Source of the DNA: Myxococcales bacterium
Lineage (GTDB): Bacteria > Myxococcota_A > Polyangia > Polyangiales > Houyiibacteriaceae
Length of the DNA: 64,000 nt
Direction: 5' to 3'
Assembly (NCBI GenBank): GCA_029861865.1
Contig: JAOTYL010000011.1
Coordinates: 84,517-148,516 of the forward strand
Part shown: positions 1-64,000 of the stretch, in pieces
Numbering within the stretch: the first letter of the stretch is position 1
Layout: every line of letters starts with the position of its first letter
Notes under the pieces: generated by a model
What the model saw: only the letters and a program-made list of their open reading frames with translations
Database searches by the model: none
What the model was told of the DNA's origin: nothing
Translations under genes and position numbers: made by a program

Positions 1-1314
1 GGCCGTGGTCCATACCGCCGTCTTGGAAATCCCTGGCGCCGACGCGCCGATTGATTTTGCGTACTGCCTGAAAGTCTGAGGGGACGGGTCAGGCGCCTCG
101 CTTTTCGAAAAGGTGTTCAGTATAAACTTTTCCTGTCGCGCACTGTTCCAATTGTCATAGTAATGTGCGCCTACACCGCCCGACGCGCCCAACGCCGCAA
201 GCGACAGCGTGAGTGCACCTGCCAGACGCCAGGACATGAAACGCCCCACGATGAAGAATGAGTACACGCTGAAAACGCCGAGCGTGAACAACAGCACCAT
301 GACATAGCCGAGGGGCAGTCCCGCGCCGTCAAGTATCGCTGCCACCACGACGTCGAAAGCGATCGGAACCGGCAGAAAGATTCCCAGACAGGCAACGGCG
401 ATCATCGCCAACCACATGCGCATCCCCAAACCCGGTGGCAGCAATTCCGCAAGTTTCTCCCACGGCAGCACATTGACCACCAGTGCACCCAGAAACCCGG
501 CCAGCAACATCAGAGGAACGGTGTAGCGAGCAATGAACCAAAGATTTCTGCCGTAGGTCTTTACCAGCCATTTCCCGGCCTCCAACCAGGAAGATGGTGC
601 AACCGGATCGACCTCCTCCAACACCGTGGGCAGCTTGATCATGCCGTGTACTTTTCCGACTCCCTCCCCGAATCGTCCCTCGTCAACGGGGACGTAACGG
701 GTGATCAGAGGGATCAGCACGATCAAGGCCACGAAGGTCATGACAATTTTCGCGATCGCAAGATGCAGCGGGAACAGCGAAAAAAGCATCGTCAGTACGA
801 CGAAGTTCAGCGTTGGGCTACTGATCATGGCAGCGAGAGCGGTTTCGACGGTCGCGCCGGCTGAGCTCAGTCCACAGGCGATCGGCGCCGCACAGTTCAC
901 GCAGACTCCCAGCGGCGCACCAAGCACGGTGCCAGCCAGGCTGTTGCTCAGGCGTCCTCCGAAGTTGAAACTCCTGAACAATGATATGAATGTCATGAGG
1001 GCTGCGGCTATCAACACACCAAACGTCATCCCCTGCTTGTTGGTGTTCACCCAGTTGACGGTGCTGTACAACACCTTCAGCAGGAACGGAGCATCAGCTT
1101 GCTTTGGCACCAGCGCACCAAAGCTCAAACCGTCTTCGAGCAGCGCGGTATCTCCCATGACCGCTTTCTCATTCAACGCAGGCACCCTGCTTCCTATCCA
1201 GAAATTCAAGGCGATAACCAGGCACAATCCCAGTGCGAGAATCGCTCGCTTGTCTTTAAGCAGATCGCCCACGTGGTAATGGCACAATATAGAAGGTTTT
1301 GACGGGAGGAACAC
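1..1314 (-). CDS. Predicted polytopic permease (DUF318/ArsP-like, CxxC-containing); 3' end runs off the window
   Basis: Minus-strand frame (codon low coordinate = 1 mod 3) stays open from about 1314 to position 1. That explains why it is missing from the ORF track. My translation reads ...ALMTFISLFRSFNFGGRLSNSLAGTVLGAPLGVCVNCAAPIACGLSSAGATVETALAAMISSPTLNFVVLTMLF..., followed by several more hydrophobic helices. The start is unresolved (GTG at 1314 or TTG at 1287). Confidence 0.6.
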   Translation of the reverse strand, partial: MFLPSKPSILCHYHVGDLLKDKRAILALGLCLVIALNFWIGSRVPALNEKAVMGDTALLEDGLSFGALVPKQADAPFLLKVLYSTVNWVNTNKQGMTFGVLIAAALMTFISLFRSFNFGGRLSNSLAGTVLGAPLGVCVNCAAPIACGLSSAGATVETALAAMISSPTLNFVVLTMLFSLFPLHLAIAKIVMTFVALIVLIPLITRYVPVDEGRFGEGVGKVHGMIKLPTVLEEVDPVAPSSWLEAGKWLVKTYGRNLWFIARYTVPLMLLAGFLGALVVNVLPWEKLAELLPPGLGMRMWLAMIAVACLGIFLPVPIAFDVVVAAILDGAGLPLGYVMVLLFTLGVFSVYSFFIVGRFMSWRLAGALTLSLAALGASGGVGAHYYDNWNSARQEKFILNTFSKSEAPDPSPQTFRQYAKSIGASAPGISKTAVWTTA

Positions 1315-1345
1315 ACGAACGTTAGAGCAACCCTGCCCTCTACCG

Positions 1346-2101
1346 CTAGACTGGATGGGCCTGTTGGACGTACTCCAGCGCCTGGCCCACCGGGAGAACT
1401 CGGCAGTTCGACCGCACTGCCGTGCGAACGGCGAACTCGAGCAATTGCGGTGTGCATCCGAACGCGTTCGGGTGCGGAATGACCGAATGGCTATAGAAAA
1501 CGAGCCACCCGGCGTCTCGTTCCGCGCGCTCGATGAGGCTAGCGACTTTGCGCTCCGTCAGTTTCCACGAATATAGTGGCACCGCTTTGACGAGTGATCT
1601 GTCGACGGTCCGAGTGTTGATACCGCCAAGAACTCCACGGCAAGAAGCGAACAACTCCGCACAGGCGCGCTTCACGCGCGTGTTCAAGCACCCGTATGGA
1701 TAGGCAAAGCTCTGAAGCGGCCTCTCGAGCCCGAGCTCGGAAAAGAACTGTCTGTTCTTCTCGAGATCTGCCCTCACCTCGTCGATCGAAATCTGTTGGT
1801 AGTTGAGATGACCGTAGCCGTGCGATCCGAGCTCGTGCTCACCACCCATGAGAGACCGCAAATCATCCCAGTCGTGGAAGGGTTCGCCGCCGTCGACCAG
1901 CTTTTGCGTGAAACCGCCGCTGATGTAATAGGTACCTGCGACGTCGAGGCTTTCCAGGATGCCGCGACCTTTTCGGCAGCCACTTTGGGGAACGTCATCG
2001 AAGGAGAAGGAGACGACGCCTGTCGGGTTCGACATGCGAATTCGGCTGGCCGCCGCCACTCTAGCCACGCGGCGCTCGAATCTCTGCCGCAGGGTTCTCA
2101 C
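1346..2101 (-). CDS. Polysaccharide deacetylase (NodB-homology / CE4)
   Basis: 251-aa ORF with a GTG start. It carries the CE4 motifs SFSFDDVP (Asp-Asp) and GSHGYGH (His-x3-His). It lies 31 nt upstream of the permease on the same strand. Confidence 0.8.
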   Translation of the reverse strand: MRTLRQRFERRVARVAAASRIRMSNPTGVVSFSFDDVPQSGCRKGRGILESLDVAGTYYISGGFTQKLVDGGEPFHDWDDLRSLMGGEHELGSHGYGHLNYQQISIDEVRADLEKNRQFFSELGLERPLQSFAYPYGCLNTRVKRACAELFASCRGVLGGINTRTVDRSLVKAVPLYSWKLTERKVASLIERAERDAGWLVFYSHSVIPHPNAFGCTPQLLEFAVRTAVRSNCRVLPVGQALEYVQQAHPV

Positions 2102-2241
2102 TTCGAGGTGTCTAGCAACTCGAAAGAAGCGACGCCACGTGGACTCTTCGCGCTACGGTTTACGGACGAGTCGTCGACGCGGAACAATTAGCTTGGCCGG
2201 GTGGGCTTACGGTCTGCTAAATCAATTACGATCGGGCACCG

Positions 2242-3459
2242 ATGAAGGTTGCATACTTCACAAATTACTATCCGGCCGTTAGCCACACCTTCATCCGAAG
2301 AGAAATCGCAGGACTCGAGGCAAAGGGCGCCGAAATTCATCGCTTCTCCGTTCGCCGATACCCTGGGGAATTAGTCGATCCGGACGACATTGCGGAAGCG
2401 AAGCGCACCACCGTCATTCTTGACGACGGGACACTTGCACTTGTGCAGACGGCGCTTGGCGTCGCGATTGGCAGGCCGGTTCGCTTCGGGAAAGCGCTGC
2501 TGGCGTCGATACGGATGGGGCTGCGCTCAGATCGGGGCCTGCTTCGAAACCTCGCTTACCTCTTGATTGCGTGCAGGCTCCTGTTGCTTCTCACACGAAG
2601 CGGATGTCGTCACCTGCACGTCCACTTCGGCACCAACCCCACCGCCGTCGCATATCTATGTGGTATTCTTGGCGGGCCTCCATACAGTTTCACCGTCCAC
2701 GGACCTGATGAGTTCGACAGGCCGTGGGCGCTCAGCCTCACGGAGAAAATCGAGGGCGCCGCGTTCGTCGTCGCGATCAGCAGCTTCGGAAGAAGTCAGC
2801 TCTATCGACAATGCAGCCTGGAGCATTGGCCCAAAATCAAGATCGTGCGATGCGGCGTCGACCAGGGATTCATCGATGCGAATACGCCACCGATCGCAGA
2901 CCGCCCTCGCTTGGTTTGTGTGGGAAGGCTGTGCGCGCAGAAGGGTCAGCTGCTCCTCGTCCAGGCCACTGCCAGACTCCGCGACGCAGGCGTTACCCTC
3001 GAGCTCATCCTCGTCGGCGACGGCGAGATGCGACCTGAGGTCGAGGCACTGGTTCGAGAGCACCGGCTCGAAGACGTCGTCAAGATAACCGGTTGGGCAT
3101 CGGGCGACGAAGTCCGGAACTACCTGTCGTCCTCGCGTGCATTGGTCTTGCCGAGCTTCGCCGAGGGTCTGCCGGTGGTCATCATGGAGGCGCTCGCCCT
3201 CGGACGACCGGTTCTCACGACCTACGTTGCGGGGATCCCCGAGCTCGTAGAACCGAATCGTTGTGGGTGGCTTGTTCCCGCGGGGTCGGTCGACGTGCTC
3301 GCTGACGCGATGAGGGAGGTGCTGACGACTCCGGTCTCACGGCTCACCGAGCTCGGCCAGGAAGGACGTCGCAGGGTTCTTGCACTCCACGACCCGCGCA
3401 CGGCGACCAGACTGCTCTTTGAAGAGCTGAAAAGAAGCTTGGAGTCGAGCGCGCTATGA
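2242..3459 (+). CDS. Glycosyltransferase family 4 (GT-B, retaining)
   Basis: 405-aa ORF. The C-terminal EGLPVVIMEALALGRPVLTTYVAGIPELVE contains the E-x7-E signature. A 4-nt ATGA overlap joins it to the next gene. Confidence 0.8.
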   Translation: MKVAYFTNYYPAVSHTFIRREIAGLEAKGAEIHRFSVRRYPGELVDPDDIAEAKRTTVILDDGTLALVQTALGVAIGRPVRFGKALLASIRMGLRSDRGLLRNLAYLLIACRLLLLLTRSGCRHLHVHFGTNPTAVAYLCGILGGPPYSFTVHGPDEFDRPWALSLTEKIEGAAFVVAISSFGRSQLYRQCSLEHWPKIKIVRCGVDQGFIDANTPPIADRPRLVCVGRLCAQKGQLLLVQATARLRDAGVTLELILVGDGEMRPEVEALVREHRLEDVVKITGWASGDEVRNYLSSSRALVLPSFAEGLPVVIMEALALGRPVLTTYVAGIPELVEPNRCGWLVPAGSVDVLADAMREVLTTPVSRLTELGQEGRRRVLALHDPRTATRLLFEELKRSLESSAL

Positions 3460-4640
3460 CCGTCAACGCCCTGGGCACAATCGTTGCCATTGCTGCGGTC
3501 GTCCTCCTCATTCCTTCGCTGACTGTCTTTGTCGAGTGCGTCGCAAGCGTGTTTGTGACTAGCGGGCGGTGCATCGCACGGCCGAGCGGAGTTTCCGCAG
3601 CCGTTCTGATCCCGGCCCACGATGAGGAGAACATCGTCGGCGTCACGGTCGAGTCTGTTCGCCAACAGCTAATTGCTTCGGATCGCATCTTGGTCGTCGC
3701 GGACAACTGCCAGGATGGCACTGCGCGAGTCGCATCCGGGGCCGGAGCGGAAGCCGTCGAGCGCCGCGACCCCGACAAGCGCGGGAAAGGTTACGCGCTT
3801 GCGTTCGGCCTGGAGCACCTCGCGACCGACCCGCGCGACGTGCTGATCGTCGTCGATGCGGACTGCTCGCTCACGCCTGGTTCGGTCGACGCGTTGGTCG
3901 AAGGCGCGACGCGTCTTGGACGGCCCGTACAAGCGGACAACGTATCCCAGGCCACCGATCCCTCTGTTGTCGGCAGGATTTCGACCTTTGCAATGCTGAT
4001 CCGCAACCGCGTGCGCCCTCGGGGTCTGCTCAGGCTTGGGTTGCCATGCCACCTCATGGGCACCGGGATGGCATTTCCATGGGATGTGATTCACACGGCG
4101 CCGCGAGTCGGCGCAGAGCTCGCGGAGGACCTCGTGATGGGCATTGAGCTCGCCATGCGCGGCTACGAGCCGGCACTGTGCATTCAAGCAAGCGTTCGAA
4201 GCGAGCTTCCGTCCGAACCGAGCGCCGCTCTTCAGCAACGAGGCCGTTGGGAACGCGGCCACGTCGACACGTTGCTCCAGCACGGCCCCCGCCTCGTCTG
4301 GGCAGGAATAGCAAGGCGTCGACCCTCACTCGTATTCGCAGGGGCCGATCTGATGGTGCCGCCACTCGCGATGCTCGTCGGTTCGCTGAGCTTCCTGCTC
4401 ACCATCGCAGCCGTCGTGTTCGCGTTCGGAGGTCCCATCAATCCCCTCGCGCTTTCCGGAGCTTCGCTCGCTCTGGTCGTTCTCGGCGTGATGATAGGTT
4501 GGGCCCGCTACGGCCGCAAAGTCCTCCCCTTTCGATACCTGCTTCTTGCGCCACTCTATATGCTCTGGAAGATGCCTCTCTATTTGTCGTTTGTCACCGG
4601 AGGACGCGAGAGGGACTGGAAGCGTACACCACGAAACTGA
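3456..4640 (+). CDS. Membrane glycosyltransferase family 2, processive beta-glycan synthase type (NodC/PgaC-like architecture)
   Basis: 394 aa with an N-terminal TM helix. Motifs seen: AVLIPAHDEE, VVDADC (DxD) and QQRGRWERG (QxxRW). The C-terminus has 3-4 TM helices (LMVPPLAMLVGSLSFLLTIAAVVFAF..., LALVVLGVMIGW...). Confidence 0.8.
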   Translation: MTVNALGTIVAIAAVVLLIPSLTVFVECVASVFVTSGRCIARPSGVSAAVLIPAHDEENIVGVTVESVRQQLIASDRILVVADNCQDGTARVASGAGAEAVERRDPDKRGKGYALAFGLEHLATDPRDVLIVVDADCSLTPGSVDALVEGATRLGRPVQADNVSQATDPSVVGRISTFAMLIRNRVRPRGLLRLGLPCHLMGTGMAFPWDVIHTAPRVGAELAEDLVMGIELAMRGYEPALCIQASVRSELPSEPSAALQQRGRWERGHVDTLLQHGPRLVWAGIARRRPSLVFAGADLMVPPLAMLVGSLSFLLTIAAVVFAFGGPINPLALSGASLALVVLGVMIGWARYGRKVLPFRYLLLAPLYMLWKMPLYLSFVTGGRERDWKRTPRN

Positions 4641-4647
4641 GGTCGGA

Positions 4648-5418
4648 TTAGGAAGCCGCGACAAAGTCCACCGCCTCCGCGATCAACGCTTGATCCCGAA
4701 GCAAGGACCGGTGCCCGAGCCCCGAAGTCGTGATCAGACGGGAGCCACTCCAGGCCCGCGCTGTTTCCACGGAGTCTGTATATGGTATCTCGGTATCCCT
4801 GGGGTCGTGGAACAGCAGCGCGGGGATGTCGAGTTGCGGCGCGATTTCGTCCAACGCGGAGTCAAGCCACACCCTGGGGCCGAACAACTCGTCCATGCGA
4901 GCCACGAGCTCGTCCTCTACGGCATCGCCGAGATTCCTACGCGCGACAAACCTGTGCAGGGCTTCTCGCAGCTTGCAGATGGGACACAACAGCACGATTC
5001 GATCGACGACCACCCCACGGCTGACGGCCATCGCTGCGCTGGCAGCGCCCATCGAGTGCGCAATGATCGCATGGACCGGCGCCAAGCGTTGCGCAGCAGT
5101 CTCTACCACCTCGGAGAACTCGAACAAGTTCGAAAGATCCCCGGCGCTTCGGCCGTGCGCCGGCGCGTCCACTGCGACGGCCCGGAAACCGGCCTCGACA
5201 AGCGGCTGAACGAAGGAGCTGAAATGCGACGCGCGGCTGCCCCACCCGTGCATCAGCAAGACCGTTGGGCCGCTGCCCCAAGCGTACGCGGAGAGCGGCA
5301 GGTCTCCATGAGTGATCGTGAATTGCTCCGCCGTGCTCAGAAACCGCTGCTCACGAACGCTTTCCTGACTCCTGGGGGGCGGAGTGAACCATTGGCGCCA
5401 CGCCTCTTCGACAGACAC
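4648..5418 (-). CDS. Alpha/beta hydrolase
   Basis: The ORF is open to 5640, but its first 74 codons are Arg/Gly-rich and overlap the desaturase gene. I propose GTG 5418 as the start. Motifs seen: VLLMHGWGS (HG oxyanion motif) and IIAHSMGA (GxSxG nucleophile elbow). Confidence 0.7.
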   Translation of the reverse strand: MSVEEAWRQWFTPPPRSQESVREQRFLSTAEQFTITHGDLPLSAYAWGSGPTVLLMHGWGSRASHFSSFVQPLVEAGFRAVAVDAPAHGRSAGDLSNLFEFSEVVETAAQRLAPVHAIIAHSMGAASAAMAVSRGVVVDRIVLLCPICKLREALHRFVARRNLGDAVEDELVARMDELFGPRVWLDSALDEIAPQLDIPALLFHDPRDTEIPYTDSVETARAWSGSRLITTSGLGHRSLLRDQALIAEAVDFVAAS

Positions 5419-5498
5419 GCCGCTCGAGCCACCGGCCGGCGTGGCGACCGACCTTGGAACGGCTGAGCCCCTGCCCTTCTTTGGGGAGGCGGGTCGGC

Positions 5499-6488
5499 TC
5501 ACGTGGTGCGTCCCTCGGCGCGAGAGGGTTGGGCGAGCTTGGCAGCGATCTCCTCGGCGCTGGGCTCTCGCACCTTCCACGCCAAACCGAAGGTCTTCAT
5601 GAGCGTGATGAACCCGCCCGCAACGTCGACCTCCCACCACTTCAATCCGAGGTAGGCCGATCGGGGAAAGGCGTGGTGATTGTTCTGTAAGGACGAGCCG
5701 AAAGAGGGTAGCGCGAGCCAGAGGTTATTGGCGCTGTAGTCCCCGGTGTCGAAGGGGCTGGCGCCAAAGCGGTGCGCAAACGACGCAACGCTCCAGGTCG
5801 TGTGGTGGACGAGAAACATCCGTACCATTCCCCCCCAGAGGAAACCGCTCAGCGCGCCTACCCAGGTCCCGGTCGCTACCCAACCGATGACCGTCGGAAT
5901 AACGAGACCCGCCACGACAATCATGCCGTACATGTCGTTGATCTTCCTCAGTGCCGGGTCTTTGTTGATGTCCCTCGCGAACAGCGTGCAGTTCGTCACA
6001 TCGCCCATCAGCATGTGACCGATGTGGGCATGCCACAGTCCTACCATCGGCCCGAGCTTCTGCGGTTTCCCCTCCTTGTGGCGAACGCGGGGAGAGTGTG
6101 GATCGTCGCCAGTGTCGCTGTGGGCATGGTGCCGGCGGTGATCCGCAACCCAGTGCAGCAAGCGACCTTCGGCCGCCATCGACCCCAGGACCGCGAGGAG
6201 GTTCCGCATCCACCGATGCGTTTGGAAGGCCCTGTGTGCAAGGCTGCGATGAAGCCCGACCTCGATTCCGAAGGTCGTCAGCGCGAAGCCCCCGACCATG
6301 AGGCCGATCTCGAGCGCCCCGAAGCCTGTTACTGGGATCAACGCAACTGCCGCCACCGTGCCCAGAAAGGGCGCCCAGACGGTCGCCAGCGCGATTCTTC
6401 TGTGGCGCGGTCGAAGTGCCGCATCGCGTATTACGAGAGGCGGGCGTTTGCGTACGTCCGCCGACCGACTTTGGTTCGTCTCAGGCAT
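5499..6488 (-). CDS. Membrane fatty acid desaturase (acyl-CoA/acyl-lipid desaturase family), paralog 1
   Basis: Three His boxes: HRSLAHRAF, HRRHHAHSD, QNNHHAFP. TM helices lie upstream of box 1. The ATG at 6488 (MPETNQ) overlaps the upstream gene's stop by 8 nt; the ORF track extends to 6536. Confidence 0.85.
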   Translation of the reverse strand: MPETNQSRSADVRKRPPLVIRDAALRPRHRRIALATVWAPFLGTVAAVALIPVTGFGALEIGLMVGGFALTTFGIEVGLHRSLAHRAFQTHRWMRNLLAVLGSMAAEGRLLHWVADHRRHHAHSDTGDDPHSPRVRHKEGKPQKLGPMVGLWHAHIGHMLMGDVTNCTLFARDINKDPALRKINDMYGMIVVAGLVIPTVIGWVATGTWVGALSGFLWGGMVRMFLVHHTTWSVASFAHRFGASPFDTGDYSANNLWLALPSFGSSLQNNHHAFPRSAYLGLKWWEVDVAGGFITLMKTFGLAWKVREPSAEEIAAKLAQPSRAEGRTT

Positions 6489-7458
6489 GTTGAACCCTCT
6501 TGCGTCTGCTTTCGATCTGTTCTTTTGAGGGCACATTCACGTTCCAGGCCAGCCCGAGCCACCGGAACAGTCTGATGAACGCCATGCCGACGTCGGGTTG
6601 ATACCACCGGAATCCGAGCAGTGCTGAGCGCGGGAAGGCGTGGTGATTGTTCTGGTAGGCCGACCCGAAGGTGGGAACGGCGAACACCGGGTTGTTCGTG
6701 CTGAAGTCTTTGTTGTCGTAGGGCTGGCCCCCATACATGTGACTGAATGAACCGTTCGCGTAGTAAATGTGGTGGACGACAAACATCCTCACGAATCCGC
6801 CCCACAGTAGACCGCTCAGCGCTCCGAGCCAGGTTCCCGAGATCACACCACCGAGCACGGTTGGAATCAGGAGTCCGACGACGATCCAGAACCTGTAGGA
6901 ACGGTTGATCCTGGAGATCATGGGATCCCGGATCATGTCTCTCGCGAAAAGCGTACAGTTCGTGGGGAGTCCCTCGTACATGTTGCCGACTTGCGCGTAC
7001 CACAGGCCCTTCGATCGGCCCATCCTCTCGCCTCCCTTCTTGCCGATGCGGTAGTGCGGCGAGTGGGGATCCTCGGGCGTGTCGCTATGAACGTGGTGGC
7101 GTCTGTGCGTGGCCACCCAATAGACGGGACCGCCCTGGGCCGCCATGCAGCCGGCGACGGCGAGAAAGTAACGAAGCCAGGGCTTCGACTCGAAAGCTTT
7201 GTGGGACAGCTGCCGGTGGAAGCTGACCTCGACGCCCGCCATCGTGAGCACGTACATCCCGATCAGGAGACCGATCTCGAGAGCTCCGATTCCCCAGATG
7301 AAGGCGGTCGCGATGGCGATCACGGTGCCGATCGTCGGAACCCAAAGCGTGATCAAACCGAGCCGCCTCTTTGCGGCCATGACCGGCTCCGACTCGATGA
7401 TCGGTGAGGGCTTCTTCCGTGCTGCCGCGGGCGCCGCTTGGGTTGCAGAATTCGTCAC
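6481..7458 (-). CDS. Membrane fatty acid desaturase, paralog 2
   Basis: His boxes HRQLSHKAF, HRRHHVHSD, QNNHHAFP. It aligns along its whole length with paralog 1 (shared TNCTLFARD...DP...IN, LIPTV.GG/W blocks). Its start overlaps the ACP stop (ATGA). Confidence 0.85.
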   Translation of the reverse strand: MTNSATQAAPAAARKKPSPIIESEPVMAAKRRLGLITLWVPTIGTVIAIATAFIWGIGALEIGLLIGMYVLTMAGVEVSFHRQLSHKAFESKPWLRYFLAVAGCMAAQGGPVYWVATHRRHHVHSDTPEDPHSPHYRIGKKGGERMGRSKGLWYAQVGNMYEGLPTNCTLFARDMIRDPMISRINRSYRFWIVVGLLIPTVLGGVISGTWLGALSGLLWGGFVRMFVVHHIYYANGSFSHMYGGQPYDNKDFSTNNPVFAVPTFGSAYQNNHHAFPRSALLGFRWYQPDVGMAFIRLFRWLGLAWNVNVPSKEQIESRRKRVQHA

Positions 7459-7715
7459 CGTGCCTCTTCGCGGAGATGCTCGACGAGGTGCGCCGCCAAC
7501 GCGTCCACCGTGGTGAACTCGGAGGCCAGCGCCGCATCCAGCTTGATGCCCAACCAGTCGCCGAGATCCCCGCTCATGCCGGCCGCGGCGGTGGAATCGA
7601 GGCCGTATGCCTCAAACGACGTTGCGGTGTCGATCTCCTTCGGATCCATGCCCAACAGGTCGCCGAGATACAACACCATCCAATCTCGAATCTCTTCCGC
7701 CGTCGGTGTAGCCAT
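7455..7715 (-). CDS. Acyl carrier protein (stand-alone)
   Basis: MATPTAEEIRDW...FEAYGLDSTAAAGMSGDL, which contains the phosphopantetheine attachment motif GLDS. The ATG at 7715 lies 4 nt after the FAAL stop. The track ORF (to 7847) adds an implausible N-terminal extension that overlaps FAAL. Confidence 0.8.
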   Translation of the reverse strand: MATPTAEEIRDWMVLYLGDLLGMDPKEIDTATSFEAYGLDSTAAAGMSGDLGDWLGIKLDAALASEFTTVDALAAHLVEHLREEAR

Positions 7716-7719
7716 CGTT

Positions 7720-9558
7720 TCAACTCTCTCCAGGCGTCTGCACTCGGTGACTTGCGTGTCTGGCTCCAGCGCGCTGACGATCGACCACCCCGGTTGACTG
7801 GATCTCGGGGTAGACCATCGGAAGCGTCCCGTTGAGGTATTGCTCACACGACGCCCTGCGACGGACTTTGCCGCTCGATGTCTTCGGAAGCGTGCCGGGG
7901 TGGATCAGCACCAGGTCGTGGACCCGAAGACCGTGCTGTCGCACAACTGCCGCGCGCACGGCCAGCGACAGCGCCTCAGCCGCCTGTGATCCCTCGCTCG
8001 CGAGAGCCGCGGCGCCCTTGCGGTCGATTTCCTGGATCACGACCAGCCTATCGTCTTCTCCGTTCGCCTCGAGGGCCACCGCGGCCCCACACCCCGGTCG
8101 AAGAAATGGGTGACTGAGACCGACGGTCCATTCGATGTCCTGCGGGTAGTGATTGCGGCCGCGGATGATGATCAGGTCCTTGAGCCGCCCGGTTACGAAT
8201 AGCTGGCCATCTCGCACAAACCCGAGGTCTCCCGTCCGCAGGAACGGTCCTTCTCCAGTGTCCGCCAGGTGTGCATGGAAGGTCGCTTCGGACAGCCCGG
8301 GTTGATTCTCGTATCCCTGGGCCACGCTTTTCCCTGAGATCCAGATCTCACCGATCTCGTCCGGCTCACAAGCGACCGACGTTGCCGGGTTGACCGCGAT
8401 CACCTTCAGGCCCTTCCATGGTCGGCCGCAACCGACGAGGCGCCGACAGCCACTCGGATCGTCACCAGCCTCGGCTACACGTCGCCTGTTGAGGGCCATA
8501 CCGTCGAACGTCGAAGTGACCGGAGGTGCGTCCGAGAGGCCACCTGTTACGAATAGGGTGGCCTCGGCCAGCCCGTAACAGGGGTAGAAAGCCGCCTCTC
8601 GAAAGCCGTAGGGCCGGAAAGCCTGTGCGAAGCGCTCCATGGTTTCGGGTCGGATCGGCTCCGCGCCGTTGTAGGCGACCTTCCAACTGCCGAGGTCCAG
8701 ACCTTCCCGCCGTTCCTCGGGAACCCGCTTGACGCAAAGCTCGTAGGCGAAATTCGGTGCGCCGCTCGTCGTGCCACCGTAGCGTGAGATCGCTCGAAGC
8801 CAGCGTACGGGCTTCTGTGCAAAGGCTTCCGGTGCCATGAGGGTGCATGGGATGCCGAGATAAAGCGGTTGGAGCACATTGCCGATCAGCCCCATGTCAT
8901 GGTGCAGGGGGAGCCATCCGACGAACACGGTCTCGTCACTATGGCCGAAGGCCTCGGCGATCATACTCTGATTCTCGAGAAGGTTGCCGTGGGTGGCCGC
9001 CACGCCCTTGGGCGATCCGGTCGAGCCCGACGTGTACTGCAGCAACGCCAGGGTCTCGCCGGAGACGTCGGGCTCCTGCCACCGCTCGGCGAGAGCCGAG
9101 GGGAGAGAGTCGGTTGAGAAACATCGAAGCGTGCCCAGCACGGAATCCTCGCGGCAACGAATGTGGGCGTCTTCCAGCAGGGTCTCGGTCGTGAGCACCA
9201 TGGTCGCCTGCGAGTCCAATGCGATCCGATGGAGTTTGGACAATCCCTGGTTGCGGCGCGGTGCGCTGACGGGAACAGGAGTGACCCCGCCATAGAGACA
9301 GCCCACGAACGCCGAGATGAAGTCGAGCCCCGACCCGTAGAGCAGCAGAGCGCGACCGCCTGACAGGCCCGAGGCCTGCAACTGCGCGGCGATCGTGCGC
9401 GCTTCGAGATCGAGCTGCGAGAAGGTCAGAGTGCGGTCCTCAACCTCTCCGTCCCTCAACCAGCGATACGCAAGCTCTGGCCCGCGAACGCTGGCATGGT
9501 GGCGACAGAGTTCTACCAACGTCTGAAACGGCGCCGCCGGGTCCGCCTCTCGGCTCAC
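7720..9558 (-). CDS. Fatty acyl-AMP ligase (FAAL, FadD32-like adenylating enzyme)
   Basis: AMP-binding core LLQYTSGSTGSPKGVAATHGNLL, plus later YGLAE and TGDLGF blocks. About 610 aa and followed directly by an ACP, which is the typical FAAL arrangement. GTG 9558 is preceded by AAGGAG with a 7-nt spacer. Confidence 0.8.
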   Translation of the reverse strand: MSREADPAAPFQTLVELCRHHASVRGPELAYRWLRDGEVEDRTLTFSQLDLEARTIAAQLQASGLSGGRALLLYGSGLDFISAFVGCLYGGVTPVPVSAPRRNQGLSKLHRIALDSQATMVLTTETLLEDAHIRCREDSVLGTLRCFSTDSLPSALAERWQEPDVSGETLALLQYTSGSTGSPKGVAATHGNLLENQSMIAEAFGHSDETVFVGWLPLHHDMGLIGNVLQPLYLGIPCTLMAPEAFAQKPVRWLRAISRYGGTTSGAPNFAYELCVKRVPEERREGLDLGSWKVAYNGAEPIRPETMERFAQAFRPYGFREAAFYPCYGLAEATLFVTGGLSDAPPVTSTFDGMALNRRRVAEAGDDPSGCRRLVGCGRPWKGLKVIAVNPATSVACEPDEIGEIWISGKSVAQGYENQPGLSEATFHAHLADTGEGPFLRTGDLGFVRDGQLFVTGRLKDLIIIRGRNHYPQDIEWTVGLSHPFLRPGCGAAVALEANGEDDRLVVIQEIDRKGAAALASEGSQAAEALSLAVRAAVVRQHGLRVHDLVLIHPGTLPKTSSGKVRRRASCEQYLNGTLPMVYPEIQSTGVVDRQRAGARHASHRVQTPGES

Positions 9559-9565
9559 GCCAGTT

Positions 9566-9571
9566 CTCCTT
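9566..9571 (-). promoter_or_regulatory. Shine-Dalgarno (AAGGAG) for the FAAL gene
   Basis: The minus strand reads GAAAAGAAGGAGAACTGGCGTG, i.e. AAGGAG, 7 nt, then GTG at 9558. Confidence 0.5.
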
Positions 9572-9730
9572 CTTTTCGACAAATGCGACCCAAAAAAAGT
9601 GTCCCCGATGATACGGTCCAATCCAGACAGGCACAAGAGGTTTGTCGGCTTCTGCCAAGGCAAGCAGCCGCCCTGACGACACTGCGCCCGGATCATTCGG
9701 TTGTGTGTGTGTTAGCTTTTCACACGCGTC

Positions 9731-10873
9731 ATGACGGAGTCGAAAGAAGCGGTCTTGCGGATCGCGAACCTGAGCGATGGGCAACGGGTGACCCTTCTGC
9801 TGAAGAGCCTGGGACTCAAGATCGCTACCGAACCGGAAGCCGTCCGTCGTCGTTGGGAAGGACTCTGGAAGAACAACCCCGCGCTCGCGATGGATCGGCC
9901 GTCGCCGCCGCTGGGGTGGGTGCTCGAGGCGGACGAGGAGATCGTTGGGTTCTTCGGCAGTATTCCCATTCGGTACCGGTTTGGGGATCGTGAGCTTCTC
10001 GTCGGCGTCGGTACGGCCTGGGCGGTCCTGAAGCCCTTCCGAAGACAAACAGGCGAGCTCTCGGGGGCCTACTTCGATCAGACCGAGGTCGATCTGCTCA
10101 TGGGAACCACTGGGATCCCTGCCAGCGGCCGCATTTACTTGAGCAACTCCGGCTCGGCCTTGCCGCACCCTGACTGGGATCGAGTGCCCCACTGGGTTCT
10201 CGACGAGACGGCATTCATGCGTGCGGCCCTGCGTAAGGGCAAGGTTCCCTCGGGAGTCGCGAGCGTCGGGGCGGCCGTGCTGTCGCCGTTCCTGAGTGCC
10301 GCTGTTGCCGTGGGCCGTCGTCGACCGGGCCGGCTACACGCCGGAATCGAACCGGAGTCGATCGCGATCGAAAACGTGGGCGATGAGTTCGACGATCTGT
10401 GGAGACGCAAGCTTGCCGAAGGTCATCGGCTCTACGCCGGTCGCGCCTCGGAGGACATCCGGTGGCACTTCGAACCGCGAGATGGCGCGCGCGCGGTCAC
10501 GATGCTGTGCGGCCGCAGAGACGGGCGCCTCGAAGGCTATCTCGTCTGGGAGCGAAAGGAGAACTATCTCATCAGTGGACTGACCGGCGCGAGAATCGTC
10601 GACATGTTGGTGGCGTCGAATGACGAACGTGTCATCGATGCTCTCGTGGCGGCCGCCTACGAGTCCGCGCGCGAACAAGGCTGCCACGTTCTCGAAATGA
10701 AGGGCTTCCCCCGCGAGATTCGCTCGCAGGTGGAGGGGAGCCGAGTCTTTTCCAAAAAGCTCACCCCGAACTCTTTCTGCTTCAGGGCGCAGTCCAGCGA
10801 GCTGCACTCGGCACTACAGCATGAGGACACGTGGTACCCCACCCTCTACGACGGCGACGGCAGTCTCGATTGA
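9731..10873 (+). CDS. GNAT / FemAB-fold acyltransferase-like protein (two-lobed, about 380 aa)
   Basis: Size and pattern resemble BioF2-like/CelD-type GNAT proteins: N-lobe ...WVLEADEEIVGFFGSIPIRYRF...VGVGTAWAVLKPFRRQ, and C-lobe ...DGRLEGYLVWERKE...RIVDMLVASNDERVIDALVAAAYESAREQGCHVLEMKGF. This is recognition by eye only. It is divergent from the FAAL operon. Confidence 0.45.
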   Translation: MTESKEAVLRIANLSDGQRVTLLLKSLGLKIATEPEAVRRRWEGLWKNNPALAMDRPSPPLGWVLEADEEIVGFFGSIPIRYRFGDRELLVGVGTAWAVLKPFRRQTGELSGAYFDQTEVDLLMGTTGIPASGRIYLSNSGSALPHPDWDRVPHWVLDETAFMRAALRKGKVPSGVASVGAAVLSPFLSAAVAVGRRRPGRLHAGIEPESIAIENVGDEFDDLWRRKLAEGHRLYAGRASEDIRWHFEPRDGARAVTMLCGRRDGRLEGYLVWERKENYLISGLTGARIVDMLVASNDERVIDALVAAAYESAREQGCHVLEMKGFPREIRSQVEGSRVFSKKLTPNSFCFRAQSSELHSALQHEDTWYPTLYDGDGSLD

Positions 10874-10958
10874 GACTCTCGCACCCGGGTTGATCATGAA
10901 GTCGAGATGTCACGGGATGTGGAGGAAGGTGTGAGAACTGTCGGCCTGACTCCGGCAG

Positions 10959-11537
10959 CTACTTCACCGAGAAGCCGTACCACACCTGTCCTTGGCTGGT
11001 CGTGCCCCAGCCGGCGTTCGTGCCCTGCACGTCCGGAGAAGCGCCGAGGCTGAATGCGTATTGGCCTGGGGGCAGCTCGACCGCCGACGTGACCTTGTAG
11101 CAGCCTTTGCTGATCTTCTCGAACTTCAACTCGATCGAGCTGTCTTTGGAGTTCTTGTCCTTGGTGCCGCCCCAGTTGTTCATGCCCCCAACCGCAAGCT
11201 CCCGGTATTGTTTCTTCGTAACGAGCGCGTACAGCTTGATCTGTTGGCGGGGATGAACCGCCTCGTTGACAGGCCTAAAGGCGAAGGACGGGGGAGCCTT
11301 CGATGCCTTGATGGCGATCTTGGCGTTTGCGTTGTTCAATCGAATGCTGCTGTCCCAGCCCCTGTAGAGCCCCTTCTTCTCTTGTTTGACAGCGGCGTCT
11401 TCCAAACCGAGCTCGATGCCAGCGGTACCGCCCTTGATGATGGCGTTGACCGAGTTGGCGAACTCTGGACAAACATCTTGCGCACTCGCCGTCGCAGACG
11501 AGAGGACGAGCACCGTGATGACTAGTGAGGGTTTCAT
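10959..11537 (-). CDS. Secreted protein of unknown function
   Basis: Signal peptide MKPSLVITVLVLSSATASA/QD. The mature part is Lys/Gly/Ser-rich and looks beta-rich. The gene is visibly AT-richer than its neighbours. Confidence 0.6.
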   Translation of the reverse strand: MKPSLVITVLVLSSATASAQDVCPEFANSVNAIIKGGTAGIELGLEDAAVKQEKKGLYRGWDSSIRLNNANAKIAIKASKAPPSFAFRPVNEAVHPRQQIKLYALVTKKQYRELAVGGMNNWGGTKDKNSKDSSIELKFEKISKGCYKVTSAVELPPGQYAFSLGASPDVQGTNAGWGTTSQGQVWYGFSVK

Positions 11538-11606
11538 AGGCGCCTCCGTACCTCGGATCAGTATACGAACGCAGCCGCGATTACAACTCGCGTGTAGATA
11601 GCGTGC

Positions 11607-11660
11607 CAGCGTCAGTGCCAGTGTCAGTGCCAGCGCCCGTGGCAGTGTCAGTGCCAGCGC
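11607..11660 (+). repeat. (CAGNGY)n hexamer tandem repeat, 9 units
   Basis: cagcgt cagtgc cagtgt cagtgc cagcgc ccgtgg cagtgt cagtgc cagcgc. It is intergenic, between the secreted-protein start and the giant TPR gene stop. Confidence 0.9.
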
Positions 11661-11678
11661 GGGCGCCCGGCGCCCCTG

Positions 11679-14600
11679 CTACACCTTGATCTGGATGCCC
11701 AGCGTCTCGCGCAGTCTGAAATAGCTCTCGGAGATGCTGTATAGGACGATCTCTTTGACCTTGTCCCGCGGTGGAAGATCGGCGGTCGACTCGGACGCGA
11801 TTTGCTGCGTCATCCGCACGGCGGTGTCGACGTCGTCGCACAGAAGCAGGCCGGCCCGAAGCGAGGTGATCTCCGTCGCCTGCATCCAACGCTTGATGTC
11901 TGCCTTGCCTCCGGCTTCCAAGAACTTTCGCACGACCTTTTTGAGGACGTCCAGGTGAGCCTGATTGATGTGGCGTGCCAGCTGCTTGGCGGTCGAGTCC
12001 ACGGCTGGGTCGGCCTCGCCCATGCCGACGACACGCATCGCTGCCAAGAGGAGCGTACGAAGCTCGGTATGCGATTTGTACATCGTCCGAATGAAGTGCT
12101 CCCCGCGGTAGTAGGAGAGGTGTCGGCCGCACACGAAGGCGAGGTCGACTGGACGGTACCCCGACAGAAGCGTGTACCCGGTGATGATGGCTGGCGGGTT
12201 GCTTCGCGCCTCGTCTCGAAGCGCGCCCGAGAGCTCTTTCTGAATGAAGAGGCGAACTGGGATAGTGATGTTCAAGACGTCCTGCGCGAGCTTGAACTGC
12301 CGTGCGAGCGCGAGGCTCGGGTTGGCGAGATCTTCGGGCTTACGCTTGTGCAGGTTGAGCTTCTTGTCCGTCCAGGCCATCGACGCGCGCACCGCCGGAG
12401 CGATGACCTCCATGATCTTGGAGATGTAGATATCCTGGTCCGGGTGCATGAGATCTTTGACCCACGCCTCGTTGCTGACTCGCGCCCTCGGCTGGATCTC
12501 TCGGTCCTGCCGGTACTGCTGGAAGAACTTCTGCTGCTCCTCGTCCGCTTTGGCAAAATAGGTCAGCGTTCGCGCGATACACCATGCCTTGTCGTACGCG
12601 CGTGCATCGAAGTAGAGCTTGTAGAGCGCTCGATACGACTCGAGTCGATTCGGGTCGTGCCCAAGCAACCATTGGTGCTCCGCGATAGCCTCCGTCGTCT
12701 TGTCCGGCATCGTCGCGTAGAGCTCGGCGAGAATCTGGTGCTCGGTGGCGTCGTCCGGCTTGAGCGCCGCCGCCATCCTGAAGGACTCGGCTGCCGCGTC
12801 GAAATTGCGCTGACGGTCCCTGTAGATGATGCCGAGTGTATGCCAGAGGTTGTGCTCGAGGTCGGTATTGCCTTGGTTGATGATGCGGTGAAGCATCTTG
12901 CGGTAGGCGCGCTCGAGCGCCTTCCAGTCCTTACGACCATTCAGAAGCTTGTTGACCGCCTCGAAGGGCTTGAGCTGCGTGCTGTCGAGGTCGAGTGCCT
13001 CGTTGAACTTCTCGAGCGCAGCATCCTCGTCCTCGAGCTTGTCGCGAAGGATGACGCCCACGGTATATGCGTACTTGGCCTTGGCCTCATCACGCGCCTC
13101 GAGAGAGCTGACGCGCTCGATGACATCGATCGCCTCGGACCAACGCTGGGCAGCCTGGTATGTGCCGAGCAACTTGTGAAGCACCACGTGGTTATCGGGG
13201 TCGAGGTCGAGCGACTCCGTGAAGGCCTCTGCTGCCGCGTCTGGTGAGCCGAGCTTGTCCTGCCAAAGGTCGCCGAGCTCTACGAGCAGTTTGGCGCGGG
13301 CGGTGGGTTCATCGGTGACATCCAGAATGCGCTTCTTGTACTCGACCACCGACTCCCAATCGCTTTCGCGAGCTTGAAGGTCGACCATCGCCTCGAGTGC
13401 AGGCACGTAGTGCGTGTCCTCTTCGAGAGCCTTGTCGAACATGTTGCGCGCCTTCTTGTCCTCGCCCTGCTCACGCTTGATGACGCCAAGCCGGTATAAG
13501 ATCTCGGTGATCTCGTCCCTGCCGAGGGAATCGCGGTGTTGGACCAACAGCACTTGGTGGTATTTGAACGCGTCTTCCCATCGCTCCGCACGGAAGTAGC
13601 TTCCAGCAAGGCCCTTGATCGTCGCCGTGCCATCGGCATCGAGAGCGTGCGCGCGTTCATAGGCCGCCACCGCGGCGTCCGCGCGACCGAGGTTCGTCGC
13701 CGTCTCGCCCAACAAGGAAGCCAGGCGGTGCTGCTCGTCTCGTTCGCGCTTATCCGAACGCTTGACGAGCACCTCGAGAAGCGGGAACGCCTCTTCGTAG
13801 CGACCCTGGGCCACATAAAAGTCGACCAACGGGAGAAGCGCGTCCTCGTTGTCCGGGTCGAAGGCATGTGCCGACTCGAAGGCATCGACGGCTCCGGCCT
13901 CGTCGTCGAGGCGCTCGGCGCGAATACAGCCGAGGTCTACCAATCGCGCCGCTTTGACGCGCTCGTTGTCGGTCTGCTCGACCTCCAGGCCGAGCGTCTT
14001 CGTCGCGGCGATCCAGTCGCCCGAGTCGATGTGGATGCGCCGCATGGCTTCGAGCGACGGCAGGTCCCCCGGATCCAAATCGACCGCGCCCTGGAAGTGC
14101 TCGAGCGCCGACGCGCGGTCCCCGAGCTCCTGGTCGAGGATGCGACCCATTCGGTGCTTGAGAGACACTTGCTCGTCGACCTCGTCCACGACGCGAACCA
14201 ACTGGCCCATCATGTCGAGCGCCGCCGAATGGTCACCCTTGCGCTCATAGAGCTTCGTGAGCGCCTGGAGGCTGAGAATGTCTTGGTCGTCGAGGTTCAG
14301 GGCGTTGAGATAGCTGTCGATCGCTTGCTCGGCGTCGCCCTTGTGCGCGCCATACACCTGCCCGAGCGCGCGGAAGATCTCAATCCGTCGTTCTTGGTCC
14401 ACCGTCGCACTCGCGTGGCGGTCATAGGTCCGCACCAGGTCGTCCCACCGCTGCGTCAACCGATAGAGGTCTTCGAGCTTGCAGAGGGCTTCGTCGTGCA
14501 GCGGGTCGATATCGAGCACCTGTTCGAGGCGCTCGACGGCGTTCTCGGGCTTGCGAAACTCCTCTTCCCACATGCGGGCCAGACGAACCAGGATGTCGAT

Positions 14601-17600
14601 CCGCTCCCGCTCGGTCGCCACCACTTCGTACTGGCGTTCCAGAATACCGACGAGGTCCTGATAGCGCTCGGCTTGCTGATAGAGCCGCTCGAGCCCGCGA
14701 AGTGCAGTCAGATTCGAAGGTGCCAGCTCGGCCGCCTTCTCGAAATTCTCGATGGCTGCCTTTTGGTCGTCGAAGCGCTCCTCGTATGCCTCCGCGACCT
14801 GCAGGAGCGCCGCCACGACGCTATCGACGTCTTCGACAGCCTCGGCCTTGCGCTCGAGGATGTTGAGCAGCTTGTTGGAGCGCCCATCCTCGCGGTAGAT
14901 GCGCTCGAGCGCCTCGAGAGCGCCCACGTGCCTCTCCTTGAGGTGAAGCGCGCGCCGATAGTAGTCCTCCGCCTCTTGTCGCATTCCAAAGCGGTCCTCG
15001 GCGAGATCACCCATGCGCACGTAGGTATTGGCCTTGACGTCGTCATCGTTGGTGAGCTCGACCAGCTTGGCGAGGACTTGAGCGAGATTGTCCCACTGCT
15101 GGGTCGTCTCGTAGAGGTCGCCGAGTTGCCACCACGCCTTGGCGTTGCTCGGGTCGAGCGCTCGAATCTGCTCGTAGTACGGAATCGCGTACTCGGGATG
15201 ACCGAGGTCTTGGCCGTACCACTTGGCGCAGCAGAGGCAGATGGCGATCTGGGTGGCTGGGTCCTCCACCTCTTGGAGAGTCTGGTTGGAGGAGCTGAGA
15301 AGCTCGTTCCACTTGTCGGTCGAGGCTGTGACGCGCTCGAGGTCGAGGATGGTGTCCCGCTTGCTGTAGTCCTCGGTCCAAGCGATGTAGAGCGTATGAT
15401 AGGCCTGCTCACCATCTTCGAGTTTTTCTTCGTAAACCCGCGCAGCTGCTCGCAAAAGCTCGATGCGCTCGTCGCGGTCGTCCGTCGCTTCGATCCGCGT
15501 GACGTAGAGGTCGATCAGCTCATCCCAGCGCTCGGCTTCTTTGTGGAGCGCCTGGAGCTCGGAAAAGGCGTACTCGTGCATCGGGTCGACATCGAGGATG
15601 CGACCGAAGGCGCCCGCAGCACGGTCCTTGTCGCCAACCTCGGTCTCCCAGAGCTCGGTGACGGCGAGGAGCTGCCGCACCTGGTCGTGCGGGTCTGTGA
15701 GCGCCTGAGCGCGCTGCTCCATCACGCCGATGGCTTCCTCCCAGTCCCGCTCTTCACGATGGATGAGCTCGAGAGAGTCGAGCGCCTCGAAAAAGGTCGG
15801 GTCGACTGTCAGCACGTTGCGGTATGCCTCGACGGCGTCCCCTGGCTGCTGTAGCTCGGCACGGTAGATGTGACCGAGCTGCATGTAGACATTGACGAGA
15901 TCCGAGTCTTCGAGGGTCGCAGCGCCGACGTCGATGATGCGATGTAGAGTGTCCGCGCGTTCGCGAGACTGCCCGCTCGCGCGGAGAATCTCTGCAATGC
16001 TGAAGAGCGCGTAGGTGTTTCCCGGGTCTACGTCGAGGACCCGCTCCCAGTTTTCGATCGCATTGCGCTCGCGCTCGAGCTTCTCGTACCAAACCCGCGC
16101 CAAGTCGGAATAGACCTGAATGCGGAAGGAGTCGTCCTCGGCGATGGACGCCTCACGTTCTAGAACGTCGACTAAATCTCTCCAATTGCCCTGTGACGCG
16201 AAGATGTCGCCGAGTGCGTTGAGCGCCTCCGCATCCTCTCCCCGAAGGTCGAGAACCCGCTGCCAGAGCCCAATCGCCCGCTCCGGATCCCGCAGGCGAT
16301 TCGATGAGAGTCGGGCCATCCGCGCGAAAACGTCCGCCTGCTGCGAGTCGCCCAGCGCAATACTCAGCTCCTTTTCGAAGGCGGCAAACAGCTCGGGCCA
16401 CCGCTCGAGCTTCGCATAGATCGCCTGAAGAGCCTGAATGGTCTCGGCGTGCTCCGAATCGTAATCGTTGAGCAGCTTGGTGAAGACCTCGATCGCTCGT
16501 TCCGTACAACCGAGCTTGGTCTCGAGCTCGCGGCCCAATCGATAGTGAAGCTCGATCAGCTCGGAGGTGTTGTTGGACCCGTCGATTCGCTTGCGAAGCA
16601 CCTCTGCCAGTGCCTGATGCGCCTTGTGCTGCGAGTAGATGCGGTCGAGGGCTTTGAGGGCCGCCTCATCATGATCGTCGACGCCCAGCACGAAGCGATA
16701 GGTCGCCTCGGCTCGCTGCACGTCGTCGAGTTGCTCTTCGTAGACCCGCGCGAGCCGGCGACCGAGCTCCGCTTTGCTGAGCGGGTCACCCGTGTGCTGA
16801 ATGCCATTGGCATAGGTATTCGCCAACTGACTCCACCCGTCGACGATGGCCGATAGGCGCTCTGCCTCGCCCAGCGAATGATCGTGACTCGGATCCTCGA
16901 GCACCGCTTTTTGCATCCACTGGAAGGCGCGACCGTGGTCGTCGGCCTTGTCCTCCGCGATTTCGGCGAGTCGATGCATCATGACGACGCGTTCGATCGG
17001 ATCGCTCTGGTGCTCTACTTGAACCTCTTGGATGGACAGCAAGCGGTCCCAGTTGCCCTGCATTCTGTACAGCGGCTCGAGCACCTCACCGATCTGCAGC
17101 GGGCGTACGCCACCTGCGAAGAGATCTTCGAGGGCCGAGACAGCCGGCGAGTACTCGGGCGCAGCAGCGATGATCTCGCGATACTGTTCGATTGCCGAAT
17201 CGACGTTGCCGATCCGGTTCTGGTAAATCTGTCCCGTTCGGAACTGCAGGTTGAGCACATCCTCAGGGGTGGTCGCGATAGCCGCCTCTTTCTTGAGGGT
17301 CGCTGCGAGGTCGTCCCAGCGCTCGGTCTGCTCATAGAGGCGATCCAGCGCTTCGATGGCTGCGACGTCCCCTGCATCGATGTCGACGACGAGCTGATAT
17401 CGCTCGATCGCGGCGTCCACGTCATCGAGCTGAACCTCGTTGATCATCGCCGAGCGCTTTGCGAGGTGAACGATGTCTTCGGGCGTGTCCTCCCGATGGC
17501 GCTCGACCTCGGCATCGTACCGAGAAGCCACCTCGCGCCAACTGCCCGTTTGCTCCGCCAGCCTCTCGAGCGACGAAAGTGTCATGTCGTTTCGGACATC

Positions 17601-20600
17601 GAGCGGCAACGCGCGCGCGAACGCCCCGAAGGCCGAAGGCGGATCCTCGAGCTGAACCTCGTAGATCTCCGCCAGTTGATGGAGCATTTCGACCCGATCG
17701 GCCGGGTCTTCGGTATGCCGGACCTGTACCTCACGCGCTTCGACGAGCTTTTGAAACTCCCCGCCCTCGCGGTACACACGCTCGAGCACTTCAGCTGCTG
17801 CCAGCGGCTCGACTGCATCCCTGGTCATCGTCGTCAACGACTCGAGGGTCGGTTGGTGGTCCGAGGCCACGCTGAGAATGTCACAATAGATCTCGATCGC
17901 CTGCGCGGGGTCGTCGAGGTGACGCCGCCAGAGCTCGCCGATACGGAAGCGAATTTCTAACCGCTCCGCCTCGTCGACCATGAGGTCCGATTGGCGCTCG
18001 AGCACCTGAAGCAAGTCTCGCCACTGCCCAGTCTGCTCGAAAAGCCCGTCGAGCCGGCCCAATGCGCTCAAGTCGTCCGGGTCGATCGCGAGAACGCGCT
18101 GGTACGCTTCGATCGCCCTCTCCGAGTCCTCGAGCTGATCTTCGTGGACGCGGCCGATGGCGGTGAAGAGCTGCTTGCGCACTTCGGCATCCGTGATGAC
18201 CTCGGACTTGCGCTCGTACGTCGCGAGCAGCTCCTCCCACTTGCCAAGCCGCATCTGAAGCTCGATGAGCCGGTCGAGTGATTCGATATCGTCCGGGTCG
18301 ACCTCGAGCACCTGCCGATGGACAGCCATCGCGTCCGTGGGCTTGTCGAGAATGTCCTCGTAGATCGCCGCGGCTTTGATCAACTGTTCACGCTGGTCGG
18401 CTGGCGATGGGAGCATTCGCGCTTTGCGACGATAGATCGAGGCGAGGTCCTCGTACCGCTCCGTCTGTTGGAACAGGCGCTCGAGAGCATCGGCCGAATG
18501 ATGATGCTCCTCGTCGAGCTGCAGCACCTTCTGATAGTGCTCGACGGCGCGATCGACTTGTCCAAGCTCGTTTTCTCGGATCTCCGCGGCTCGCAACAAG
18601 AACCCCACGGCAAGCTCGGGATCGTCGAGAGTGGCGACCACTTGCTCGTAGACGCTCGCCAGCGCATCACCTCCGCCGACGGCTGCGCTCAAGCGCTCGA
18701 GCTCCTCGCGTGTCTGCGGGTGGCCTGGGTCCGCCCGGAACGCCCGCGCGAAGCTCTCGAAGGCCCCGTGGAGATCGCTGACCGAGAACTCCTGGAGCTT
18801 GGCGATCTCGTGGAACAGCTCCACGCGTCGCTCCGGCGCGGTCGCGTGGTGCGCTTGAATCTCGTACACGTCGACCAATCGCGCCGCAGCGCCCACCTCT
18901 TTGTAGATCGGCTCGAGAATGTCTGCGACCGTGGCCTGGTGCTCGGCGGACTCCAGCAGTCGTTCGAGGGCCCCCAAAGCGGCGGGATTGCTAGCGTCGT
19001 TGGCTAGCACATCGCGGTAGATCTCGATGGCGGAAACGGTCGAATCCATCCGTTGCTCTCGCAGGTCCGCAAGTCGCAACAGGAGCGCGGTCTGCTCGTG
19101 CGCGTCGTCGGTCATCGCCAGCTGCCGCTCGACATTGTCGGCGAGGTCGGTCCAGTTGCCCTGGCGAGCCAGGAGGTCGTCCAGAGCGCCCAGTGCCCGT
19201 CGACTCGACGGGTCGAGCTCGAGGATCTCGTTTTGAAGCCGGATCGCCTGCTCGGCGTCTTCGAGCAGGTCGGCCTGGATCCTCGCCATCTCGGCGAGCA
19301 CGCCGATCTTGTCGTCGGGATCCGCCGTTGCCTCGACACGCATCCGTAGAATTCCCACCAGCTCGTGCCAGCGCTGTGCGCCCCGATAGAGCCCCTCGAG
19401 GGCGTCGAGAACCTCGAAGTCGCTGGGGTCGGCCTCGAGCACCTTGCGGTACGCCGCGACCGAAGCGTCCATGTCCTGAAGCTGGGTGTCGTGGATTTGA
19501 GCGGTCTTGATCCACAGCGAACGGCTGAGGGACGCGTCATCCACGCTAGCTGCGAGATCGCCGGTGAGCTCGGCTAGCGTCGAAAATCGCTCATGTTCGC
19601 TCGCTAACATTTCGATGCGATTCAAGGTGTCGGCGTCCGACGGTTGCTCTCGAAACGCCTCGCAAAGAGACGAGAAGCCTCGATCGGCATCTCCGATGTG
19701 CTGGAAATACGTGTCGGCCACCCGAGTGAGCAGCTCGCGTCGCCGCCGGGGCTCGTTGCTGAAGCGATGTTGGACGCGGAGCGCGTTGACGTAGGCCCCC
19801 CAGTCGCCACTCAGCTCGTAGACGGGCTCGAGGACACACGAGGCCTCCGCCGCTACCTCATCGTGGCCGAGGAGCTCTTCGAGTCGCTCTTTTGCACCGT
19901 CGTGTTCCTCGATGAGCGACAGCACCTCACGATAGAGGTCCACCGCACGGGACTTGTCGTCGAGCCGGGTATCGCAAACCCGACCCAGCCGGAACTTCAG
20001 CGCCGCAAGCTCTTCTTCGGATTCAGGGCCGGCCTCGATCCGACGCTCGAGGAGCTGCGCGAGCCCCTGCCAACGGGACTCTGTCTCGTAAAGCTGCTCG
20101 AGATGGCGGCAGGCATCGGCTTGTTCGACCCCGTACTCGTCGATGATGCCCTCGAAACAGGCGATGGCCTCTTCGGTGTCATTCAGCGCATCGGCCCAGA
20201 GCTCCGCGCGCCGGTAGGCGATCTCGAGCCGCGCTTCGGGTTCTTCCTCGAGCTCGATGCGCCGCGCGTAGATCGCGAGAAGGTCGCGATACCGTTCGGT
20301 CTGGAAGTAGAGGTCGCCCAGCGCGGTAATCGCGGCCAGGTTGTCGCTCTCGAGGTCGTATACCAGCCGGAACTGTTCGACCGCATCGTCGATGCGCTCG
20401 AGCGCGGCCAAGGTCTGGCCGTAACTCAGGCGTATCGGCACCGCCTGGTGCGGATCTGCCACCGCTTCGATCGCCGACTCGTAGCCTGACACGAGGCGGT
20501 CCCAACCGTTCATCTCGCCCGCCAACCGCTCGGCATGAACGCGAGCCTCCTCCATCGAAGGCGCCAGCGCGAATGCCTCGAGATAGCGCTCGAACGCTGT

Positions 20601-21734
20601 TTCGGGCTGGCGAAGTCGCTCCTCGAAGACGAGTCCGATCTTGCCCAGAAGCTCGACCTTGGATTCGGTATCGGTCGCGTTTGCCAACCGAATTTCCAGG
20701 ACCGAAACCAACTTCCGAGCGTCATGCGCCTCCTCGTAGATCGGCGTCAGCGCCTCGGCGGCTTGGACGTTGCTCGGATCGGCCGCGAGGATCTTCTCAT
20801 AGACCCGCGCTGCACGATCGCGTTTGTTTTTCTTGTCTTCCCAAAGGCGCGCCGCGCGAAACAACAGCGGAATCCGATCTTCGGAAGACGTCTCCTGCGC
20901 TTCGGCCTGTCGCTCGACGATGCGGATCAGCTCGTCCCACTTTTCGTTTTGGGCGTAGAACATTTCGAGCTCGTCCCACGCTCCAAGCGAGACGTAACGA
21001 CGCTTCAGCTGCTCTTGCGCTCGACGATCTGACGGATCGAGCTCGAGCAGCTTCTTGAACGCGTTGATGGCTCCTTCGTCGTTGCCGACCTTGTCCGCGT
21101 AGATCATCCCGAGCTTTTGAAGCTGCTGCTTCATCTGCACGACGTCGGTATCGCTCTCGATCAGCGTCTCCAGGACGTGGGCGAGCGGCTCCCATTGACG
21201 GGCGCGCTCATAAAGCTGTGCGAGGTTACTAAGCGCGTTCGGGTTTTGCGGGTCTCCGTCGAGGACCTTCTGCCAGAGCTCGATGCACACGTCGGGCTTG
21301 CGCAGTCGCTGTGTCGCGAGCTCGGCCATCTCGGCATATCGAATGAGCTGGTCGTCCTCGGGCAGCAGCTCCACTTCCCGCTGCATCGTGCGAATGAGCT
21401 TTTCCCAGTCGCGGCGCTTCTCATACATCTGCTTGAGACGCCCGAGCGCATCGACGTCGTTGGAATCGAGCTCGAGAAGCCGCTCGAAACACTTGATCGC
21501 CTCTGCCTGGTTGCTTGAACGCTCGAGGTAGAGGGTGCCCGCTTGTCGGAAGAGCTGCGCTTTTTCGTCTTTGTCGACGACGAGCTCGGCCTTTTTGAGG
21601 ATGGACCGGATCATGTCCGACCATCGCTTCTGTTGTTCGAACTTCGCGATGGCGTCGTCGAGCTTTTCGAGCTCTGCGACCTGATCCCGAGTCAGCTCCA
21701 GAACCTCATCCCCCGATTCGTGTTCTTCCGACAT
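11679..21734 (-). CDS. Giant cytoplasmic TPR-repeat protein (3351 aa), GltI/AgmK-like, with a non-TPR C-terminal domain
   Basis: Single uninterrupted ORF with no signal peptide. The motif A(I/V)ExYxxVLxxDPxxxxAL..L..LY....RW..L recurs over about 3000 aa. The last roughly 330 aa (from ...YFAKADEEQQKFF to ...LGIQIKV) lack that periodicity. The gene sits downstream of the GltC-G-like genes. Confidence 0.85.
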   Translation of the reverse strand: MSEEHESGDEVLELTRDQVAELEKLDDAIAKFEQQKRWSDMIRSILKKAELVVDKDEKAQLFRQAGTLYLERSSNQAEAIKCFERLLELDSNDVDALGRLKQMYEKRRDWEKLIRTMQREVELLPEDDQLIRYAEMAELATQRLRKPDVCIELWQKVLDGDPQNPNALSNLAQLYERARQWEPLAHVLETLIESDTDVVQMKQQLQKLGMIYADKVGNDEGAINAFKKLLELDPSDRRAQEQLKRRYVSLGAWDELEMFYAQNEKWDELIRIVERQAEAQETSSEDRIPLLFRAARLWEDKKNKRDRAARVYEKILAADPSNVQAAEALTPIYEEAHDARKLVSVLEIRLANATDTESKVELLGKIGLVFEERLRQPETAFERYLEAFALAPSMEEARVHAERLAGEMNGWDRLVSGYESAIEAVADPHQAVPIRLSYGQTLAALERIDDAVEQFRLVYDLESDNLAAITALGDLYFQTERYRDLLAIYARRIELEEEPEARLEIAYRRAELWADALNDTEEAIACFEGIIDEYGVEQADACRHLEQLYETESRWQGLAQLLERRIEAGPESEEELAALKFRLGRVCDTRLDDKSRAVDLYREVLSLIEEHDGAKERLEELLGHDEVAAEASCVLEPVYELSGDWGAYVNALRVQHRFSNEPRRRRELLTRVADTYFQHIGDADRGFSSLCEAFREQPSDADTLNRIEMLASEHERFSTLAELTGDLAASVDDASLSRSLWIKTAQIHDTQLQDMDASVAAYRKVLEADPSDFEVLDALEGLYRGAQRWHELVGILRMRVEATADPDDKIGVLAEMARIQADLLEDAEQAIRLQNEILELDPSSRRALGALDDLLARQGNWTDLADNVERQLAMTDDAHEQTALLLRLADLREQRMDSTVSAIEIYRDVLANDASNPAALGALERLLESAEHQATVADILEPIYKEVGAAARLVDVYEIQAHHATAPERRVELFHEIAKLQEFSVSDLHGAFESFARAFRADPGHPQTREELERLSAAVGGGDALASVYEQVVATLDDPELAVGFLLRAAEIRENELGQVDRAVEHYQKVLQLDEEHHHSADALERLFQQTERYEDLASIYRRKARMLPSPADQREQLIKAAAIYEDILDKPTDAMAVHRQVLEVDPDDIESLDRLIELQMRLGKWEELLATYERKSEVITDAEVRKQLFTAIGRVHEDQLEDSERAIEAYQRVLAIDPDDLSALGRLDGLFEQTGQWRDLLQVLERQSDLMVDEAERLEIRFRIGELWRRHLDDPAQAIEIYCDILSVASDHQPTLESLTTMTRDAVEPLAAAEVLERVYREGGEFQKLVEAREVQVRHTEDPADRVEMLHQLAEIYEVQLEDPPSAFGAFARALPLDVRNDMTLSSLERLAEQTGSWREVASRYDAEVERHREDTPEDIVHLAKRSAMINEVQLDDVDAAIERYQLVVDIDAGDVAAIEALDRLYEQTERWDDLAATLKKEAAIATTPEDVLNLQFRTGQIYQNRIGNVDSAIEQYREIIAAAPEYSPAVSALEDLFAGGVRPLQIGEVLEPLYRMQGNWDRLLSIQEVQVEHQSDPIERVVMMHRLAEIAEDKADDHGRAFQWMQKAVLEDPSHDHSLGEAERLSAIVDGWSQLANTYANGIQHTGDPLSKAELGRRLARVYEEQLDDVQRAEATYRFVLGVDDHDEAALKALDRIYSQHKAHQALAEVLRKRIDGSNNTSELIELHYRLGRELETKLGCTERAIEVFTKLLNDYDSEHAETIQALQAIYAKLERWPELFAAFEKELSIALGDSQQADVFARMARLSSNRLRDPERAIGLWQRVLDLRGEDAEALNALGDIFASQGNWRDLVDVLEREASIAEDDSFRIQVYSDLARVWYEKLERERNAIENWERVLDVDPGNTYALFSIAEILRASGQSRERADTLHRIIDVGAATLEDSDLVNVYMQLGHIYRAELQQPGDAVEAYRNVLTVDPTFFEALDSLELIHREERDWEEAIGVMEQRAQALTDPHDQVRQLLAVTELWETEVGDKDRAAGAFGRILDVDPMHEYAFSELQALHKEAERWDELIDLYVTRIEATDDRDERIELLRAAARVYEEKLEDGEQAYHTLYIAWTEDYSKRDTILDLERVTASTDKWNELLSSSNQTLQEVEDPATQIAICLCCAKWYGQDLGHPEYAIPYYEQIRALDPSNAKAWWQLGDLYETTQQWDNLAQVLAKLVELTNDDDVKANTYVRMGDLAEDRFGMRQEAEDYYRRALHLKERHVGALEALERIYREDGRSNKLLNILERKAEAVEDVDSVVAALLQVAEAYEERFDDQKAAIENFEKAAELAPSNLTALRGLERLYQQAERYQDLVGILERQYEVVATERERIDILVRLARMWEEEFRKPENAVERLEQVLDIDPLHDEALCKLEDLYRLTQRWDDLVRTYDRHASATVDQERRIEIFRALGQVYGAHKGDAEQAIDSYLNALNLDDQDILSLQALTKLYERKGDHSAALDMMGQLVRVVDEVDEQVSLKHRMGRILDQELGDRASALEHFQGAVDLDPGDLPSLEAMRRIHIDSGDWIAATKTLGLEVEQTDNERVKAARLVDLGCIRAERLDDEAGAVDAFESAHAFDPDNEDALLPLVDFYVAQGRYEEAFPLLEVLVKRSDKRERDEQHRLASLLGETATNLGRADAAVAAYERAHALDADGTATIKGLAGSYFRAERWEDAFKYHQVLLVQHRDSLGRDEITEILYRLGVIKREQGEDKKARNMFDKALEEDTHYVPALEAMVDLQARESDWESVVEYKKRILDVTDEPTARAKLLVELGDLWQDKLGSPDAAAEAFTESLDLDPDNHVVLHKLLGTYQAAQRWSEAIDVIERVSSLEARDEAKAKYAYTVGVILRDKLEDEDAALEKFNEALDLDSTQLKPFEAVNKLLNGRKDWKALERAYRKMLHRIINQGNTDLEHNLWHTLGIIYRDRQRNFDAAAESFRMAAALKPDDATEHQILAELYATMPDKTTEAIAEHQWLLGHDPNRLESYRALYKLYFDARAYDKAWCIARTLTYFAKADEEQQKFFQQYRQDREIQPRARVSNEAWVKDLMHPDQDIYISKIMEVIAPAVRASMAWTDKKLNLHKRKPEDLANPSLALARQFKLAQDVLNITIPVRLFIQKELSGALRDEARSNPPAIITGYTLLSGYRPVDLAFVCGRHLSYYRGEHFIRTMYKSHTELRTLLLAAMRVVGMGEADPAVDSTAKQLARHINQAHLDVLKKVVRKFLEAGGKADIKRWMQATEITSLRAGLLLCDDVDTAVRMTQQIASESTADLPPRDKVKEIVLYSISESYFRLRETLGIQIKV

Positions 21735-21749
21735 GTTGCCTCAGCCCCC

Positions 21750-22619
21750 CTACGGCGATTCGGTCCTCAACTCTGCGAGACGGTCTTTTGCCGCTTTGAC
21801 GTAGTTTTCCGGCGCTTCGGCCCCCGCCATCATCACGTACTTGGTAAGATAGCGCTTCGCCTCCTCGTCGTTGTTTTGAAGGGCATAAGTCCAGCCTAAC
21901 GCGAAGAGCGCATCCGGCATGCCTGGCACGATGCCAAGCGCCGCCTGGAACTCCGCGACCGCGTCGTCGAACTTGCGCTGCTGCTGGTAGACGGTTCCGA
22001 GCAGATGATGGATGTTCGCTTCTTCCTCGGTGCCGGCCATCGCGACCTTGAGCGCCTCGCGCAACACCTGGGCAGCGTTGTCCGGATAGCGCAGGTCAGC
22101 GTACAAGCGACCGAGAGCCGAGTATGACGGGAGGAACCGCGGACCTGTTTTGATGGCGTCCGTGTACTGGTAGAGCGCATTCTGCGGATCCTCGACCTCT
22201 TCGTAGACTCGGCCGAGCTTGAAGTGCGCCTTGAAGAGCGACGGGTCGAGCTCGAGCGCTTCTTTGAATGACGCCTCGGCAGCCTTCCAGTCCTCGAGCT
22301 CGATGAGCACGGTGCCGAGCTTTTCGTGATAGCCAGCCGTATCCGGTTTCGCGATGACGGCTCGCTCGAGCGCCTCGCGAGCTGCGGAGAAGTTTCGCTG
22401 CTCGATCTGGACGATGGCCAGGTTGAAGTAGGCCTGGTGGTTGGTTGGGTCTAGAGCTGCCGCCTTCTCGAGCATCTCCGCGGCTTCGCTATACCGCTTC
22501 AGCTGGGCCAGCTCGACCCCAGCGTTCATCTCGTTCATCGACTCCACGCGGGCGCGCGAACAGTTGCCGCCCATCAGGATTAGACCGGCCAGAACCAAGC
22601 CGATTTTGTGACCTCGCAT
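21750..22619 (-). CDS. Exported TPR-repeat protein
   Basis: N-terminal signal MRGHKIGLVLAGLILMGGNCS, then about 6 TPR units. AGGAGG lies 6 nt upstream of the ATG. It ends 15 nt upstream of the giant TPR gene, so the two are probably co-transcribed. Confidence 0.75.
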   Translation of the reverse strand: MRGHKIGLVLAGLILMGGNCSRARVESMNEMNAGVELAQLKRYSEAAEMLEKAAALDPTNHQAYFNLAIVQIEQRNFSAAREALERAVIAKPDTAGYHEKLGTVLIELEDWKAAEASFKEALELDPSLFKAHFKLGRVYEEVEDPQNALYQYTDAIKTGPRFLPSYSALGRLYADLRYPDNAAQVLREALKVAMAGTEEEANIHHLLGTVYQQQRKFDDAVAEFQAALGIVPGMPDALFALGWTYALQNNDEEAKRYLTKYVMMAGAEAPENYVKAAKDRLAELRTESP

Positions 22620-22825
22620 GCGTGCCTCCTACGCTTGGAAATTCACAAGCACTTCAATCCTACAGCATTTGTCGTGCAGCCAACAACTCTAAACTAAGCT
22701 ATTTTTCAGGCGTTTCCGCCTTTTTGGCGAAGCCGCAGACAGCCCCTCGGCCCTGAACGTGGGAACAGGGCTGGAAATCCGGGATATTAGAGGGAAAACG
22801 CGCTTTTCAGCTGGCGACTCGACCG

Positions 22826-24847
22826 TCACTGGCCTGCGGCGTCGAGAAGGAACGGATAGTTCACGACCACCACACCACCCCCGTCGGGGGCCGGGAAGGT
22901 CCACCTGCGAACCGCGCGCACGATGCAGCTCTCGACCGCCTCGTTGCGGAGGCTCGAGCTCGCCACCATCGCAGACTGGACGGAGCCGGTCGGCGAGATC
23001 ACGAATCGCGTCGTGACCCGGCCCTGAAGGTCGGGGCGTGAGTTGAGCTGCTGCTCGTAACAGAACTTCACCTCATTGATGTGGCGTCGGACCACGCGTC
23101 GAATGACTTCCTTCGAGAGCGAGCCGCGAACCTCTGCGCCGCCACTGCGTACCTGGGGAACACCGGCCGATCGCCCGCGGAACCCGCCCGCGCCCCGGCC
23201 ATAGCCACCCTCGCCTGCACCTCGGCCGCCGCCTCGGCCTATCGTGCCGAAGTTGCCCATGCCGATCGTGCCTTGGCCCAGGCCGCCACCACCTCGCCCA
23301 GTGCCTCTGAGACCGAGGCCGCCGAACCCGAAGTTCTGACCGATGTCGTCGCCCGTCATGGCGCCAAGCGCGCTCATCGGATCATTGCCGAGGGCAAAGT
23401 CGGCACCGTACGGCGATGTCGGAGCGTTGAATGAACCCTGCATGGCTGCCAGCGTCCCGATGATTCCAGCCGTCCTCGCTTCTTGCTCAGCTTGCTCGCG
23501 CGCCATCTGTGGGTCTGGGTTGTCCTCCGGTCCCTGGATGCCGTACTTGTTGCGGTTCTTTTCGGCCTTTTCGTCGCCCATCTGGCCCTGCTCGCCCTCG
23601 TGGGCCTTGCCTGTGCCGCCACCGGACGAATCCGCACCGTTGAGCCACTCGGGCTCTGGCTCTTCGAGCTCCTCAGGCTCCATCAAGAACTGGATCAGAC
23701 GCGAATCGGTGCTGAGCAGATCGGAAGACAGGCCGCGGGGGCGCGGAGGCTGGAAGTAGAACATCGTCAACACAAGGCTCGCGAAGAGCGCTGCGCCAGC
23801 GACGTAGATCATCGGGCGGACGTCGATCTTGGCGTGGCCCGCAACCTTCTTGCCGGCCTTCACGTCTTTGACGATGAACGTGAAGTCGCGGTGCGTCATT
23901 CGAACCGCGCCGCCTTCGGGCACCGGGAATTCCGTCGCACCCGCCATCGCGCTGCTTGGGCGAAGCTCGCCTTGCCCCCGCATCAGGTCGAAGGAACGCG
24001 TCTGCTCACCGATTGTCGCTTCGCCCTTTGCACCTTCTGGAATGATCGCAGTGACGCCTTCGCCCTGTGCAAGACAAAGCGGCATCCGGTCGACTCCGAT
24101 CGCATCGTGGCCGAGTATGAAGTCGACTTTTTCGCCATTGGGCTCGCCGACGTAGTAATCGCGCGCAGGCTTCAGGTAGTCGACGTTGAGGACGCTCTTG
24201 TCCCCCCAGAGCACCGACACCTCGATCGCGCGTTCATTGGTCTCGATCTCGTGCGAAGGCACGGCGCCGGTGGTCGCGATAAGGCGGTACTCATCCCCGT
24301 CTTCACCGACCGTATTGGCAAACGGCGTACGCGAGAGCCGCTTGGCCCCTACCTCGAACGGGTTGAACTTGGGGCCGGAGTCATCCTCTTCCTCTTGGAC
24401 CACGGCTTTTTGTCGCGGCTCAGACTCCTCATCGACCATTGCGGTCATCGCATGCTCGTCGACGACCGGCGTCTGCCGCTCAGCACCCACCGCCATGGCG
24501 ACAGGTGGGCTCGAGGCCATGGCCACTTTGCCCGTGATGATGTCGACGTGGATCCGCTTGTTGCCGATCTGAATGATGTCGCCGGTCTGGAGCTTGCGCT
24601 TGTTGACCTTGTCGCCGTTGACGAGAGTCCCCGAAGCGGAACCGAGGTCGATGATGTACACCTCCCCTGGCGCAGCGACCTCGATGACTGCGTGCATTCG
24701 GCTGACCTTGTCGTCCTCGAGACGAACGTCGCTCGTCTGCAGCCGACCGATCTTGATGATCTCTTGACTCAGCGTTTCAGTGCCAAGCAGCTCGTCCCCG
24801 TCATAGACGGAGAAAGCGACCGAAGTATTGTGACTCGAATCACTCAC
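22826..24847 (-). CDS. FHA-domain / single-TM / Gly-rich / AgmX-PglI-type TonB-like C-terminal domain protein (GltG/PglI- or NfsG-like)
   Basis: N-terminal FHA (IKIGRLQTSDVRLEDDKVSRMHAVIE...IIDLGSASGTLVNGDKV). TM helix MIYVAGAALFASLVLTMFYF. A Gly/Arg-rich linker follows. The C-terminus is GSLSKEVIRRVVRRHINEVKFCYEQQL...VVVNYPFLL, as in the AgmX/PglI C-terminal domain. Confidence 0.8.
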   Translation of the reverse strand: MSDSSHNTSVAFSVYDGDELLGTETLSQEIIKIGRLQTSDVRLEDDKVSRMHAVIEVAAPGEVYIIDLGSASGTLVNGDKVNKRKLQTGDIIQIGNKRIHVDIITGKVAMASSPPVAMAVGAERQTPVVDEHAMTAMVDEESEPRQKAVVQEEEDDSGPKFNPFEVGAKRLSRTPFANTVGEDGDEYRLIATTGAVPSHEIETNERAIEVSVLWGDKSVLNVDYLKPARDYYVGEPNGEKVDFILGHDAIGVDRMPLCLAQGEGVTAIIPEGAKGEATIGEQTRSFDLMRGQGELRPSSAMAGATEFPVPEGGAVRMTHRDFTFIVKDVKAGKKVAGHAKIDVRPMIYVAGAALFASLVLTMFYFQPPRPRGLSSDLLSTDSRLIQFLMEPEELEEPEPEWLNGADSSGGGTGKAHEGEQGQMGDEKAEKNRNKYGIQGPEDNPDPQMAREQAEQEARTAGIIGTLAAMQGSFNAPTSPYGADFALGNDPMSALGAMTGDDIGQNFGFGGLGLRGTGRGGGGLGQGTIGMGNFGTIGRGGGRGAGEGGYGRGAGGFRGRSAGVPQVRSGGAEVRGSLSKEVIRRVVRRHINEVKFCYEQQLNSRPDLQGRVTTRFVISPTGSVQSAMVASSSLRNEAVESCIVRAVRRWTFPAPDGGGVVVVNYPFLLDAAGQ

Positions 24848-24859
24848 CCGAAACCCCCA

Positions 24860-25141
24860 CTACAAATCTTCCACAGATTTCAGCATCTCGGGAATAAAAT
24901 GCTCGCGAATCTGAATTAGCGATGCTCGGCGCCCACGACGCCGAACGATCAATTGCTCGCCATCGGGTCGAACCAAATCGCCAGTGACGAGGTCATCCTC
25001 GAAGTCATAGGTCGTCTCGGGTGCCGGCCCAGCCTGCGCCTGGACAACAGGCCCTGTTGCCACCGAGACTAAAGCCAATAATCCAATGAAAACAAGGGCA
25101 TATAAAGCGAACTTCGAAATTGTATTGCTCATGTTTACCAC
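24860..25141 (-). CDS. Small single-TM protein, GltF/NfsF-like by position
   Basis: 93 aa with TM helix FALYALVFIGLLALVSVA, then an acidic segment (DFEDDLVTGDLVRPDGE) and a basic one (RRRGRR). It sits between the GltE-like and GltG-like genes with 0- and 12-nt spacers. Confidence 0.5.
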   Translation of the reverse strand: MVNMSNTISKFALYALVFIGLLALVSVATGPVVQAQAGPAPETTYDFEDDLVTGDLVRPDGEQLIVRRRGRRASLIQIREHFIPEMLKSVEDL

Positions 25142-26428
25142 CTAACCCGCGACCTGCATGGCCTCGATGGAGATGTTGATGTTCTGCATGCGTCCGGGTC
25201 GACACTTGGGTGCGCCGCGCTTCTTGCTCGGCCTCGGCCCGCATCGATTGTTCACATCGTCCACGCTCGAACGAAACTCGGGCTGGTTGCCGGCCTTTTG
25301 CACGAATTCGGTGAAGTACTGCTTCGCCTTCTTCAGGTCAGCCACCGAACCCGACATGTAGTCTTGGTAGAGCACCCCGAGATTGAAGTACGCCTCGGGA
25401 CGGCGCGGGTCGAGTTTCTGCGCGCGTTCGTATTGGGCCTCGGCCTCTGGGAAGCGCTCTAAGCCTCGAAGGGCGGTGCCGAGCCCGATGATGGCCTCGT
25501 AGTTGTCTGGCTGGAGGGCGACCGCCCGTTCGAAGGCCTGACGTCCGTCCTCGTATCCGCGGAACGAAATCGTCACCTCGCCAAAGTTCATCTGCGCTTC
25601 GAAGAGGTCCGGATCGAGCGTGATAGCCTTTTGAAAGAACCGAAGCGCCGCAATGACATCGCCCTTGTAGACCTTGATCAGGCCCCACGTGTTGTAGATC
25701 GGCGCATAGTCCGCATCGATCATCTGAGCCTGGCGGCAGACGACCTCGGCGAGGTCGAGCTCGGCGGCATTGCCTTTGCGACCGCGGTCATAGTGAAGGA
25801 GCGCCATCTGGTTGAAGGCCGAGAGGTAGTCCGATTCGATGGCGAGCGCGCGACGAAGATTCTTGAGTGCCTCGTCGTCCTGGCCTTGTGCCCGTTGTAC
25901 GATGGCGAGGTTGGTGTAGCCCGACGTGCACTGCGGATCGTCATTGATGGCCCTTTCGAACTCGGACTTGGCTTGGCTGCCCTTTCCGCCCTCCAAGTCT
26001 TCGAGGGCGAGCGCCACCCGGGCCTTGCAGAACTTTGGATCGACTTTGAGAGCCGTCTCGTAGTGCTTCTTGGCTCCACTGTCGTCACCGCAACGTTCGA
26101 GAGCGAGCCCCGCCATGTAGTGAGCCTCGGCGAAGCCGCCACCCTGCGCAGCGGCGGCTTTCTCGAAGTCCCTCGAAGAGGCACCACACTTGGCCGGGGT
26201 CCAGCCCGTCTTCTCATTCCGTTCGAAATCGTCGAGAGCGGACCCCCATCGGTTGTGTGCCTTCTTGCTGACGGCGCTACCGTCGGCGGTCGTGATCGCT
26301 TCACCCCCTGCGGTGCGGGCGACGTCGGCCCTTGGGACGGTTTCCCTCTTCGTCTTTGCGCTCTCGCCACCGCCGCAGCCCATCACGAGCATGGCGACGA
26401 CGACTGCCAGTTTGCGATATCGCATCAC
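25142..26428 (-). CDS. TPR lipoprotein, GltE/AglT- or NfsE-like
   Basis: Lipobox MLVMGC followed by multiple TPR units. ATGA overlap with the upstream gene. Confidence 0.65.
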   Translation of the reverse strand: MMRYRKLAVVVAMLVMGCGGGESAKTKRETVPRADVARTAGGEAITTADGSAVSKKAHNRWGSALDDFERNEKTGWTPAKCGASSRDFEKAAAAQGGGFAEAHYMAGLALERCGDDSGAKKHYETALKVDPKFCKARVALALEDLEGGKGSQAKSEFERAINDDPQCTSGYTNLAIVQRAQGQDDEALKNLRRALAIESDYLSAFNQMALLHYDRGRKGNAAELDLAEVVCRQAQMIDADYAPIYNTWGLIKVYKGDVIAALRFFQKAITLDPDLFEAQMNFGEVTISFRGYEDGRQAFERAVALQPDNYEAIIGLGTALRGLERFPEAEAQYERAQKLDPRRPEAYFNLGVLYQDYMSGSVADLKKAKQYFTEFVQKAGNQPEFRSSVDDVNNRCGPRPSKKRGAPKCRPGRMQNINISIEAMQVAG

Positions 26429-29400
26429 GGCTTCCCCCTTTCCGCGACGGCATCCTTGGACGTCAGCGACGTGTCCTTGATGGCGCCCAGATCCACCGCA
26501 CCGGGCTCTCCGACCGTGTGCTTCACGTAGTTGGGCTCGCCGCGGAGCTCAGCCGCGACGGGATATTGCTTCGGGTTGAGCGCGTTGAGCTCGTGCTCAC
26601 AGGAGCGCGACCACTTGTTGAACCATCGCACCTGGGTGGCGGTCTTCAGGCAGAACTCGAACTTGTCGATCGCCTGCCGCTGAAGCGGCTCGGACGCGTC
26701 GTCGAGAGCACCCACATAGATATCGAAAAGCCCTGGGTCCTTTTCGATTTCGCGTGGAATCGGAGCATCCCGGAACTGATCGACGAAGCTGCGGTACATC
26801 TCACCGGTCCGCGATGCGGCCGCGATCTGCCAGGGGGCCGACTGCATTTTGGCGCCATCTAGGGTGACCGTCATCTTGGCGACCTTGGCGTAATCGGCCT
26901 CGGCGGAGCGGAGCACCCCGAGTTTCTTCGTCATCCACCGTTTGAACTCGGTTTCCGACCACTTCTTCACCTTGGCCGCGCTCTTGCCGCCCGTGTACTT
27001 CGGGAAGGCAATCTTCTCGAACTCGGCGAACTTGTACTCGGACAAGTAGAACTGCGATTCGGCAGCGCTATCGAGCGCTTCTCGCATGAAGGCAACCTTG
27101 CTCTCCTTCGAGGTGTCCTTGAGCGCTCGAATCTTCTTGGGCGCACCCGAAGTCCAACCCTTCACCGCAGTCGAGAAGTACTTCTTGGCTTCGTTCTTCC
27201 TGTTGAGCTGCCAGTAAGCCCGGCCGATGGCGGTGTTCGCCTCAATGATCTGATGCGGCATCCCGACCCTGCCGTACTTCTTCAGATAGTCCTGGTAATG
27301 AGAGATCACCTGGGAATGTCGGTTCTGTCGCTCGTAGATCGAGCCGATCGAAAACATGACTTGCGAAGTCTGCCTCGGAAGCTTGCGCCGATAATTACGA
27401 GCGAAGAGGTCCGAGTCCTCCATGGCTGCTTGGTCGTCACCGAGGCCGATGCGGAAAAAGGTCGCTTGCTCGAGGCCTTCGATGGCGTTTGGACAGATGC
27501 CCGCCTTCTTGTCGTCAGCATCGCACTTCTTGCCGTCTTCGCCGGGGAACTTCCGGGCGAACTGCTCGTAGTACTTGGCGGCCTGCTCGTAGTAGGCCAG
27601 TGCCTGGAAGTTTTGACCGATCAAATAAATGGCCTTCTTCGACAGTGCGCTCTCTGGGAAGCGCTCGATCATCACCGTTCGAACCTGAATGGCCCGACCG
27701 AGAAGGTGAGCTGCCTCGAAATTGATCGCGGCGTTGTAAAGGACTTCGTCCATTTCGCCACATTCTTGGTGACGCCGAAAGATGCGGACGTACGTGGCAG
27801 CTGCCTTCTTGAATTGCTGCGTCTTTTCGTAAGTCTCGGCTTCCTTCCGGCGCACCTGACACTGAAGCGTGCTCAGGGTGCCGCAGAGGTCTGGATGCTC
27901 TTCAGCAAGCTGCTCGGTACCACAGAACGACGCCGACATCGGGTCGATCGAGGCGCCTAGCTCCTGCACGCATGCCACACGCGGCTCTGCGAGCTGCGTA
28001 CCGAGGATATTCAAGCAGTCGAGGTAGAGGTTCGCGGCGTACTCGGAAAGCTCGCTGTCCTTGTGATTGAACGCAATGTCGCGGAACAGGACGGCAGCCT
28101 CCTCGAAGCGGTTCGCCTCATAGTAGATTCGAGCCCGGCGATACTTGATCGTCGCGAGATCCTCGGCCTTATCGACGTAGCAAACGTATCGATTGAAGGC
28201 TTCGAGCATGCCCTTTTGAAGAGGCGTGAACTTCTTTTTCTTGAGCTTGTCTGCCTCGGCAGGCGTGGCGTTTTTCATCGCCTTTTGGTCTCGCTTGCTG
28301 ACGAATTTCGTCTTGGTCTCGCGAGGCACGTACTGCTGCTGGTAAAGGTTGTTGTAACAGAGCACTGCCGCGTAAGCTGCGTCGCTCGTGAACTCACCCT
28401 GCGGGTTCAGCTCGACCACCGAGTCGAAGGCCGGCCCACACTGCCCCCACTCCTCCATCTTCCATAGAAGCTCGGCGTAGAAGTACGAAATCTTGTATTC
28501 AGTCGGCCAATCGCGACGGTCGATGTTCTTGAACTCCATTTGTTCCATGTCTGGAAACTCTTTGAGAAGAGTTCGGTAGAGCACGGAGGCTTGCGACATC
28601 GTCTTCTTGCTCTTGGTGCCTGGAGCCGAGTCCGTCCCCACGGCCTCGCGGTGCCACGACGTGGCGAGCCAAAGAATGGTGGTCGCGGTCTCGACCTTGC
28701 ACTCCTCGACTTTGGCGGTAGGCTTGTTGCTCTCTTTGAACGTGCGGTAGATGTCGACCAAGCGCTTGAGCTCGATGACCTGCTCCTGATTCGAGCGTGA
28801 GGAGATCACCGCGTTGGTGACTTTCGTCTGCCAGTCACAGAGTGAATTGCTGCGAGGCGCGTCGGCCATCAGCTTGTGATAGACCGTAATCGCTTGCGGC
28901 CACTGGCCGGTGTCGAAGTAGAGCTCGGCCAGGTTTTCGAGCATCTCGTGAGCCTCGGCGTCGTTCTTCGCGTACCGACGGAAGAAATCGAGCGCCTTAC
29001 CGGGCGAGCCGTAGTGCGAATACGGAAGCACCAGCTCCTTTCGAGCCTGGCGCGCGAGGTTCTTGGCGTCGTTGGCGTACTTGTTCTTGCGGGCGAACTC
29101 GAGAATGTCGACGAAGCCCTGCAATGACTGGCGATAGCGCTCGCGGTTGTACTCGACCCACGCGACCTTGTAGAGCGCGTAGCCATAGACGGAGTTGTTC
29201 TTTGGCGGAAACTCGAGAACCTTTCGGTAGAACTTTGCCGCCGCCTCCATGTCGCTATCGTTGAAATAATACTCCGCGAACGAGAGATAGGCGTTCGGCA
29301 CGAAGCGACTCTTCGGGTAGTCCTTGATCAACCGCCGATAAACCGCGCGAGCTTTGTCGAACTGGTCCTGCTCTTGGAGCGCGAAGGCCAAAGAGAACAG

Positions 29401-30042
29401 GACTTCATCCATGCGCTTGAAGTTCGGATGGTCGCGAACGAGAGTCGCATAGGTCCGAATGCTGTCGTTGCGGGTCGCATCGAGGGCCGCCGTGGCCTTC
29501 TTTTGACCCTCCCGCGCCTCTTTGCAGCGGGCCTTGTCCTTGTCGCGGGTGCAGGCCTCATAGATCGGGTCGTCGAAGGATCGCACTTTCGCCGTTTGAG
29601 CGATTTGCATCTCGAACTGCGTCTCGGCGAGTCGAAGCAATACCTGAGGCCGCCGCGGATCGTCATCGGAGCTGTTCTTCACGAGGCGCTCGAGGATTTG
29701 GACCTCGCGCTTGAGCAATGCCTCGGTGCGGGCGCGGGTCTGTTCGCGCCCGAGCCGGGTGCTCATGTCGATTTGAAGCGACGGACCCGTAGGCCCTTGC
29801 TTCTTGGTCTGCTTGCGCTCGGCCTCGTGGAACCGAGAGACCGGAACGTTCCCGCCCTCCTTCGCACTCCCTTTCTTGGCACCGGCAGGACAGGCAGCGA
29901 TCGCCTGCGCGGTGGTCTCAGGAATGCAAACAGGCTCGAGGCTCACTGGCGCTTGCTCTGCCGCGGCCTCGCCCCCCATCACGACGACGAGGATTCCGAA
30001 GAGGAAGCTCGTCACGTATTTTGATTTGTTCAACGCGTACAT
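26425..30042 (-). CDS. Large TPR protein with N-terminal signal anchor (1205 aa), GltD/AgmU- or NfsD-like
   Basis: N-terminal hydrophobic helix TSFLFGILVVVMGG, then TPR-like helical repeats throughout. Its size class and its position directly upstream of the TPR lipoprotein and FHA-TonB genes match the gltD-E-F-G order. Confidence 0.65.
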   Translation of the reverse strand: MYALNKSKYVTSFLFGILVVVMGGEAAAEQAPVSLEPVCIPETTAQAIAACPAGAKKGSAKEGGNVPVSRFHEAERKQTKKQGPTGPSLQIDMSTRLGREQTRARTEALLKREVQILERLVKNSSDDDPRRPQVLLRLAETQFEMQIAQTAKVRSFDDPIYEACTRDKDKARCKEAREGQKKATAALDATRNDSIRTYATLVRDHPNFKRMDEVLFSLAFALQEQDQFDKARAVYRRLIKDYPKSRFVPNAYLSFAEYYFNDSDMEAAAKFYRKVLEFPPKNNSVYGYALYKVAWVEYNRERYRQSLQGFVDILEFARKNKYANDAKNLARQARKELVLPYSHYGSPGKALDFFRRYAKNDAEAHEMLENLAELYFDTGQWPQAITVYHKLMADAPRSNSLCDWQTKVTNAVISSRSNQEQVIELKRLVDIYRTFKESNKPTAKVEECKVETATTILWLATSWHREAVGTDSAPGTKSKKTMSQASVLYRTLLKEFPDMEQMEFKNIDRRDWPTEYKISYFYAELLWKMEEWGQCGPAFDSVVELNPQGEFTSDAAYAAVLCYNNLYQQQYVPRETKTKFVSKRDQKAMKNATPAEADKLKKKKFTPLQKGMLEAFNRYVCYVDKAEDLATIKYRRARIYYEANRFEEAAVLFRDIAFNHKDSELSEYAANLYLDCLNILGTQLAEPRVACVQELGASIDPMSASFCGTEQLAEEHPDLCGTLSTLQCQVRRKEAETYEKTQQFKKAAATYVRIFRRHQECGEMDEVLYNAAINFEAAHLLGRAIQVRTVMIERFPESALSKKAIYLIGQNFQALAYYEQAAKYYEQFARKFPGEDGKKCDADDKKAGICPNAIEGLEQATFFRIGLGDDQAAMEDSDLFARNYRRKLPRQTSQVMFSIGSIYERQNRHSQVISHYQDYLKKYGRVGMPHQIIEANTAIGRAYWQLNRKNEAKKYFSTAVKGWTSGAPKKIRALKDTSKESKVAFMREALDSAAESQFYLSEYKFAEFEKIAFPKYTGGKSAAKVKKWSETEFKRWMTKKLGVLRSAEADYAKVAKMTVTLDGAKMQSAPWQIAAASRTGEMYRSFVDQFRDAPIPREIEKDPGLFDIYVGALDDASEPLQRQAIDKFEFCLKTATQVRWFNKWSRSCEHELNALNPKQYPVAAELRGEPNYVKHTVGEPGAVDLGAIKDTSLTSKDAVAERGKP

Positions 30043-31658
30043 AGGTTAGTCACCTGTTGTCGATAGAATCCCAACTCGTCTCGCCAGTACTCCCCATTGA
30101 ACGGCCATAGTTGGTGTTCTTCGTCCACCTCGACGTCGCCGCCCCTCGATTGCTTGGCCAACGCCATCTGCTGTTGAAGCTCCTGATCGATCTGTCCCCG
30201 CCGGAACGTCGCGATCTCGAGCTCGACCGTGTCGACCTGGTTGCTCAGGTCGCGAAGCTCGCGTATCAGTCGGTTGTAGCGCCCACGCGCGAGGTCGCCC
30301 GCCTGATCGACCGCGAAGGCCTTTGCGAGAGAGATGTCTTCGAGGATCTTCTCGCCAACCGGTGAGCCCTGGAACTCCCCGCTCGACTTGTTCAGACGCT
30401 CTTCTTCCTTGTCGAGAATCGAAACGTACTCGAGATGCTGAAGCACGGTGCGGTCGCTCAGAGCGGTGGCCACGATGGGGCGCACACGCTGCGACAGGTC
30501 AGCCTCGCCAACTCGAACCGCCTTTAAGAACTCGAAGAAGTCCGCGTTGTCCTGATGCTTCGCAAGCACCGCGTCGAGCTCGTTTTTGACCGGATCATAT
30601 CGGTCGTGAAACTTGGCTACCGTCGCATCGGCATTGTCGACCTGGCAGTTCACGAAGAACGTAACGGCCTTGAGCACGAGCGCTTCAGGATAGAACGAGT
30701 CCTCGAAATACGGCGAGAACAGGGTGTGAACGTTGCCCAGCGAGCGGGCGTATTCGTCGGCCAGGAAGAACGCCCATGACGATTCGAAGAGCGCGTCGAG
30801 CCAGTACTCGCTTGATTGCGAGACCTTGCTCCAGGACTCGACGGACTGACCAAGCAGCGTTCCATCGATCTTCGTCCCTTGGTTAGCCGCCGTGTAGTAG
30901 ACGCGAGCAAGCGAAATCCAGGCGAGGTTGGTCATCCGGGCTTCGTCGACGCCTTTGGCATCGCCACTGTCGACGACGTCGAGAATGGCACGAAACGAAG
31001 CGATGGCGGGCCGCGCCTGACGCATCCGAATGAACGCAATCCCCTCGAAGAACTTCGCATACGTGTATTGCTTGGAGCCGGGGTCGACTTCCTGAAAGAG
31101 GTCGATGGCCTGACGGAAGTCCGCCTGGGCGTAGAGATGACGCCCCATCAAGTAGAGGAGCTGGTTGTGGAGAGCTGAGTCTTTCTCTTTGAACTCTCCG
31201 AGTGCGCCGATCCCGTACCGGCCGACGATGCCGATGATGCCCGACGACTCTGGAAGCTTCGAAGCGAGCTTGCCGAGCCACTCGAGAGTATCGCCGAAAA
31301 ACAAATGACCGGGGCCCTGCTCGCTGACCTCGTCGAAAACGCTAAGCGCGGACTGGTAATAGCCCGCCGCGTAAAGCGACTGCCCCAACATGAACTGCGC
31401 CTTCTGTCGATTGCCTCGTCCGTCCTTCGACTTCCCCGCAGCGACGCGCTGGAAACCCATCGCCGCCTCTTCGTAGTCCTTGGACTCGAACGCGCTCAAC
31501 GCCGCAGCTAGCCTCTTCGATGGTTTGCCGAGCTTTGCCGGTGCACCGCTCTGCCCCGTCTCTTCGAGACCGAAGCTCATGTCCTGCGCGCCGGCGGGCG
31601 TGCCAACCCACGAGCCGACAACCAACACAGGCACCGCCCACAAATGGATCCACTTCAT
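30030..31658 (-). CDS. Periplasmic TPR-like protein, candidate GltC/NfsC-like
   Basis: I prefer the ATG at 31658 (MKWIHLWAVPVLVVGSWVGTPAGAQD signal peptide), preceded by AAGGAG with a 6-nt spacer. The body is helical-repeat-like. Its 3' end overlaps the next gene's start by 13 nt. Confidence 0.45.
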   Translation of the reverse strand: MKWIHLWAVPVLVVGSWVGTPAGAQDMSFGLEETGQSGAPAKLGKPSKRLAAALSAFESKDYEEAAMGFQRVAAGKSKDGRGNRQKAQFMLGQSLYAAGYYQSALSVFDEVSEQGPGHLFFGDTLEWLGKLASKLPESSGIIGIVGRYGIGALGEFKEKDSALHNQLLYLMGRHLYAQADFRQAIDLFQEVDPGSKQYTYAKFFEGIAFIRMRQARPAIASFRAILDVVDSGDAKGVDEARMTNLAWISLARVYYTAANQGTKIDGTLLGQSVESWSKVSQSSEYWLDALFESSWAFFLADEYARSLGNVHTLFSPYFEDSFYPEALVLKAVTFFVNCQVDNADATVAKFHDRYDPVKNELDAVLAKHQDNADFFEFLKAVRVGEADLSQRVRPIVATALSDRTVLQHLEYVSILDKEEERLNKSSGEFQGSPVGEKILEDISLAKAFAVDQAGDLARGRYNRLIRELRDLSNQVDTVELEIATFRRGQIDQELQQQMALAKQSRGGDVEVDEEHQLWPFNGEYWRDELGFYRQQVTNLCTR

Positions 31659-31977
31659 AAAGTGCTCCTTGGTGTGGAAGCTTGGTTTTCCAAGTTTCCC
31701 CTTGACCCCCAAAATTCGAACGAAACCAACCCCTTGTGTCTCGCCCGGGTACCATCATAGAAACCAGCCGAAGGGGTCGTCAAGGTATAGCGCCATTGAG
31801 CTTTTGATGGGCTGACTGCAATTGGCACTGGAATCTTCCTCGCAGACCTGACAAATTTGGTAAGAGGCGTCGGTTTCGCCGGCATCTCCCTTTTCTGACC
31901 CCCGACGGCGGGGGAAGTTTGGGTGCGATCTCTTATTGCCGTTATGATGAGGGTGACCGGGGGCTTGTTGAGGGGGC

Positions 31978-32412
31978 GTGATGAGCAGAAAATGGCTTGA
32001 ATTACTGGGGTTTGCCGCGATCGCTGCGCTTTTTTTCGTCGCGGGGTGCGCGGAGAGCGCCGTGGGCGATCCGTGTGTTCCAGAGAAGGTGTACGAAGGT
32101 GGGTTCCTCGCCTCCGAAACGTATCTGGAGCTCAGCTCGGTTCAGTGCGCAACTAGGGTCTGTCTCGTCCGAGAACTGGAAGGTGACCCAAATCAGATCT
32201 GCACCGGTGTCGACGACAGCGACGAATGCGTCACCGAAAACGACATCGAACGAAGCGTCTACTGCTCGTGCCGGTGCGACGCGCCCGAAGGTAGTAGCCT
32301 CCCGACCTGCGGATGCCCCGGCGGCTTCATCTGCGAACCGATCTTGGAAACGGGGGGCGACGGCCTCCGCGGAAGCTACTGCGTCCGCGACCCGACCCTC
32401 GAAGTCCAGTAG
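31978..32412 (+). CDS. Small Cys-rich lipoprotein
   Basis: Lipobox FFVAGC. The mature part of about 120 aa has 11 further Cys residues (…CVPEKV…CATRVC…CTGVDDSDEC…CSCRCD…CGCPGGFIC…YC). Confidence 0.65.
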   Translation: MMSRKWLELLGFAAIAALFFVAGCAESAVGDPCVPEKVYEGGFLASETYLELSSVQCATRVCLVRELEGDPNQICTGVDDSDECVTENDIERSVYCSCRCDAPEGSSLPTCGCPGGFICEPILETGGDGLRGSYCVRDPTLEVQ

Positions 32413-32416
32413 AAGC

Positions 32417-32779
32417 GATCTCGCCCGGCGCGGCGAGGACCTCGTCGCGTCGTTATTGACCGAGCGCGGCTTCACCATCATCGGGCGCAATGTGCGCATC
32501 GGTCGATTGGAGCTCGACGTGATCGCGCGACATGGATCCTTGGTCGTCGTGTGCGAAGTGCGCTCTCGACGAAGCGCACGCCCCGTCTTTCCCGCCGAGA
32601 CGATCCGCGGCGAAAAGCTCAACCGGGTACGGCGCGCCACCGCGTTGTGGCTAAGGCAGGAGAAGCTCGGACGAGTGCAGGCGAGGATCGACGCCGCAGC
32701 AGTCGTGTTCGACGGCCGAGCGGGGGAGCCATGCATCGAGTACTACGAAAACGTCTCGTTCCCGTATCGGTCGGTCTGA
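32417..32779 (+). CDS. YraN-family (UPF0102) endonuclease-like protein; start codon unresolved
   Basis: The C-terminal 120 aa of track ORF 31997..32779 read SDLARRGEDLVASLLTERGFTIIGRNVRIGRLELDVIARHGSLVVVCEVRSRRS...AAAVVF..., the YraN pattern. There is no ATG/GTG/TTG in frame between GTG 32207 and TTG 32456. The coordinates given are the extent supported by the domain. Confidence 0.6.
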   Translation, partial: DLARRGEDLVASLLTERGFTIIGRNVRIGRLELDVIARHGSLVVVCEVRSRRSARPVFPAETIRGEKLNRVRRATALWLRQEKLGRVQARIDAAAVVFDGRAGEPCIEYYENVSFPYRSV

Positions 32780-32828
32780 CAGTGCCAGTGTCAGGGCCAG
32801 TGTCAGGGCCCAGCGTCAGCGGCAGTGT
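32780..32828 (+). repeat. (CAGNGY)n hexamer tandem repeat, 8 units with a 1-nt phase slip
   Basis: cagtgc cagtgt cagggc cagtgt cagggc c cagcgt cagcgg cagtgt. It starts on the nucleotide after the yraN-like stop and clips the last codons of the convergent SRPBCC gene. Confidence 0.9.
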
Positions 32829-33369
32829 CTGCTGCGGCGTCATCGCTGGTACCCTCCACGACCTTCTTCAGTCTCCTTAGCCCGTCCTCGTAGTCGGGGC
32901 CGACCCAGCCATCCATCATTTTTGCGAAGTAGCCGCCGACGGGGCCTGATGCCGTGCCGCTCAGGCCCCAGGTTACCTGCGTGCTCTCTCCGCTTGGCTC
33001 GAAGGTCCACTCTGCCCTGGGTTGGCCCATGTCGCCGAAATCGAGATGTGTTTCGATTCGCTTGGGTCGTTCGCTGAAGGTGATCGTTTGACTACCATTG
33101 CCGGAGTCTTCGCTCGTCCAAGTGACCTTCGCACCGACCCCAGCCTCGGGGCCGCTGTAGCTGTTTTCGATGCTGGGGTCCTTGGCCACCCAGGGAGACC
33201 ATGCGTTCCAATTTTTGAGCGTGTTCACCTGATCGAAAACCACTTCCGGGGCGGCTTCGATTTCGATCGATCGCTCGACGCGGTATTCGTTCGGAAGGAA
33301 TAGACCGACTCCGAGAACGATGAGAACGGCCGCGACCAGCAAACCTATGACGACCTTCAATGCACGCAT
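32803..33369 (-). CDS. SRPBCC (START/polyketide-cyclase-like) family protein with N-terminal TM anchor
   Basis: MRALKVVIGLLVAAVLIVLGVGLF, then ...YRVERSIEIEAAPEVVFDQVNTLKNWNAWSPW...TWTSEDSGNGSQTI... I prefer the ATG at 33369 over the track start at 33417. Confidence 0.6.
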   Translation of the reverse strand: MRALKVVIGLLVAAVLIVLGVGLFLPNEYRVERSIEIEAAPEVVFDQVNTLKNWNAWSPWVAKDPSIENSYSGPEAGVGAKVTWTSEDSGNGSQTITFSERPKRIETHLDFGDMGQPRAEWTFEPSGESTQVTWGLSGTASGPVGGYFAKMMDGWVGPDYEDGLRRLKKVVEGTSDDAAADTAADAGP

Positions 33370-33441
33370 GGTGAAAACCTCGACTGCGGAGATACCGCGG
33401 TCAGACCGAATCATCAATAGCGCTATCAGATCCGTCGGGCC

Positions 33442-34029
33442 CTAGTCGACCGTATCGCGGATCCGCTCCAAGAGGGCGCGAAGCTCGGTGATGTAGTCCG
33501 ACTGCACCCCCGCTGCTTCCATCTTCGCGAGCGTATCCTCGAGGCGCGCGATCTCCTCGGAGCGCTGATCTCGCAAGGACTCCACCATGTCTGCAAAAGA
33601 TCGATACAGGTCCTGAAGCTCGTCCCCCTTGCGAATGCCCGTCGTGACCCTGAGCTTCCCTTCGCCGATCCCCTCGAAGAGACGGCGCATCCGATATGCC
33701 GGACCGACGACGCGATGCGTCACCAGAATTCCGGTGAGCGCGAGGGCTAGCGTGAGGAGAAGGACGCCGGTGATGATGGCGTTTCGGATCTTGCGATCCT
33801 CTTGCTGTGCGAAGCGCTCCAAATCGGCCGCGGTCTCGTCGTCCAGATCGGGTTGAGCCGCGATGTGCGCTGTCAACGCTTCGGTCTGCCCCCTCGAAAA
33901 CTGGTAGGCAACGTAGCCCAGGCCGCTTGCGACCGACACCGTCACGAGCACGACCATGCTCGTATACTTGAGCTGGAAACGCCGATCGAGCAGGTAGTTC
34001 CTCAGTTTTCTTTGTCTCTTACTGCTCAT
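33442..34029 (-). CDS. Two-TM protein with HAMP-like linker and coiled-coil tail, no output domain
   Basis: TM1 is MVVLVTVSVASGLGYVAY and TM2 is ITGVLLLTLALALTGILV. Next comes THRVVGPAYRMRRLFEGIGEGKL...GDELQDLYRSFADMVESLR, which is HAMP-like. Confidence 0.5.
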   Translation of the reverse strand: MSSKRQRKLRNYLLDRRFQLKYTSMVVLVTVSVASGLGYVAYQFSRGQTEALTAHIAAQPDLDDETAADLERFAQQEDRKIRNAIITGVLLLTLALALTGILVTHRVVGPAYRMRRLFEGIGEGKLRVTTGIRKGDELQDLYRSFADMVESLRDQRSEEIARLEDTLAKMEAAGVQSDYITELRALLERIRDTVD

Positions 34030-34067
34030 CGCGTTTCTCTCTTCCTACGCTCATCCGTCTTCGCCGG

Positions 34068-34877
34068 TCAAAGGCTTCCTTTCGCATCGGCTGCCGCCAA
34101 CGCCTGTGGGAGCCGGCGAAGTGCGCCGACGAACGCCCCGTGGATGGCCTGTTCTGCTGTCTGCGCGGTGTACCGCCCCGAAGCGGTCGCGGCTCCGCGA
34201 AGCATCGCCCGCATGTCACGACCCGGATAAGTCAGCATGATGATCGACACCTCCGCCCTGACCCCATTCCGTTGAGGCTTGAGGGTGACGATCGAGCTTT
34301 CGAGGTAATAGCCGTGAAGCCGCCGCCGCGTGATCTCACGCTTGGCGTCAGCTGGGCTCAGATCGTCTGGGGCGAGCTCGACCCCAGCGAGCTCGATGAG
34401 CTTGTCGGACAAGAAGATCCGTGCGTCGAAAAGCATCTGGCGGGAAACGCGCTCGGCTCTGGCGCCTGGCATCCCCACGGCGACCAAATGCCTCGGCTGG
34501 CCGGGACCGCGCCGTCGCTCTCCGATCGCTTCGAGCTCAGCGACCGCCTCGGCGGCAGCCCGCCTAACCGACTTGTTACGATCTCGTGTCGCCTGTCTGA
34601 CGGTCGGCAACGCCTCTTTTGCACCTAGTCGGCGTAACGACGAGATCGCCGAGACCCGCACCGCGGGGTGTCTGTCGCGCGCGGCGCGCTCGAGCGCGCC
34701 AACCGACTTGGGGCTCGGCTCCAGCTGACCGAGTGACAACGCGGCTTGGGCACGAACTCGGAAGGCGTCGGAGTTGCGCAAGAGGCGGATGAGGTAGTCC
34801 GGTCGCCCGTCGGCGTGAACCGAGGTGGCGAGCAGCAAGGCGATCACGACCAGTGGTCGCCAACAACGCCATCGCAC
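34068..34877 (-). CDS. Exported HEAT-repeat protein
   Basis: Signal-like WRPLVVIALLLATSVHA. HEAT/PBS-type repeats are present (RVRAQAALSLGQL..., DRHPAVRVSAISSLRRLG..., DRNKSVRRAAAEAV). The start is GTG 34877 or TTG 34892. The track ORF start at 35015 would overlap the ftsY upstream region. Confidence 0.55.
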   Translation of the reverse strand: MRWRCWRPLVVIALLLATSVHADGRPDYLIRLLRNSDAFRVRAQAALSLGQLEPSPKSVGALERAARDRHPAVRVSAISSLRRLGAKEALPTVRQATRDRNKSVRRAAAEAVAELEAIGERRRGPGQPRHLVAVGMPGARAERVSRQMLFDARIFLSDKLIELAGVELAPDDLSPADAKREITRRRLHGYYLESSIVTLKPQRNGVRAEVSIIMLTYPGRDMRAMLRGAATASGRYTAQTAEQAIHGAFVGALRRLPQALAAADAKGSL

Positions 34878-35041
34878 AATGTGCCGCGTCAATAGTCCCC
34901 GCCCTTCCCCAACGTTTCCAGTATCACAGCCTGCTCGGCCCTGGGGCAACCGATTCGACAGGGTCAGTCGCGTTGACGGCGGAGGCCTGGCATCTTTATA
35001 TTGCGGCGGTCCCAACGACCATCGGGGGCAACAGGGGTCGA

Positions 35042-36253
35042 ATGGAGTCTATAGACAGCGTAGTCATCATCATCGCGGCACTCGCCGCGCTCATCGCCGC
35101 GGGGATCGGCATCGGCCTTTGGCGCGGACGCAAGCGGCCCGTGTTACCGCCCGCGCCGCCATCGGAGAGCGCCGTCGGCGACACGGACCTTGCGCCGAGC
35201 GGCCAAACCAAGGAGTCCACCCTACCCTTTGAGCTCGAAGACCTGCTCACCCGGCCGCCAGGTGCACCCGAACGGGGGGTTGCCCCACCGCCGGCTCCCC
35301 CGGCTGATCTCGGGGCGTTTCGAACCGGGTTGAAGTCGACGCGGGGGAATCTGATCTCACGACTGGCTGGGGTTTTGCGAAAGGATCGCGAGCTCGACAC
35401 ATCGATCCTCGACGAGGTCGAGGAAGTGCTGATCACGGCAGACGTCGGCGTGCACACCAGCCGCCGAGTGCTCGAAGGGCTGCGCGCGCAGATGAACGGC
35501 GGCCAACTCGCATCCGCGGACGAGGCTTGGGCCGCGATCCGAGGGGAAGCCAAGGATATTCTCGCGTCAAGTGGTCGTGGCCTGGCACTTGACTCGAAGC
35601 CGACGGTCATCTTGGTCGTGGGTGTCAATGGTGTAGGAAAGACCACGACGATCGGTAAGCTGGCAAGCCGCCTCGAGCGCAAGAACAAGAGCGTCTTGCT
35701 GGCGGCTGGCGACACTTTTCGCGCCGCGGCCGTCACACAACTCGAAGTATGGGGTCGTCGTGTGGGTTGCGAGGTCGTGAAAGGGAAGGACCGGGCCGAT
35801 CCTGGCTCGGTGATCTTCGATGCGATCCGAAAAGCCCAGGACGGCGGCATGGACGTGGTGATCGCCGACACCGCGGGTAGATTGCACACGAAGGTGCCTC
35901 TCATGGATGAGCTCAAGAAGCTCGGCCGGACCGTAGAAAAGGCGCTCGGCCGCCCAGCTGACCACGTTCTGCTCGTGCTGGACGCCACCACAGGCCAGAA
36001 CGCCATCCAACAAGCCCAACTATTCAAAGATGCGCTTCCTTTGAGCGGCATCGTCCTGACCAAGCTCGACGGCACCGCCAAGGGGGGCGTGATCCTCGGG
36101 ATCGTCGATGAGCATCAGGTCCCGATCGAGTTCGTAGGCGTCGGAGAGCGGGTCGAAGATCTGAAGCCATTCGACGCGGACGCCTTTGTTCAGGCGCTAT
36201 TCGAGTCGCCAGAGGCTTTGGAGCCCGCCGAAGAGGCGCAAAACACCGGCTAA
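35042..36253 (+). CDS. ftsY: Signal recognition particle receptor FtsY
   Basis: The ATG at 35042 gives an N-terminal membrane helix (VVIIIAALAALIAAGIGIGLW). NG domain motifs present: GVNGVGKTTTIGKLA, DTAGRLH, TKLDGTAKGG. Confidence 0.95.
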   Translation: MESIDSVVIIIAALAALIAAGIGIGLWRGRKRPVLPPAPPSESAVGDTDLAPSGQTKESTLPFELEDLLTRPPGAPERGVAPPPAPPADLGAFRTGLKSTRGNLISRLAGVLRKDRELDTSILDEVEEVLITADVGVHTSRRVLEGLRAQMNGGQLASADEAWAAIRGEAKDILASSGRGLALDSKPTVILVVGVNGVGKTTTIGKLASRLERKNKSVLLAAGDTFRAAAVTQLEVWGRRVGCEVVKGKDRADPGSVIFDAIRKAQDGGMDVVIADTAGRLHTKVPLMDELKKLGRTVEKALGRPADHVLLVLDATTGQNAIQQAQLFKDALPLSGIVLTKLDGTAKGGVILGIVDEHQVPIEFVGVGERVEDLKPFDADAFVQALFESPEALEPAEEAQNTG

Positions 36254-36422
36254 CCATCCGGGACGATGTCGATATCGGTCGAAAATCGCTACCGGATTTG
36301 GTAGTGCGATATTCGCCATGGTATAGTCTTGTCGTCCGAACGGAAACGGACACTTGTCATGTGATTTCAGCGAGTTGTCACCGGTGGGGGACCGGGCGCT
36401 CCAGGGGGAAGGCCGGCGGCCA

Positions 36423-37337
36423 ATGCGAGAATTTGGGGGGATCACGCTTCTGTTGGCAGCGCTTTGCCTAGCGCTGCCCGCATCGGTGGGAGCCCAAATG
36501 GAGTTCTCCCTCGACGAAGTCGAGGATGAGGAACCAAACCGGGCAGCGCGGGACAAAGCCGGCAAGGACGCCAAGGAAGAAGGCGACCTTATCGAGCAGC
36601 TGGCTGCCGAAAAGGAAGTCGAAGGCCCAGAAGAGCCGGGGCTCGCGCGCGAGGAGACCGTCGAAGAGATCTATGCCGTACAGCAGATCTACGCACTTCG
36701 CCTGAAGCGCTTCGAGCTCGCGCCATCCGCCGCGTTCACGGTCAACGACAAGTACTTGAGGCACCCGGGGCTCGGCGTGTCCGCAAACTACTGGTTCACC
36801 AACGTGCTGGCGATCGGGGTCAACTTCATTTGGTACGACTGGGGGAACCCACTCGAGCGCGGCACCACACTGGTCGAACAGATTCAGCGCTCGTTCCGAT
36901 TGGGCGTGCCGATCAACGAGTGGCAGTTCGGGCTGTGGGCCAACTTCACCTACGTGCCCTTCTACGGGAAGTTCTCGATGTTCAGGAAGTTCCTATTCCA
37001 GTGGGACTCCTATTTGATCGGCGGCGTGGGTTTCATGCGCACCAAGCCGATTCCGGTGTTCGACCCGGAGCTTCGCGAATTCAACTGGGACATGCGAGTG
37101 TCGTTCAACGTCGGCATTGGGCTTCGGATCTTCTTGACGCGCTACTTGACCTTCTTCACCGAGTTCCGCGACTACATGTTTCTCGAGCAATTCGAGAACG
37201 TGAGTGTCGACCCGGCGAATCGTGACGATCCTTCGACTTGGCTCGCAGACAGCTCGACCTTCTTCAACAACTTGACGGTGCAGTTCGGCTTCACCCTCTT
37301 CCTACCGATTAAGTTCGAGTACCGGTTACCGAAATGA
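36423..37337 (+). CDS. Outer-membrane beta-barrel protein, first of a tandem pair (GltA/NfsA-like candidate)
   Basis: Signal peptide MREFGGITLLLAALCLALPASVGAQ and an acidic linker. The rest alternates amphipathic strands and ends in an aromatic-rich C-terminus (FGFTLFLPIKFEYRLPK). ATGA overlap with the next gene. Confidence 0.6.
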   Translation: MREFGGITLLLAALCLALPASVGAQMEFSLDEVEDEEPNRAARDKAGKDAKEEGDLIEQLAAEKEVEGPEEPGLAREETVEEIYAVQQIYALRLKRFELAPSAAFTVNDKYLRHPGLGVSANYWFTNVLAIGVNFIWYDWGNPLERGTTLVEQIQRSFRLGVPINEWQFGLWANFTYVPFYGKFSMFRKFLFQWDSYLIGGVGFMRTKPIPVFDPELREFNWDMRVSFNVGIGLRIFLTRYLTFFTEFRDYMFLEQFENVSVDPANRDDPSTWLADSSTFFNNLTVQFGFTLFLPIKFEYRLPK

Positions 37338-38236
37338 TCAAGCTCGCACCACAAACGCTTTTGCGAATCAGCATCACGGTGGCGGTCGCTTCGTGCCTAC
37401 TGCTCGGCGACGGCCTGCGGTCCGGAACGCACTCGGCTAGCGCACAGGAAGTGCACGTCACCGGCCCGCTTGCGGACAAACCGGCCGTCATGAAGCTTCG
37501 ACTCTGGCGTAAGAACAGGCTCCAGCTCGAGCCGTTTTTCGCGTTCACGTTTGGAGACGACTACTCACGTGCGTTGATTTTCGGCGCAGAGATCCGGTTC
37601 AGTTTCTTGGACTGGCTAGGCATCGGCGGCTGGGGCGGCGGTTCGTTCGTCAACCTCAATACCGACCTCACCCGGCAAGTGCGAGACAAAGGGGTCACCA
37701 CCAACCGCAACCGCTTGAGCCTCCCGAGCCGAGAGAACTTCCCCGACCAGGTCGGTCGAATGAATTGGATGGCCGGTGTCGACGCCCATTTCACGCCCTT
37801 TCGAGGCAAGCTCGCGATGTTCCAAAAGGTCTTCTTCGACGCGGACCTTGACTTCTTCGTTGGGGCTGCCTTTCTCGGGATCAGCGAGCGGTCGGACACC
37901 AGCATCCAGGTTGCGCCAGATGGCACACAGTTCTGCGATCCACCCGCAATGGACACCATGTGCCTCGGCAGCCAATTGGCCCGCTCCAAACGAGTCGCGA
38001 TCGCGCCGTCCTTCGGCGTGGCTTTCACGGCCTACTTCAAGGAGTTCATGGGGCTCGCCATCCGATGGCGAGCCTTCCCCTTCAAGTGGAACACCGGCGG
38101 CACCGACGAAGCGGGCCCAGACGGCAACTTCCCCGACGGCCGAATCGACAGCACCGACCGCCAGGGGCAGTTCAACCAGATGATGAGCATCGGCTTCATC
38201 TTCGTCCTGCCCCCAAAGATCAAGACGACAGACTAG
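37334..38236 (+). CDS. Outer-membrane beta-barrel protein, second of the tandem pair (GltB/NfsB-like candidate)
   Basis: Signal-like N-terminus ending SASAQE. Its core pattern parallels the first barrel (R..RLQLEPFFAFTFGDDY...GAEIRFSF.DWLGIGG). The C-terminus is MSIGFIFVLPPKIKTTD. Confidence 0.6.
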   Translation: MIKLAPQTLLRISITVAVASCLLLGDGLRSGTHSASAQEVHVTGPLADKPAVMKLRLWRKNRLQLEPFFAFTFGDDYSRALIFGAEIRFSFLDWLGIGGWGGGSFVNLNTDLTRQVRDKGVTTNRNRLSLPSRENFPDQVGRMNWMAGVDAHFTPFRGKLAMFQKVFFDADLDFFVGAAFLGISERSDTSIQVAPDGTQFCDPPAMDTMCLGSQLARSKRVAIAPSFGVAFTAYFKEFMGLAIRWRAFPFKWNTGGTDEAGPDGNFPDGRIDSTDRQGQFNQMMSIGFIFVLPPKIKTTD

Positions 38237-38260
38237 CCGCTGTCGCTGGCGCTGTACCCG

Positions 38261-38980
38261 CTACTGCCTCTTCCGAACCTCGCCCTTCTTGCCGAGTGAG
38301 TAGCCGTTCGGTAGCTTCTTCGTGACTTCGTCCTTCGATTCGGTGATCGACCAACCTCGCTCCACGAAGCCGTCTAGGATCATCATTCGCACGCGGACGC
38401 TCTCTTCGGCGAGAAGGGCCTTGGTCAGGGCCTCGATGGCTTGTTGGGCTTCGTCCTGCGCGAAGATCGCGCAGACCGCATGGAAGCGCGCGGTCTCATT
38501 CATGTCCCCGAGAAACCGGGTCACCGCCTCCACGATTCGGGGATCTTTGCGCTCCTCGAAGCTCGCGATGATGTCGATCTTTTTTTGTGGATCCCGCTCG
38601 TACTCGATGTCCATCTTCGACAGGAGCTCGAGGAGGGTCGCCGTGACCTCCTCATCGGTTTGAAGCTCTTTGAGGATCTTCAGCGGCCACGCGAGGGTGT
38701 CGGCGGTCTCGAGGAAGTCGCGGACCGGACCGATCGCCGCATCGCCGTTCTTCACAATGCCCTGAAAGGCGGCATTCTTTTCCTCGCCATCGGTGATGCT
38801 CGGGTCCACCCGAACGGTGAAGCGGGTCAGAAGCGCACGGAGGGCCTCGTCGGAGCCGTCGGCGGCGAGCACCTGGATGGATTCCCAGCGCTCGTGCTGC
38901 TGAGCGCGCTTGTTGGCGACGCGGGCGACGTGCTTCTTAATCCCGCCGCCACCGCCCTTGAAGACATCGAACAACCCCAT
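38261..38980 (-). CDS. Cytoplasmic helical-repeat (HEAT-like) protein of unknown function
   Basis: I prefer the ATG at 38980 (MGLFDVFKGGGGGIKKH...). The protein looks all-helical and acidic, with armadillo/HEAT-like periodicity. Confidence 0.5.
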   Translation of the reverse strand: MGLFDVFKGGGGGIKKHVARVANKRAQQHERWESIQVLAADGSDEALRALLTRFTVRVDPSITDGEEKNAAFQGIVKNGDAAIGPVRDFLETADTLAWPLKILKELQTDEEVTATLLELLSKMDIEYERDPQKKIDIIASFEERKDPRIVEAVTRFLGDMNETARFHAVCAIFAQDEAQQAIEALTKALLAEESVRVRMMILDGFVERGWSITESKDEVTKKLPNGYSLGKKGEVRKRQ

Positions 38981-39052
38981 GACGCGACAAGGCCTAGGCC
39001 GAACGGGCGGCTGGCGCAACGAGATGCATCCCTCGAGCGCAGGACTGCCCGG

Positions 39053-40504
39053 TCAGTGGATGACCACCGGCTTGAGACTTACCTGCCCGCCGATGGTCTC
39101 TACCTTGAAGCGCACCATCCGCGCCCCGTGCTTCTTGAGCAGATGCTCGGCGTTGCCTCGAAGCCGTTCGATAAACCGGTCCTCGGGAATGTTCGAGACA
39201 TCTTCCCCGACTGACTGTTTCGCAGCGATGTAGTCTCGAAAGAGCTGGGTGTAGTACTGGGCCTCGGGCTGCGCGGCGAGCGCTTCCGCGTCGGGATCGT
39301 CGTCTTGTACCGGTCCGCTCGAGCTCGTTGCTGGGAGCTCCTGGCTGTTCGTGCTGATCGCGTCCCAGCCGCCGCTGCTGGTCACAGCCCGACCTTCTTC
39401 GTCTTCCTCTGCGACCCCCATGAACAAATTGATCAACTGGTTCACGCGGTACGACAGGCCACCCAGCTCGGCAGTCTCGATCTCGAGCCGGACGTCGCCG
39501 CGCCCGTTGATGACCGCCAAGATGTCGTCCTCCATCCGCTCGATGGGCTCCATGATGTTGTTGGCTACGATGAACCCATAGATCGCCACGCCGATGAGCC
39601 CGAGCAAGGTCAGCCAGAGGATCATCGTGGCCACACCTGCCAGCTCCGTGCTCTTGCCGTGGTGGGCGAGGATGACGTAGCCCGCTTCTACACCGGACAC
39701 GTCGGGCAAAGACGCGGTCACTCCGACGTAGTCGTCACCCCGCAGCGGTGTCTTCCAAGGCGCCGTCCGCTTGCCCTGAAGCGCTGACTTGGTGGCTTTG
39801 TCGAGGGGGGCCGAGTAGAGCGCCTGCTGCAATGCATCGCGTACGCCGACAGAGGTCGAGGTGCTGTAGATCTTGTCGGAGGTGATGAACAGCAGGTCGT
39901 GCCCTATCAGCTTGGCCTCACGCTGCGCAAATCCGTTCGAAAGGTCGTAACCAACCAGAAGCGTTCCGACGACGCCGCCCTCGTCGTTTCGAACCGCAGC
40001 GACGGCAACCTGCACCAACTTGTCCTGATCGAGCCAAATTCCGTAGCGAGCTGCGCCGCTGGCGAGGACCTGCCGAAGGACGGGGACGGCGTTGAGGAGC
40101 GACTGCCCGACCATACGATTCGGATCGGTGTCTCGCGCGATGACCCGACCCGTCTCGTCGATGACCGCCACGATGTGTGGGCGCCCGCGACGCCCGCGCG
40201 CGGGGTCTTGGAACCACTTGGAAACCTTCTGAGCCGCGGAGAATGCACGGCCACGTCGTTTCTGTTCACCGGACGCCGTAAAGACGTAGCGAACTTGAGT
40301 GCTCGACGCGCGGTCCGAAACCCCTTCGACGAGCCTGGCTCCGTCGGCCCGCCAGGACCGCTCGAACAACTCCGAGTCCTCGTCGATCCGACCCTCGAGG
40401 GCCCTCGAGAGCCCGGTTTGAAGCTGGGTTCGCACCACCAGGTACGACCCCAACCCGACGAGCAACACCACGATGATGTTGCCCGCAATAAGCTTCAGGC
40501 GCAT
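39053..40504 (-). CDS. Sensor-like membrane protein: TM, Cache-like periplasmic domain, TM, HAMP-like linker, conserved C-terminal domain; no kinase/cyclase/MCP output
   Basis: TM1 is IAGNIIVVLLVGLGSYLVV, followed by a periplasmic region of about 250 aa. TM2 is MILWLTLLGLIGVAIYGFIV, then NNIMEPIERMEDDILAVINGRGDVRLE...LGGLSYRVNQLI. An acidic linker leads to the C-terminal ...YYTQLFRDYIAAKQSVGEDVSNI...LLKKHGARMVRFKVETIGGQVSLKPVVIH. Confidence 0.55.
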   Translation of the reverse strand: MRLKLIAGNIIVVLLVGLGSYLVVRTQLQTGLSRALEGRIDEDSELFERSWRADGARLVEGVSDRASSTQVRYVFTASGEQKRRGRAFSAAQKVSKWFQDPARGRRGRPHIVAVIDETGRVIARDTDPNRMVGQSLLNAVPVLRQVLASGAARYGIWLDQDKLVQVAVAAVRNDEGGVVGTLLVGYDLSNGFAQREAKLIGHDLLFITSDKIYSTSTSVGVRDALQQALYSAPLDKATKSALQGKRTAPWKTPLRGDDYVGVTASLPDVSGVEAGYVILAHHGKSTELAGVATMILWLTLLGLIGVAIYGFIVANNIMEPIERMEDDILAVINGRGDVRLEIETAELGGLSYRVNQLINLFMGVAEEDEEGRAVTSSGGWDAISTNSQELPATSSSGPVQDDDPDAEALAAQPEAQYYTQLFRDYIAAKQSVGEDVSNIPEDRFIERLRGNAEHLLKKHGARMVRFKVETIGGQVSLKPVVIH

Positions 40505-40745
40505 GCCGCGTCTCTCCTTAGGATGAGCCCCCCAGGGCTAATTCCCCCGTCGCTCGGGGGATTTGCACCGACCGAGCCCGGCTTATCACCGCGTCGTCGA
40601 GGGCGTCAAGCGCACGGCGCACCAAACTTCAAAGTCGCACCATATTTGAGCTCCAGCGCCCTGTGCTCACTGCCGAATTCCGAGCGTGATTAGGAGTCGG
40701 AGAAGTGGCGCCGGTGCCGGAGGGCGGTATCCTCCGCTGACGGCG

Positions 40746-42059
40746 ATGCCGAAGTCGTGGAGTATGATTTGTGACTGCCCTGAGCTGGCGGTCGATGTGG
40801 CGCGCGACGCCGAACGAATCGGCTTATCTGTCGAGGCGATCGTGGCGGACGAGCCGGCGGAAACGGCGATCGAAGCCATATCGGCGGGCAAGCCCACGGC
40901 CCTAGCACTCGAACGCGAGATCGCGGCCGACCAGGGCGTCCAACTTGCTGAAGCGATGAGAGCGCACGAAGCCACGGTCCCCCTCGCGGTCGTCGGCCCG
41001 CAAGCGCTCGGCCTCTTGCACGACCTGGGGCTGCCGGCCGTCCACGAGACCGGCCCGATGGTGGCGATCGTCGCGCTGCTCGAGCTGCCTACGGAGCACC
41101 CCTGGGCGGCGACCACCAAAGAGCTTCCCCCGGTGGACCGGGTTCGACTGGGCGATAGCGTGAGCCACCGGGCCGAAGGCCGGTTCGTCCGGATCGACGA
41201 CGGGATGATCGCGCACGAAAGCGATGGGGGCCATAGCCGTCCGATCGGTACCCCGCGGGACGTGGCGACGGCTCTTCGAGCGATGCGAGCTTCGCACGGA
41301 GCGTCCCGACCCAAGGTGCCCGTGGTGCGAGGCGTCGAAGCCGACGCGGTGTTGGATACGATCTTGGGGCCTAGGCGCGCGCTTTCTGATCCCGCGAGCA
41401 AAGCAGCCCTCGGTCCCTACGACGTACCCCTACCTGTCGAAGAGCTGTGTGCGACACCCTCGAGGGCCGCCTCCGAAGCCTCACGAATCGGGTTTCCAGT
41501 CCGGGTTGCGCTTGCATCACCCGATCTGCGACTCTGGGATCACCCTGACCTCGCGGCAGAGGTTTTCTCAGCCGCTCAGGCGCGAGACGCGTATCGGCAG
41601 ATTATGGCATTAGCCAGGAGCCGCTCCGAAGCCGCGCGCCTCCTCGGGGTCACCGTGAGCGCGGCGACGATGGCGCGGACCCTGTTGCACGTCCGGATGG
41701 AACCGCTGCCGAGCGGCCCCGTGCTCGCCGACATCGGCTTTGCCGACCCTCACGGTCGGGCGTCAGGGGACACCACGCAAACCGTCTTGCCGGCGACCGC
41801 GCGAGCGCTCGAACAGGTCCTGCTCAGGCTCCGTGGCAGCTCTCTGTTGCTGGAGGGCGGCGCTCAAGAGCGAAAGGAGGCAGTCAGCGCGATCGGCGAC
41901 GTGCTGATGCGACTCGCCGCGTTCGTGCACCAGTGGCGTGACCAAATCGAAGCCGTCGAGGTCAACCCGCTCGCGATCCTCGTCGGTGGCGAGCTCGAGG
42001 TCCGTCAGGCGTGCGTCACCGTAGGCGACGCATTCAGCCGATCCCTCCACGCCAGCTGA
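40746..42059 (+). CDS. CoA-ligase-like / ATP-grasp_5-like protein (ADP-forming acyl-CoA synthetase beta-like), possibly degenerate
   Basis: The C-terminal half shows the pattern ...ASKAALGPYDVPLPVEE...SRAASEASRIGFPVRVALASPDL...VEVNPLAILVGGELEVRQACV. Where family members usually have SP.I.HK.D.GGV, this protein reads SPDLRLWDHPDLAAEV. The start is uncertain (track gives 40686). Confidence 0.4.
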   Translation: MPKSWSMICDCPELAVDVARDAERIGLSVEAIVADEPAETAIEAISAGKPTALALEREIAADQGVQLAEAMRAHEATVPLAVVGPQALGLLHDLGLPAVHETGPMVAIVALLELPTEHPWAATTKELPPVDRVRLGDSVSHRAEGRFVRIDDGMIAHESDGGHSRPIGTPRDVATALRAMRASHGASRPKVPVVRGVEADAVLDTILGPRRALSDPASKAALGPYDVPLPVEELCATPSRAASEASRIGFPVRVALASPDLRLWDHPDLAAEVFSAAQARDAYRQIMALARSRSEAARLLGVTVSAATMARTLLHVRMEPLPSGPVLADIGFADPHGRASGDTTQTVLPATARALEQVLLRLRGSSLLLEGGAQERKEAVSAIGDVLMRLAAFVHQWRDQIEAVEVNPLAILVGGELEVRQACVTVGDAFSRSLHAS

Positions 42060-42060
42060 A

Positions 42061-42210
42061 CAGCGTCAGCGTCAGTGCCAGGGTCAGCGCCAGTGTCAGC
42101 GCCAGTGTCAGTGTCAGCGTCAGTGTCAGTGCCAATGTCAGCGTCAGTGTCAGTGTCAGTGTCAGTGCCAGTGTCGGCGCCAGTGTCAGGGCCAGTGCCA
42201 GTGCCAGTGC
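42061..42210 (+). repeat. (CAGNGY)n hexamer tandem repeat, 25 units
   Basis: Hand-parsed from 42061: cagcgt cagcgt cagtgc cagggt cagcgc cagtgt ... cagtgc cagtgc cagtgc. The array begins 1 nt after the upstream stop codon. The five frames visible in the ORF track, plus the CAG-phase plus frame I translated by eye, contain no stop across the array. Confidence 0.95.
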
Positions 42211-42304
42211 CACCCCGTAAAGCGACTTCGTCGCCACGGGGCAGGGTGCCAGCGGAGCCCCGTGGACGACGCAAAGCGTCGACGTTACGGGGTGCCGGTG
42301 TTAC

Positions 42305-45082
42305 TCAATTCGAGGCGAGGTAGCGGCCGGTGGCGGAGTTTGGGCACGCGGTGATGTCGGCGGGGGTGCCCGAGGCGACGATGCGTCCGCCGGAGGGGCC
42401 CGAGCCTGGGCCAAGATCGAGAATGAAGTCGGCGTTTCGGATCACGTCGAGTTGATGCTCGACGGCGATCACGGTGTGCCCATCGTGGACAAGCTGCTGC
42501 AGAACGGAAACTAGTTGCTCGACGTCTACGAAGTGCAGACCGCGCGTAGGCTCATCGAAGATGTAGAGGGTCGGGCTTCGCGCGGGCTGGGCGAGGTCTC
42601 GGGCGAGCTTGACGCGCTGTGCTTCGCCGCCGCTCAACGTGGTCGACCGGCGCCCGAGCTCGAGGTAACCGAGGCCCACCCGCAACAAAGCGTCGAGCCT
42701 GGACCGGATCGCGGGGACGGCTTCGAAGAGCGCGCGTGCCTCTTCAACCGGCAACGCCAATACCTCGGCGATGTTGAGGCCACGATAGCGAATCTGGAGG
42801 GTTTCGTCGTTGTAGCGGCGGCCACTGCACAGGTCGCATTCGACTTCGGCGTCTGGCAGCAGCTGCATCTCGATACGCTGCACGCCTTCGCCTTTGCATG
42901 CCGCGCAGCGCCCTCCTTTGGTGTTGAAGCTGAAGCGACCGGCGCGGTAGCCGCGCGCACGGGCTTCAGGAAGCCCCGCGAAGAGCTCTCGAAGCGGCGC
43001 GAGAGCTCCGATATAGGTCGCCGGGTTCGAGCGCGCACTCTTCCCGATCGGCGTCGCGTCGACATAAGACACGCGCGCAAGGCCGAGCCCCCCTTCGAGC
43101 ACGACGCCAGGCGGCACTTCTGCCAACAACCCCAGCTTCTCCCGGACCGCCGGAAGCAATGCGTCGACCACCAGCGTGCTCTTGCCGCTTCCACTCACTC
43201 CCGTCACGCAACACAGCGTACGAACGGGAAACTCGGCGCGTATCCCCCGAAGGTTGTGGAGCTTGTCGACGCGAATGCCGATCTTCCCAAACGATGTCGC
43301 GCGGGGCTGCTCCGGGGTGGGAACCCGACGGCGTCCCGAAAGATACGCGCCGGTGAGCGAGGACTCGTCAGCGATCACGGTATCGATGTCGCCCTCGGCC
43401 ACGACTTCACCTCCTCGCTCCCCAGCGCCCGGTCCCATTTCAACGAGGTGGTCTGCCGCGCGAGTAGTCTGTGGGTCGTGCTCGACCACTACGAGGGTGT
43501 TCCCGTTGTCCCTGAGCTCATGGATAGTCGAGACAAGCCGTTCAGCATCGGCCGCATGAAGACCCGCGGTCGGCTCGTCGAGCACGTAGAGCACCCCGGA
43601 GAGACGGGCACCGAGCTGAGTGGCGAGATGCACCCGCTGCGCCTCTCCTGCCGATAGCGAGCTCGCGCCGCGATCGAGGCTCAAGTAGTCGAGCCCGACC
43701 CGCTCGAGGAAGGTCGCACGGTCGGTAATCGATTGAACCAACGGCCGCGCCGCCAGTTCCAGGGGAGCGGGCCAGGTCAGCTCCTGCACCCACTCTCGAA
43801 GACGAGGGAGGTCGAACTCACTGGCGCGATCGATCGTCAGCTCACCGACACGCACCGAGCGCGCATTGGGATTGAGGCGAGATCCATGACACGCAGCACA
43901 CGCCTCCACGCGCGCGAATTGCCCGAGCTCGTCGTCGAGGAACTCAAACACCCGTTCCTCGTCTCCGCCCTCTGCGAGCTTTCGACGCGCGTACTCCCGA
44001 GCGCGTCGATCGAGCCCCGACAACACACCCTCGAAGCCCGCACCCCCTTCTAGGACGATACGTCTGTGTTTCTTCGATAGCTCCTCGAAGGCAGCGTCGA
44101 GGTCGACGCCGGCCTCCCCCACTTTCTCGAGCATCGATCGGTGGTACGCGAGCCCGGGTTTGCCCCACGCGGCGACCGCGCCACGGCGCAACGATCTCCC
44201 GGGGTCTGGAATCACCAGCTCTTCTTTGAACACCCGGGTTCGCCCCAAGCCGTCGCACGCCGGGCACGCGCCAAGCGGCGTGTTGAACGAAAAGAGACGA
44301 GGCGTGACCTTTGGAATCGATGCGTGCCCCTCGAAGCACGCATGGCGCTCGGAGTATCGGTACCGGTGGCCCCCCTCTTCACGGACAACCGCAAACCCAT
44401 CGCTCATCTGGTAGGCAAGCTCGACCGCTTCCGCCAGGCGCGAGTCGACCCCATCTCGAACCGACAGCCGGTCGATCACCACATCCACAGCAACACCCTC
44501 GGGCAGCTCAGACAGGTCTTCGAGATCGACTGCCGCATCGTCTACGCGCAGGCGGACAAAGCCTTTCGCTCGCAGGTTGTCCAGCACACCCTTCGAAACA
44601 CCCTCACCGGCTCGGATGACCGGAGCCAAGACCGAGAACCGGGTCCCCTCTGGGAGCCGCAACGTCTCTTGCACGACTTGGGCGGTCGAGTGCGCCCTCA
44701 GTCGCTCGCCGCACTGCGGGCAGTGGACCTCGCCGAGGGTTGCAAACAGAACCCGCAAGTAGTCTGCGATCTCCGTCAAGGTGCCGACGGTGGAGCGGGG
44801 GTTCCGCGACGACGCCCGCTCCCGTACCGCGATCGCCGGGCAGAGCCCCTCGATCACATCGACGTTCGGACGTGGAAGCTTGGTCAAGATTCGCCGCGCA
44901 TGTCCGCTTAATGACTCAACATATCGTCGCTGCCCCTCTGCGTAAAGGGTGTCGAATACGAGGCTCGACTTGCCGCTTCCGCTGGGCCCAGTGACCACTG
45001 TGAGTTGGCCCCGCGGCAAGCTGACATTCACGTTCTTGAGGTTGTGCTCCCGAGCGCCGCGGATGACGATGTCCGCGCTCAT
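42305..45082 (-). CDS. uvrA: Excinuclease ABC subunit A
   Basis: MSADIVIRGAREHNLKNVNVSLP. Two Walker A sites (GPSGSGKSSL, GVSGSGKSTL) and two ABC signatures (LSAGEAQRV, LSGGEAQRV). Zn-finger Cys pairs CPQCGERL and CAACHGSRL. The ATG at 45082 overlaps the pdxA stop (ATGA). Confidence 0.95.
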   Translation of the reverse strand: MSADIVIRGAREHNLKNVNVSLPRGQLTVVTGPSGSGKSSLVFDTLYAEGQRRYVESLSGHARRILTKLPRPNVDVIEGLCPAIAVRERASSRNPRSTVGTLTEIADYLRVLFATLGEVHCPQCGERLRAHSTAQVVQETLRLPEGTRFSVLAPVIRAGEGVSKGVLDNLRAKGFVRLRVDDAAVDLEDLSELPEGVAVDVVIDRLSVRDGVDSRLAEAVELAYQMSDGFAVVREEGGHRYRYSERHACFEGHASIPKVTPRLFSFNTPLGACPACDGLGRTRVFKEELVIPDPGRSLRRGAVAAWGKPGLAYHRSMLEKVGEAGVDLDAAFEELSKKHRRIVLEGGAGFEGVLSGLDRRAREYARRKLAEGGDEERVFEFLDDELGQFARVEACAACHGSRLNPNARSVRVGELTIDRASEFDLPRLREWVQELTWPAPLELAARPLVQSITDRATFLERVGLDYLSLDRGASSLSAGEAQRVHLATQLGARLSGVLYVLDEPTAGLHAADAERLVSTIHELRDNGNTLVVVEHDPQTTRAADHLVEMGPGAGERGGEVVAEGDIDTVIADESSLTGAYLSGRRRVPTPEQPRATSFGKIGIRVDKLHNLRGIRAEFPVRTLCCVTGVSGSGKSTLVVDALLPAVREKLGLLAEVPPGVVLEGGLGLARVSYVDATPIGKSARSNPATYIGALAPLRELFAGLPEARARGYRAGRFSFNTKGGRCAACKGEGVQRIEMQLLPDAEVECDLCSGRRYNDETLQIRYRGLNIAEVLALPVEEARALFEAVPAIRSRLDALLRVGLGYLELGRRSTTLSGGEAQRVKLARDLAQPARSPTLYIFDEPTRGLHFVDVEQLVSVLQQLVHDGHTVIAVEHQLDVIRNADFILDLGPGSGPSGGRIVASGTPADITACPNSATGRYLASN

Positions 45083-46095
45083 TCGGGGGTCCCACCCGTG
45101 AGGCGTTGCGCCGCACGGATGGCGGCGATCATTCCGCTTTCGGAAGCGGTCCCCGCGGCCGCCGCATCGTAGGCGACCCCGTGATCGACGCTCGTCCGGA
45201 CGAACGGAAGGCCCCAGGTGACATTCACCGCCTGACCCCAATCGAGGAGCTTGGACGGGATCGTGGCTTGGTCGTGAAACATCGCGACGATGCCGTGGGC
45301 ACGACCATCGGCTGCATGGCGGAACGCCGCCTCAGCCGGGGTCGGGCCACGGAGCTCCACCTCGCCGCCCGAAAACCGCGGCTCCTCGCAAAGGTGATCG
45401 AGCGCGGGACTGATGATCGTTTCCTCTTCGGTCCCTAGGAGGCCGCCCTCGCCCGCGTGTGGATTCAGCCCCGAGACCTCGATGCGAAGAGGCCGCTGAT
45501 CGGGAAGCCACCGCATCAATGCCTCGGCGAGATGATGCACGGTGCGTTTGATGTGCTCGGCCGTGATCGTCGACGGCACTCGCTTGATCGGCCAGTGCGT
45601 AGCCACCAGCGCCACCTTGAGCCGCGGCCCGAGGAACATCATCGTGACCCGCTCGACGTGGACCCCGGCTCGTCGAGCCAGGTGCTCAGTCTGACCGCGG
45701 AACGAAACCCCGGAAAGGTACACTGCTTCTTTGCTGACCGGCCCGGTCACAAGCGCCCGAGTGTGCCCGGCGATGGTTGCATCGCATGCCGCATCGAGAG
45801 CGCGGCATTGCATGGCGCCACCGTCGATGGTCGGTGCTCGAGCCTGTACCATGGCCAACGGCCAATCCGCGACGTGAACCAGGCCGACTTGTCCCTGCGC
45901 GAGAGCCGAGGCATCGGCCGACTCGATGCGCTTGACCGACTCCAACCCTAGGGTTCGAAGCGCTTCTTCCATCCAGGCCGCATCGCCGTAGACCACGGCT
46001 CTGTCGGCGCCGATACACTGGGCCAGTGCCGCCGCCGTCACCACAGGGCCCACTCCTGCCGGGTCACCTGTCGAAATCGCGAGCGGTGCGAGCAT
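45079..46095 (-). CDS. pdxA: 4-hydroxythreonine-4-phosphate dehydrogenase PdxA
   Basis: MLAPLAISTGDPAGVGPVV..., GLNPHAGEGG, and TSVDHGVAYD near the C-terminus. The ATG at 46095 shares 1 nt with the upstream stop (TGATG). Confidence 0.85.
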   Translation of the reverse strand: MLAPLAISTGDPAGVGPVVTAAALAQCIGADRAVVYGDAAWMEEALRTLGLESVKRIESADASALAQGQVGLVHVADWPLAMVQARAPTIDGGAMQCRALDAACDATIAGHTRALVTGPVSKEAVYLSGVSFRGQTEHLARRAGVHVERVTMMFLGPRLKVALVATHWPIKRVPSTITAEHIKRTVHHLAEALMRWLPDQRPLRIEVSGLNPHAGEGGLLGTEEETIISPALDHLCEEPRFSGGEVELRGPTPAEAAFRHAADGRAHGIVAMFHDQATIPSKLLDWGQAVNVTWGLPFVRTSVDHGVAYDAAAAGTASESGMIAAIRAAQRLTGGTPE

Positions 46096-46772
46096 CAGGG
46101 TTCCTTCATTTTGTATCCGACCCCGCGCACGGTCTCGAGGTTGCTGACCGAGTGACCGAGCTTCATGCGCAAACGCCGAACGTGGATGTCGACCGTTCTG
46201 CTGCTTCCATAGTAGTCGACTCCCCACACGCGCTCGAGGAGCTGTCGTCTAGAAAAAACGCGTCCGCGGTGTTGGCAAAGAAAACTGAGGAGGGCGAACT
46301 CTTGGTGGGTGAGCTGCCGTGGACGTCCATCGATGCTCACTTCGTGGGCCGCCAAGTCGATGTAGAGCGGGCCCATCTTGATGCGCTCCTGCTGAGCGAA
46401 CTCGCTGCGGCTCCAGTCGACTCGCCGAATTCGCATGTAGAGCTCGGCCGGCACGTAGGGCATCAGAACGAAATCGTCGAAGCCGTCGCCGACGTCGAGG
46501 CGAGAAAGTGCGTTCAACGTGACGCCGATGATGACGGGAACCTCTTGAAGTGGACTCGCGCCCCGGACGCGGACCAAGGCTGCACGACCGGCGTCGGCCT
46601 CGTCTCCTGCCTCGATCAGGACGGCCGCGGGCGGGCTCTTGGCCAGCTCCTCTTCATCGAGGCGGTCCCAGAGCGTGGCGGTCTGGACCTCGCAGCCGAG
46701 CTCATGAAGGCACGCGACCGCGCTTTCCTCGCGGTCTTCGATGCCCTCTCGGCCCACGACGAGGATCCACAT
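46095..46772 (-). CDS. OmpR/PhoB-family winged-helix regulator with atypical (non-phosphorylatable-looking) receiver domain
   Basis: The C-terminal wHTH is canonical (LTHQEFALLSFL...RRQLLERVWG...SRTVDIHVRRLRMKL...TVRGVGYKM). The receiver deviates at conserved sites: ILVVGREG where ILVV(D/E)D is expected, AVLIEAG at the phospho-Asp position, and FVLMPY where KP(F/Y) is expected. Confidence 0.75.
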   Translation of the reverse strand: MWILVVGREGIEDREESAVACLHELGCEVQTATLWDRLDEEELAKSPPAAVLIEAGDEADAGRAALVRVRGASPLQEVPVIIGVTLNALSRLDVGDGFDDFVLMPYVPAELYMRIRRVDWSRSEFAQQERIKMGPLYIDLAAHEVSIDGRPRQLTHQEFALLSFLCQHRGRVFSRRQLLERVWGVDYYGSSRTVDIHVRRLRMKLGHSVSNLETVRGVGYKMKEP

Positions 46773-46843
46773 CGCGGATTACTACACCGCAGCCGCTTAG
46801 GACGCCAGTCGGGAGCGCGACTTCTAGGCCGATCCCCGCTATC

Positions 46844-48157
46844 ATGTCGCCGGCGTTTGCACGGAAACAAGTGGCGACGAAGCACTGGAAAGTCTTGATC
46901 AGCCGACTCGGCACGTCGGATTCGCTGTACGAAGGTACGGTCGACGCGCCGACATGGCCTGCTGCGCTTCAAGCGACCCGCAGTGCGATCGGCGAGGAAG
47001 GCGGCGTGCCCGACGGAGCCAGTTGCAACGTGAGCCCGGACGGCGTCGTCACCATTCACGACTCCCGCGAGCAGCGTCGTTATCGGCTCGCCCCCGCGCC
47101 AGCCCCCTCAGCACCACCCGGCACGAAGAGGCCGGTTCCGAGCCGGCCGGAAGTCGAGGCCGCCACCCCCGCGCAAGCTCGACCGGCCGCGGTGATCGAG
47201 CCGATCCCGGCCCGCAATCCCGTGCCGCCGAGTGTCTCGCCCAGCCAAGGAGTCGCGAACGTGCCCAGGCCGAGCGGCCCTCCCCCAACCGCGATCGAAA
47301 ACAAGCTCATCCTGCTGGCGACCCGGGAGGAACAGCCCACGGGGTCGAGTCCGCTCCACTTTCGTGAGCGAATGTACGCTGTGCCAATTCCTATCGAAGC
47401 GGGAACGGCCGAGAAACTTGCCACCAAGTTGCTCCGCGAAGCCCAAGAGGAGCTTCGGAAACAGCGCGGCGCGAAGTTCGTTCGAATCGAGTTGTTCGAT
47501 CACGTTTGGCGATCGCGCCCTGAACGGCCCGCCGTGGTTCGTGTCGAATGGAAGGACTGGAACAAGGGCATCGATATCGAGTTTCCACTCCAGGACGATA
47601 CGCGGGAGGAGCCGAGGCTCAGCAGCGTGCCGCCTCCCGCGACCGAAGACCGTCTTTCTGTCGCTTTCGAGGCCTGCCAGGACCTGCTGTTCTTGAAGAA
47701 CCGCGCCGAAGCCTTGGAGTTCGGTGTGCATCTCCTCGAGGAGCTCGTTCCGGCGGAAGCGACTGCGGCGTTTCTCCTCGACATCAACACGGACGAGTTT
47801 CGGATGGTCGCTGCACGAGGAACCGGGGCGCACGCGCGCAAGGGAAACGCCTTTCCTTCTTCGGCTGGATTGCTGGGCGCTGCAAGCGCGCTCGCAGAGC
47901 ACGCGGTCTTGGTTCTTGCACACGCCCAAAAAGACCCCCGCTTTCGCCAAGACGTGGACGGCGTGCCCGGGCTCGACGTGCGGGCACTCCTCTACCGGCC
48001 CCTGATTCACAAGGGTCGCCTCTTCGGGTTGCTTCAACTGGCGAACGGCGTCGGTCGCGGGATGTTCAGCGAGGCCGACTGTGAGGTCGTCGACTACGTA
48101 ACGCAGCAGCTCAGCGCATTCGTCGCAAGGGGTGCCACGCCGAGAGCCGCCGGCTAG
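46844..48157 (+). CDS. GAF-domain protein with N-terminal domain and Pro-rich linker
   Basis: The ATG at 46844 (MSPAFARKQ...); the upstream part of the track ORF is antisense junk. A Pro/Ala/Ser linker is present (APAPAPSAPPGTKRPVPSRP...). The C-terminal GAF-like part reads ...TAAFLLDINTDEFRMVAARG...LLYRPLIHKGRLFGLLQLAN... Confidence 0.65.
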   Translation: MSPAFARKQVATKHWKVLISRLGTSDSLYEGTVDAPTWPAALQATRSAIGEEGGVPDGASCNVSPDGVVTIHDSREQRRYRLAPAPAPSAPPGTKRPVPSRPEVEAATPAQARPAAVIEPIPARNPVPPSVSPSQGVANVPRPSGPPPTAIENKLILLATREEQPTGSSPLHFRERMYAVPIPIEAGTAEKLATKLLREAQEELRKQRGAKFVRIELFDHVWRSRPERPAVVRVEWKDWNKGIDIEFPLQDDTREEPRLSSVPPPATEDRLSVAFEACQDLLFLKNRAEALEFGVHLLEELVPAEATAAFLLDINTDEFRMVAARGTGAHARKGNAFPSSAGLLGAASALAEHAVLVLAHAQKDPRFRQDVDGVPGLDVRALLYRPLIHKGRLFGLLQLANGVGRGMFSEADCEVVDYVTQQLSAFVARGATPRAAG

Positions 48158-48684
48158 TTAGGCGGGGATTCGGCCAGCAATGCCTTGACGCGCGCCTCGA
48201 GCTTGCCGGCGTCGTTCTTTCGAAACCCCTCGTGGACGTGGCGGATTTTGCCGTCGCGGCCGATGAAGTACGAGGACGGCATGGTTGAAGGCTCGTACCG
48301 TGAGGCGATCTGAAGCTTCTTGTCGCGCACCTGACGGAAGGTTACGGGTGTGGCCTTCAAGAAGTTGTTCATCTTCTTGTCACTGCTGTCGATGTTGACT
48401 CCGACGATCACGAGCCCCTCGGATGCGTACTTCTTGTGCAGCGTCTCGAGCACCCGCATCTCTTGCTTGCAGGGACCGCACCAGGACGCCCAGAAGTCGA
48501 TCAGGACGACCTTGCCCTCGAGCTTTCCGAGGTCCACCGTCTTGCCGGTTTGGTCCGGGAGACTGATCGGCGGAGGTATGTCACCCGGCGTGAGGGCGTG
48601 CGCGGTGGCGGCCGCGAACGCGATGACGAGCACACCGAGGCTCCAGGTTCTAATGGTCGAGCTCTTCACGGACATACTCGCCAA
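48154..48684 (-). CDS. TlpA/ResA-type periplasmic thiol:disulfide oxidoreductase
   Basis: Signal peptide, then VVLIDFWASWCGPCKQE (a CxxC thioredoxin fold). Confidence 0.85.
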   Translation of the reverse strand: MASMSVKSSTIRTWSLGVLVIAFAAATAHALTPGDIPPPISLPDQTGKTVDLGKLEGKVVLIDFWASWCGPCKQEMRVLETLHKKYASEGLVIVGVNIDSSDKKMNNFLKATPVTFRQVRDKKLQIASRYEPSTMPSSYFIGRDGKIRHVHEGFRKNDAGKLEARVKALLAESPPN

Positions 48685-49570
48685 GCTGTTCAGGCGGAAA
48701 TACGAACCGCCGGTCGTTCACATAGATCGAAGGGGTCGAATCGACACCAACTTTCTTGCCTTCGGCGCGATCGGCGTCGACCTTGGCCTCCACCTCTTTC
48801 GACTTCACGTCGACCCGAAAGCGCTCGAGGTCGAGCCCAAGCTCCTTGGCATAGTTTTCGAAGTTCGCTGTCTCGAGCTTTGCCTGGTTCCTAAAGATCA
48901 GGTCGTGCATCTCCCAAAACTTCCCTTGCCGATCGGCCGCGATCGCTGCCTTGGCCGCTTCCCGCGCCTTGGGATGCCCGGGGAGCGGGTACTGCTTGAA
49001 GACGAGCTTCACCTTTCCGTTCGAGTCGTCGACGATCTTCTTCAAGTAGGGAGCTGCCAGGCGACAATGCGGACACTGAAAATCACTGAACTCGTAGATC
49101 GTGACCGGCGCCATCGGAGAGCCCCGAAACGGAGAGCCCTTGTGGGTGAGCTTCACCTTGGTATCTTCGTCGTACCGAACCCGATAGATCTCGCGAATCT
49201 CGTCACGGGAGTAGCCCTCGTCGACCAACCGCACGACATAGCGAGCCGCCGGTACACATCGCTTGCATTTGCGGTTCTCGACGACACATCGAGCGACGCT
49301 GACGGGATCGCCGCACGGGGACAAGAGCTCGTTCACCATATCGATCCAGATGCTCTGCGAGAAGTCGTCGAGCGCGCTCACGTCGACTTGGGGCAGACTC
49401 GCGATCGGCTCTTTCGACTTGGCGGGCGCAGCTTTGTCCGCTGACCCCTCGTTCTTGGAGCCGTTATCTGCCTCGGAGGAGCGCTCGCAGCCAGCGGCCG
49501 CCAGGGCCATGAGGACGCACAGTGCCAACCAGCGCATGGGAGAGCGGAGCGTAGCAGAGTTTCTTCGCAA
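48650..49570 (-). CDS. DsbA-family thioredoxin-fold lipoprotein
   Basis: Lipobox LAAAGC and active-site motif YEFSDFQCPHCR. The N-terminal extra domain carries CxxxxxxC and CxxC pairs. Confidence 0.8.
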   Translation of the reverse strand: MRRNSATLRSPMRWLALCVLMALAAAGCERSSEADNGSKNEGSADKAAPAKSKEPIASLPQVDVSALDDFSQSIWIDMVNELLSPCGDPVSVARCVVENRKCKRCVPAARYVVRLVDEGYSRDEIREIYRVRYDEDTKVKLTHKGSPFRGSPMAPVTIYEFSDFQCPHCRLAAPYLKKIVDDSNGKVKLVFKQYPLPGHPKAREAAKAAIAADRQGKFWEMHDLIFRNQAKLETANFENYAKELGLDLERFRVDVKSKEVEAKVDADRAEGKKVGVDSTPSIYVNDRRFVFPPEQLGEYVREELDH

Positions 49571-49592
49571 TGCCGTGGCGAGCCCAGGAGCC

Positions 49593-49877
49593 TCAGGACT
49601 CGCTGTAAGTGATGAGCTGAGCCCGAACGATATCCTCGTTGATTCCCGTTCGGATGTATTCCTTCAGGCAATCGGCAATCGTCACCATGAGGTCATCCAT
49701 TCCATTGTCCTCGATGAGCCTGGACAAAAGGGCCCTGGATTCGCGGCTGTCCTCGTCTCGCAAGAACTTGCGGACTTCTTCGATGGTAATTCCACCTTGG
49801 AAGTCGATGTAAGCGTTTTCCATGAGGTAACGCGCCAACTCGTTCACATGACCCTCCGTATCGCCTGATCCGGTCAT
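49593..49877 (-). CDS. Small acidic cytoplasmic protein, unknown function
   Basis: 94-aa ORF, 22 nt upstream of the DsbA-like gene on the same strand. It has a plausible helical composition and matches no motif I recognise. Confidence 0.4.
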   Translation of the reverse strand: MTGSGDTEGHVNELARYLMENAYIDFQGGITIEEVRKFLRDEDSRESRALLSRLIEDNGMDDLMVTIADCLKEYIRTGINEDIVRAQLITYSES

Positions 49878-49907
49878 GTATTAGACACCCGAACGCCCAA
49901 ACGGCAA

Positions 49908-50375
49908 GTGCTAAAGGCCCTCATCGAGGCATCGAGTCGCTTTTCTGGACGAGCGGGTCGTGTAATCGTCCCGACGGTGAAGCCTCGAACCCATCTAAAC
50001 GCAGATCAGAGCTTGTGTGGCTCGCCGCTCGAGCTCGGCGATGGGAGGGCTTCGGTGGCCCTCGACACCACGAATCGAATGGCGGTAGACGAACAAGGGT
50101 TGGTCCACGGAGGTTTCGTGTTCGGCCTGGCTGACTATGCCGCCATGCTCGCCGTCAACGACCCTAACGTGGTGCTCGCGGGCGCGCAGAGCAGGTTTCT
50201 GAAGCCGGTCAGGCGCGGCGACCGCGCGATCGCGCATGCTCGAACCGTTGCGACCGAAGGACCGAAACACGAAGTCGCGGTGCAAGTCAGCGTCGGGGCC
50301 ACCAGAGTTTTCGAAGGGATGTTTACGTGTTTTGTGCTCGGGCGCCACGTGCTCGAGGGAACCGGGAGCGAGTGA
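49908..50375 (+). CDS. PaaI/hotdog-fold thioesterase
   Basis: LELGDGRASVALD...DEQGLVHGGFVFGLADYAAMLAVN...ARTVATEGPKHEV... GTG start; the stop shares 1 nt with the next start (TGATG). Confidence 0.7.
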   Translation: MLKALIEASSRFSGRAGRVIVPTVKPRTHLNADQSLCGSPLELGDGRASVALDTTNRMAVDEQGLVHGGFVFGLADYAAMLAVNDPNVVLAGAQSRFLKPVRRGDRAIAHARTVATEGPKHEVAVQVSVGATRVFEGMFTCFVLGRHVLEGTGSE

Positions 50376-52123
50376 TGACTCAAGACGGCGGCGCCATCAT
50401 CGGAAAGACACTTGCTGCACGCGGGGTGAAGCAGCTCTTCACCCTCTGCGGCGGACACATTTCCCCGATCCTCATCGGAGCCAAAGCAAGCGGGATCGAC
50501 GTGGTCGACGTGCGAGACGAAGTCAGCGCCGTATTCGCCGCGGACGCCGTAGCACGCATGACGGGTATCCCGGGCGTCGCGGCCGTGACCGCGGGCCCCG
50601 GTGTCACCAACACCATCACCGCGGTCAAGAACGCGCAACTCGCTCAGTCGCCGCTCCTGATCTTCGGAGGCGCCGCCGCCACCCTGCTCAAGGGGCGCGG
50701 AGCGCTCCAGGACATCGACCAGATCTCCCTGATGGAGTCGATCACCAAATGGGCGGTATCTCTGAAGACGGTCAACAGCATAGGTCCGGCCGTCGAGAAA
50801 GCGCTCGACCTCGCGCAGGACGGCGTGCCGGGGCCCGTGTTCATCGAGGTGCCGATCGATCTGCTCTACCCCGAGGATCTCGTGCGGGACATGTTGATGA
50901 AGGAAAGTGGCGTCAAGGACGCCAAAAACCTCGGGTCAAAGGCACTCGAGCTCTACATGCGCGGGCACCTGTACCGCCAGTTTCATCAGCCGCACGTGAG
51001 CATCGTCCCCCCGATTCTGGAATCTCTGCCGCCAAAACCGAACCTGAGGGGCCCCCATGTGGACAAAGTCGGGTCGCTGCTCCGAGAAGCACAACGGCCG
51101 GCGCTGATCATCGGAAGTCAGGCGTTGGTCAACTGCCGCGATCCTGAACCGCTCGCTGACGCCGTGCGGGCGCTCGGAATGCCGACTTGGTTGGGTGGCA
51201 CCGCGCGTGGATTGCTCGGAAGGCGCAGCGAGATTCAGTTTCGCCACAAGCGAAGCGCCGCGCTCAAAGAGGCGGACTTGGTCATCGTCGCGGGCTTCCC
51301 GTTCGACTTTCGACTCGGTTACGGCAGAAGCATCTCGAGCCGGGCGACACTCGTGGCCGCCAACCTCAGCGCAAGCGAAATGAAGAAGAACCGCCGCCCT
51401 GAAATCCCCGTTCACATGCACGCCGGTGAGTTCCTGCGAGCGCTCGCAGCCAGCGTCGGCCGGAGCCTCGGCCCTTGGGACGATTGGTTTGAAACTCTGC
51501 GCGATCGAGAGGCCCAGCGAGATCAGGAAATCCAAGACCAGGCCAAGGCTCCCTCGGAGCTCGTCAATCCGCTCGAGCTATTTCTGAAGCTGGAAGACAG
51601 GATGAGCGATGACGCCGTCCTCGTCGTCGACGGTGGGGATTTCGTGGCGACTGCGGCGTACATCTTGAGGCCACGCAAACCACTTTCCTGGCTCGACCCC
51701 GGGGTGTTTGGAACTTTGGGCGTTGGGGGCGGCTTTGCGGTAGGAGCGTCGAAGGTGCGTCCGGGCAAGGAGGTCTGGTTGATCTATGGAGATGGCTCCT
51801 GCGCCTATAGCCTCGCCGAGATCGACACATACGTGCGGCACGGGCTTGCGCCCATCGCAGTCATCGGCACCGATGGGTCCTGGGCGCAAATTGCTCGCGA
51901 GCAGGTCCCGTTACTCGGCGATGACGTCGGCACGGTCCTTCGGCGGACGGCTTACCACGACGCTGCCCAAGGATATGGCGCGGTGGGCTTACTGCTCGAC
52001 GATCCGTCGAAGATCGACGACACCCTTGACAGAGCCAAGGAGGTCGCGGCTTCCGGAAAGCCGGTCGTCATCAATGTGCACATCGGGAGCTCGGAGTTTC
52101 GTAAGGGCTCGATTTCGATGTAA
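50375..52123 (+). CDS. Thiamine-pyrophosphate enzyme (acetolactate synthase large subunit / 2-hydroxyacyl-CoA lyase / oxalyl-CoA decarboxylase superfamily)
   Basis: N-terminal PYR domain [31 protein letters not shown]-terminal TPP-binding motif [32 protein letters not shown]. The ATG at 50375 reads MTQDGG. Confidence 0.85.
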
Positions 52124-53973
52124 TGGCGACCTGGATCCAGAAGCGCCGGGCGCGACGACGCCTGCAAGACACCGTGGGCCTTTGGTACCATCCGCAATAC
52201 AAGGCTGAGGCACTCGCCGAGAGCGCGCGCGTGCCAGGAATCGAGATAGCCCGAGGGGAAAGGATCCTCGGCGCGCTCGCTAGCGAGGACCTGATTCGCC
52301 CGAAACAAGTGCGACCGGCGCCGTTGGCCAAGCTCGCAAGCCTCGCGATGGTGCACTCCGATGCCTATCTCGAGAGGACCGCAAGGCCGGAGGACTTGGG
52401 CCAGATTTTCGGCCTCGAGCCCGCGCTGGTCGATGTCGACCCCATCCTCATCGCGCAGCGTCGCCAGGTGGGTGGGACCGTCGATGCCGCGCGCTGGGCC
52501 GCTCGCGAGCCTGGCCATCTGGCCTTCAACATCGGAGGTGGTTTTCATCATGCCGAGCCCGAGCAGGGTAGTGGCTTTTGCGTTTACAACGACATCGCGG
52601 TCGCCATCGCGTTGTTGCGTTCTGAAGGCTTCGATGCGCCCATCGCGATCATCGACCTCGACTACCATCAAGGCAACGGCAACATCGTCACCTTCGAAGA
52701 GGACGAGACAGTCTTCACTTACTCGATCCACGGTTCGGTATGGAGCCACGTCGAGGCAGCCGCCGACCAGCAGTTCTTGATGCCGTCGTATACCGATGAC
52801 GCCGCATACCTCGCCAAGCTCGACGAGACATTGCCAGCCGCGCTCGACGCCCATGAGCCCCAGCTATTGTTCTACATCGCGGGTAACGACGTGCTTCGAG
52901 GAGATCGCCTGGGCGAGTTCGCCATGACGCGAGAGGGGGTCCTCGCGCGGGATCGCCGGGTCATCGACCTGGCGCGGGCGCGGGGGTGCAATGTCGTGGC
53001 GACGCTCGGCGGCGGTTATAGCGAGGAAGCTTGGCTTTCGTCGAAGGACTTCATCCGGTGGCTCCTCACCGACGACGCCCAGATCTCAGTGGAGCCCGAG
53101 GTGAGCTTGTTCGAGCAGTACGAGGAGATCGCACGCGAGCTCGACCCATACGAGCTTCAGCGTACGAGCGGCGACTGGCAGATCACCCAGGCCGACTTGC
53201 TCGGAGACCTCGAGGGACCGCGCTACAAGTCGACCCGCATCCTCGACTTTTACTCGAAACACGGCCTCGAGTTCGCGCTCGAGAAGTACGGCCTGATGAG
53301 AGAGGCGCGCGAACGGGGCTTCGTGGAGCCGCGACTCACAGTCGACCCCACGGACCCCGAGCGACAGCACATCACCCTTCACGCCAAGAAGAACGGTCAG
53401 GAATGGTTGCTGGTAGACCTCGTGCTTCGCCGTATCCACATGGCAGCACCCAAGGGCCTCGACCCTCCTGATGATCTCGAATTTCTCTCGATCGAGTGGA
53501 TGTTGCTCCAGAACCCCACGACGGAGTTCTCGCTTCGGCAGCCCAAGTGGCCCGGACAGGATCACCCGGGGCTCGGAGTTGGCGAACAGCTCATGCACAT
53601 GTTTTTTCAAGGGGCGAAGCGGCTCGAGCTCGATGGGGTGATCAACCATCCTTCGCGCTATCACATCGCGTTCATCGGCGGCGCTCAGTTCTTCTTCTTG
53701 GATCCTGAGGTGCAGGGGCGTTTCGAGGCCATCCGCGAAGCGCTTGCCAATCTCGATCTCGCCGAAGCGGCTTGGAAGATGGAGCGGGGTGAAGTCCGCT
53801 GGGCCGATGATGGCACTCCGGTTGTGTGGGAAGCCGAGGACATCGTCGTCCCCACCAGCGATCGCCTTTTTGCCTACCTCGGCTCCCGCAACTACCAAGA
53901 ACCCCGCGCCCAAGCCCAGGCAGTGGCGAGAGCGCGAGGCATCGTTTTCGAACCTACTCGTAAGTCGTCGTAG
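52123..53973 (+). CDS. Histone deacetylase-family (arginase/deacetylase fold) enzyme fused to a roughly 290-aa C-terminal domain of unknown function
   Basis: The N-terminal approximately 320 aa carry GGGFHHAEPEQGSGFCVYNDIAVAI, IIDLDYHQGNGN and TLGGGYS. The C-terminal part (from about TDDAQISVEPEV to the end) matches no motif I recognise. The start shares 1 nt with the upstream stop (TAATG). Confidence 0.8.
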   Translation: MATWIQKRRARRRLQDTVGLWYHPQYKAEALAESARVPGIEIARGERILGALASEDLIRPKQVRPAPLAKLASLAMVHSDAYLERTARPEDLGQIFGLEPALVDVDPILIAQRRQVGGTVDAARWAAREPGHLAFNIGGGFHHAEPEQGSGFCVYNDIAVAIALLRSEGFDAPIAIIDLDYHQGNGNIVTFEEDETVFTYSIHGSVWSHVEAAADQQFLMPSYTDDAAYLAKLDETLPAALDAHEPQLLFYIAGNDVLRGDRLGEFAMTREGVLARDRRVIDLARARGCNVVATLGGGYSEEAWLSSKDFIRWLLTDDAQISVEPEVSLFEQYEEIARELDPYELQRTSGDWQITQADLLGDLEGPRYKSTRILDFYSKHGLEFALEKYGLMREARERGFVEPRLTVDPTDPERQHITLHAKKNGQEWLLVDLVLRRIHMAAPKGLDPPDDLEFLSIEWMLLQNPTTEFSLRQPKWPGQDHPGLGVGEQLMHMFFQGAKRLELDGVINHPSRYHIAFIGGAQFFFLDPEVQGRFEAIREALANLDLAEAAWKMERGEVRWADDGTPVVWEAEDIVVPTSDRLFAYLGSRNYQEPRAQAQAVARARGIVFEPTRKSS

Positions 53974-53994
53974 CGCGTTCGCAGTTCCGTCCTC

Positions 53995-54031
53995 CAAAAA
54001 ACAGCGCGGCGCCCTGCCGAAACAGGGCGCC
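53995..54031 (-). terminator. Rho-independent terminator downstream of rnpB
   Basis: The minus strand reads GGCGCCCUG-UUUCGG-CAGGGCGCC, i.e. a 9-bp GC stem, followed by GCGCUGUUUUUUGG. Confidence 0.75.
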
Positions 54032-54032
54032 G

Positions 54033-54417
54033 TGGTTAGAGGGTTCGTAAGCCGAGTTTTGTTCCCGTGCTCGTCGCCGAAACACGGGTCGCGATCATTC
54101 TTCTGGGACCGATGTCGCCATCGGCCTCGAGCGACGTTACCCGGAGACTCGGGCGGAACCACCCTGAGCGCCTCCCTATTTCGTCTTGCTTCGGATGGGG
54201 TTTGCCGTGCGACCGACGTTACCGCCAGCCCGGTGAGCTCTTACCTCACCCTTTCACCCTTACCGCGCGGCCTTTCGACGGCACGGCGGTTTGCTTTCTG
54301 TGGCACTTTCCTCGGGGTCACCCCCACCAGGAGTTACCTGGCATCCTGTCCTGTGAAGCTCGGACTTTCCTCCCGTGTGCAGAGCACACAAGCGATCGCT
54401 TGAACCTGTCTAACCGA
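54033..54417 (-). ncRNA. rnpB: RNase P RNA, bacterial type A
   Basis: The minus strand contains:
- GGGAGGAAAGUCCGAGCUUCACAGG (CR-I)
- CCACAGAAAGCAAACCGCC
- GGUAAGGGUGAAAGGGUGAGGUAAGAGCUCACC
- ACAAAACUCGGCUUAC (CR-V)
P1 can form between 5' GGUUAGACAGGUUC and 3' GAACCCUCUAACC. No credible CDS lies in this 470-nt gap. The ends are good to within a few nt. Confidence 0.9.
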
Positions 54418-54449
54418 CAGAGGGTAAGGCCGCTCGCAAGGCCCTGCAA

Positions 54450-54983
54450 CTAGATGGCCATGCCGCCTGCGCCACCTGCGCCACCTGCGCCACCTGCGCC
54501 GCCTGCGCCGCCCACGCCTCCGACTCCGCCCGCACCGCCAGCGCCTCCGACGCCGCCCGCACCGCCAGCGCCTCCGACGCCGCCCGCACCGCCAACACCG
54601 CCGACGCCGCCCGCACCGCCAGCACCGCCGGCGCCGCCCGCACCGCCCGCACCGCCGGCGCCACCTACGCCTCCAGCACCGCCGGAACCACCTGCGCCGC
54701 CTGTCCCGACATTGCCATCAGGGACGTCCGCGTCGGGCAGCCCCGCGTCAAGCACGATGACACGCTCGCAGACCTGGGTCTGGCACTCCGCGCGGGCAAG
54801 ACTGCTGCACGGCACGATGCGCCCGTCCGCGCATTTGAATTCCTGACAGCAAGCGAGGGTGTCGCTTGGATCGTTGCACAAGGCCACCTTGCCGCTCGGG
54901 CACACCGTTTCGATACCGCTGGCGCTCGAGCACCCGATCAGGAGCGCGGCAATCCCCACCAGCACGCGTGCGTACAACCTCAT
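54450..54983 (-). CDS. Lipoprotein with Cys-rich N-domain and C-terminal (Gly-Gly-X)n tail
   Basis: Lipobox LLIGC and a Cys-rich module of about 70 aa with 8 Cys residues after the lipobox Cys. About 27 consecutive GGX triplets follow (X = A/V/S/T), and the protein ends GGMAI. Confidence 0.7.
   Translation of the reverse strand: MRLYARVLVGIAALLIGCSSASGIETVCPSGKVALCNDPSDTLACCQEFKCADGRIVPCSSLARAECQTQVCERVIVLDAGLPDADVPDGNVGTGGAGGSGGAGGVGGAGGAGGAGGAGGAGGAGGVGGVGGAGGVGGAGGAGGVGGAGGAGGVGGVGGAGGAGGAGGAGGAGGMAI
54458..54700 (-). repeat. 9-nt (GGX-coding) tandem repeat inside the lipoprotein gene
   Basis: The plus strand reads gccacctgc gccacctgc gccacctgc gccgcctgc gccgcccac ..., an imperfect 9-mer array of about 240 bp. 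Confidence 0.9.
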
Positions 54984-55084
54984 CCCCTCGCAATTCTAGG
55001 CCATCGGGGTGATAGGCTCAAATCCAGCGCAAAACCCCTAGAAAATCGGTCGGGGGGGCGCGAAGCCCCGGGGGGGCGTCGCCT

Positions 55085-57454
55085 TTACGGGGCTGCCGCC
55101 GACGACTCGGGAAACGGATGGAGCACGACATCGATGATGATGTAGAGCAGCGCGATCAGACAAGCTGCTGTCTCCCACAAGTACTGCTCGTCGTACCAAC
55201 CGGCGAAGAACTGGATGATCAACCCGGCGATGACCATGGCGACCAGCGCTGCGGTATAGCGCAACCGCTCGATCGCAAGCGGGGCCATCAAGACGACGAA
55301 GCTGTAGTAGTAACAGGTCAGCTCAAAGAACCCGATGATCAATATCGTGCTGCTTGCCAAGACAGCCCATCCCGCCATGCGCCGGCCTGCCAACGCCAAC
55401 AGCACGAACATGCCGAGCAGGATCAGGCGGTGGAGCCACCGCCGGTCATGCTTCGTGTCTTTGCGGAACTGCTTCCAATGAGCCCACGGGTCTTCGAGGC
55501 TCTGATCTTTGGTGTGACGGCCGACTGTGCTCGGACGGTACGAGAGCAGGGTCGGAAGCCCCATGTGATTGGTGAGCGGGGTTTCGGCGTGTTTGAAGGT
55601 ATTGCCGAGAAATCGGGTGTGTGCGTCTACCCCGTTGATCGCCACGCTTGCCGAGCACAGCACGAGCAACCCGGCCATCCCGCCCGCGATGAAACGTTTG
55701 TCCTCGGGGCGCAGCCACGGCCCTCCGAGCTTGTTGCGTCGGACGAAACGGTCGATGATCGCTGCGCCCGGTCCGCCCGCCAACGCGGCAGGGAACAACC
55801 GCAGCAGCGCGCTCCACGACAACGCGAACCCCGAGAGCACAGGGAATCCCTTTTTCAGCAGACATACCGCGGCGACCGCCATGAAGAACCACGGAACACG
55901 CGCAAAGCTCCCGCCGGTCCAAAAGTATGCCCACGGATAGCCGGTCCCCCACACGACCACAGCAAGGGTGCACGCCCGCAGACCGAACGCCCATAGAATG
56001 AAGAGAAACGCGCCGGCGTAGAGCCCCAGGTCGATCATCGCGTAGCGAAGGATGCGCTTTCGAAATTTCTTCATCACGCCCTGGTCGACGCGCACGCTCG
56101 GGGCGTCGGGAACTTGCTTTCTCCAACCAATGTTCGTCAGGGCGGCCGCAACCATGTTGGAGATCGGGCTCGCGTTGTAACCGTGGTCCATGAGCATGTC
56201 CCGCCACCACGACGTACCCATCACGGTACGGAAAGACCGTGCATCCTGTTTGAACGCTTCCCAACGCTGCGGGGAAAAGTGCTCTTCGCAAGTCTTCGCA
56301 TAGGCAATGGCGTCATCCTCCGAGAGGTAGTGAAGCCGATTGTCGACGAGGTCTCGGATCTTCCGCCTCTGGAGATCGGCCTTTCCGCGGTCTTCGTAGT
56401 CCGCGGCGAGGACGCACTGGTAGAGCCGCTCGTACTCGTTCTCCTCGAAATACTTCGAGCCGATATAGTAGTGGAAGGTGTCCCAGTAGTGGACGATTCG
56501 CGAGCTATGGTACGTGCCAAAGTTCACCCACGCAGCGCCGCACGCGAGGATTACCCACACCAGTGCCCCGCGCTCCCACCAAAGCGATGCACCGCCGCCC
56601 TTCGTTGCGAGCCAAAGGCCGCGTATACCCCAGGCAGCGACCAGGCCCCCCAACAGGTAAAGGCCCCAGTCTGCAAACCACGGGGCGTGTCGCGCGTAGT
56701 AGAACCGGTAGCTAGCGATCGCCAACATCGCGAGGGCCAACGACACCGCGACCCCGAGCGCAGTCTTGCTCCGCTCTACACGAAAGAGGGCGATGAAGAA
56801 CATGAGACCAAGGAAGGCGAGACCAAGCCGGTAGCGATGGTCGCGCTTCTGCATGATCCCCTTCCACCAGCCACTCGCGGTGGCCTTGACCTCGACCGGC
56901 GGAGGCCACTTTGCGGGCTGCTGGCAGAAGACCTGGACCTCACTGAGGCTGTAGTAGCCGTCACCCCCTTCCGCGCGCAGTCGAACGTAGCGGCCTTGGG
57001 CATCGAGGGTTCTCGAACCACGTCGACGCATGCCTTGGCCTGAAGCGGGGTCTGCGGTCCAGAGGCGCACGAAGGTCTCGCCGTCTTCCGACGACTCGAG
57101 GATGTAGTCGTCGTTGTTGTCGCCTTGGAGGTCGACCGCGGTGATTCGCACCGGCTGCCCGAGGTCATAGACCACGTGACTGGTGGCGTCGGTCAAGATC
57201 GCCGTCAGGTCGCTCTCCCACACGTCGCCCTCGGCGGTCATGACGCCGTTGGTAAGCCGACGAGCGAAGCGCGCTCCCTTGGTGGCGGAAGGCGATTTAC
57301 CCGCAAGCAAGTTCCCAGGCGGGCACGAACCCTCCTGTGCGTCCGCGGACGCCGCCGTTGCCGTCAAGCAAAGCAAGAAAATGATGGCCCCTCGCACCAC
57401 GACGGCGCGCACCGTAGGCAACGGATCGGCTGCTGACAAGCCGGCAACGCTCAT
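55085..57454 (-). CDS. Discoidin (F5/8 type C) domain fused to a large polytopic membrane domain (GT-C-like?), unknown function
   Basis: Signal/anchor, then ...VVYDLGQPVRITAVDLQGDNNDDYILESSEDGETFVRLWTA...GRYVRLRAEGGDGYYSLSEVQVF, which is the discoidin pattern. The remaining approximately 590 aa contain at least 12 hydrophobic helices. Confidence 0.6.
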   Translation of the reverse strand: MSVAGLSAADPLPTVRAVVVRGAIIFLLCLTATAASADAQEGSCPPGNLLAGKSPSATKGARFARRLTNGVMTAEGDVWESDLTAILTDATSHVVYDLGQPVRITAVDLQGDNNDDYILESSEDGETFVRLWTADPASGQGMRRRGSRTLDAQGRYVRLRAEGGDGYYSLSEVQVFCQQPAKWPPPVEVKATASGWWKGIMQKRDHRYRLGLAFLGLMFFIALFRVERSKTALGVAVSLALAMLAIASYRFYYARHAPWFADWGLYLLGGLVAAWGIRGLWLATKGGGASLWWERGALVWVILACGAAWVNFGTYHSSRIVHYWDTFHYYIGSKYFEENEYERLYQCVLAADYEDRGKADLQRRKIRDLVDNRLHYLSEDDAIAYAKTCEEHFSPQRWEAFKQDARSFRTVMGTSWWRDMLMDHGYNASPISNMVAAALTNIGWRKQVPDAPSVRVDQGVMKKFRKRILRYAMIDLGLYAGAFLFILWAFGLRACTLAVVVWGTGYPWAYFWTGGSFARVPWFFMAVAAVCLLKKGFPVLSGFALSWSALLRLFPAALAGGPGAAIIDRFVRRNKLGGPWLRPEDKRFIAGGMAGLLVLCSASVAINGVDAHTRFLGNTFKHAETPLTNHMGLPTLLSYRPSTVGRHTKDQSLEDPWAHWKQFRKDTKHDRRWLHRLILLGMFVLLALAGRRMAGWAVLASSTILIIGFFELTCYYYSFVVLMAPLAIERLRYTAALVAMVIAGLIIQFFAGWYDEQYLWETAACLIALLYIIIDVVLHPFPESSAAAP

Positions 57455-57643
57455 TCAAAGGAGGCGAGGTCGATCCGGTAGATTCGGAACGGTGGGCTGA
57501 GCGGACTGCCGGAGATCGACGCGAGGATATCGCTATAGATCGCGTAAAGCTCCCCTTCCGCTGGCCGCACCGTCGATGTCCCTTGGTTCATTCGACGGAC
57601 ATTGACAGAGCGACTGCCCGCAGATCCAGCCTCCCCGAGCGAT

Positions 57644-57675
57644 TAAAAAGGGTGCCGCCGAATGGCGACACCCTC
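57644..57675 (-). terminator. Rho-independent terminator after the sigma-region-4-like gene
   Basis: The minus strand reads AGGGUGUCGCC-AUUC-GGCGGCACCCU followed by UUUUUAAUC. A T-run on the other side (CCCCCTTTTG) could make it bidirectional. Confidence 0.7.
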
Positions 57676-57700
57676 CCCCTTTTGCCCTTGGAGTGGCTCG

Positions 57701-58231
57701 TTACGTCACGTAGTCCTTTAAGCGATCGACGGCTTGGTAGTCCTGTAAGCGCGCAAGGCCCGCGGTCTCGACTTGGCGTACGCGTTCGCGGGTGAGGTTC
57801 ATGATCTCGCCCACCTCTTCGAGTGTGATGCCCCCGCGGTCTGCCACGTCGAGCGCGCAGGTTTCGGTCATCTCCCAGATTTCGAGATCGGGGAAGTTGA
57901 GCTTGATCGAGCCACGCACCGGGTGAACGTCGATGTACAGGTGGTACTTGCACGATACGAACGGGCATGGCCGCTCCATATCCTTGCACTCCGACCGGCT
58001 TCTTGGCTTCCAGTAGTCGGTCTCCGGATAGAGCTCACGACCACGGTTGAGCTCTGCCTTGCTCAGGCGACGAATCGAGATGGTGCGTGCACGGGCCCTC
58101 GATCGACGCTTGCGCCGCCCCCGACGCTCTTCCTGGTCCGGTTCTTGTAGAGCGTCCGCCAACGACTCCCGTTCTTCGCCCTCGGAGCTCGCTTCTGCGT
58201 CCACGGCGTTCGTGCTTGCTGCGTCCTTCAT
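57701..58231 (-). CDS. Sigma-70 region-4-only HTH protein with charged N-terminus and Cys cluster
   Basis: The C-terminal [28 protein letters not shown] matches the region 4.2 HTH pattern. It is preceded by [19 protein letters not shown]...ETCALD (4 Cys) and by an Asp/Glu-rich then Arg-rich N-terminus. No sigma regions 2 or 3 are present. Confidence 0.6.
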
Positions 58232-58254
58232 TGGAATCTCCCCCTCAAACCTCT

Positions 58255-58812
58255 CTAGACAGCTGCTCGAGCCATGCGAGCGCGCATCGTGAGCCGCCGC
58301 TCGATGACTTCGAGCTTTTCAACGAGCTCCTTGCCGAGCTCGCGCACTTCGTGGAGCGCGTCGTGGACCCCCGGATCCTCGGTGGCCGCGCGCTGCTGGT
58401 CGTCAATCGCGTTCTCGATCGCCTGATAGACGCGGTCGAGCTGCCGGCTCAACGCATCGATATCGCCTCGCACGAAGAGGAACTCCTTTTGAATTTCCTC
58501 CATCGTGAAGCCCTGATGCATCAGCCGACGGATGTGATCGATTTGGCGAACCGCCGTCGCTGGGTAGAGACCTTGAGACCCTCGGTGCTTGCCCTTGCGG
58601 CCGACGCGCACGCTTCGCGGCAACAAGCCGAGCTGCACGTACTTGCGGAAGGTCGCCTCCGTGAGGCGAGAGCCGCGCGCGGTGAAGGCATCGACGATCT
58701 GCTGGACGCTCATCCCATTGGCGTGGGCGCGCTCGATCTCTTCGAGCTCCTCGCTGGACCAGCTCTTTTCTGGTTCCCGATGCGGCCTATGTTGTCCTCT
58801 TGGTAGAGTCAT
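58255..58812 (-). CDS. MerR-like HTH protein with C-terminal coiled coil
   Basis: [10 protein letters not shown]...[15 protein letters not shown]...[28 protein letters not shown] resembles a MerR wing plus dimerisation helix. It lies 23 nt upstream of the sigma4-like gene. Confidence 0.45.
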
Positions 58813-58946
58813 TTGAATAGCTTATAGCGAATGTATTCCATTGAAGAGAATCACGTCAACGCAAAAAGACATCGTATTGCTAAGTTTGCGAAATTGCTTG
58901 TTTTTTGTCGCAGCTTTTCAAGCTGCCGGCCCTCTTTGACGAAAAA

Positions 58947-58978
58947 TGCCGATCGTAACTAGCTACTGACGATCGGCA
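58947..58978. other. Perfect 10-bp inverted repeat TGCCGATCGT-N12-ACGATCGGCA in an AT-rich divergent intergenic region
   Basis: Read directly from the sequence. It lies between the MerR-like gene start (58812) and the ABC permease start, directly abutting the hexamer repeat. Confidence 0.6.
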
Positions 58979-58993
58979 GCGACGGCGATCTCG

Positions 58994-59065
58994 GCACTGC
59001 CGCTGACACGGACACTGTCGCTGGCACTGCCGCTGACTCTGCCCCTGACTCTGCCCCTGACTCTG
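58994..59065 (-). repeat. (CAGNGN)n hexamer tandem repeat, 12 units, inverted orientation
   Basis: The plus strand reads gcactg ccgctg acacgg acactg tcgctg gcactg ccgctg actctg cccctg actctg cccctg actctg. This is the reverse complement of CAGTGC/CAGCGG/CAGTGT/CAGAGT/CAGGGG units. Confidence 0.9.
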
Positions 59066-59110
59066 GGGAAATTGACTGCCCCCCCCGAACCCAGTACCTC
59101 CTGCGAACGC

Positions 59111-59965
59111 ATGGATTCTCGGGCTTTTCGGCGGTTTCGGCGCAATAAGGGGGCTCTCGCCGGGCTAGTGCTCGTCGTAGCGGTGACCGTGCTTGGCATC
59201 CTGGGCCCCTGGCTCGCCCCCTTCGACCCGGTGGACCAGTTCACCGACGCACTGCTCCTGGACAGCGGCCTTCCTGCGGGGCCCCGCGCCGTGGCCGGAC
59301 ACTGGCTCGGGGGCGACCCGCTGGCGCGCGACGAGCTCAGCAGGCTCCTGAGTGGCGCCCGAGTTTCGATGTTGGTCGCCTACATCGCCACCGCGATTGC
59401 CGTCCTGATCGGGGTCGGTCTCGGGCTGATCTCCGGCTATGTCGGCGGGCGGGTCGACTCCATTTCGATGCGATTCGTCGATGTCGTGTTGTCGATGCCG
59501 TTCCTGCTGCTCGCCATCGTCATGCAGCGCGTGTGGGACGCTCCCGGCATTTGGACCATCTGCATCGTGCTCGGTGTGCTCTCGTGGACGACCCTTGCCC
59601 GCGTTACGCGCGCAAAAACGATGGAAGCGCGAGAGCTCGATTACGTCCAAGCTGCACGCGCACTCGGCTTGCGCCACTCTCGCATACTGGCCCGACACGT
59701 GCTTCCCAATGTCGCCGGCCCGATCGTCGCAATCGCCACGATTCTCGTCGCGCGGATGATCATCGCGGAGAGCGCGCTTTCATTCCTCGGACTCGGTGTT
59801 CGCCCACCGACAGCGAGTTGGGGCTCGATGCTCAACGACAGCCAATCGCTGCTTCTCGGCGTGCCTCGACTGACGCTGTATCCGGCCGTCCTGATCAGCA
59901 TGGCGGTGTTCGGCTTCAACCTCTTTGGAGAAGGGCTCAGAGATGCGTTCGACCCCAAAGACTAG
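59111..59965 (+). CDS. Peptide/nickel ABC transporter permease (DppC/OppC type)
   Basis: I prefer the ATG at 59111 (MDSRAFRRFRRNK); the track uses TTG 59072. EAA-loop motif: YVQAARALGLRHSRILARHVLPNVAGPIV. Confidence 0.85.
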   Translation: MDSRAFRRFRRNKGALAGLVLVVAVTVLGILGPWLAPFDPVDQFTDALLLDSGLPAGPRAVAGHWLGGDPLARDELSRLLSGARVSMLVAYIATAIAVLIGVGLGLISGYVGGRVDSISMRFVDVVLSMPFLLLAIVMQRVWDAPGIWTICIVLGVLSWTTLARVTRAKTMEARELDYVQAARALGLRHSRILARHVLPNVAGPIVAIATILVARMIIAESALSFLGLGVRPPTASWGSMLNDSQSLLLGVPRLTLYPAVLISMAVFGFNLFGEGLRDAFDPKD

Positions 59966-61673
59966 AACGCGCGCTCACCGCTGGGTCGTGGGAATCGTGA
60001 CGGTCGCCATAGCGTCCGTTCTTGGCGGTTGGGTGATCACCCATTTTCCAAAGGCGCCCATCGGACCACGCTTCGTCGGCGCAGGTCATGAGACTCCGCG
60101 GTCGGGAGGCATTTTTATCTTCTCAGCCGGCAGCAACATCCACACCCTCGATCCGCACTTCGCGTACGACACGTTATCGACCGCCGCCTGCCGACTCCTA
60201 TACGATGGTCTTCTCGACTACGACTACGACGGCAAGATGATCCCGAGCCTTGCTGCCTCGCTCCCCGAAGTCTCGGATGACGGTCGTGTGTTTCGCTTTA
60301 CCTTGCGGGAAGGGATCAAGTTTCACAACGGCCGCGAGGTGATGGCCGAAGACATCTCTTGGTCGATGCACAGATTGCTAAGCGAGCGGATCGGCTCTCC
60401 TGGCTACCCGTTCTTCAAATCGATCGAGGGCGCCCCCGACTACCACGAAGGCAAGACCGACGCGATCGAGGGGATCGTCGTCCTAGGACCCAAGACGATC
60501 GAGTTTCGGTTGGACGAAGCTGATCAGACTTTTCTGAACGCGATCGCGATGCCCTTCGCCTACCCAATGGCCCGCGAGCATGTCGAAGCGCTCGAGAAGG
60601 CCGAGGGACGAACCGCCGTCGGCCGAAATCCGATCGGTGCGGGCCCATTCTCCCTCGGGCGTTGGGAACGGGGCGTCCAAGTCGAGCTCGTGCGCTTCGA
60701 GGACTACTGGGACCCGAGGGCCCGCCCCGACCAAATGGTGTTTCTCGAGAACATCTCCTCCGACGTAGCGAGCGCGCGTTTCCGCAATGGTGGGATCGAC
60801 ATCATCTACCGCCCGAGCAAGGTCAACCGGCTCTTTCTGCGCGCGTCGAAGGCATGGGCACCGTATCGAGCGGAGGCTCCGAGCCCATCGGTCTTTGCGC
60901 TTGGCCTCAACTGCGAGCTCCCGCCTTTCGATGACGTCCACGTGCGGAGGGCGATCGCGTTTGCCATCGACCGCTCGAAACTCGAGCGCCTCGACCCGGG
61001 CAAGGTGATCGCCGCCAGTCAAATCTTGCCGCCGATGCTTCCTCCGTACGACCCCGACCTCCCGGAGCGCCAGGTTTTCGACCTCGCACGCGCCAAGGAG
61101 GAGATGCGTCTCGCGGGGTACCCCGACGGCCTGCCCGAGCCCGTGACCCTCTGGGTGCGGGGCGAAGGTGAGGTCCAACTTGCGCAGTTCTTTCAGCAGG
61201 ATCTCAAGGCGATCGGGATCGACATCGAGCTCAAGTTGGTGACCTTTGCGACCTATTTGAAAGAGACGGGACGGCCGCGCGTCGCCCAGGCGGCGTTCAC
61301 GGGCTGGCACCAAGACTTCCCAGATCCCTCGAACTTCATGGACATCCTGTTCCACAGCAGGTCGATCCATCCCGAGAACTCCGAAAACCGCTCCTTCTAT
61401 CGCAACCCCGAGCTGGACGCGATCCTCGACAAGGCGCGTCCCGAGGTCGACGGAGCGGTGAGGCTCGAACTCTACGCAAAGGCCAATGCGATCCTCGCCG
61501 CCGATGCACCGTGGGCGTTTCTCTACTATCCGATCGAGATGTTCGTCTGGCAGCCCTACGTGAAGAACTTTCGTCCCCATCCGGTTTGGCTCAACGAGTA
61601 CCGCAACATCTGGCTCGACCTCCCACGAAAGCGCGTGAGCCAGAGTATCTATTCAGAGGAAACCTCTCGATGA
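59943..61673 (+). CDS. ABC transporter substrate-binding protein, family 5 (peptide/nickel)
   Basis: Signal anchor WVVGIVTVAIASVLGGWVI. Family-5-like blocks are present (FRFTLREGIKFHNGREVMAEDISWSMHRLL, GAGPFSLGRWERG). The start is ATG 59943 or TTG 59925. Confidence 0.8.
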   Translation: MRSTPKTRTRAHRWVVGIVTVAIASVLGGWVITHFPKAPIGPRFVGAGHETPRSGGIFIFSAGSNIHTLDPHFAYDTLSTAACRLLYDGLLDYDYDGKMIPSLAASLPEVSDDGRVFRFTLREGIKFHNGREVMAEDISWSMHRLLSERIGSPGYPFFKSIEGAPDYHEGKTDAIEGIVVLGPKTIEFRLDEADQTFLNAIAMPFAYPMAREHVEALEKAEGRTAVGRNPIGAGPFSLGRWERGVQVELVRFEDYWDPRARPDQMVFLENISSDVASARFRNGGIDIIYRPSKVNRLFLRASKAWAPYRAEAPSPSVFALGLNCELPPFDDVHVRRAIAFAIDRSKLERLDPGKVIAASQILPPMLPPYDPDLPERQVFDLARAKEEMRLAGYPDGLPEPVTLWVRGEGEVQLAQFFQQDLKAIGIDIELKLVTFATYLKETGRPRVAQAAFTGWHQDFPDPSNFMDILFHSRSIHPENSENRSFYRNPELDAILDKARPEVDGAVRLELYAKANAILAADAPWAFLYYPIEMFVWQPYVKNFRPHPVWLNEYRNIWLDLPRKRVSQSIYSEETSR

Positions 61674-62671
61674 TTCGATTCATCGCTCAGCGCGCGCTTT
61701 GGGGCTTCCTCGTCGTCGTCTCGGTCGTCACCTTGGTTTTCTTTTTGATCTTCGTGGCAGGCGACCCGGCGGTCACCGTCCTCGGGCCGCAGGCGCGCGC
61801 CGAGCAGATCGCGGATTTCAATGCCAAGAAGGGTCTCGACCGCCCGGTGGGCGAGCAGTTCCTCAGCTATCTAGGCATCCTCCCCTGCGTACGAAAAGAC
61901 TCGCCGAAGTACGAACAAGGAGACGGCTCACGAGGGTATTGCGGCGTTCTTCAGGGCGACCTGGGTGAGTCCTATTCGCATCACGAATCTGTCGCGAGCG
62001 TGATCGGGTTCCGTCTGCCTCGAACACTGCTCCTCGCATCGATGGCGGTGTTGTTCGAGCTCTTCATCGGCCTCACCGCCGGCGTCATCGCAGCCCTCCG
62101 GCGAAACCGTTGGTCCGATACCCTCATCATGTTTGGCACGTTCGTCGGAATCAGTTTGCCGACGTACGTGACCGGCCCGATCGCGCTGCTTGTATTCTCG
62201 TTCTTGCTCGGGTGGTTTCCGTTCGGTGGGTACGGGATCGATCCCTTGGACCACATCTACCACGCATTGCTTCCTGCCTTCATCTTGGCGATCGCTGGCG
62301 CCGCGACTTATGCACGCGTCATGCGTGGCGAGCTGATCGAAACCCTCCGGCACGACCACGTCCGCACTGCGAAGGCCAAGGGCATGCCGCCGAGTCAGGT
62401 CGTCCTCAGGCACGCGATCAGAAACGCGTTGCTTCCCGTGGTCACCCTCGTCGGCCTGAGCCTTCCATTCCTCGTCGGCGGCGCCATCATCACCGAGAAG
62501 ATCTTTGCGTGGCCAGGCCTTGGGCTGCTGACCATCGAATCGATCGAATCACTCGATGCCCCCGTCATCATGGCCGTCGTCCTAATGTTTGGCGTCGCCG
62601 TACAGGTCGGAAACCTGCTCGCCGACATTGCGGTGGCTGCGCTCGACCCGCGCATTCGCTTGAACGATTGA
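61670..62671 (+). CDS. Peptide/nickel ABC transporter permease (DppB/OppB type)
   Basis: The ATG at 61670 (MIRFIAQRALWGFLVVV) overlaps the SBP stop (ATGA). EAA-loop motif: DHVRTAKAKGMPPSQVVLRHAIRNALLPVVT. Confidence 0.85.
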   Translation: MIRFIAQRALWGFLVVVSVVTLVFFLIFVAGDPAVTVLGPQARAEQIADFNAKKGLDRPVGEQFLSYLGILPCVRKDSPKYEQGDGSRGYCGVLQGDLGESYSHHESVASVIGFRLPRTLLLASMAVLFELFIGLTAGVIAALRRNRWSDTLIMFGTFVGISLPTYVTGPIALLVFSFLLGWFPFGGYGIDPLDHIYHALLPAFILAIAGAATYARVMRGELIETLRHDHVRTAKAKGMPPSQVVLRHAIRNALLPVVTLVGLSLPFLVGGAIITEKIFAWPGLGLLTIESIESLDAPVIMAVVLMFGVAVQVGNLLADIAVAALDPRIRLND

Positions 62672-62725
62672 GCTAGGCGATAGCGTGGGGGCGATGGAGA
62701 GGGACCAACCGAGGCCGCAGGCCGT

Positions 62726-63472
62726 CTAGGGTTTCGGTTTCGGGCGCACCGGAAACACCTTGCGGGTCCCGTCCTGCCGGGGTGCGAGGATCTGGAGCGC
62801 TCCGATTTGGATCTTTTTTCGCTGCGCATTGGGGAGCTTGATGATGCAGACACCGTCGCCGGAGAGCCCTTCGATCTTGCAGAGACCAAACTTCGGGTGA
62901 TCCAGCCACTCGCCTCTGACCGGCATGGTTTCAGGGTCCTCGGCGGGCCCGACCTTGGATGCCTCCGCGGCCACTGCCCAGGTGATCGGCCGATCCACGG
63001 CGACCTCCGCGGTCGAGTCAGACGTCCCTTCGGCCTTCGACCAAAGATGAAGCCCGGTCGCCTCGTCATGGCTTCGAGAGAGCGCGAGGTCATCGAAGCA
63101 ATCGATCCGAAACTCGAGCGCGAACACGACTGCATCGACGACGTGGCCGCCATAGGTGACGTCACGACCGTCCTCGCGGCGCGAAACGGTCGCGTGCAAG
63201 TGCCAGAACGGCTCTTTGTCGCGTTCCGAGAGGTTGCCCTGCATCGCCAGGAGCTCGCACTGCTCGAAGCGGTGAGGCTCTTCGTACTTCTGCCCCGACT
63301 GGCTGTACTCCGTAAGGTCGATCCACTCGAAAGCGCCAAGTGCGTTGAGCCACGCTGTTTGAAGGCGGTGCTCATCGACCAGCTCGCGGAGCGCTTCTTG
63401 CAACCCGCGGCCACGAAACACCCGTCCCACGATGCAGCGTGACGCATTGGTCTCAGCCGAAATTATCGTCAT
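62726..63472 (-). CDS. PPC (DUF296)-like domain protein with extra C-terminal domain
   Basis: The N-terminal approximately 130 aa (…GRVFRGRGLQEALRELV…AWLNALGAFEWIDL…LLAMQGNLS…HLHATVS…GGHVVDAVVFALEF) resemble the PPC fold pattern. The C-terminal part reads GEWLDHPKFGLCKIEGL...IKLPN. Assignment by eye only. Confidence 0.4.
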   Translation of the reverse strand: MTIISAETNASRCIVGRVFRGRGLQEALRELVDEHRLQTAWLNALGAFEWIDLTEYSQSGQKYEEPHRFEQCELLAMQGNLSERDKEPFWHLHATVSRREDGRDVTYGGHVVDAVVFALEFRIDCFDDLALSRSHDEATGLHLWSKAEGTSDSTAEVAVDRPITWAVAAEASKVGPAEDPETMPVRGEWLDHPKFGLCKIEGLSGDGVCIIKLPNAQRKKIQIGALQILAPRQDGTRKVFPVRPKPKP

Positions 63473-64000
63473 TCTTGCGATGTCGCACGCGCCAGTCGCT
63501 CATCCTTCGCATCTACTGCGTCGACGAACAGCTTGAAGTACTCTCCTCCGCTCTTGAGCGCGAAGAAAAGGCTCAGGTACAGCAATACGAGGCCCGCGCC
63601 CGCGAAGTCGAGCTCGGTTTGGTAGAAGCCGAAGTCGATGAGGTAGCGGTGGTGGACGATCAACATCAGGATCGCGACCATCTGCAACGCCGTCTTGTCT
63701 TTGCCGGCCCGCATCGCCTCCATCACCAGCCCTTCGCTCATCGCAATCGTTCGAAGCGCCGTGACGGCGAGCTCACGTCCGACCATGATGACGACCGCAA
63801 CGACACCGAGAAACGGCAGGCGGCCGAGGTACGCCAAGAAGACGAGGGTCGCCATCACCAGCAGCTTGTCCGCCAGCGGGTCGAGAAACTTCCCAAGCAC
63901 GCTGATCTGCCCCCACCTCCTCGCCAGATAACCATCGATCAAGTCGGTGAGCGCCGTACCGATGTAGACCATGGCCGCCCAGAAGTTCGCCCTCGGGGTT
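63469..64000 (-). CDS. pgsA: CDP-diacylglycerol--glycerol-3-phosphate 3-phosphatidyltransferase (5' end beyond window)
   Basis: CDP-alcohol phosphatidyltransferase motif DLIDGYLARRWGQISVLGKFLDPLADKLL plus 3 further TM helices. The frame stays open upstream of the M at 63972 to the window edge (…TPRANFWAAMVY). ATGA overlap with the downstream gene. Confidence 0.85.
   Translation of the reverse strand, partial: TPRANFWAAMVYIGTALTDLIDGYLARRWGQISVLGKFLDPLADKLLVMATLVFLAYLGRLPFLGVVAVVIMVGRELAVTALRTIAMSEGLVMEAMRAGKDKTALQMVAILMLIVHHRYLIDFGFYQTELDFAGAGLVLLYLSLFFALKSGGEYFKLFVDAVDAKDERLARATSQE

Follow-up and report, generated by a model that had tools for sequence, protein, structure and literature searches.

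A class IV HDAC-like deacylase fused to an unnamed domain family with a predicted GNAT-like fold

The 64,000-nucleotide stretch of Myxococcales DNA analysed here (the window) contains a gene in which an HDAC-fold enzyme is followed by about 290 further residues, and the question is what this second part is and what it does on the same chain. Of the classical deacylases, class IV HDACs are, to our knowledge, understood least. A 2026 study found one of their two lineages to be inactive on peptide substrates, with natural substrates that are not known (PMC13325672). A partner domain fused to such enzymes across at least four phyla provides a direct handle on their targets.

The fusion gene and its deacylase module

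The gene and the features of its deacylase half are as follows.
52123..53973, + strand: gene of a 616-residue two-domain protein, HDAC11-like deacylase plus predicted GNAT-fold domain, in a single open reading frame
52249..53031, + strand: class IV (HDAC11-like) Zn-dependent deacylase catalytic domain, residues 43–303 (Pfam PF00850, E 1.5e-46)
52534..52554, + strand: GGGFHHA, putative tandem catalytic His142/His143 and foot-pocket motif, invariant in 57 homologues, paired with GGTHHA of 9RJE
52654..52680, + strand: DLDYHQGNG, putative zinc ligands Asp180 and His182; D178, D180, H182, Q183, G184, N185 and G186 invariant in 57 homologues, paired with DLDVHQGDG of 9RJE
53008..53019, + strand: GGGY, putative catalytic Tyr299; G297, G298 and Y299 invariant and G296 at least 90% conserved in 57 homologues, paired with GGGY of 9RJE
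54007..54032, no strand assigned: GC-rich, terminator-like hairpin of 11 pairs, 9 of them G-C, 34 nt past the stop codon

The start ATG of the fusion gene and the stop codon TAA of the gene before it share one nucleotide (TAATG). Its product has the length of the full-length homologues found in the homology search (610–620 residues), and the mean column identity across the whole 616-residue protein is 79% (57 homologues). The hairpin behind the gene is common to the fusion gene and a convergent lipoprotein gene, with a T-run on the minus strand only.

The motifs named in the first-pass annotation lie in the translation at residues 138–144 (GGGFHHA), 151–156 (GFCVYN), 178–186 (DLDYHQGNG) and 296–299 (GGGY), and the C-terminal strings it quoted match the translation letter for letter. 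It had placed the end of the deacetylase core near residue 320, which is correct because the PF00850 match, covering residues 43–303 with 159.5 bits against a curated cut-off of 27.9, stops at 303, and the alignment to the HDAC11-homologue structure 9RJE, which spans residues 13–305 and pairs all four catalytic motifs, stops at 305. In line with the suggestion that the enzyme is active, its catalytic motifs are all intact, and H142/H143, D180/H182, D256 and Y299 are invariant in 57 homologues and align with their equivalents in 9RJE and 9GZ5.

The best PDB matches of the deacylase module are HDAC11 homologues, namely 9RJE (E 2.6e-42 to 9e-42) and 9GZ5/9RJD (E 1.3e-35 to 4.8e-35), whereas HDAC6 is matched at 1e-25 and HDAC1/2/8 at 1e-12 to 1e-15 in the same sequence search. 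In similarity, the module stands closer to the class IV enzymes than to those of classes I and II. The GGGFHH motif has been discussed for HDAC11, and together with GGGY it has been linked to an extended foot pocket (PMC11532494). The module scores 148 bits against the clade A structure 9RJE and 126 bits against the clade B structure 9GZ5, a leaning that is a comparison of two bit scores and not a tree. Clade A HDAC11 enzymes displayed no activity towards peptides, and non-peptidic targets have been proposed for them (PMC13325672). Carboxylic acids that co-purified with 9RJE and 9RJD have been identified.

The C-terminal domain, an unnamed family with a predicted GNAT-like fold

Nucleotides 53080–53973 encode residues 320–616 and the stop codon. 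The features of this part are as follows.
53080..53970, + strand: C-terminal domain, residues 320–616, of an unnamed family predicted to be GNAT-like in fold (910 clusters, AF2 model, Foldseek)
53107..53214, + strand: N-terminal helical extension, residues 329–364 (helices 10–20, 23–27 and 37–45 of the domain model)
53239..53853, + strand: predicted GNAT-like α/β core, residues 373–577 (model secondary structure, Foldseek matches)
53476..53517, + strand: putative GNAT β4-equivalent strand with the signature (I/V)-E-W-L-x-L-Q-(D/N)-P, here Glu458, Trp459 and Gln463 (paired with GNAT β4 by hhalign)
53518..53583, + strand: family-specific insertion of ~15 residues, then the motif-A-like loop P-G-Q-x-(H/Y)-P-G-L-G-x-(G/A) (243-sequence conservation, hhalign)
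53635..53670, + strand: putative strand β5 and start of α4, G-V-I-N-H-P-S-R-Y-H-I-A, with near-invariant His514 and aromatic Tyr513 (model strand 186–189, helix 194–199)
53860..53937, + strand: C-terminal helices, residues 580–605 (model helices 261–267 and 270–286; Tyr591 89% conserved in 243 sequences)

The roughly 290 residues beyond the deacetylase core have homologues of their own and are conserved. Used alone as a query, the tail retrieves 188 homologues at E<=1e-3, those listed being 64–99% identical, and an exhaustive HMMER search matches it to 910 representative clusters at E<=1e-3; the family size is accordingly given as at least 910 clusters at 50% identity. Because of these 188 homologues, the 79% mean column identity and the 910 matching clusters, the tail is not a chance or read-through artefact. 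Residues 320–616 match nothing in Pfam and NCBIfam (E<=1), in PADLOC and PHROGs, or among PDB sequences, which were searched with a 93-sequence profile at E<=10 as well, in agreement with the initial remark that the tail holds no recognizable motif. The Pfam matches of 93 domain members at E<=10 are noise and include no acetyltransferase family. A link of the domain to defence or phages was rejected, as the PADLOC and PHROGs searches were empty. Database records annotate the domain only as 'hypothetical' or bury it within 'histone deacetylase'. The family is large, widespread, well conserved, confidently modelled and named in no library searched. Its definition would improve the annotation of about a thousand protein clusters.

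Among the best 150 of the 910 clusters, 55 have the complete architecture of HDAC plus domain, 77 have the domain alone (56 of them complete from near residue 1), and three join the domain to tandem universal-stress-protein (Usp) domains, in either order. The standalone form is ~305 residues long, the Lujinxingia proteins being examples of it. Occurring in these several settings, the tail is a real, autonomous domain. Residues 329–364 are present and conserved in standalone proteins and are therefore part of the domain, not a linker. A standalone paralog is encoded in the same genome as the fusion, with neighbours that are uninformative on function (fumarase, GNAT, ComEC, amine oxidase, cyclase), and one complete relative genome carries the domain without any HDAC match. 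Since half of the family is standalone and that relative genome lacks an HDAC match, the domain has a job of its own.

An AlphaFold2 model of the domain, computed from the 93-sequence alignment, has a pLDDT of 91.5 and a pTM of 0.86. The predicted core is composed of a short strand, two helices, four long antiparallel strands, a helix, a strand, further helices and two short strands, so that four long strands precede α3 as opposed to the canonical three. In a Foldseek search against the PDB, about 45 of the best 50 matches are acetyl-CoA-dependent acetyltransferases of the GNAT, HAT1 and p300 types, including ItaT, AtaT, NatD, HAT1, Gcn5 and p300; FeeM is matched as well. The best match is 7BYY (E 5.9e-4, probability 1.00), which is the ItaT entry (PMC7367177), and the homology probabilities for ItaT, AtaT and AtaT2 are 0.96–1.00. 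The similarity to GNAT and HAT structures is remote, with TM-scores of 0.31–0.47 normalised to the target and rmsd values mostly of 5–15 Å over the best 50 matches. A fold search of the viral library BFVD gave mostly unnamed, weak matches and was uninformative. The predicted model thus contains an α/β fold with the β4-α3-β5 core that binds acyl-CoA in GNATs, found with Foldseek probabilities of up to 1.00 and TM-scores of only 0.31–0.47, and the C-terminal domain is predicted to have a divergent GNAT-like fold. The first-pass annotation had named a known non-catalytic oligomerisation domain, or a fold unlike GNATs, as outcomes that would speak against its proposal; structure prediction and fold search returned neither, but almost only acetyl-CoA-dependent acetyltransferases.

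Residue conservation was counted over 243 domain sequences at <=50% identity. On the β4-like strand, the position of Glu458 is acidic in 93% of the sequences, and Trp, Gln and Pro are conserved in 99%, 95% and 96%, respectively. The loop motif contains Pro477 (100%), Gly478 (96%), Gln479 (100%), Pro482 (98%), Gly483 (100%), Leu484 (97%), Gly485 (73%) and Gly/Ala487 (69%). Around β5 and α4, the conserved residues are Gly/Ala505 (99%), Pro510 (96%), Tyr/Phe513 (94%), His514 (97%) and Ala516 (91%). Several of these residues occupy canonical GNAT sites: the Glu/Asp on the β4-like strand, Gln479, Gly483 and Pro477 ahead of α3, and His514 and Tyr/Phe513 past β5. In GNATs, the pyrophosphate loop of motif A, (Q/R)-x-x-G-x-(G/A), lies between β4 and α3. 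The loop P-G-L-G-x-(G/A) of the domain is Gly-rich and stands in the motif-A position, but it has Pro in place of Q/R and follows β4 only after the ~15-residue insertion, which could occlude a CoA site.

The PGLGVGEQL/GAKRL/LDGV/YH stretch had been proposed as a GNAT CoA-binding strand-loop-helix. In the model, it would fall on the motif-A loop, helix 168–181 (α3), strand 186–189 (β5) and the start of α4. Comparison by hhalign with a GNAT alignment built from 30 PF00583 proteins found in relatives aligns this stretch with the RGxGxG motif of true GNATs, jumping over the ~15-residue insertion and pairing HPGLGVG with HRGRGVG. The score is not significant (probability 1–4%, P 0.011–0.044) and is similar to that of the unrelated HDAC control (P 0.049–0.21); reversed controls gave 0.7–0.9. 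The register over β4, motif A, α3 and β5 is a coincidence consistent with the fold. The earlier idea that one chain combines deacetylase and acetyltransferase-like modules is supported by the fusion and the predicted fold, but not by a sequence-profile link to GNATs.

Distribution of the fusion and its genomic context

Of the 80 best genome loci, 76 have the HDAC directly upstream of the domain in one reading-frame run, as do all 20 distant loci of a phylum survey, so the two parts are not always separate in homologues, which had been named as an observation against the linkage. Going by record titles, the fusion occurs in Myxococcota, Acidobacteriota, Gemmatimonadota and Bdellovibrionota, and so in at least four phyla. 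When each half is compared with the window protein over 92 loci, the two identities correlate with r=0.98. On a tree of fused and standalone proteins, 21 changes of state are counted, at least 13 of them forced by starred branches, a number inflated by contig-end fragments such as P0272. Fused and standalone states are each present in several clades.

Two genes precede the fusion gene in the window.
49908..50375, + strand: hotdog-fold (4HBT/PaaI-like) thioesterase, first gene of the operon (Pfam PF03061, E 2e-7)
50375..52123, + strand: ThDP enzyme most similar to 2-hydroxyacyl-CoA lyases (HACL-like), translationally coupled upstream of the fusion gene (Pfam TPP_enzyme_N/M/C; best PDB match 7PT1, a 2-hydroxyacyl-CoA lyase, E 1e-63)

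One-nucleotide overlaps link the thioesterase, HACL-like and fusion genes (TGATG, then TAATG). The true start of the thioesterase gene is probably downstream of 49908, the genes called in relatives encoding 132–136 residues. The operon is kept in every locus with a C-terminal domain at least 65% identical and enough upstream sequence, and is missing from all 42 loci at <=58% identity, which belong to other families and phyla, and from the 20 survey loci. All-against-all clustering of open reading frames around the 20 distant fused loci yielded no recurring neighbour but the fusion gene itself. The idea that the operon defines the function of the family in general was rejected because only the fusion gene recurs there; the operon of acyl-CoA enzymes is limited to close relatives, the window's own clade.

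Possible roles and relation to known systems

The reading that we favour, at somewhat better than even confidence, is a class IV deacylase joined on a single chain to a divergent GNAT-fold module that binds acyl-CoA and possibly transfers acyl groups. The product would be a cytoplasmic two-module enzyme. Module 1 (residues ~13–316), an intact class IV HDAC11-type zinc amidohydrolase, would strip an N-acyl group from a peptidic or non-peptidic substrate. Module 2 (residues ~328–610), a member of the large, unnamed autonomous family with a divergent GNAT (acyl-CoA N-acyltransferase) fold, would seat the acyl-CoA in the V between the β4-like strand (I-E-W-L-x-L-Q) and β5, where the invariant loop P-G-Q-x-H-P-G-L-G would hold the pyrophosphate together with the N-terminal end of the next helix. 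This module may either pass the acyl group to an amine, with Glu458 as general base and Tyr513/His514 as general acid, or couple to the deacylase by signalling the acyl-CoA level. A deacylase and an acyl-CoA-binding or -transferring module on one chain would therefore hold together two steps of an N-acylation cycle, opposing or consecutive, as writer and eraser or as an acyl swap. This reading draws on the acetyltransferase matches of the fold search, the conserved residues at canonical GNAT sites, the conserved fusion with correlated identities of its halves and, in the window's clade, the translational coupling to two acyl-CoA enzymes. The domain-Usp fusions agree with it too, since in mycobacteria a GNAT is known to acetylate a USP (PMC6640162). 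Against it stand the remote structural similarity, the non-significant profile scores, the degenerate motif A, the insertion, the narrow occurrence of the operon and the precedent of human O-GlcNAcase. As an acyl-transferring module, the domain would make the protein a compact model for how opposing acylation enzymes are kept from a futile cycle; as a sensor of acyl-CoA only, it would represent a new way to tie deacylation to metabolic state.

More tentatively, and with less than even confidence, we speculate that the domain founds an unrecognised, large, multi-phylum family of active acyl-CoA-dependent N-acyltransferases, the class IV HDAC fusions being writer/eraser or acyl-swap enzymes with a USP-like protein or a non-peptidic amine as a possible shared substrate. 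If true, this could reveal the natural substrates of bacterial and clade A HDAC11 enzymes.

The domain may instead be a pseudo-acetyltransferase that kept the GNAT fold but lost, or never had, acyl transfer, and that gates the HDAC11-like site by recruiting a substrate or sensing a ligand such as acyl-CoA, CoA or another nucleotide-like molecule. Usp is a nucleotide-binding sensor family, and the Usp fusions fit such a regulatory role. The degenerate motif A with its preceding insertion and the non-significant profile similarity to GNATs are also consistent with it, as is the precedent of human O-GlcNAcase, where a hydrolase has a GNAT-fold partner domain unable to bind acetyl-CoA (PMC3814719). 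However, polar residues at GNAT catalytic positions are 93–100% conserved at <=50% identity, which exceeds the usual need of a scaffold, and the standalone half of the family and the genome without an HDAC match point to a job of the domain's own; we consider a pseudo-acetyltransferase unlikely.

Small-molecule acyl editing is similarly doubtful. Here, a non-peptidic N-acyl amine would be the substrate hydrolysed by the HDAC11-like module, and the amine set free, or an intermediate of the pathway, would be acylated again by the GNAT-fold module. In the window's clade, the protein would work with the thioesterase and the HACL-like enzyme in fatty-acyl-CoA processing. The higher score against the clade A structure, the proposed non-peptidic targets of clade A enzymes (PMC13325672) and the overlapping operon genes, kept at >=65% C-domain identity, argue for it. 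Against it, the operon occurs in one clade only, with no conserved neighbour in the 20 distant fused loci or the 42 loci of other families and phyla, the clade call is two bit scores and not a tree, and the Usp fusions and best fold matches, which are protein and aminoacyl-tRNA acetyltransferases, favour macromolecular acceptors. It is very improbable that the domain is unrelated to GNATs, as a new α/β fold for, e.g., oligomerisation or localisation whose resemblance is convergent or a model artefact: TM-scores below 0.5, high rmsd, the low hhalign probability, the unnamed viral-library matches and the fourth long strand would agree with this, but the PDB match list is uniform across several HAT families, the Foldseek homology probabilities are high, the independent sequence alignment falls in the same register, and the domain model is of high confidence.

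Among known systems, the N-terminal 305 residues match over their whole length the class IV HDACs (9RJE, 9RJD/9GZ5; cluster 5 of Graf et al. 2024, PMC11532494; Novakova et al. 2026, PMC13325672), with which they have in common GGGY, the GGGFHH foot-pocket motif, the tandem His and the Asp/His/Asp zinc site. The solved structures are those of single-domain enzymes with about 305–320 residues, to which the fusion adds a second folded domain of 290 residues; for class IV enzymes of bacteria, the text of PMC11532494 and PMC13325672 mentions no additional domain, whether C-terminal or otherwise fused.

The nearest GNATs by fold are the tRNA-acetylating toxins ItaT (7BYY), AtaT (6GTP, 7CHD) and TacT, together with NatD/Naa40, HAT1, Gcn5 and FeeM. 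The domain has in common with them a predicted strand-loop-helix-strand α/β core with a Gly-rich loop ahead of the central helix, a conserved acidic residue on the β4-like strand and a conserved Tyr/His just past β5. Unlike GNATs, it has about 290 residues instead of 150–200, an extra antiparallel strand, N- and C-terminal helical extensions, the conserved insertion between β4 and the loop, and Pro for the motif-A Gln/Arg, and its sequence and profile similarity to them is not significant.

Human O-GlcNAcase is formed by a GH84 hydrolase and a C-terminal pseudo-HAT domain that does not bind acetyl-CoA (PMC3814719). The likeness is by analogy, as a modification-removing hydrolase with a C-terminal GNAT-fold domain; the hydrolases are unrelated (glycosidase versus zinc amidohydrolase), the pseudo-HAT domain is absent from the best 50 Foldseek matches, and O-GlcNAcase is a precedent for a non-catalytic outcome only.

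In the acuABC system of Bacillus subtilis, the GNAT AcuA is the writer and the HDAC-type AcuC the eraser of acetyl-CoA synthetase acetylation (PMC8556138). A lysine acetylation switch of AcuA/AcuC type was rejected for the fusion: the deacylase is class IV, the domain has no GNAT Pfam match, and no gene of an AMP-binding enzyme or acyl-CoA synthetase is found among the called neighbours in the window or in three relatives. Both systems pair a GNAT-fold protein with a zinc HDAC-fold deacylase as one genetic unit; acuABC does so with separate genes and a class I-like AcuC, whereas the fusion joins a class IV enzyme and a member of another, unnamed GNAT-like family in one polypeptide.

A class IV deacylase module and its operon

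The fusion gene is the last of three genes in a compact plus-strand unit:
49908–53973, plus strand: three-gene unit of thioesterase, ThDP enzyme and HDAC fusion, chained by single-base overlaps
52123–53973, plus strand: fusion gene, a single ORF of 616 codons
54007–54032: GC-rich hairpin of 11 pairs, 34 nt past the fusion stop and before a convergent gene for a Gly-rich lipoprotein (54450–54983)

The N-terminal module of the fusion protein matches PF00850 over residues 43–303 (Pfam, E 1.5e-46). Among solved structures it is closest to 9RJE, an HDAC11 homologue from Chlamydomonas (E 2.6e-42, aligned to residues 13–305), followed by the Leptospira homologue 9GZ5/9RJD (E 1.3e-35). In the PDB sequence comparison these structures, identified as class IV enzymes in PMC13325672, are far ahead of HDAC6 (1e-25) and HDAC1/2/8. 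The motifs GGGFHHA (tandem His), DLDYHQGNG (zinc ligands), AGND...GDRLG and GGGY each align with the solved structures, and none of their catalytic or zinc-ligand residues varies among 57 homologues. Judged from these alignments, the module is apparently an active class IV deacylase. The first-pass annotation had already described an apparently active HDAC-fold enzyme, and all motifs and strings that it quoted are found where it placed them in the translation of 52123–53973 (+). In HDAC11-type enzymes that remove long acyl chains, GGGFHH and xGGY line an extended foot pocket (PMC11532494). Among class IV enzymes, those of clade B are long-chain fatty-acid deacylases, and those of clade A have no activity on peptides and probably act on non-peptidic substrates (PMC13325672). 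The clade A structure gives the window protein a somewhat better score than the clade B one does, a difference by which no clade is assigned.

The fusion ATG overlaps by one base the TAA stop of the ThDP-enzyme gene (TAATG, 52121–52125), whose own ATG overlaps by one base the TGA of the thioesterase gene (TGATG, 50373–50377). The first gene encodes a hotdog thioesterase (PF03061), and the closest structural relatives of the ThDP enzyme are 2-hydroxyacyl-CoA lyases (7PT1, E 1e-63). The ThDP-enzyme ORF yields 598 aa from GTG 50327; from ATG 50375 it yields 582 aa, in agreement with the genes called in relatives. The thioesterase start at 49908 is probably too far upstream, given the 132–136 aa of the relatives' proteins. 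The downstream hairpin has a T-run on the minus strand only, and the plus-strand operon is therefore without an obvious intrinsic terminator of its own.

The three-gene unit is present in 34/34 loci that have a C-domain at least 65% identical and enough upstream sequence, in 0/42 loci with a C-domain at most 58% identical, and in 0/20 distant fused loci of the phylum survey, around which no recurring neighbor besides the fusion itself was found. This acyl-CoA gene context supports an acyl-CoA ligand in the window's clade and is not generalizable to the family. The entire operon also occurs, with 81–92% amino acid identity to the myxobacterial-type window, on a contig titled 'uncultured Coxiellaceae bacterium' (L091, CAXMND010000217.1), which is probably mis-binned or mislabelled.

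The C-domain family and its linkage to the deacylase

The C-terminal 297 residues (320–616) are a real, autonomous domain family absent from the libraries. They have no match in Pfam or NCBIfam at E<=1, nor in PADLOC or PHROGs. The 93-sequence profile of the C-domain finds no PDB sequence at E<=10, and a Pfam scan of all 93 members gives scattered noise only. The first-pass annotation recognized no motif in this tail. With the C-domain alone as the query, HMMER run exhaustively against 1.84 billion representatives retrieved 910 clusters at E<=1e-3, of which 154 reach E<=1e-30. The 150 best clusters include the full HDAC and domain architecture (55), its fragments (13), the domain alone in at most 345 aa (77, of which 56 have a complete domain from near residue 1), and the domain with tandem universal stress protein (Usp) domains (3). 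The last occur in both orders, domain-Usp-Usp in proteins P0231 and P0260 and Usp-Usp-domain in P0208. Counts of fused and standalone proteins in the tree are affected by fragments. That the domain also exists as a genuine standalone gene was confirmed on long contigs, where its neighbors are unrelated. A standalone paralog lies in the window's own genome as well:
G000:C18:92886–93650, minus strand: standalone paralog, corresponding to 1420–2412 of locus L004 and 7806–8798 of locus L088; about 305–330 aa, 34% identical

Its neighbors (fumarase, a GNAT, ComEC, amine oxidase, GAF-cyclase) give no clue. Standalone proteins are labelled solely 'hypothetical protein', with candidate division KSB1, Zhuqueibacterota and the cultured genus Lujinxingia as hosts; the fusion is labelled 'histone deacetylase' or 'AcuC-like' by NCBI and JGI.

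The domain, fused or alone, is found in 132 of 301 sampled genomes of the window's phylum. Across 185,579 species genomes, at least 409 loci were confirmed by a pattern scan. The best 80 of these, all from metagenome-assembled genomes, belong by record titles to Myxococcota (Polyangiales, Sandaracinaceae, Haliangium, Kofleriaceae), Acidobacteriota (Thermoanaerobaculia), Gemmatimonadota and Bdellovibrionota. In 76 of these 80 an HDAC module immediately precedes the domain within one run. Of the other four, three have a standalone domain and one is truncated by a contig end; the two parts are thus not always encoded separately. The fusion is kept in 20/20 distant fused loci of the phylum sample. 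Measured against the window protein, the two halves have correlated identities (r=0.98 for 92 fused loci, r=0.81 for the 55 distant ones among them), with the C-domain diverging slightly faster than the HDAC half (36.8% vs 41.5% identity). A standalone-only family has a separate HDAC-like protein elsewhere in 4/5 genomes, and one complete genome of this family has no HDAC-like match at E<=1e-5. The linkage of the two modules is thus strong but not obligatory. In locus L136 (MAG 'bacterium isolate STL-UBA1'), two paralogous HDAC::domain fusions, 3047–4939 (+) and 4957–6825 (-), converge with 18 nt between them.

Predicted fold and conserved residues of the C-domain

A full-length model from close homologues is mediocre in the tail. 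The domain-only AF2 model, built from 93 diverse sequences, has a pLDDT of 91.5 and a pTM of 0.86. Its top Foldseek match in the PDB is 7BYY (E 5.9e-4, probability 1.00), the E. coli GNAT toxin ItaT (PMC7367177), followed by NatD, AtaT2, AtaT, HAT1, FeeM, Gcn5, TacT, GmvT, Ard1 and numerous HAT domains of p300/CBP. Acetyl-CoA-dependent acyltransferases make up about 45 of the top 50 matches, which supports the GNAT likeness guessed by eye in the first-pass annotation; a viral structure library added little. TM scores normalized to the target are 0.31–0.47 for small GNAT-type proteins and 0.11–0.25 for the larger HAT1 and p300/CBP chains, with high rmsd, which places the predicted likeness with the GNAT fold class and not with any one family. 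The model contains, in order, a short strand, two helices, long antiparallel strands, a helix (168–181, model numbering), a strand (186–189), helices and two short strands, an order that fits the canonical GNAT one. The predicted domain differs from the canonical fold by one additional long strand, an N-terminal three-helix extension, present also in the standalone proteins, and two added C-terminal helices. Taken alone, a GNAT-like fold in an autonomous domain is probable.

The C-domain family was aligned by hhalign with 30 PF00583 domains collected from relatives. The I-E-W-L-x-L-Q strand pairs with GNAT β4, the insertion is skipped, and HPGLGVG falls on HRGRGVG, from where the alignment continues through α3 and β5; a 243-sequence profile reproduces the same local match. 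The scores are not significant (probability 1–4%, P 0.011–0.044; an unrelated HDAC reached P 0.049 and reversed controls 0.7–0.9), and homology is therefore not called on sequence grounds. The by-eye match thus had the right register but does not establish homology.

Conserved residues of the C-domain over 243 sequences, mostly at most 50% identical to one another
Preceding strand: Asp432 (acidic 97%)
β4-like strand: Glu458 (acidic 93%), Trp459 (99%), Gln463 (95%), Pro465 (96%)
Family-specific insertion: Phe469 (95%), Arg at family position 473 (82%; Arg472, one position earlier, in the window's clade)
Loop before α3: Pro477 (100%), Gly478 (96%), Gln479 (100%), Pro482 (98%), Gly483 (100%), Leu484 (97%), Gly485 (73%), Gly/Ala487 (69%)
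Central helix: Arg500 (93%)
After β5: Pro510 (96%), Tyr/Phe513 (94%), His514 (97%)
Later: Trp569 (97%)

The conserved loop sits ahead of the central helix, in the place of GNAT motif A. GNATs carry a general base, a pyrophosphate loop and a general acid at such positions, and by analogy the C-domain residues may have these roles. The fold match 6GTP is the Tyr144Phe mutant of AtaT. So much polar conservation points to a site for catalysis or for a specific ligand rather than to a passive scaffold.

Putative function and relation to known systems

On balance, we favor a protein in which a class IV deacylase is coupled to a divergent module of GNAT fold, and this module would bind acyl-CoA and either acylate an amine or sense acyl-CoA. 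Actual transferase activity is somewhat less likely than not. The deacylase and Usp fusions would be compatible with protein or amine N-acylation. In mycobacteria a GNAT acetylates a universal stress protein (PMC6640162), and the domain-Usp proteins may accordingly be enzyme-substrate or enzyme-sensor fusions.

Somewhat unlikely, although with a precedent in human O-GlcNAcase (PMC3814719), is that the C-domain is a pseudo-acetyltransferase acting as a sensor or recruiter. A role in small-molecule acyl editing, tied to the local thioesterase/ThDP operon, is similarly unlikely. A fold unrelated to GNATs is very improbable beside the Foldseek matches.

We found no description of the fusion architecture or the domain family in text searches for HDAC-acetyltransferase combinations, in PMC13325672 or in PMC11532494. 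We rate the pairing of a GNAT fold with an HDAC as known, and the domain family, the class IV partner and the fused form as new.
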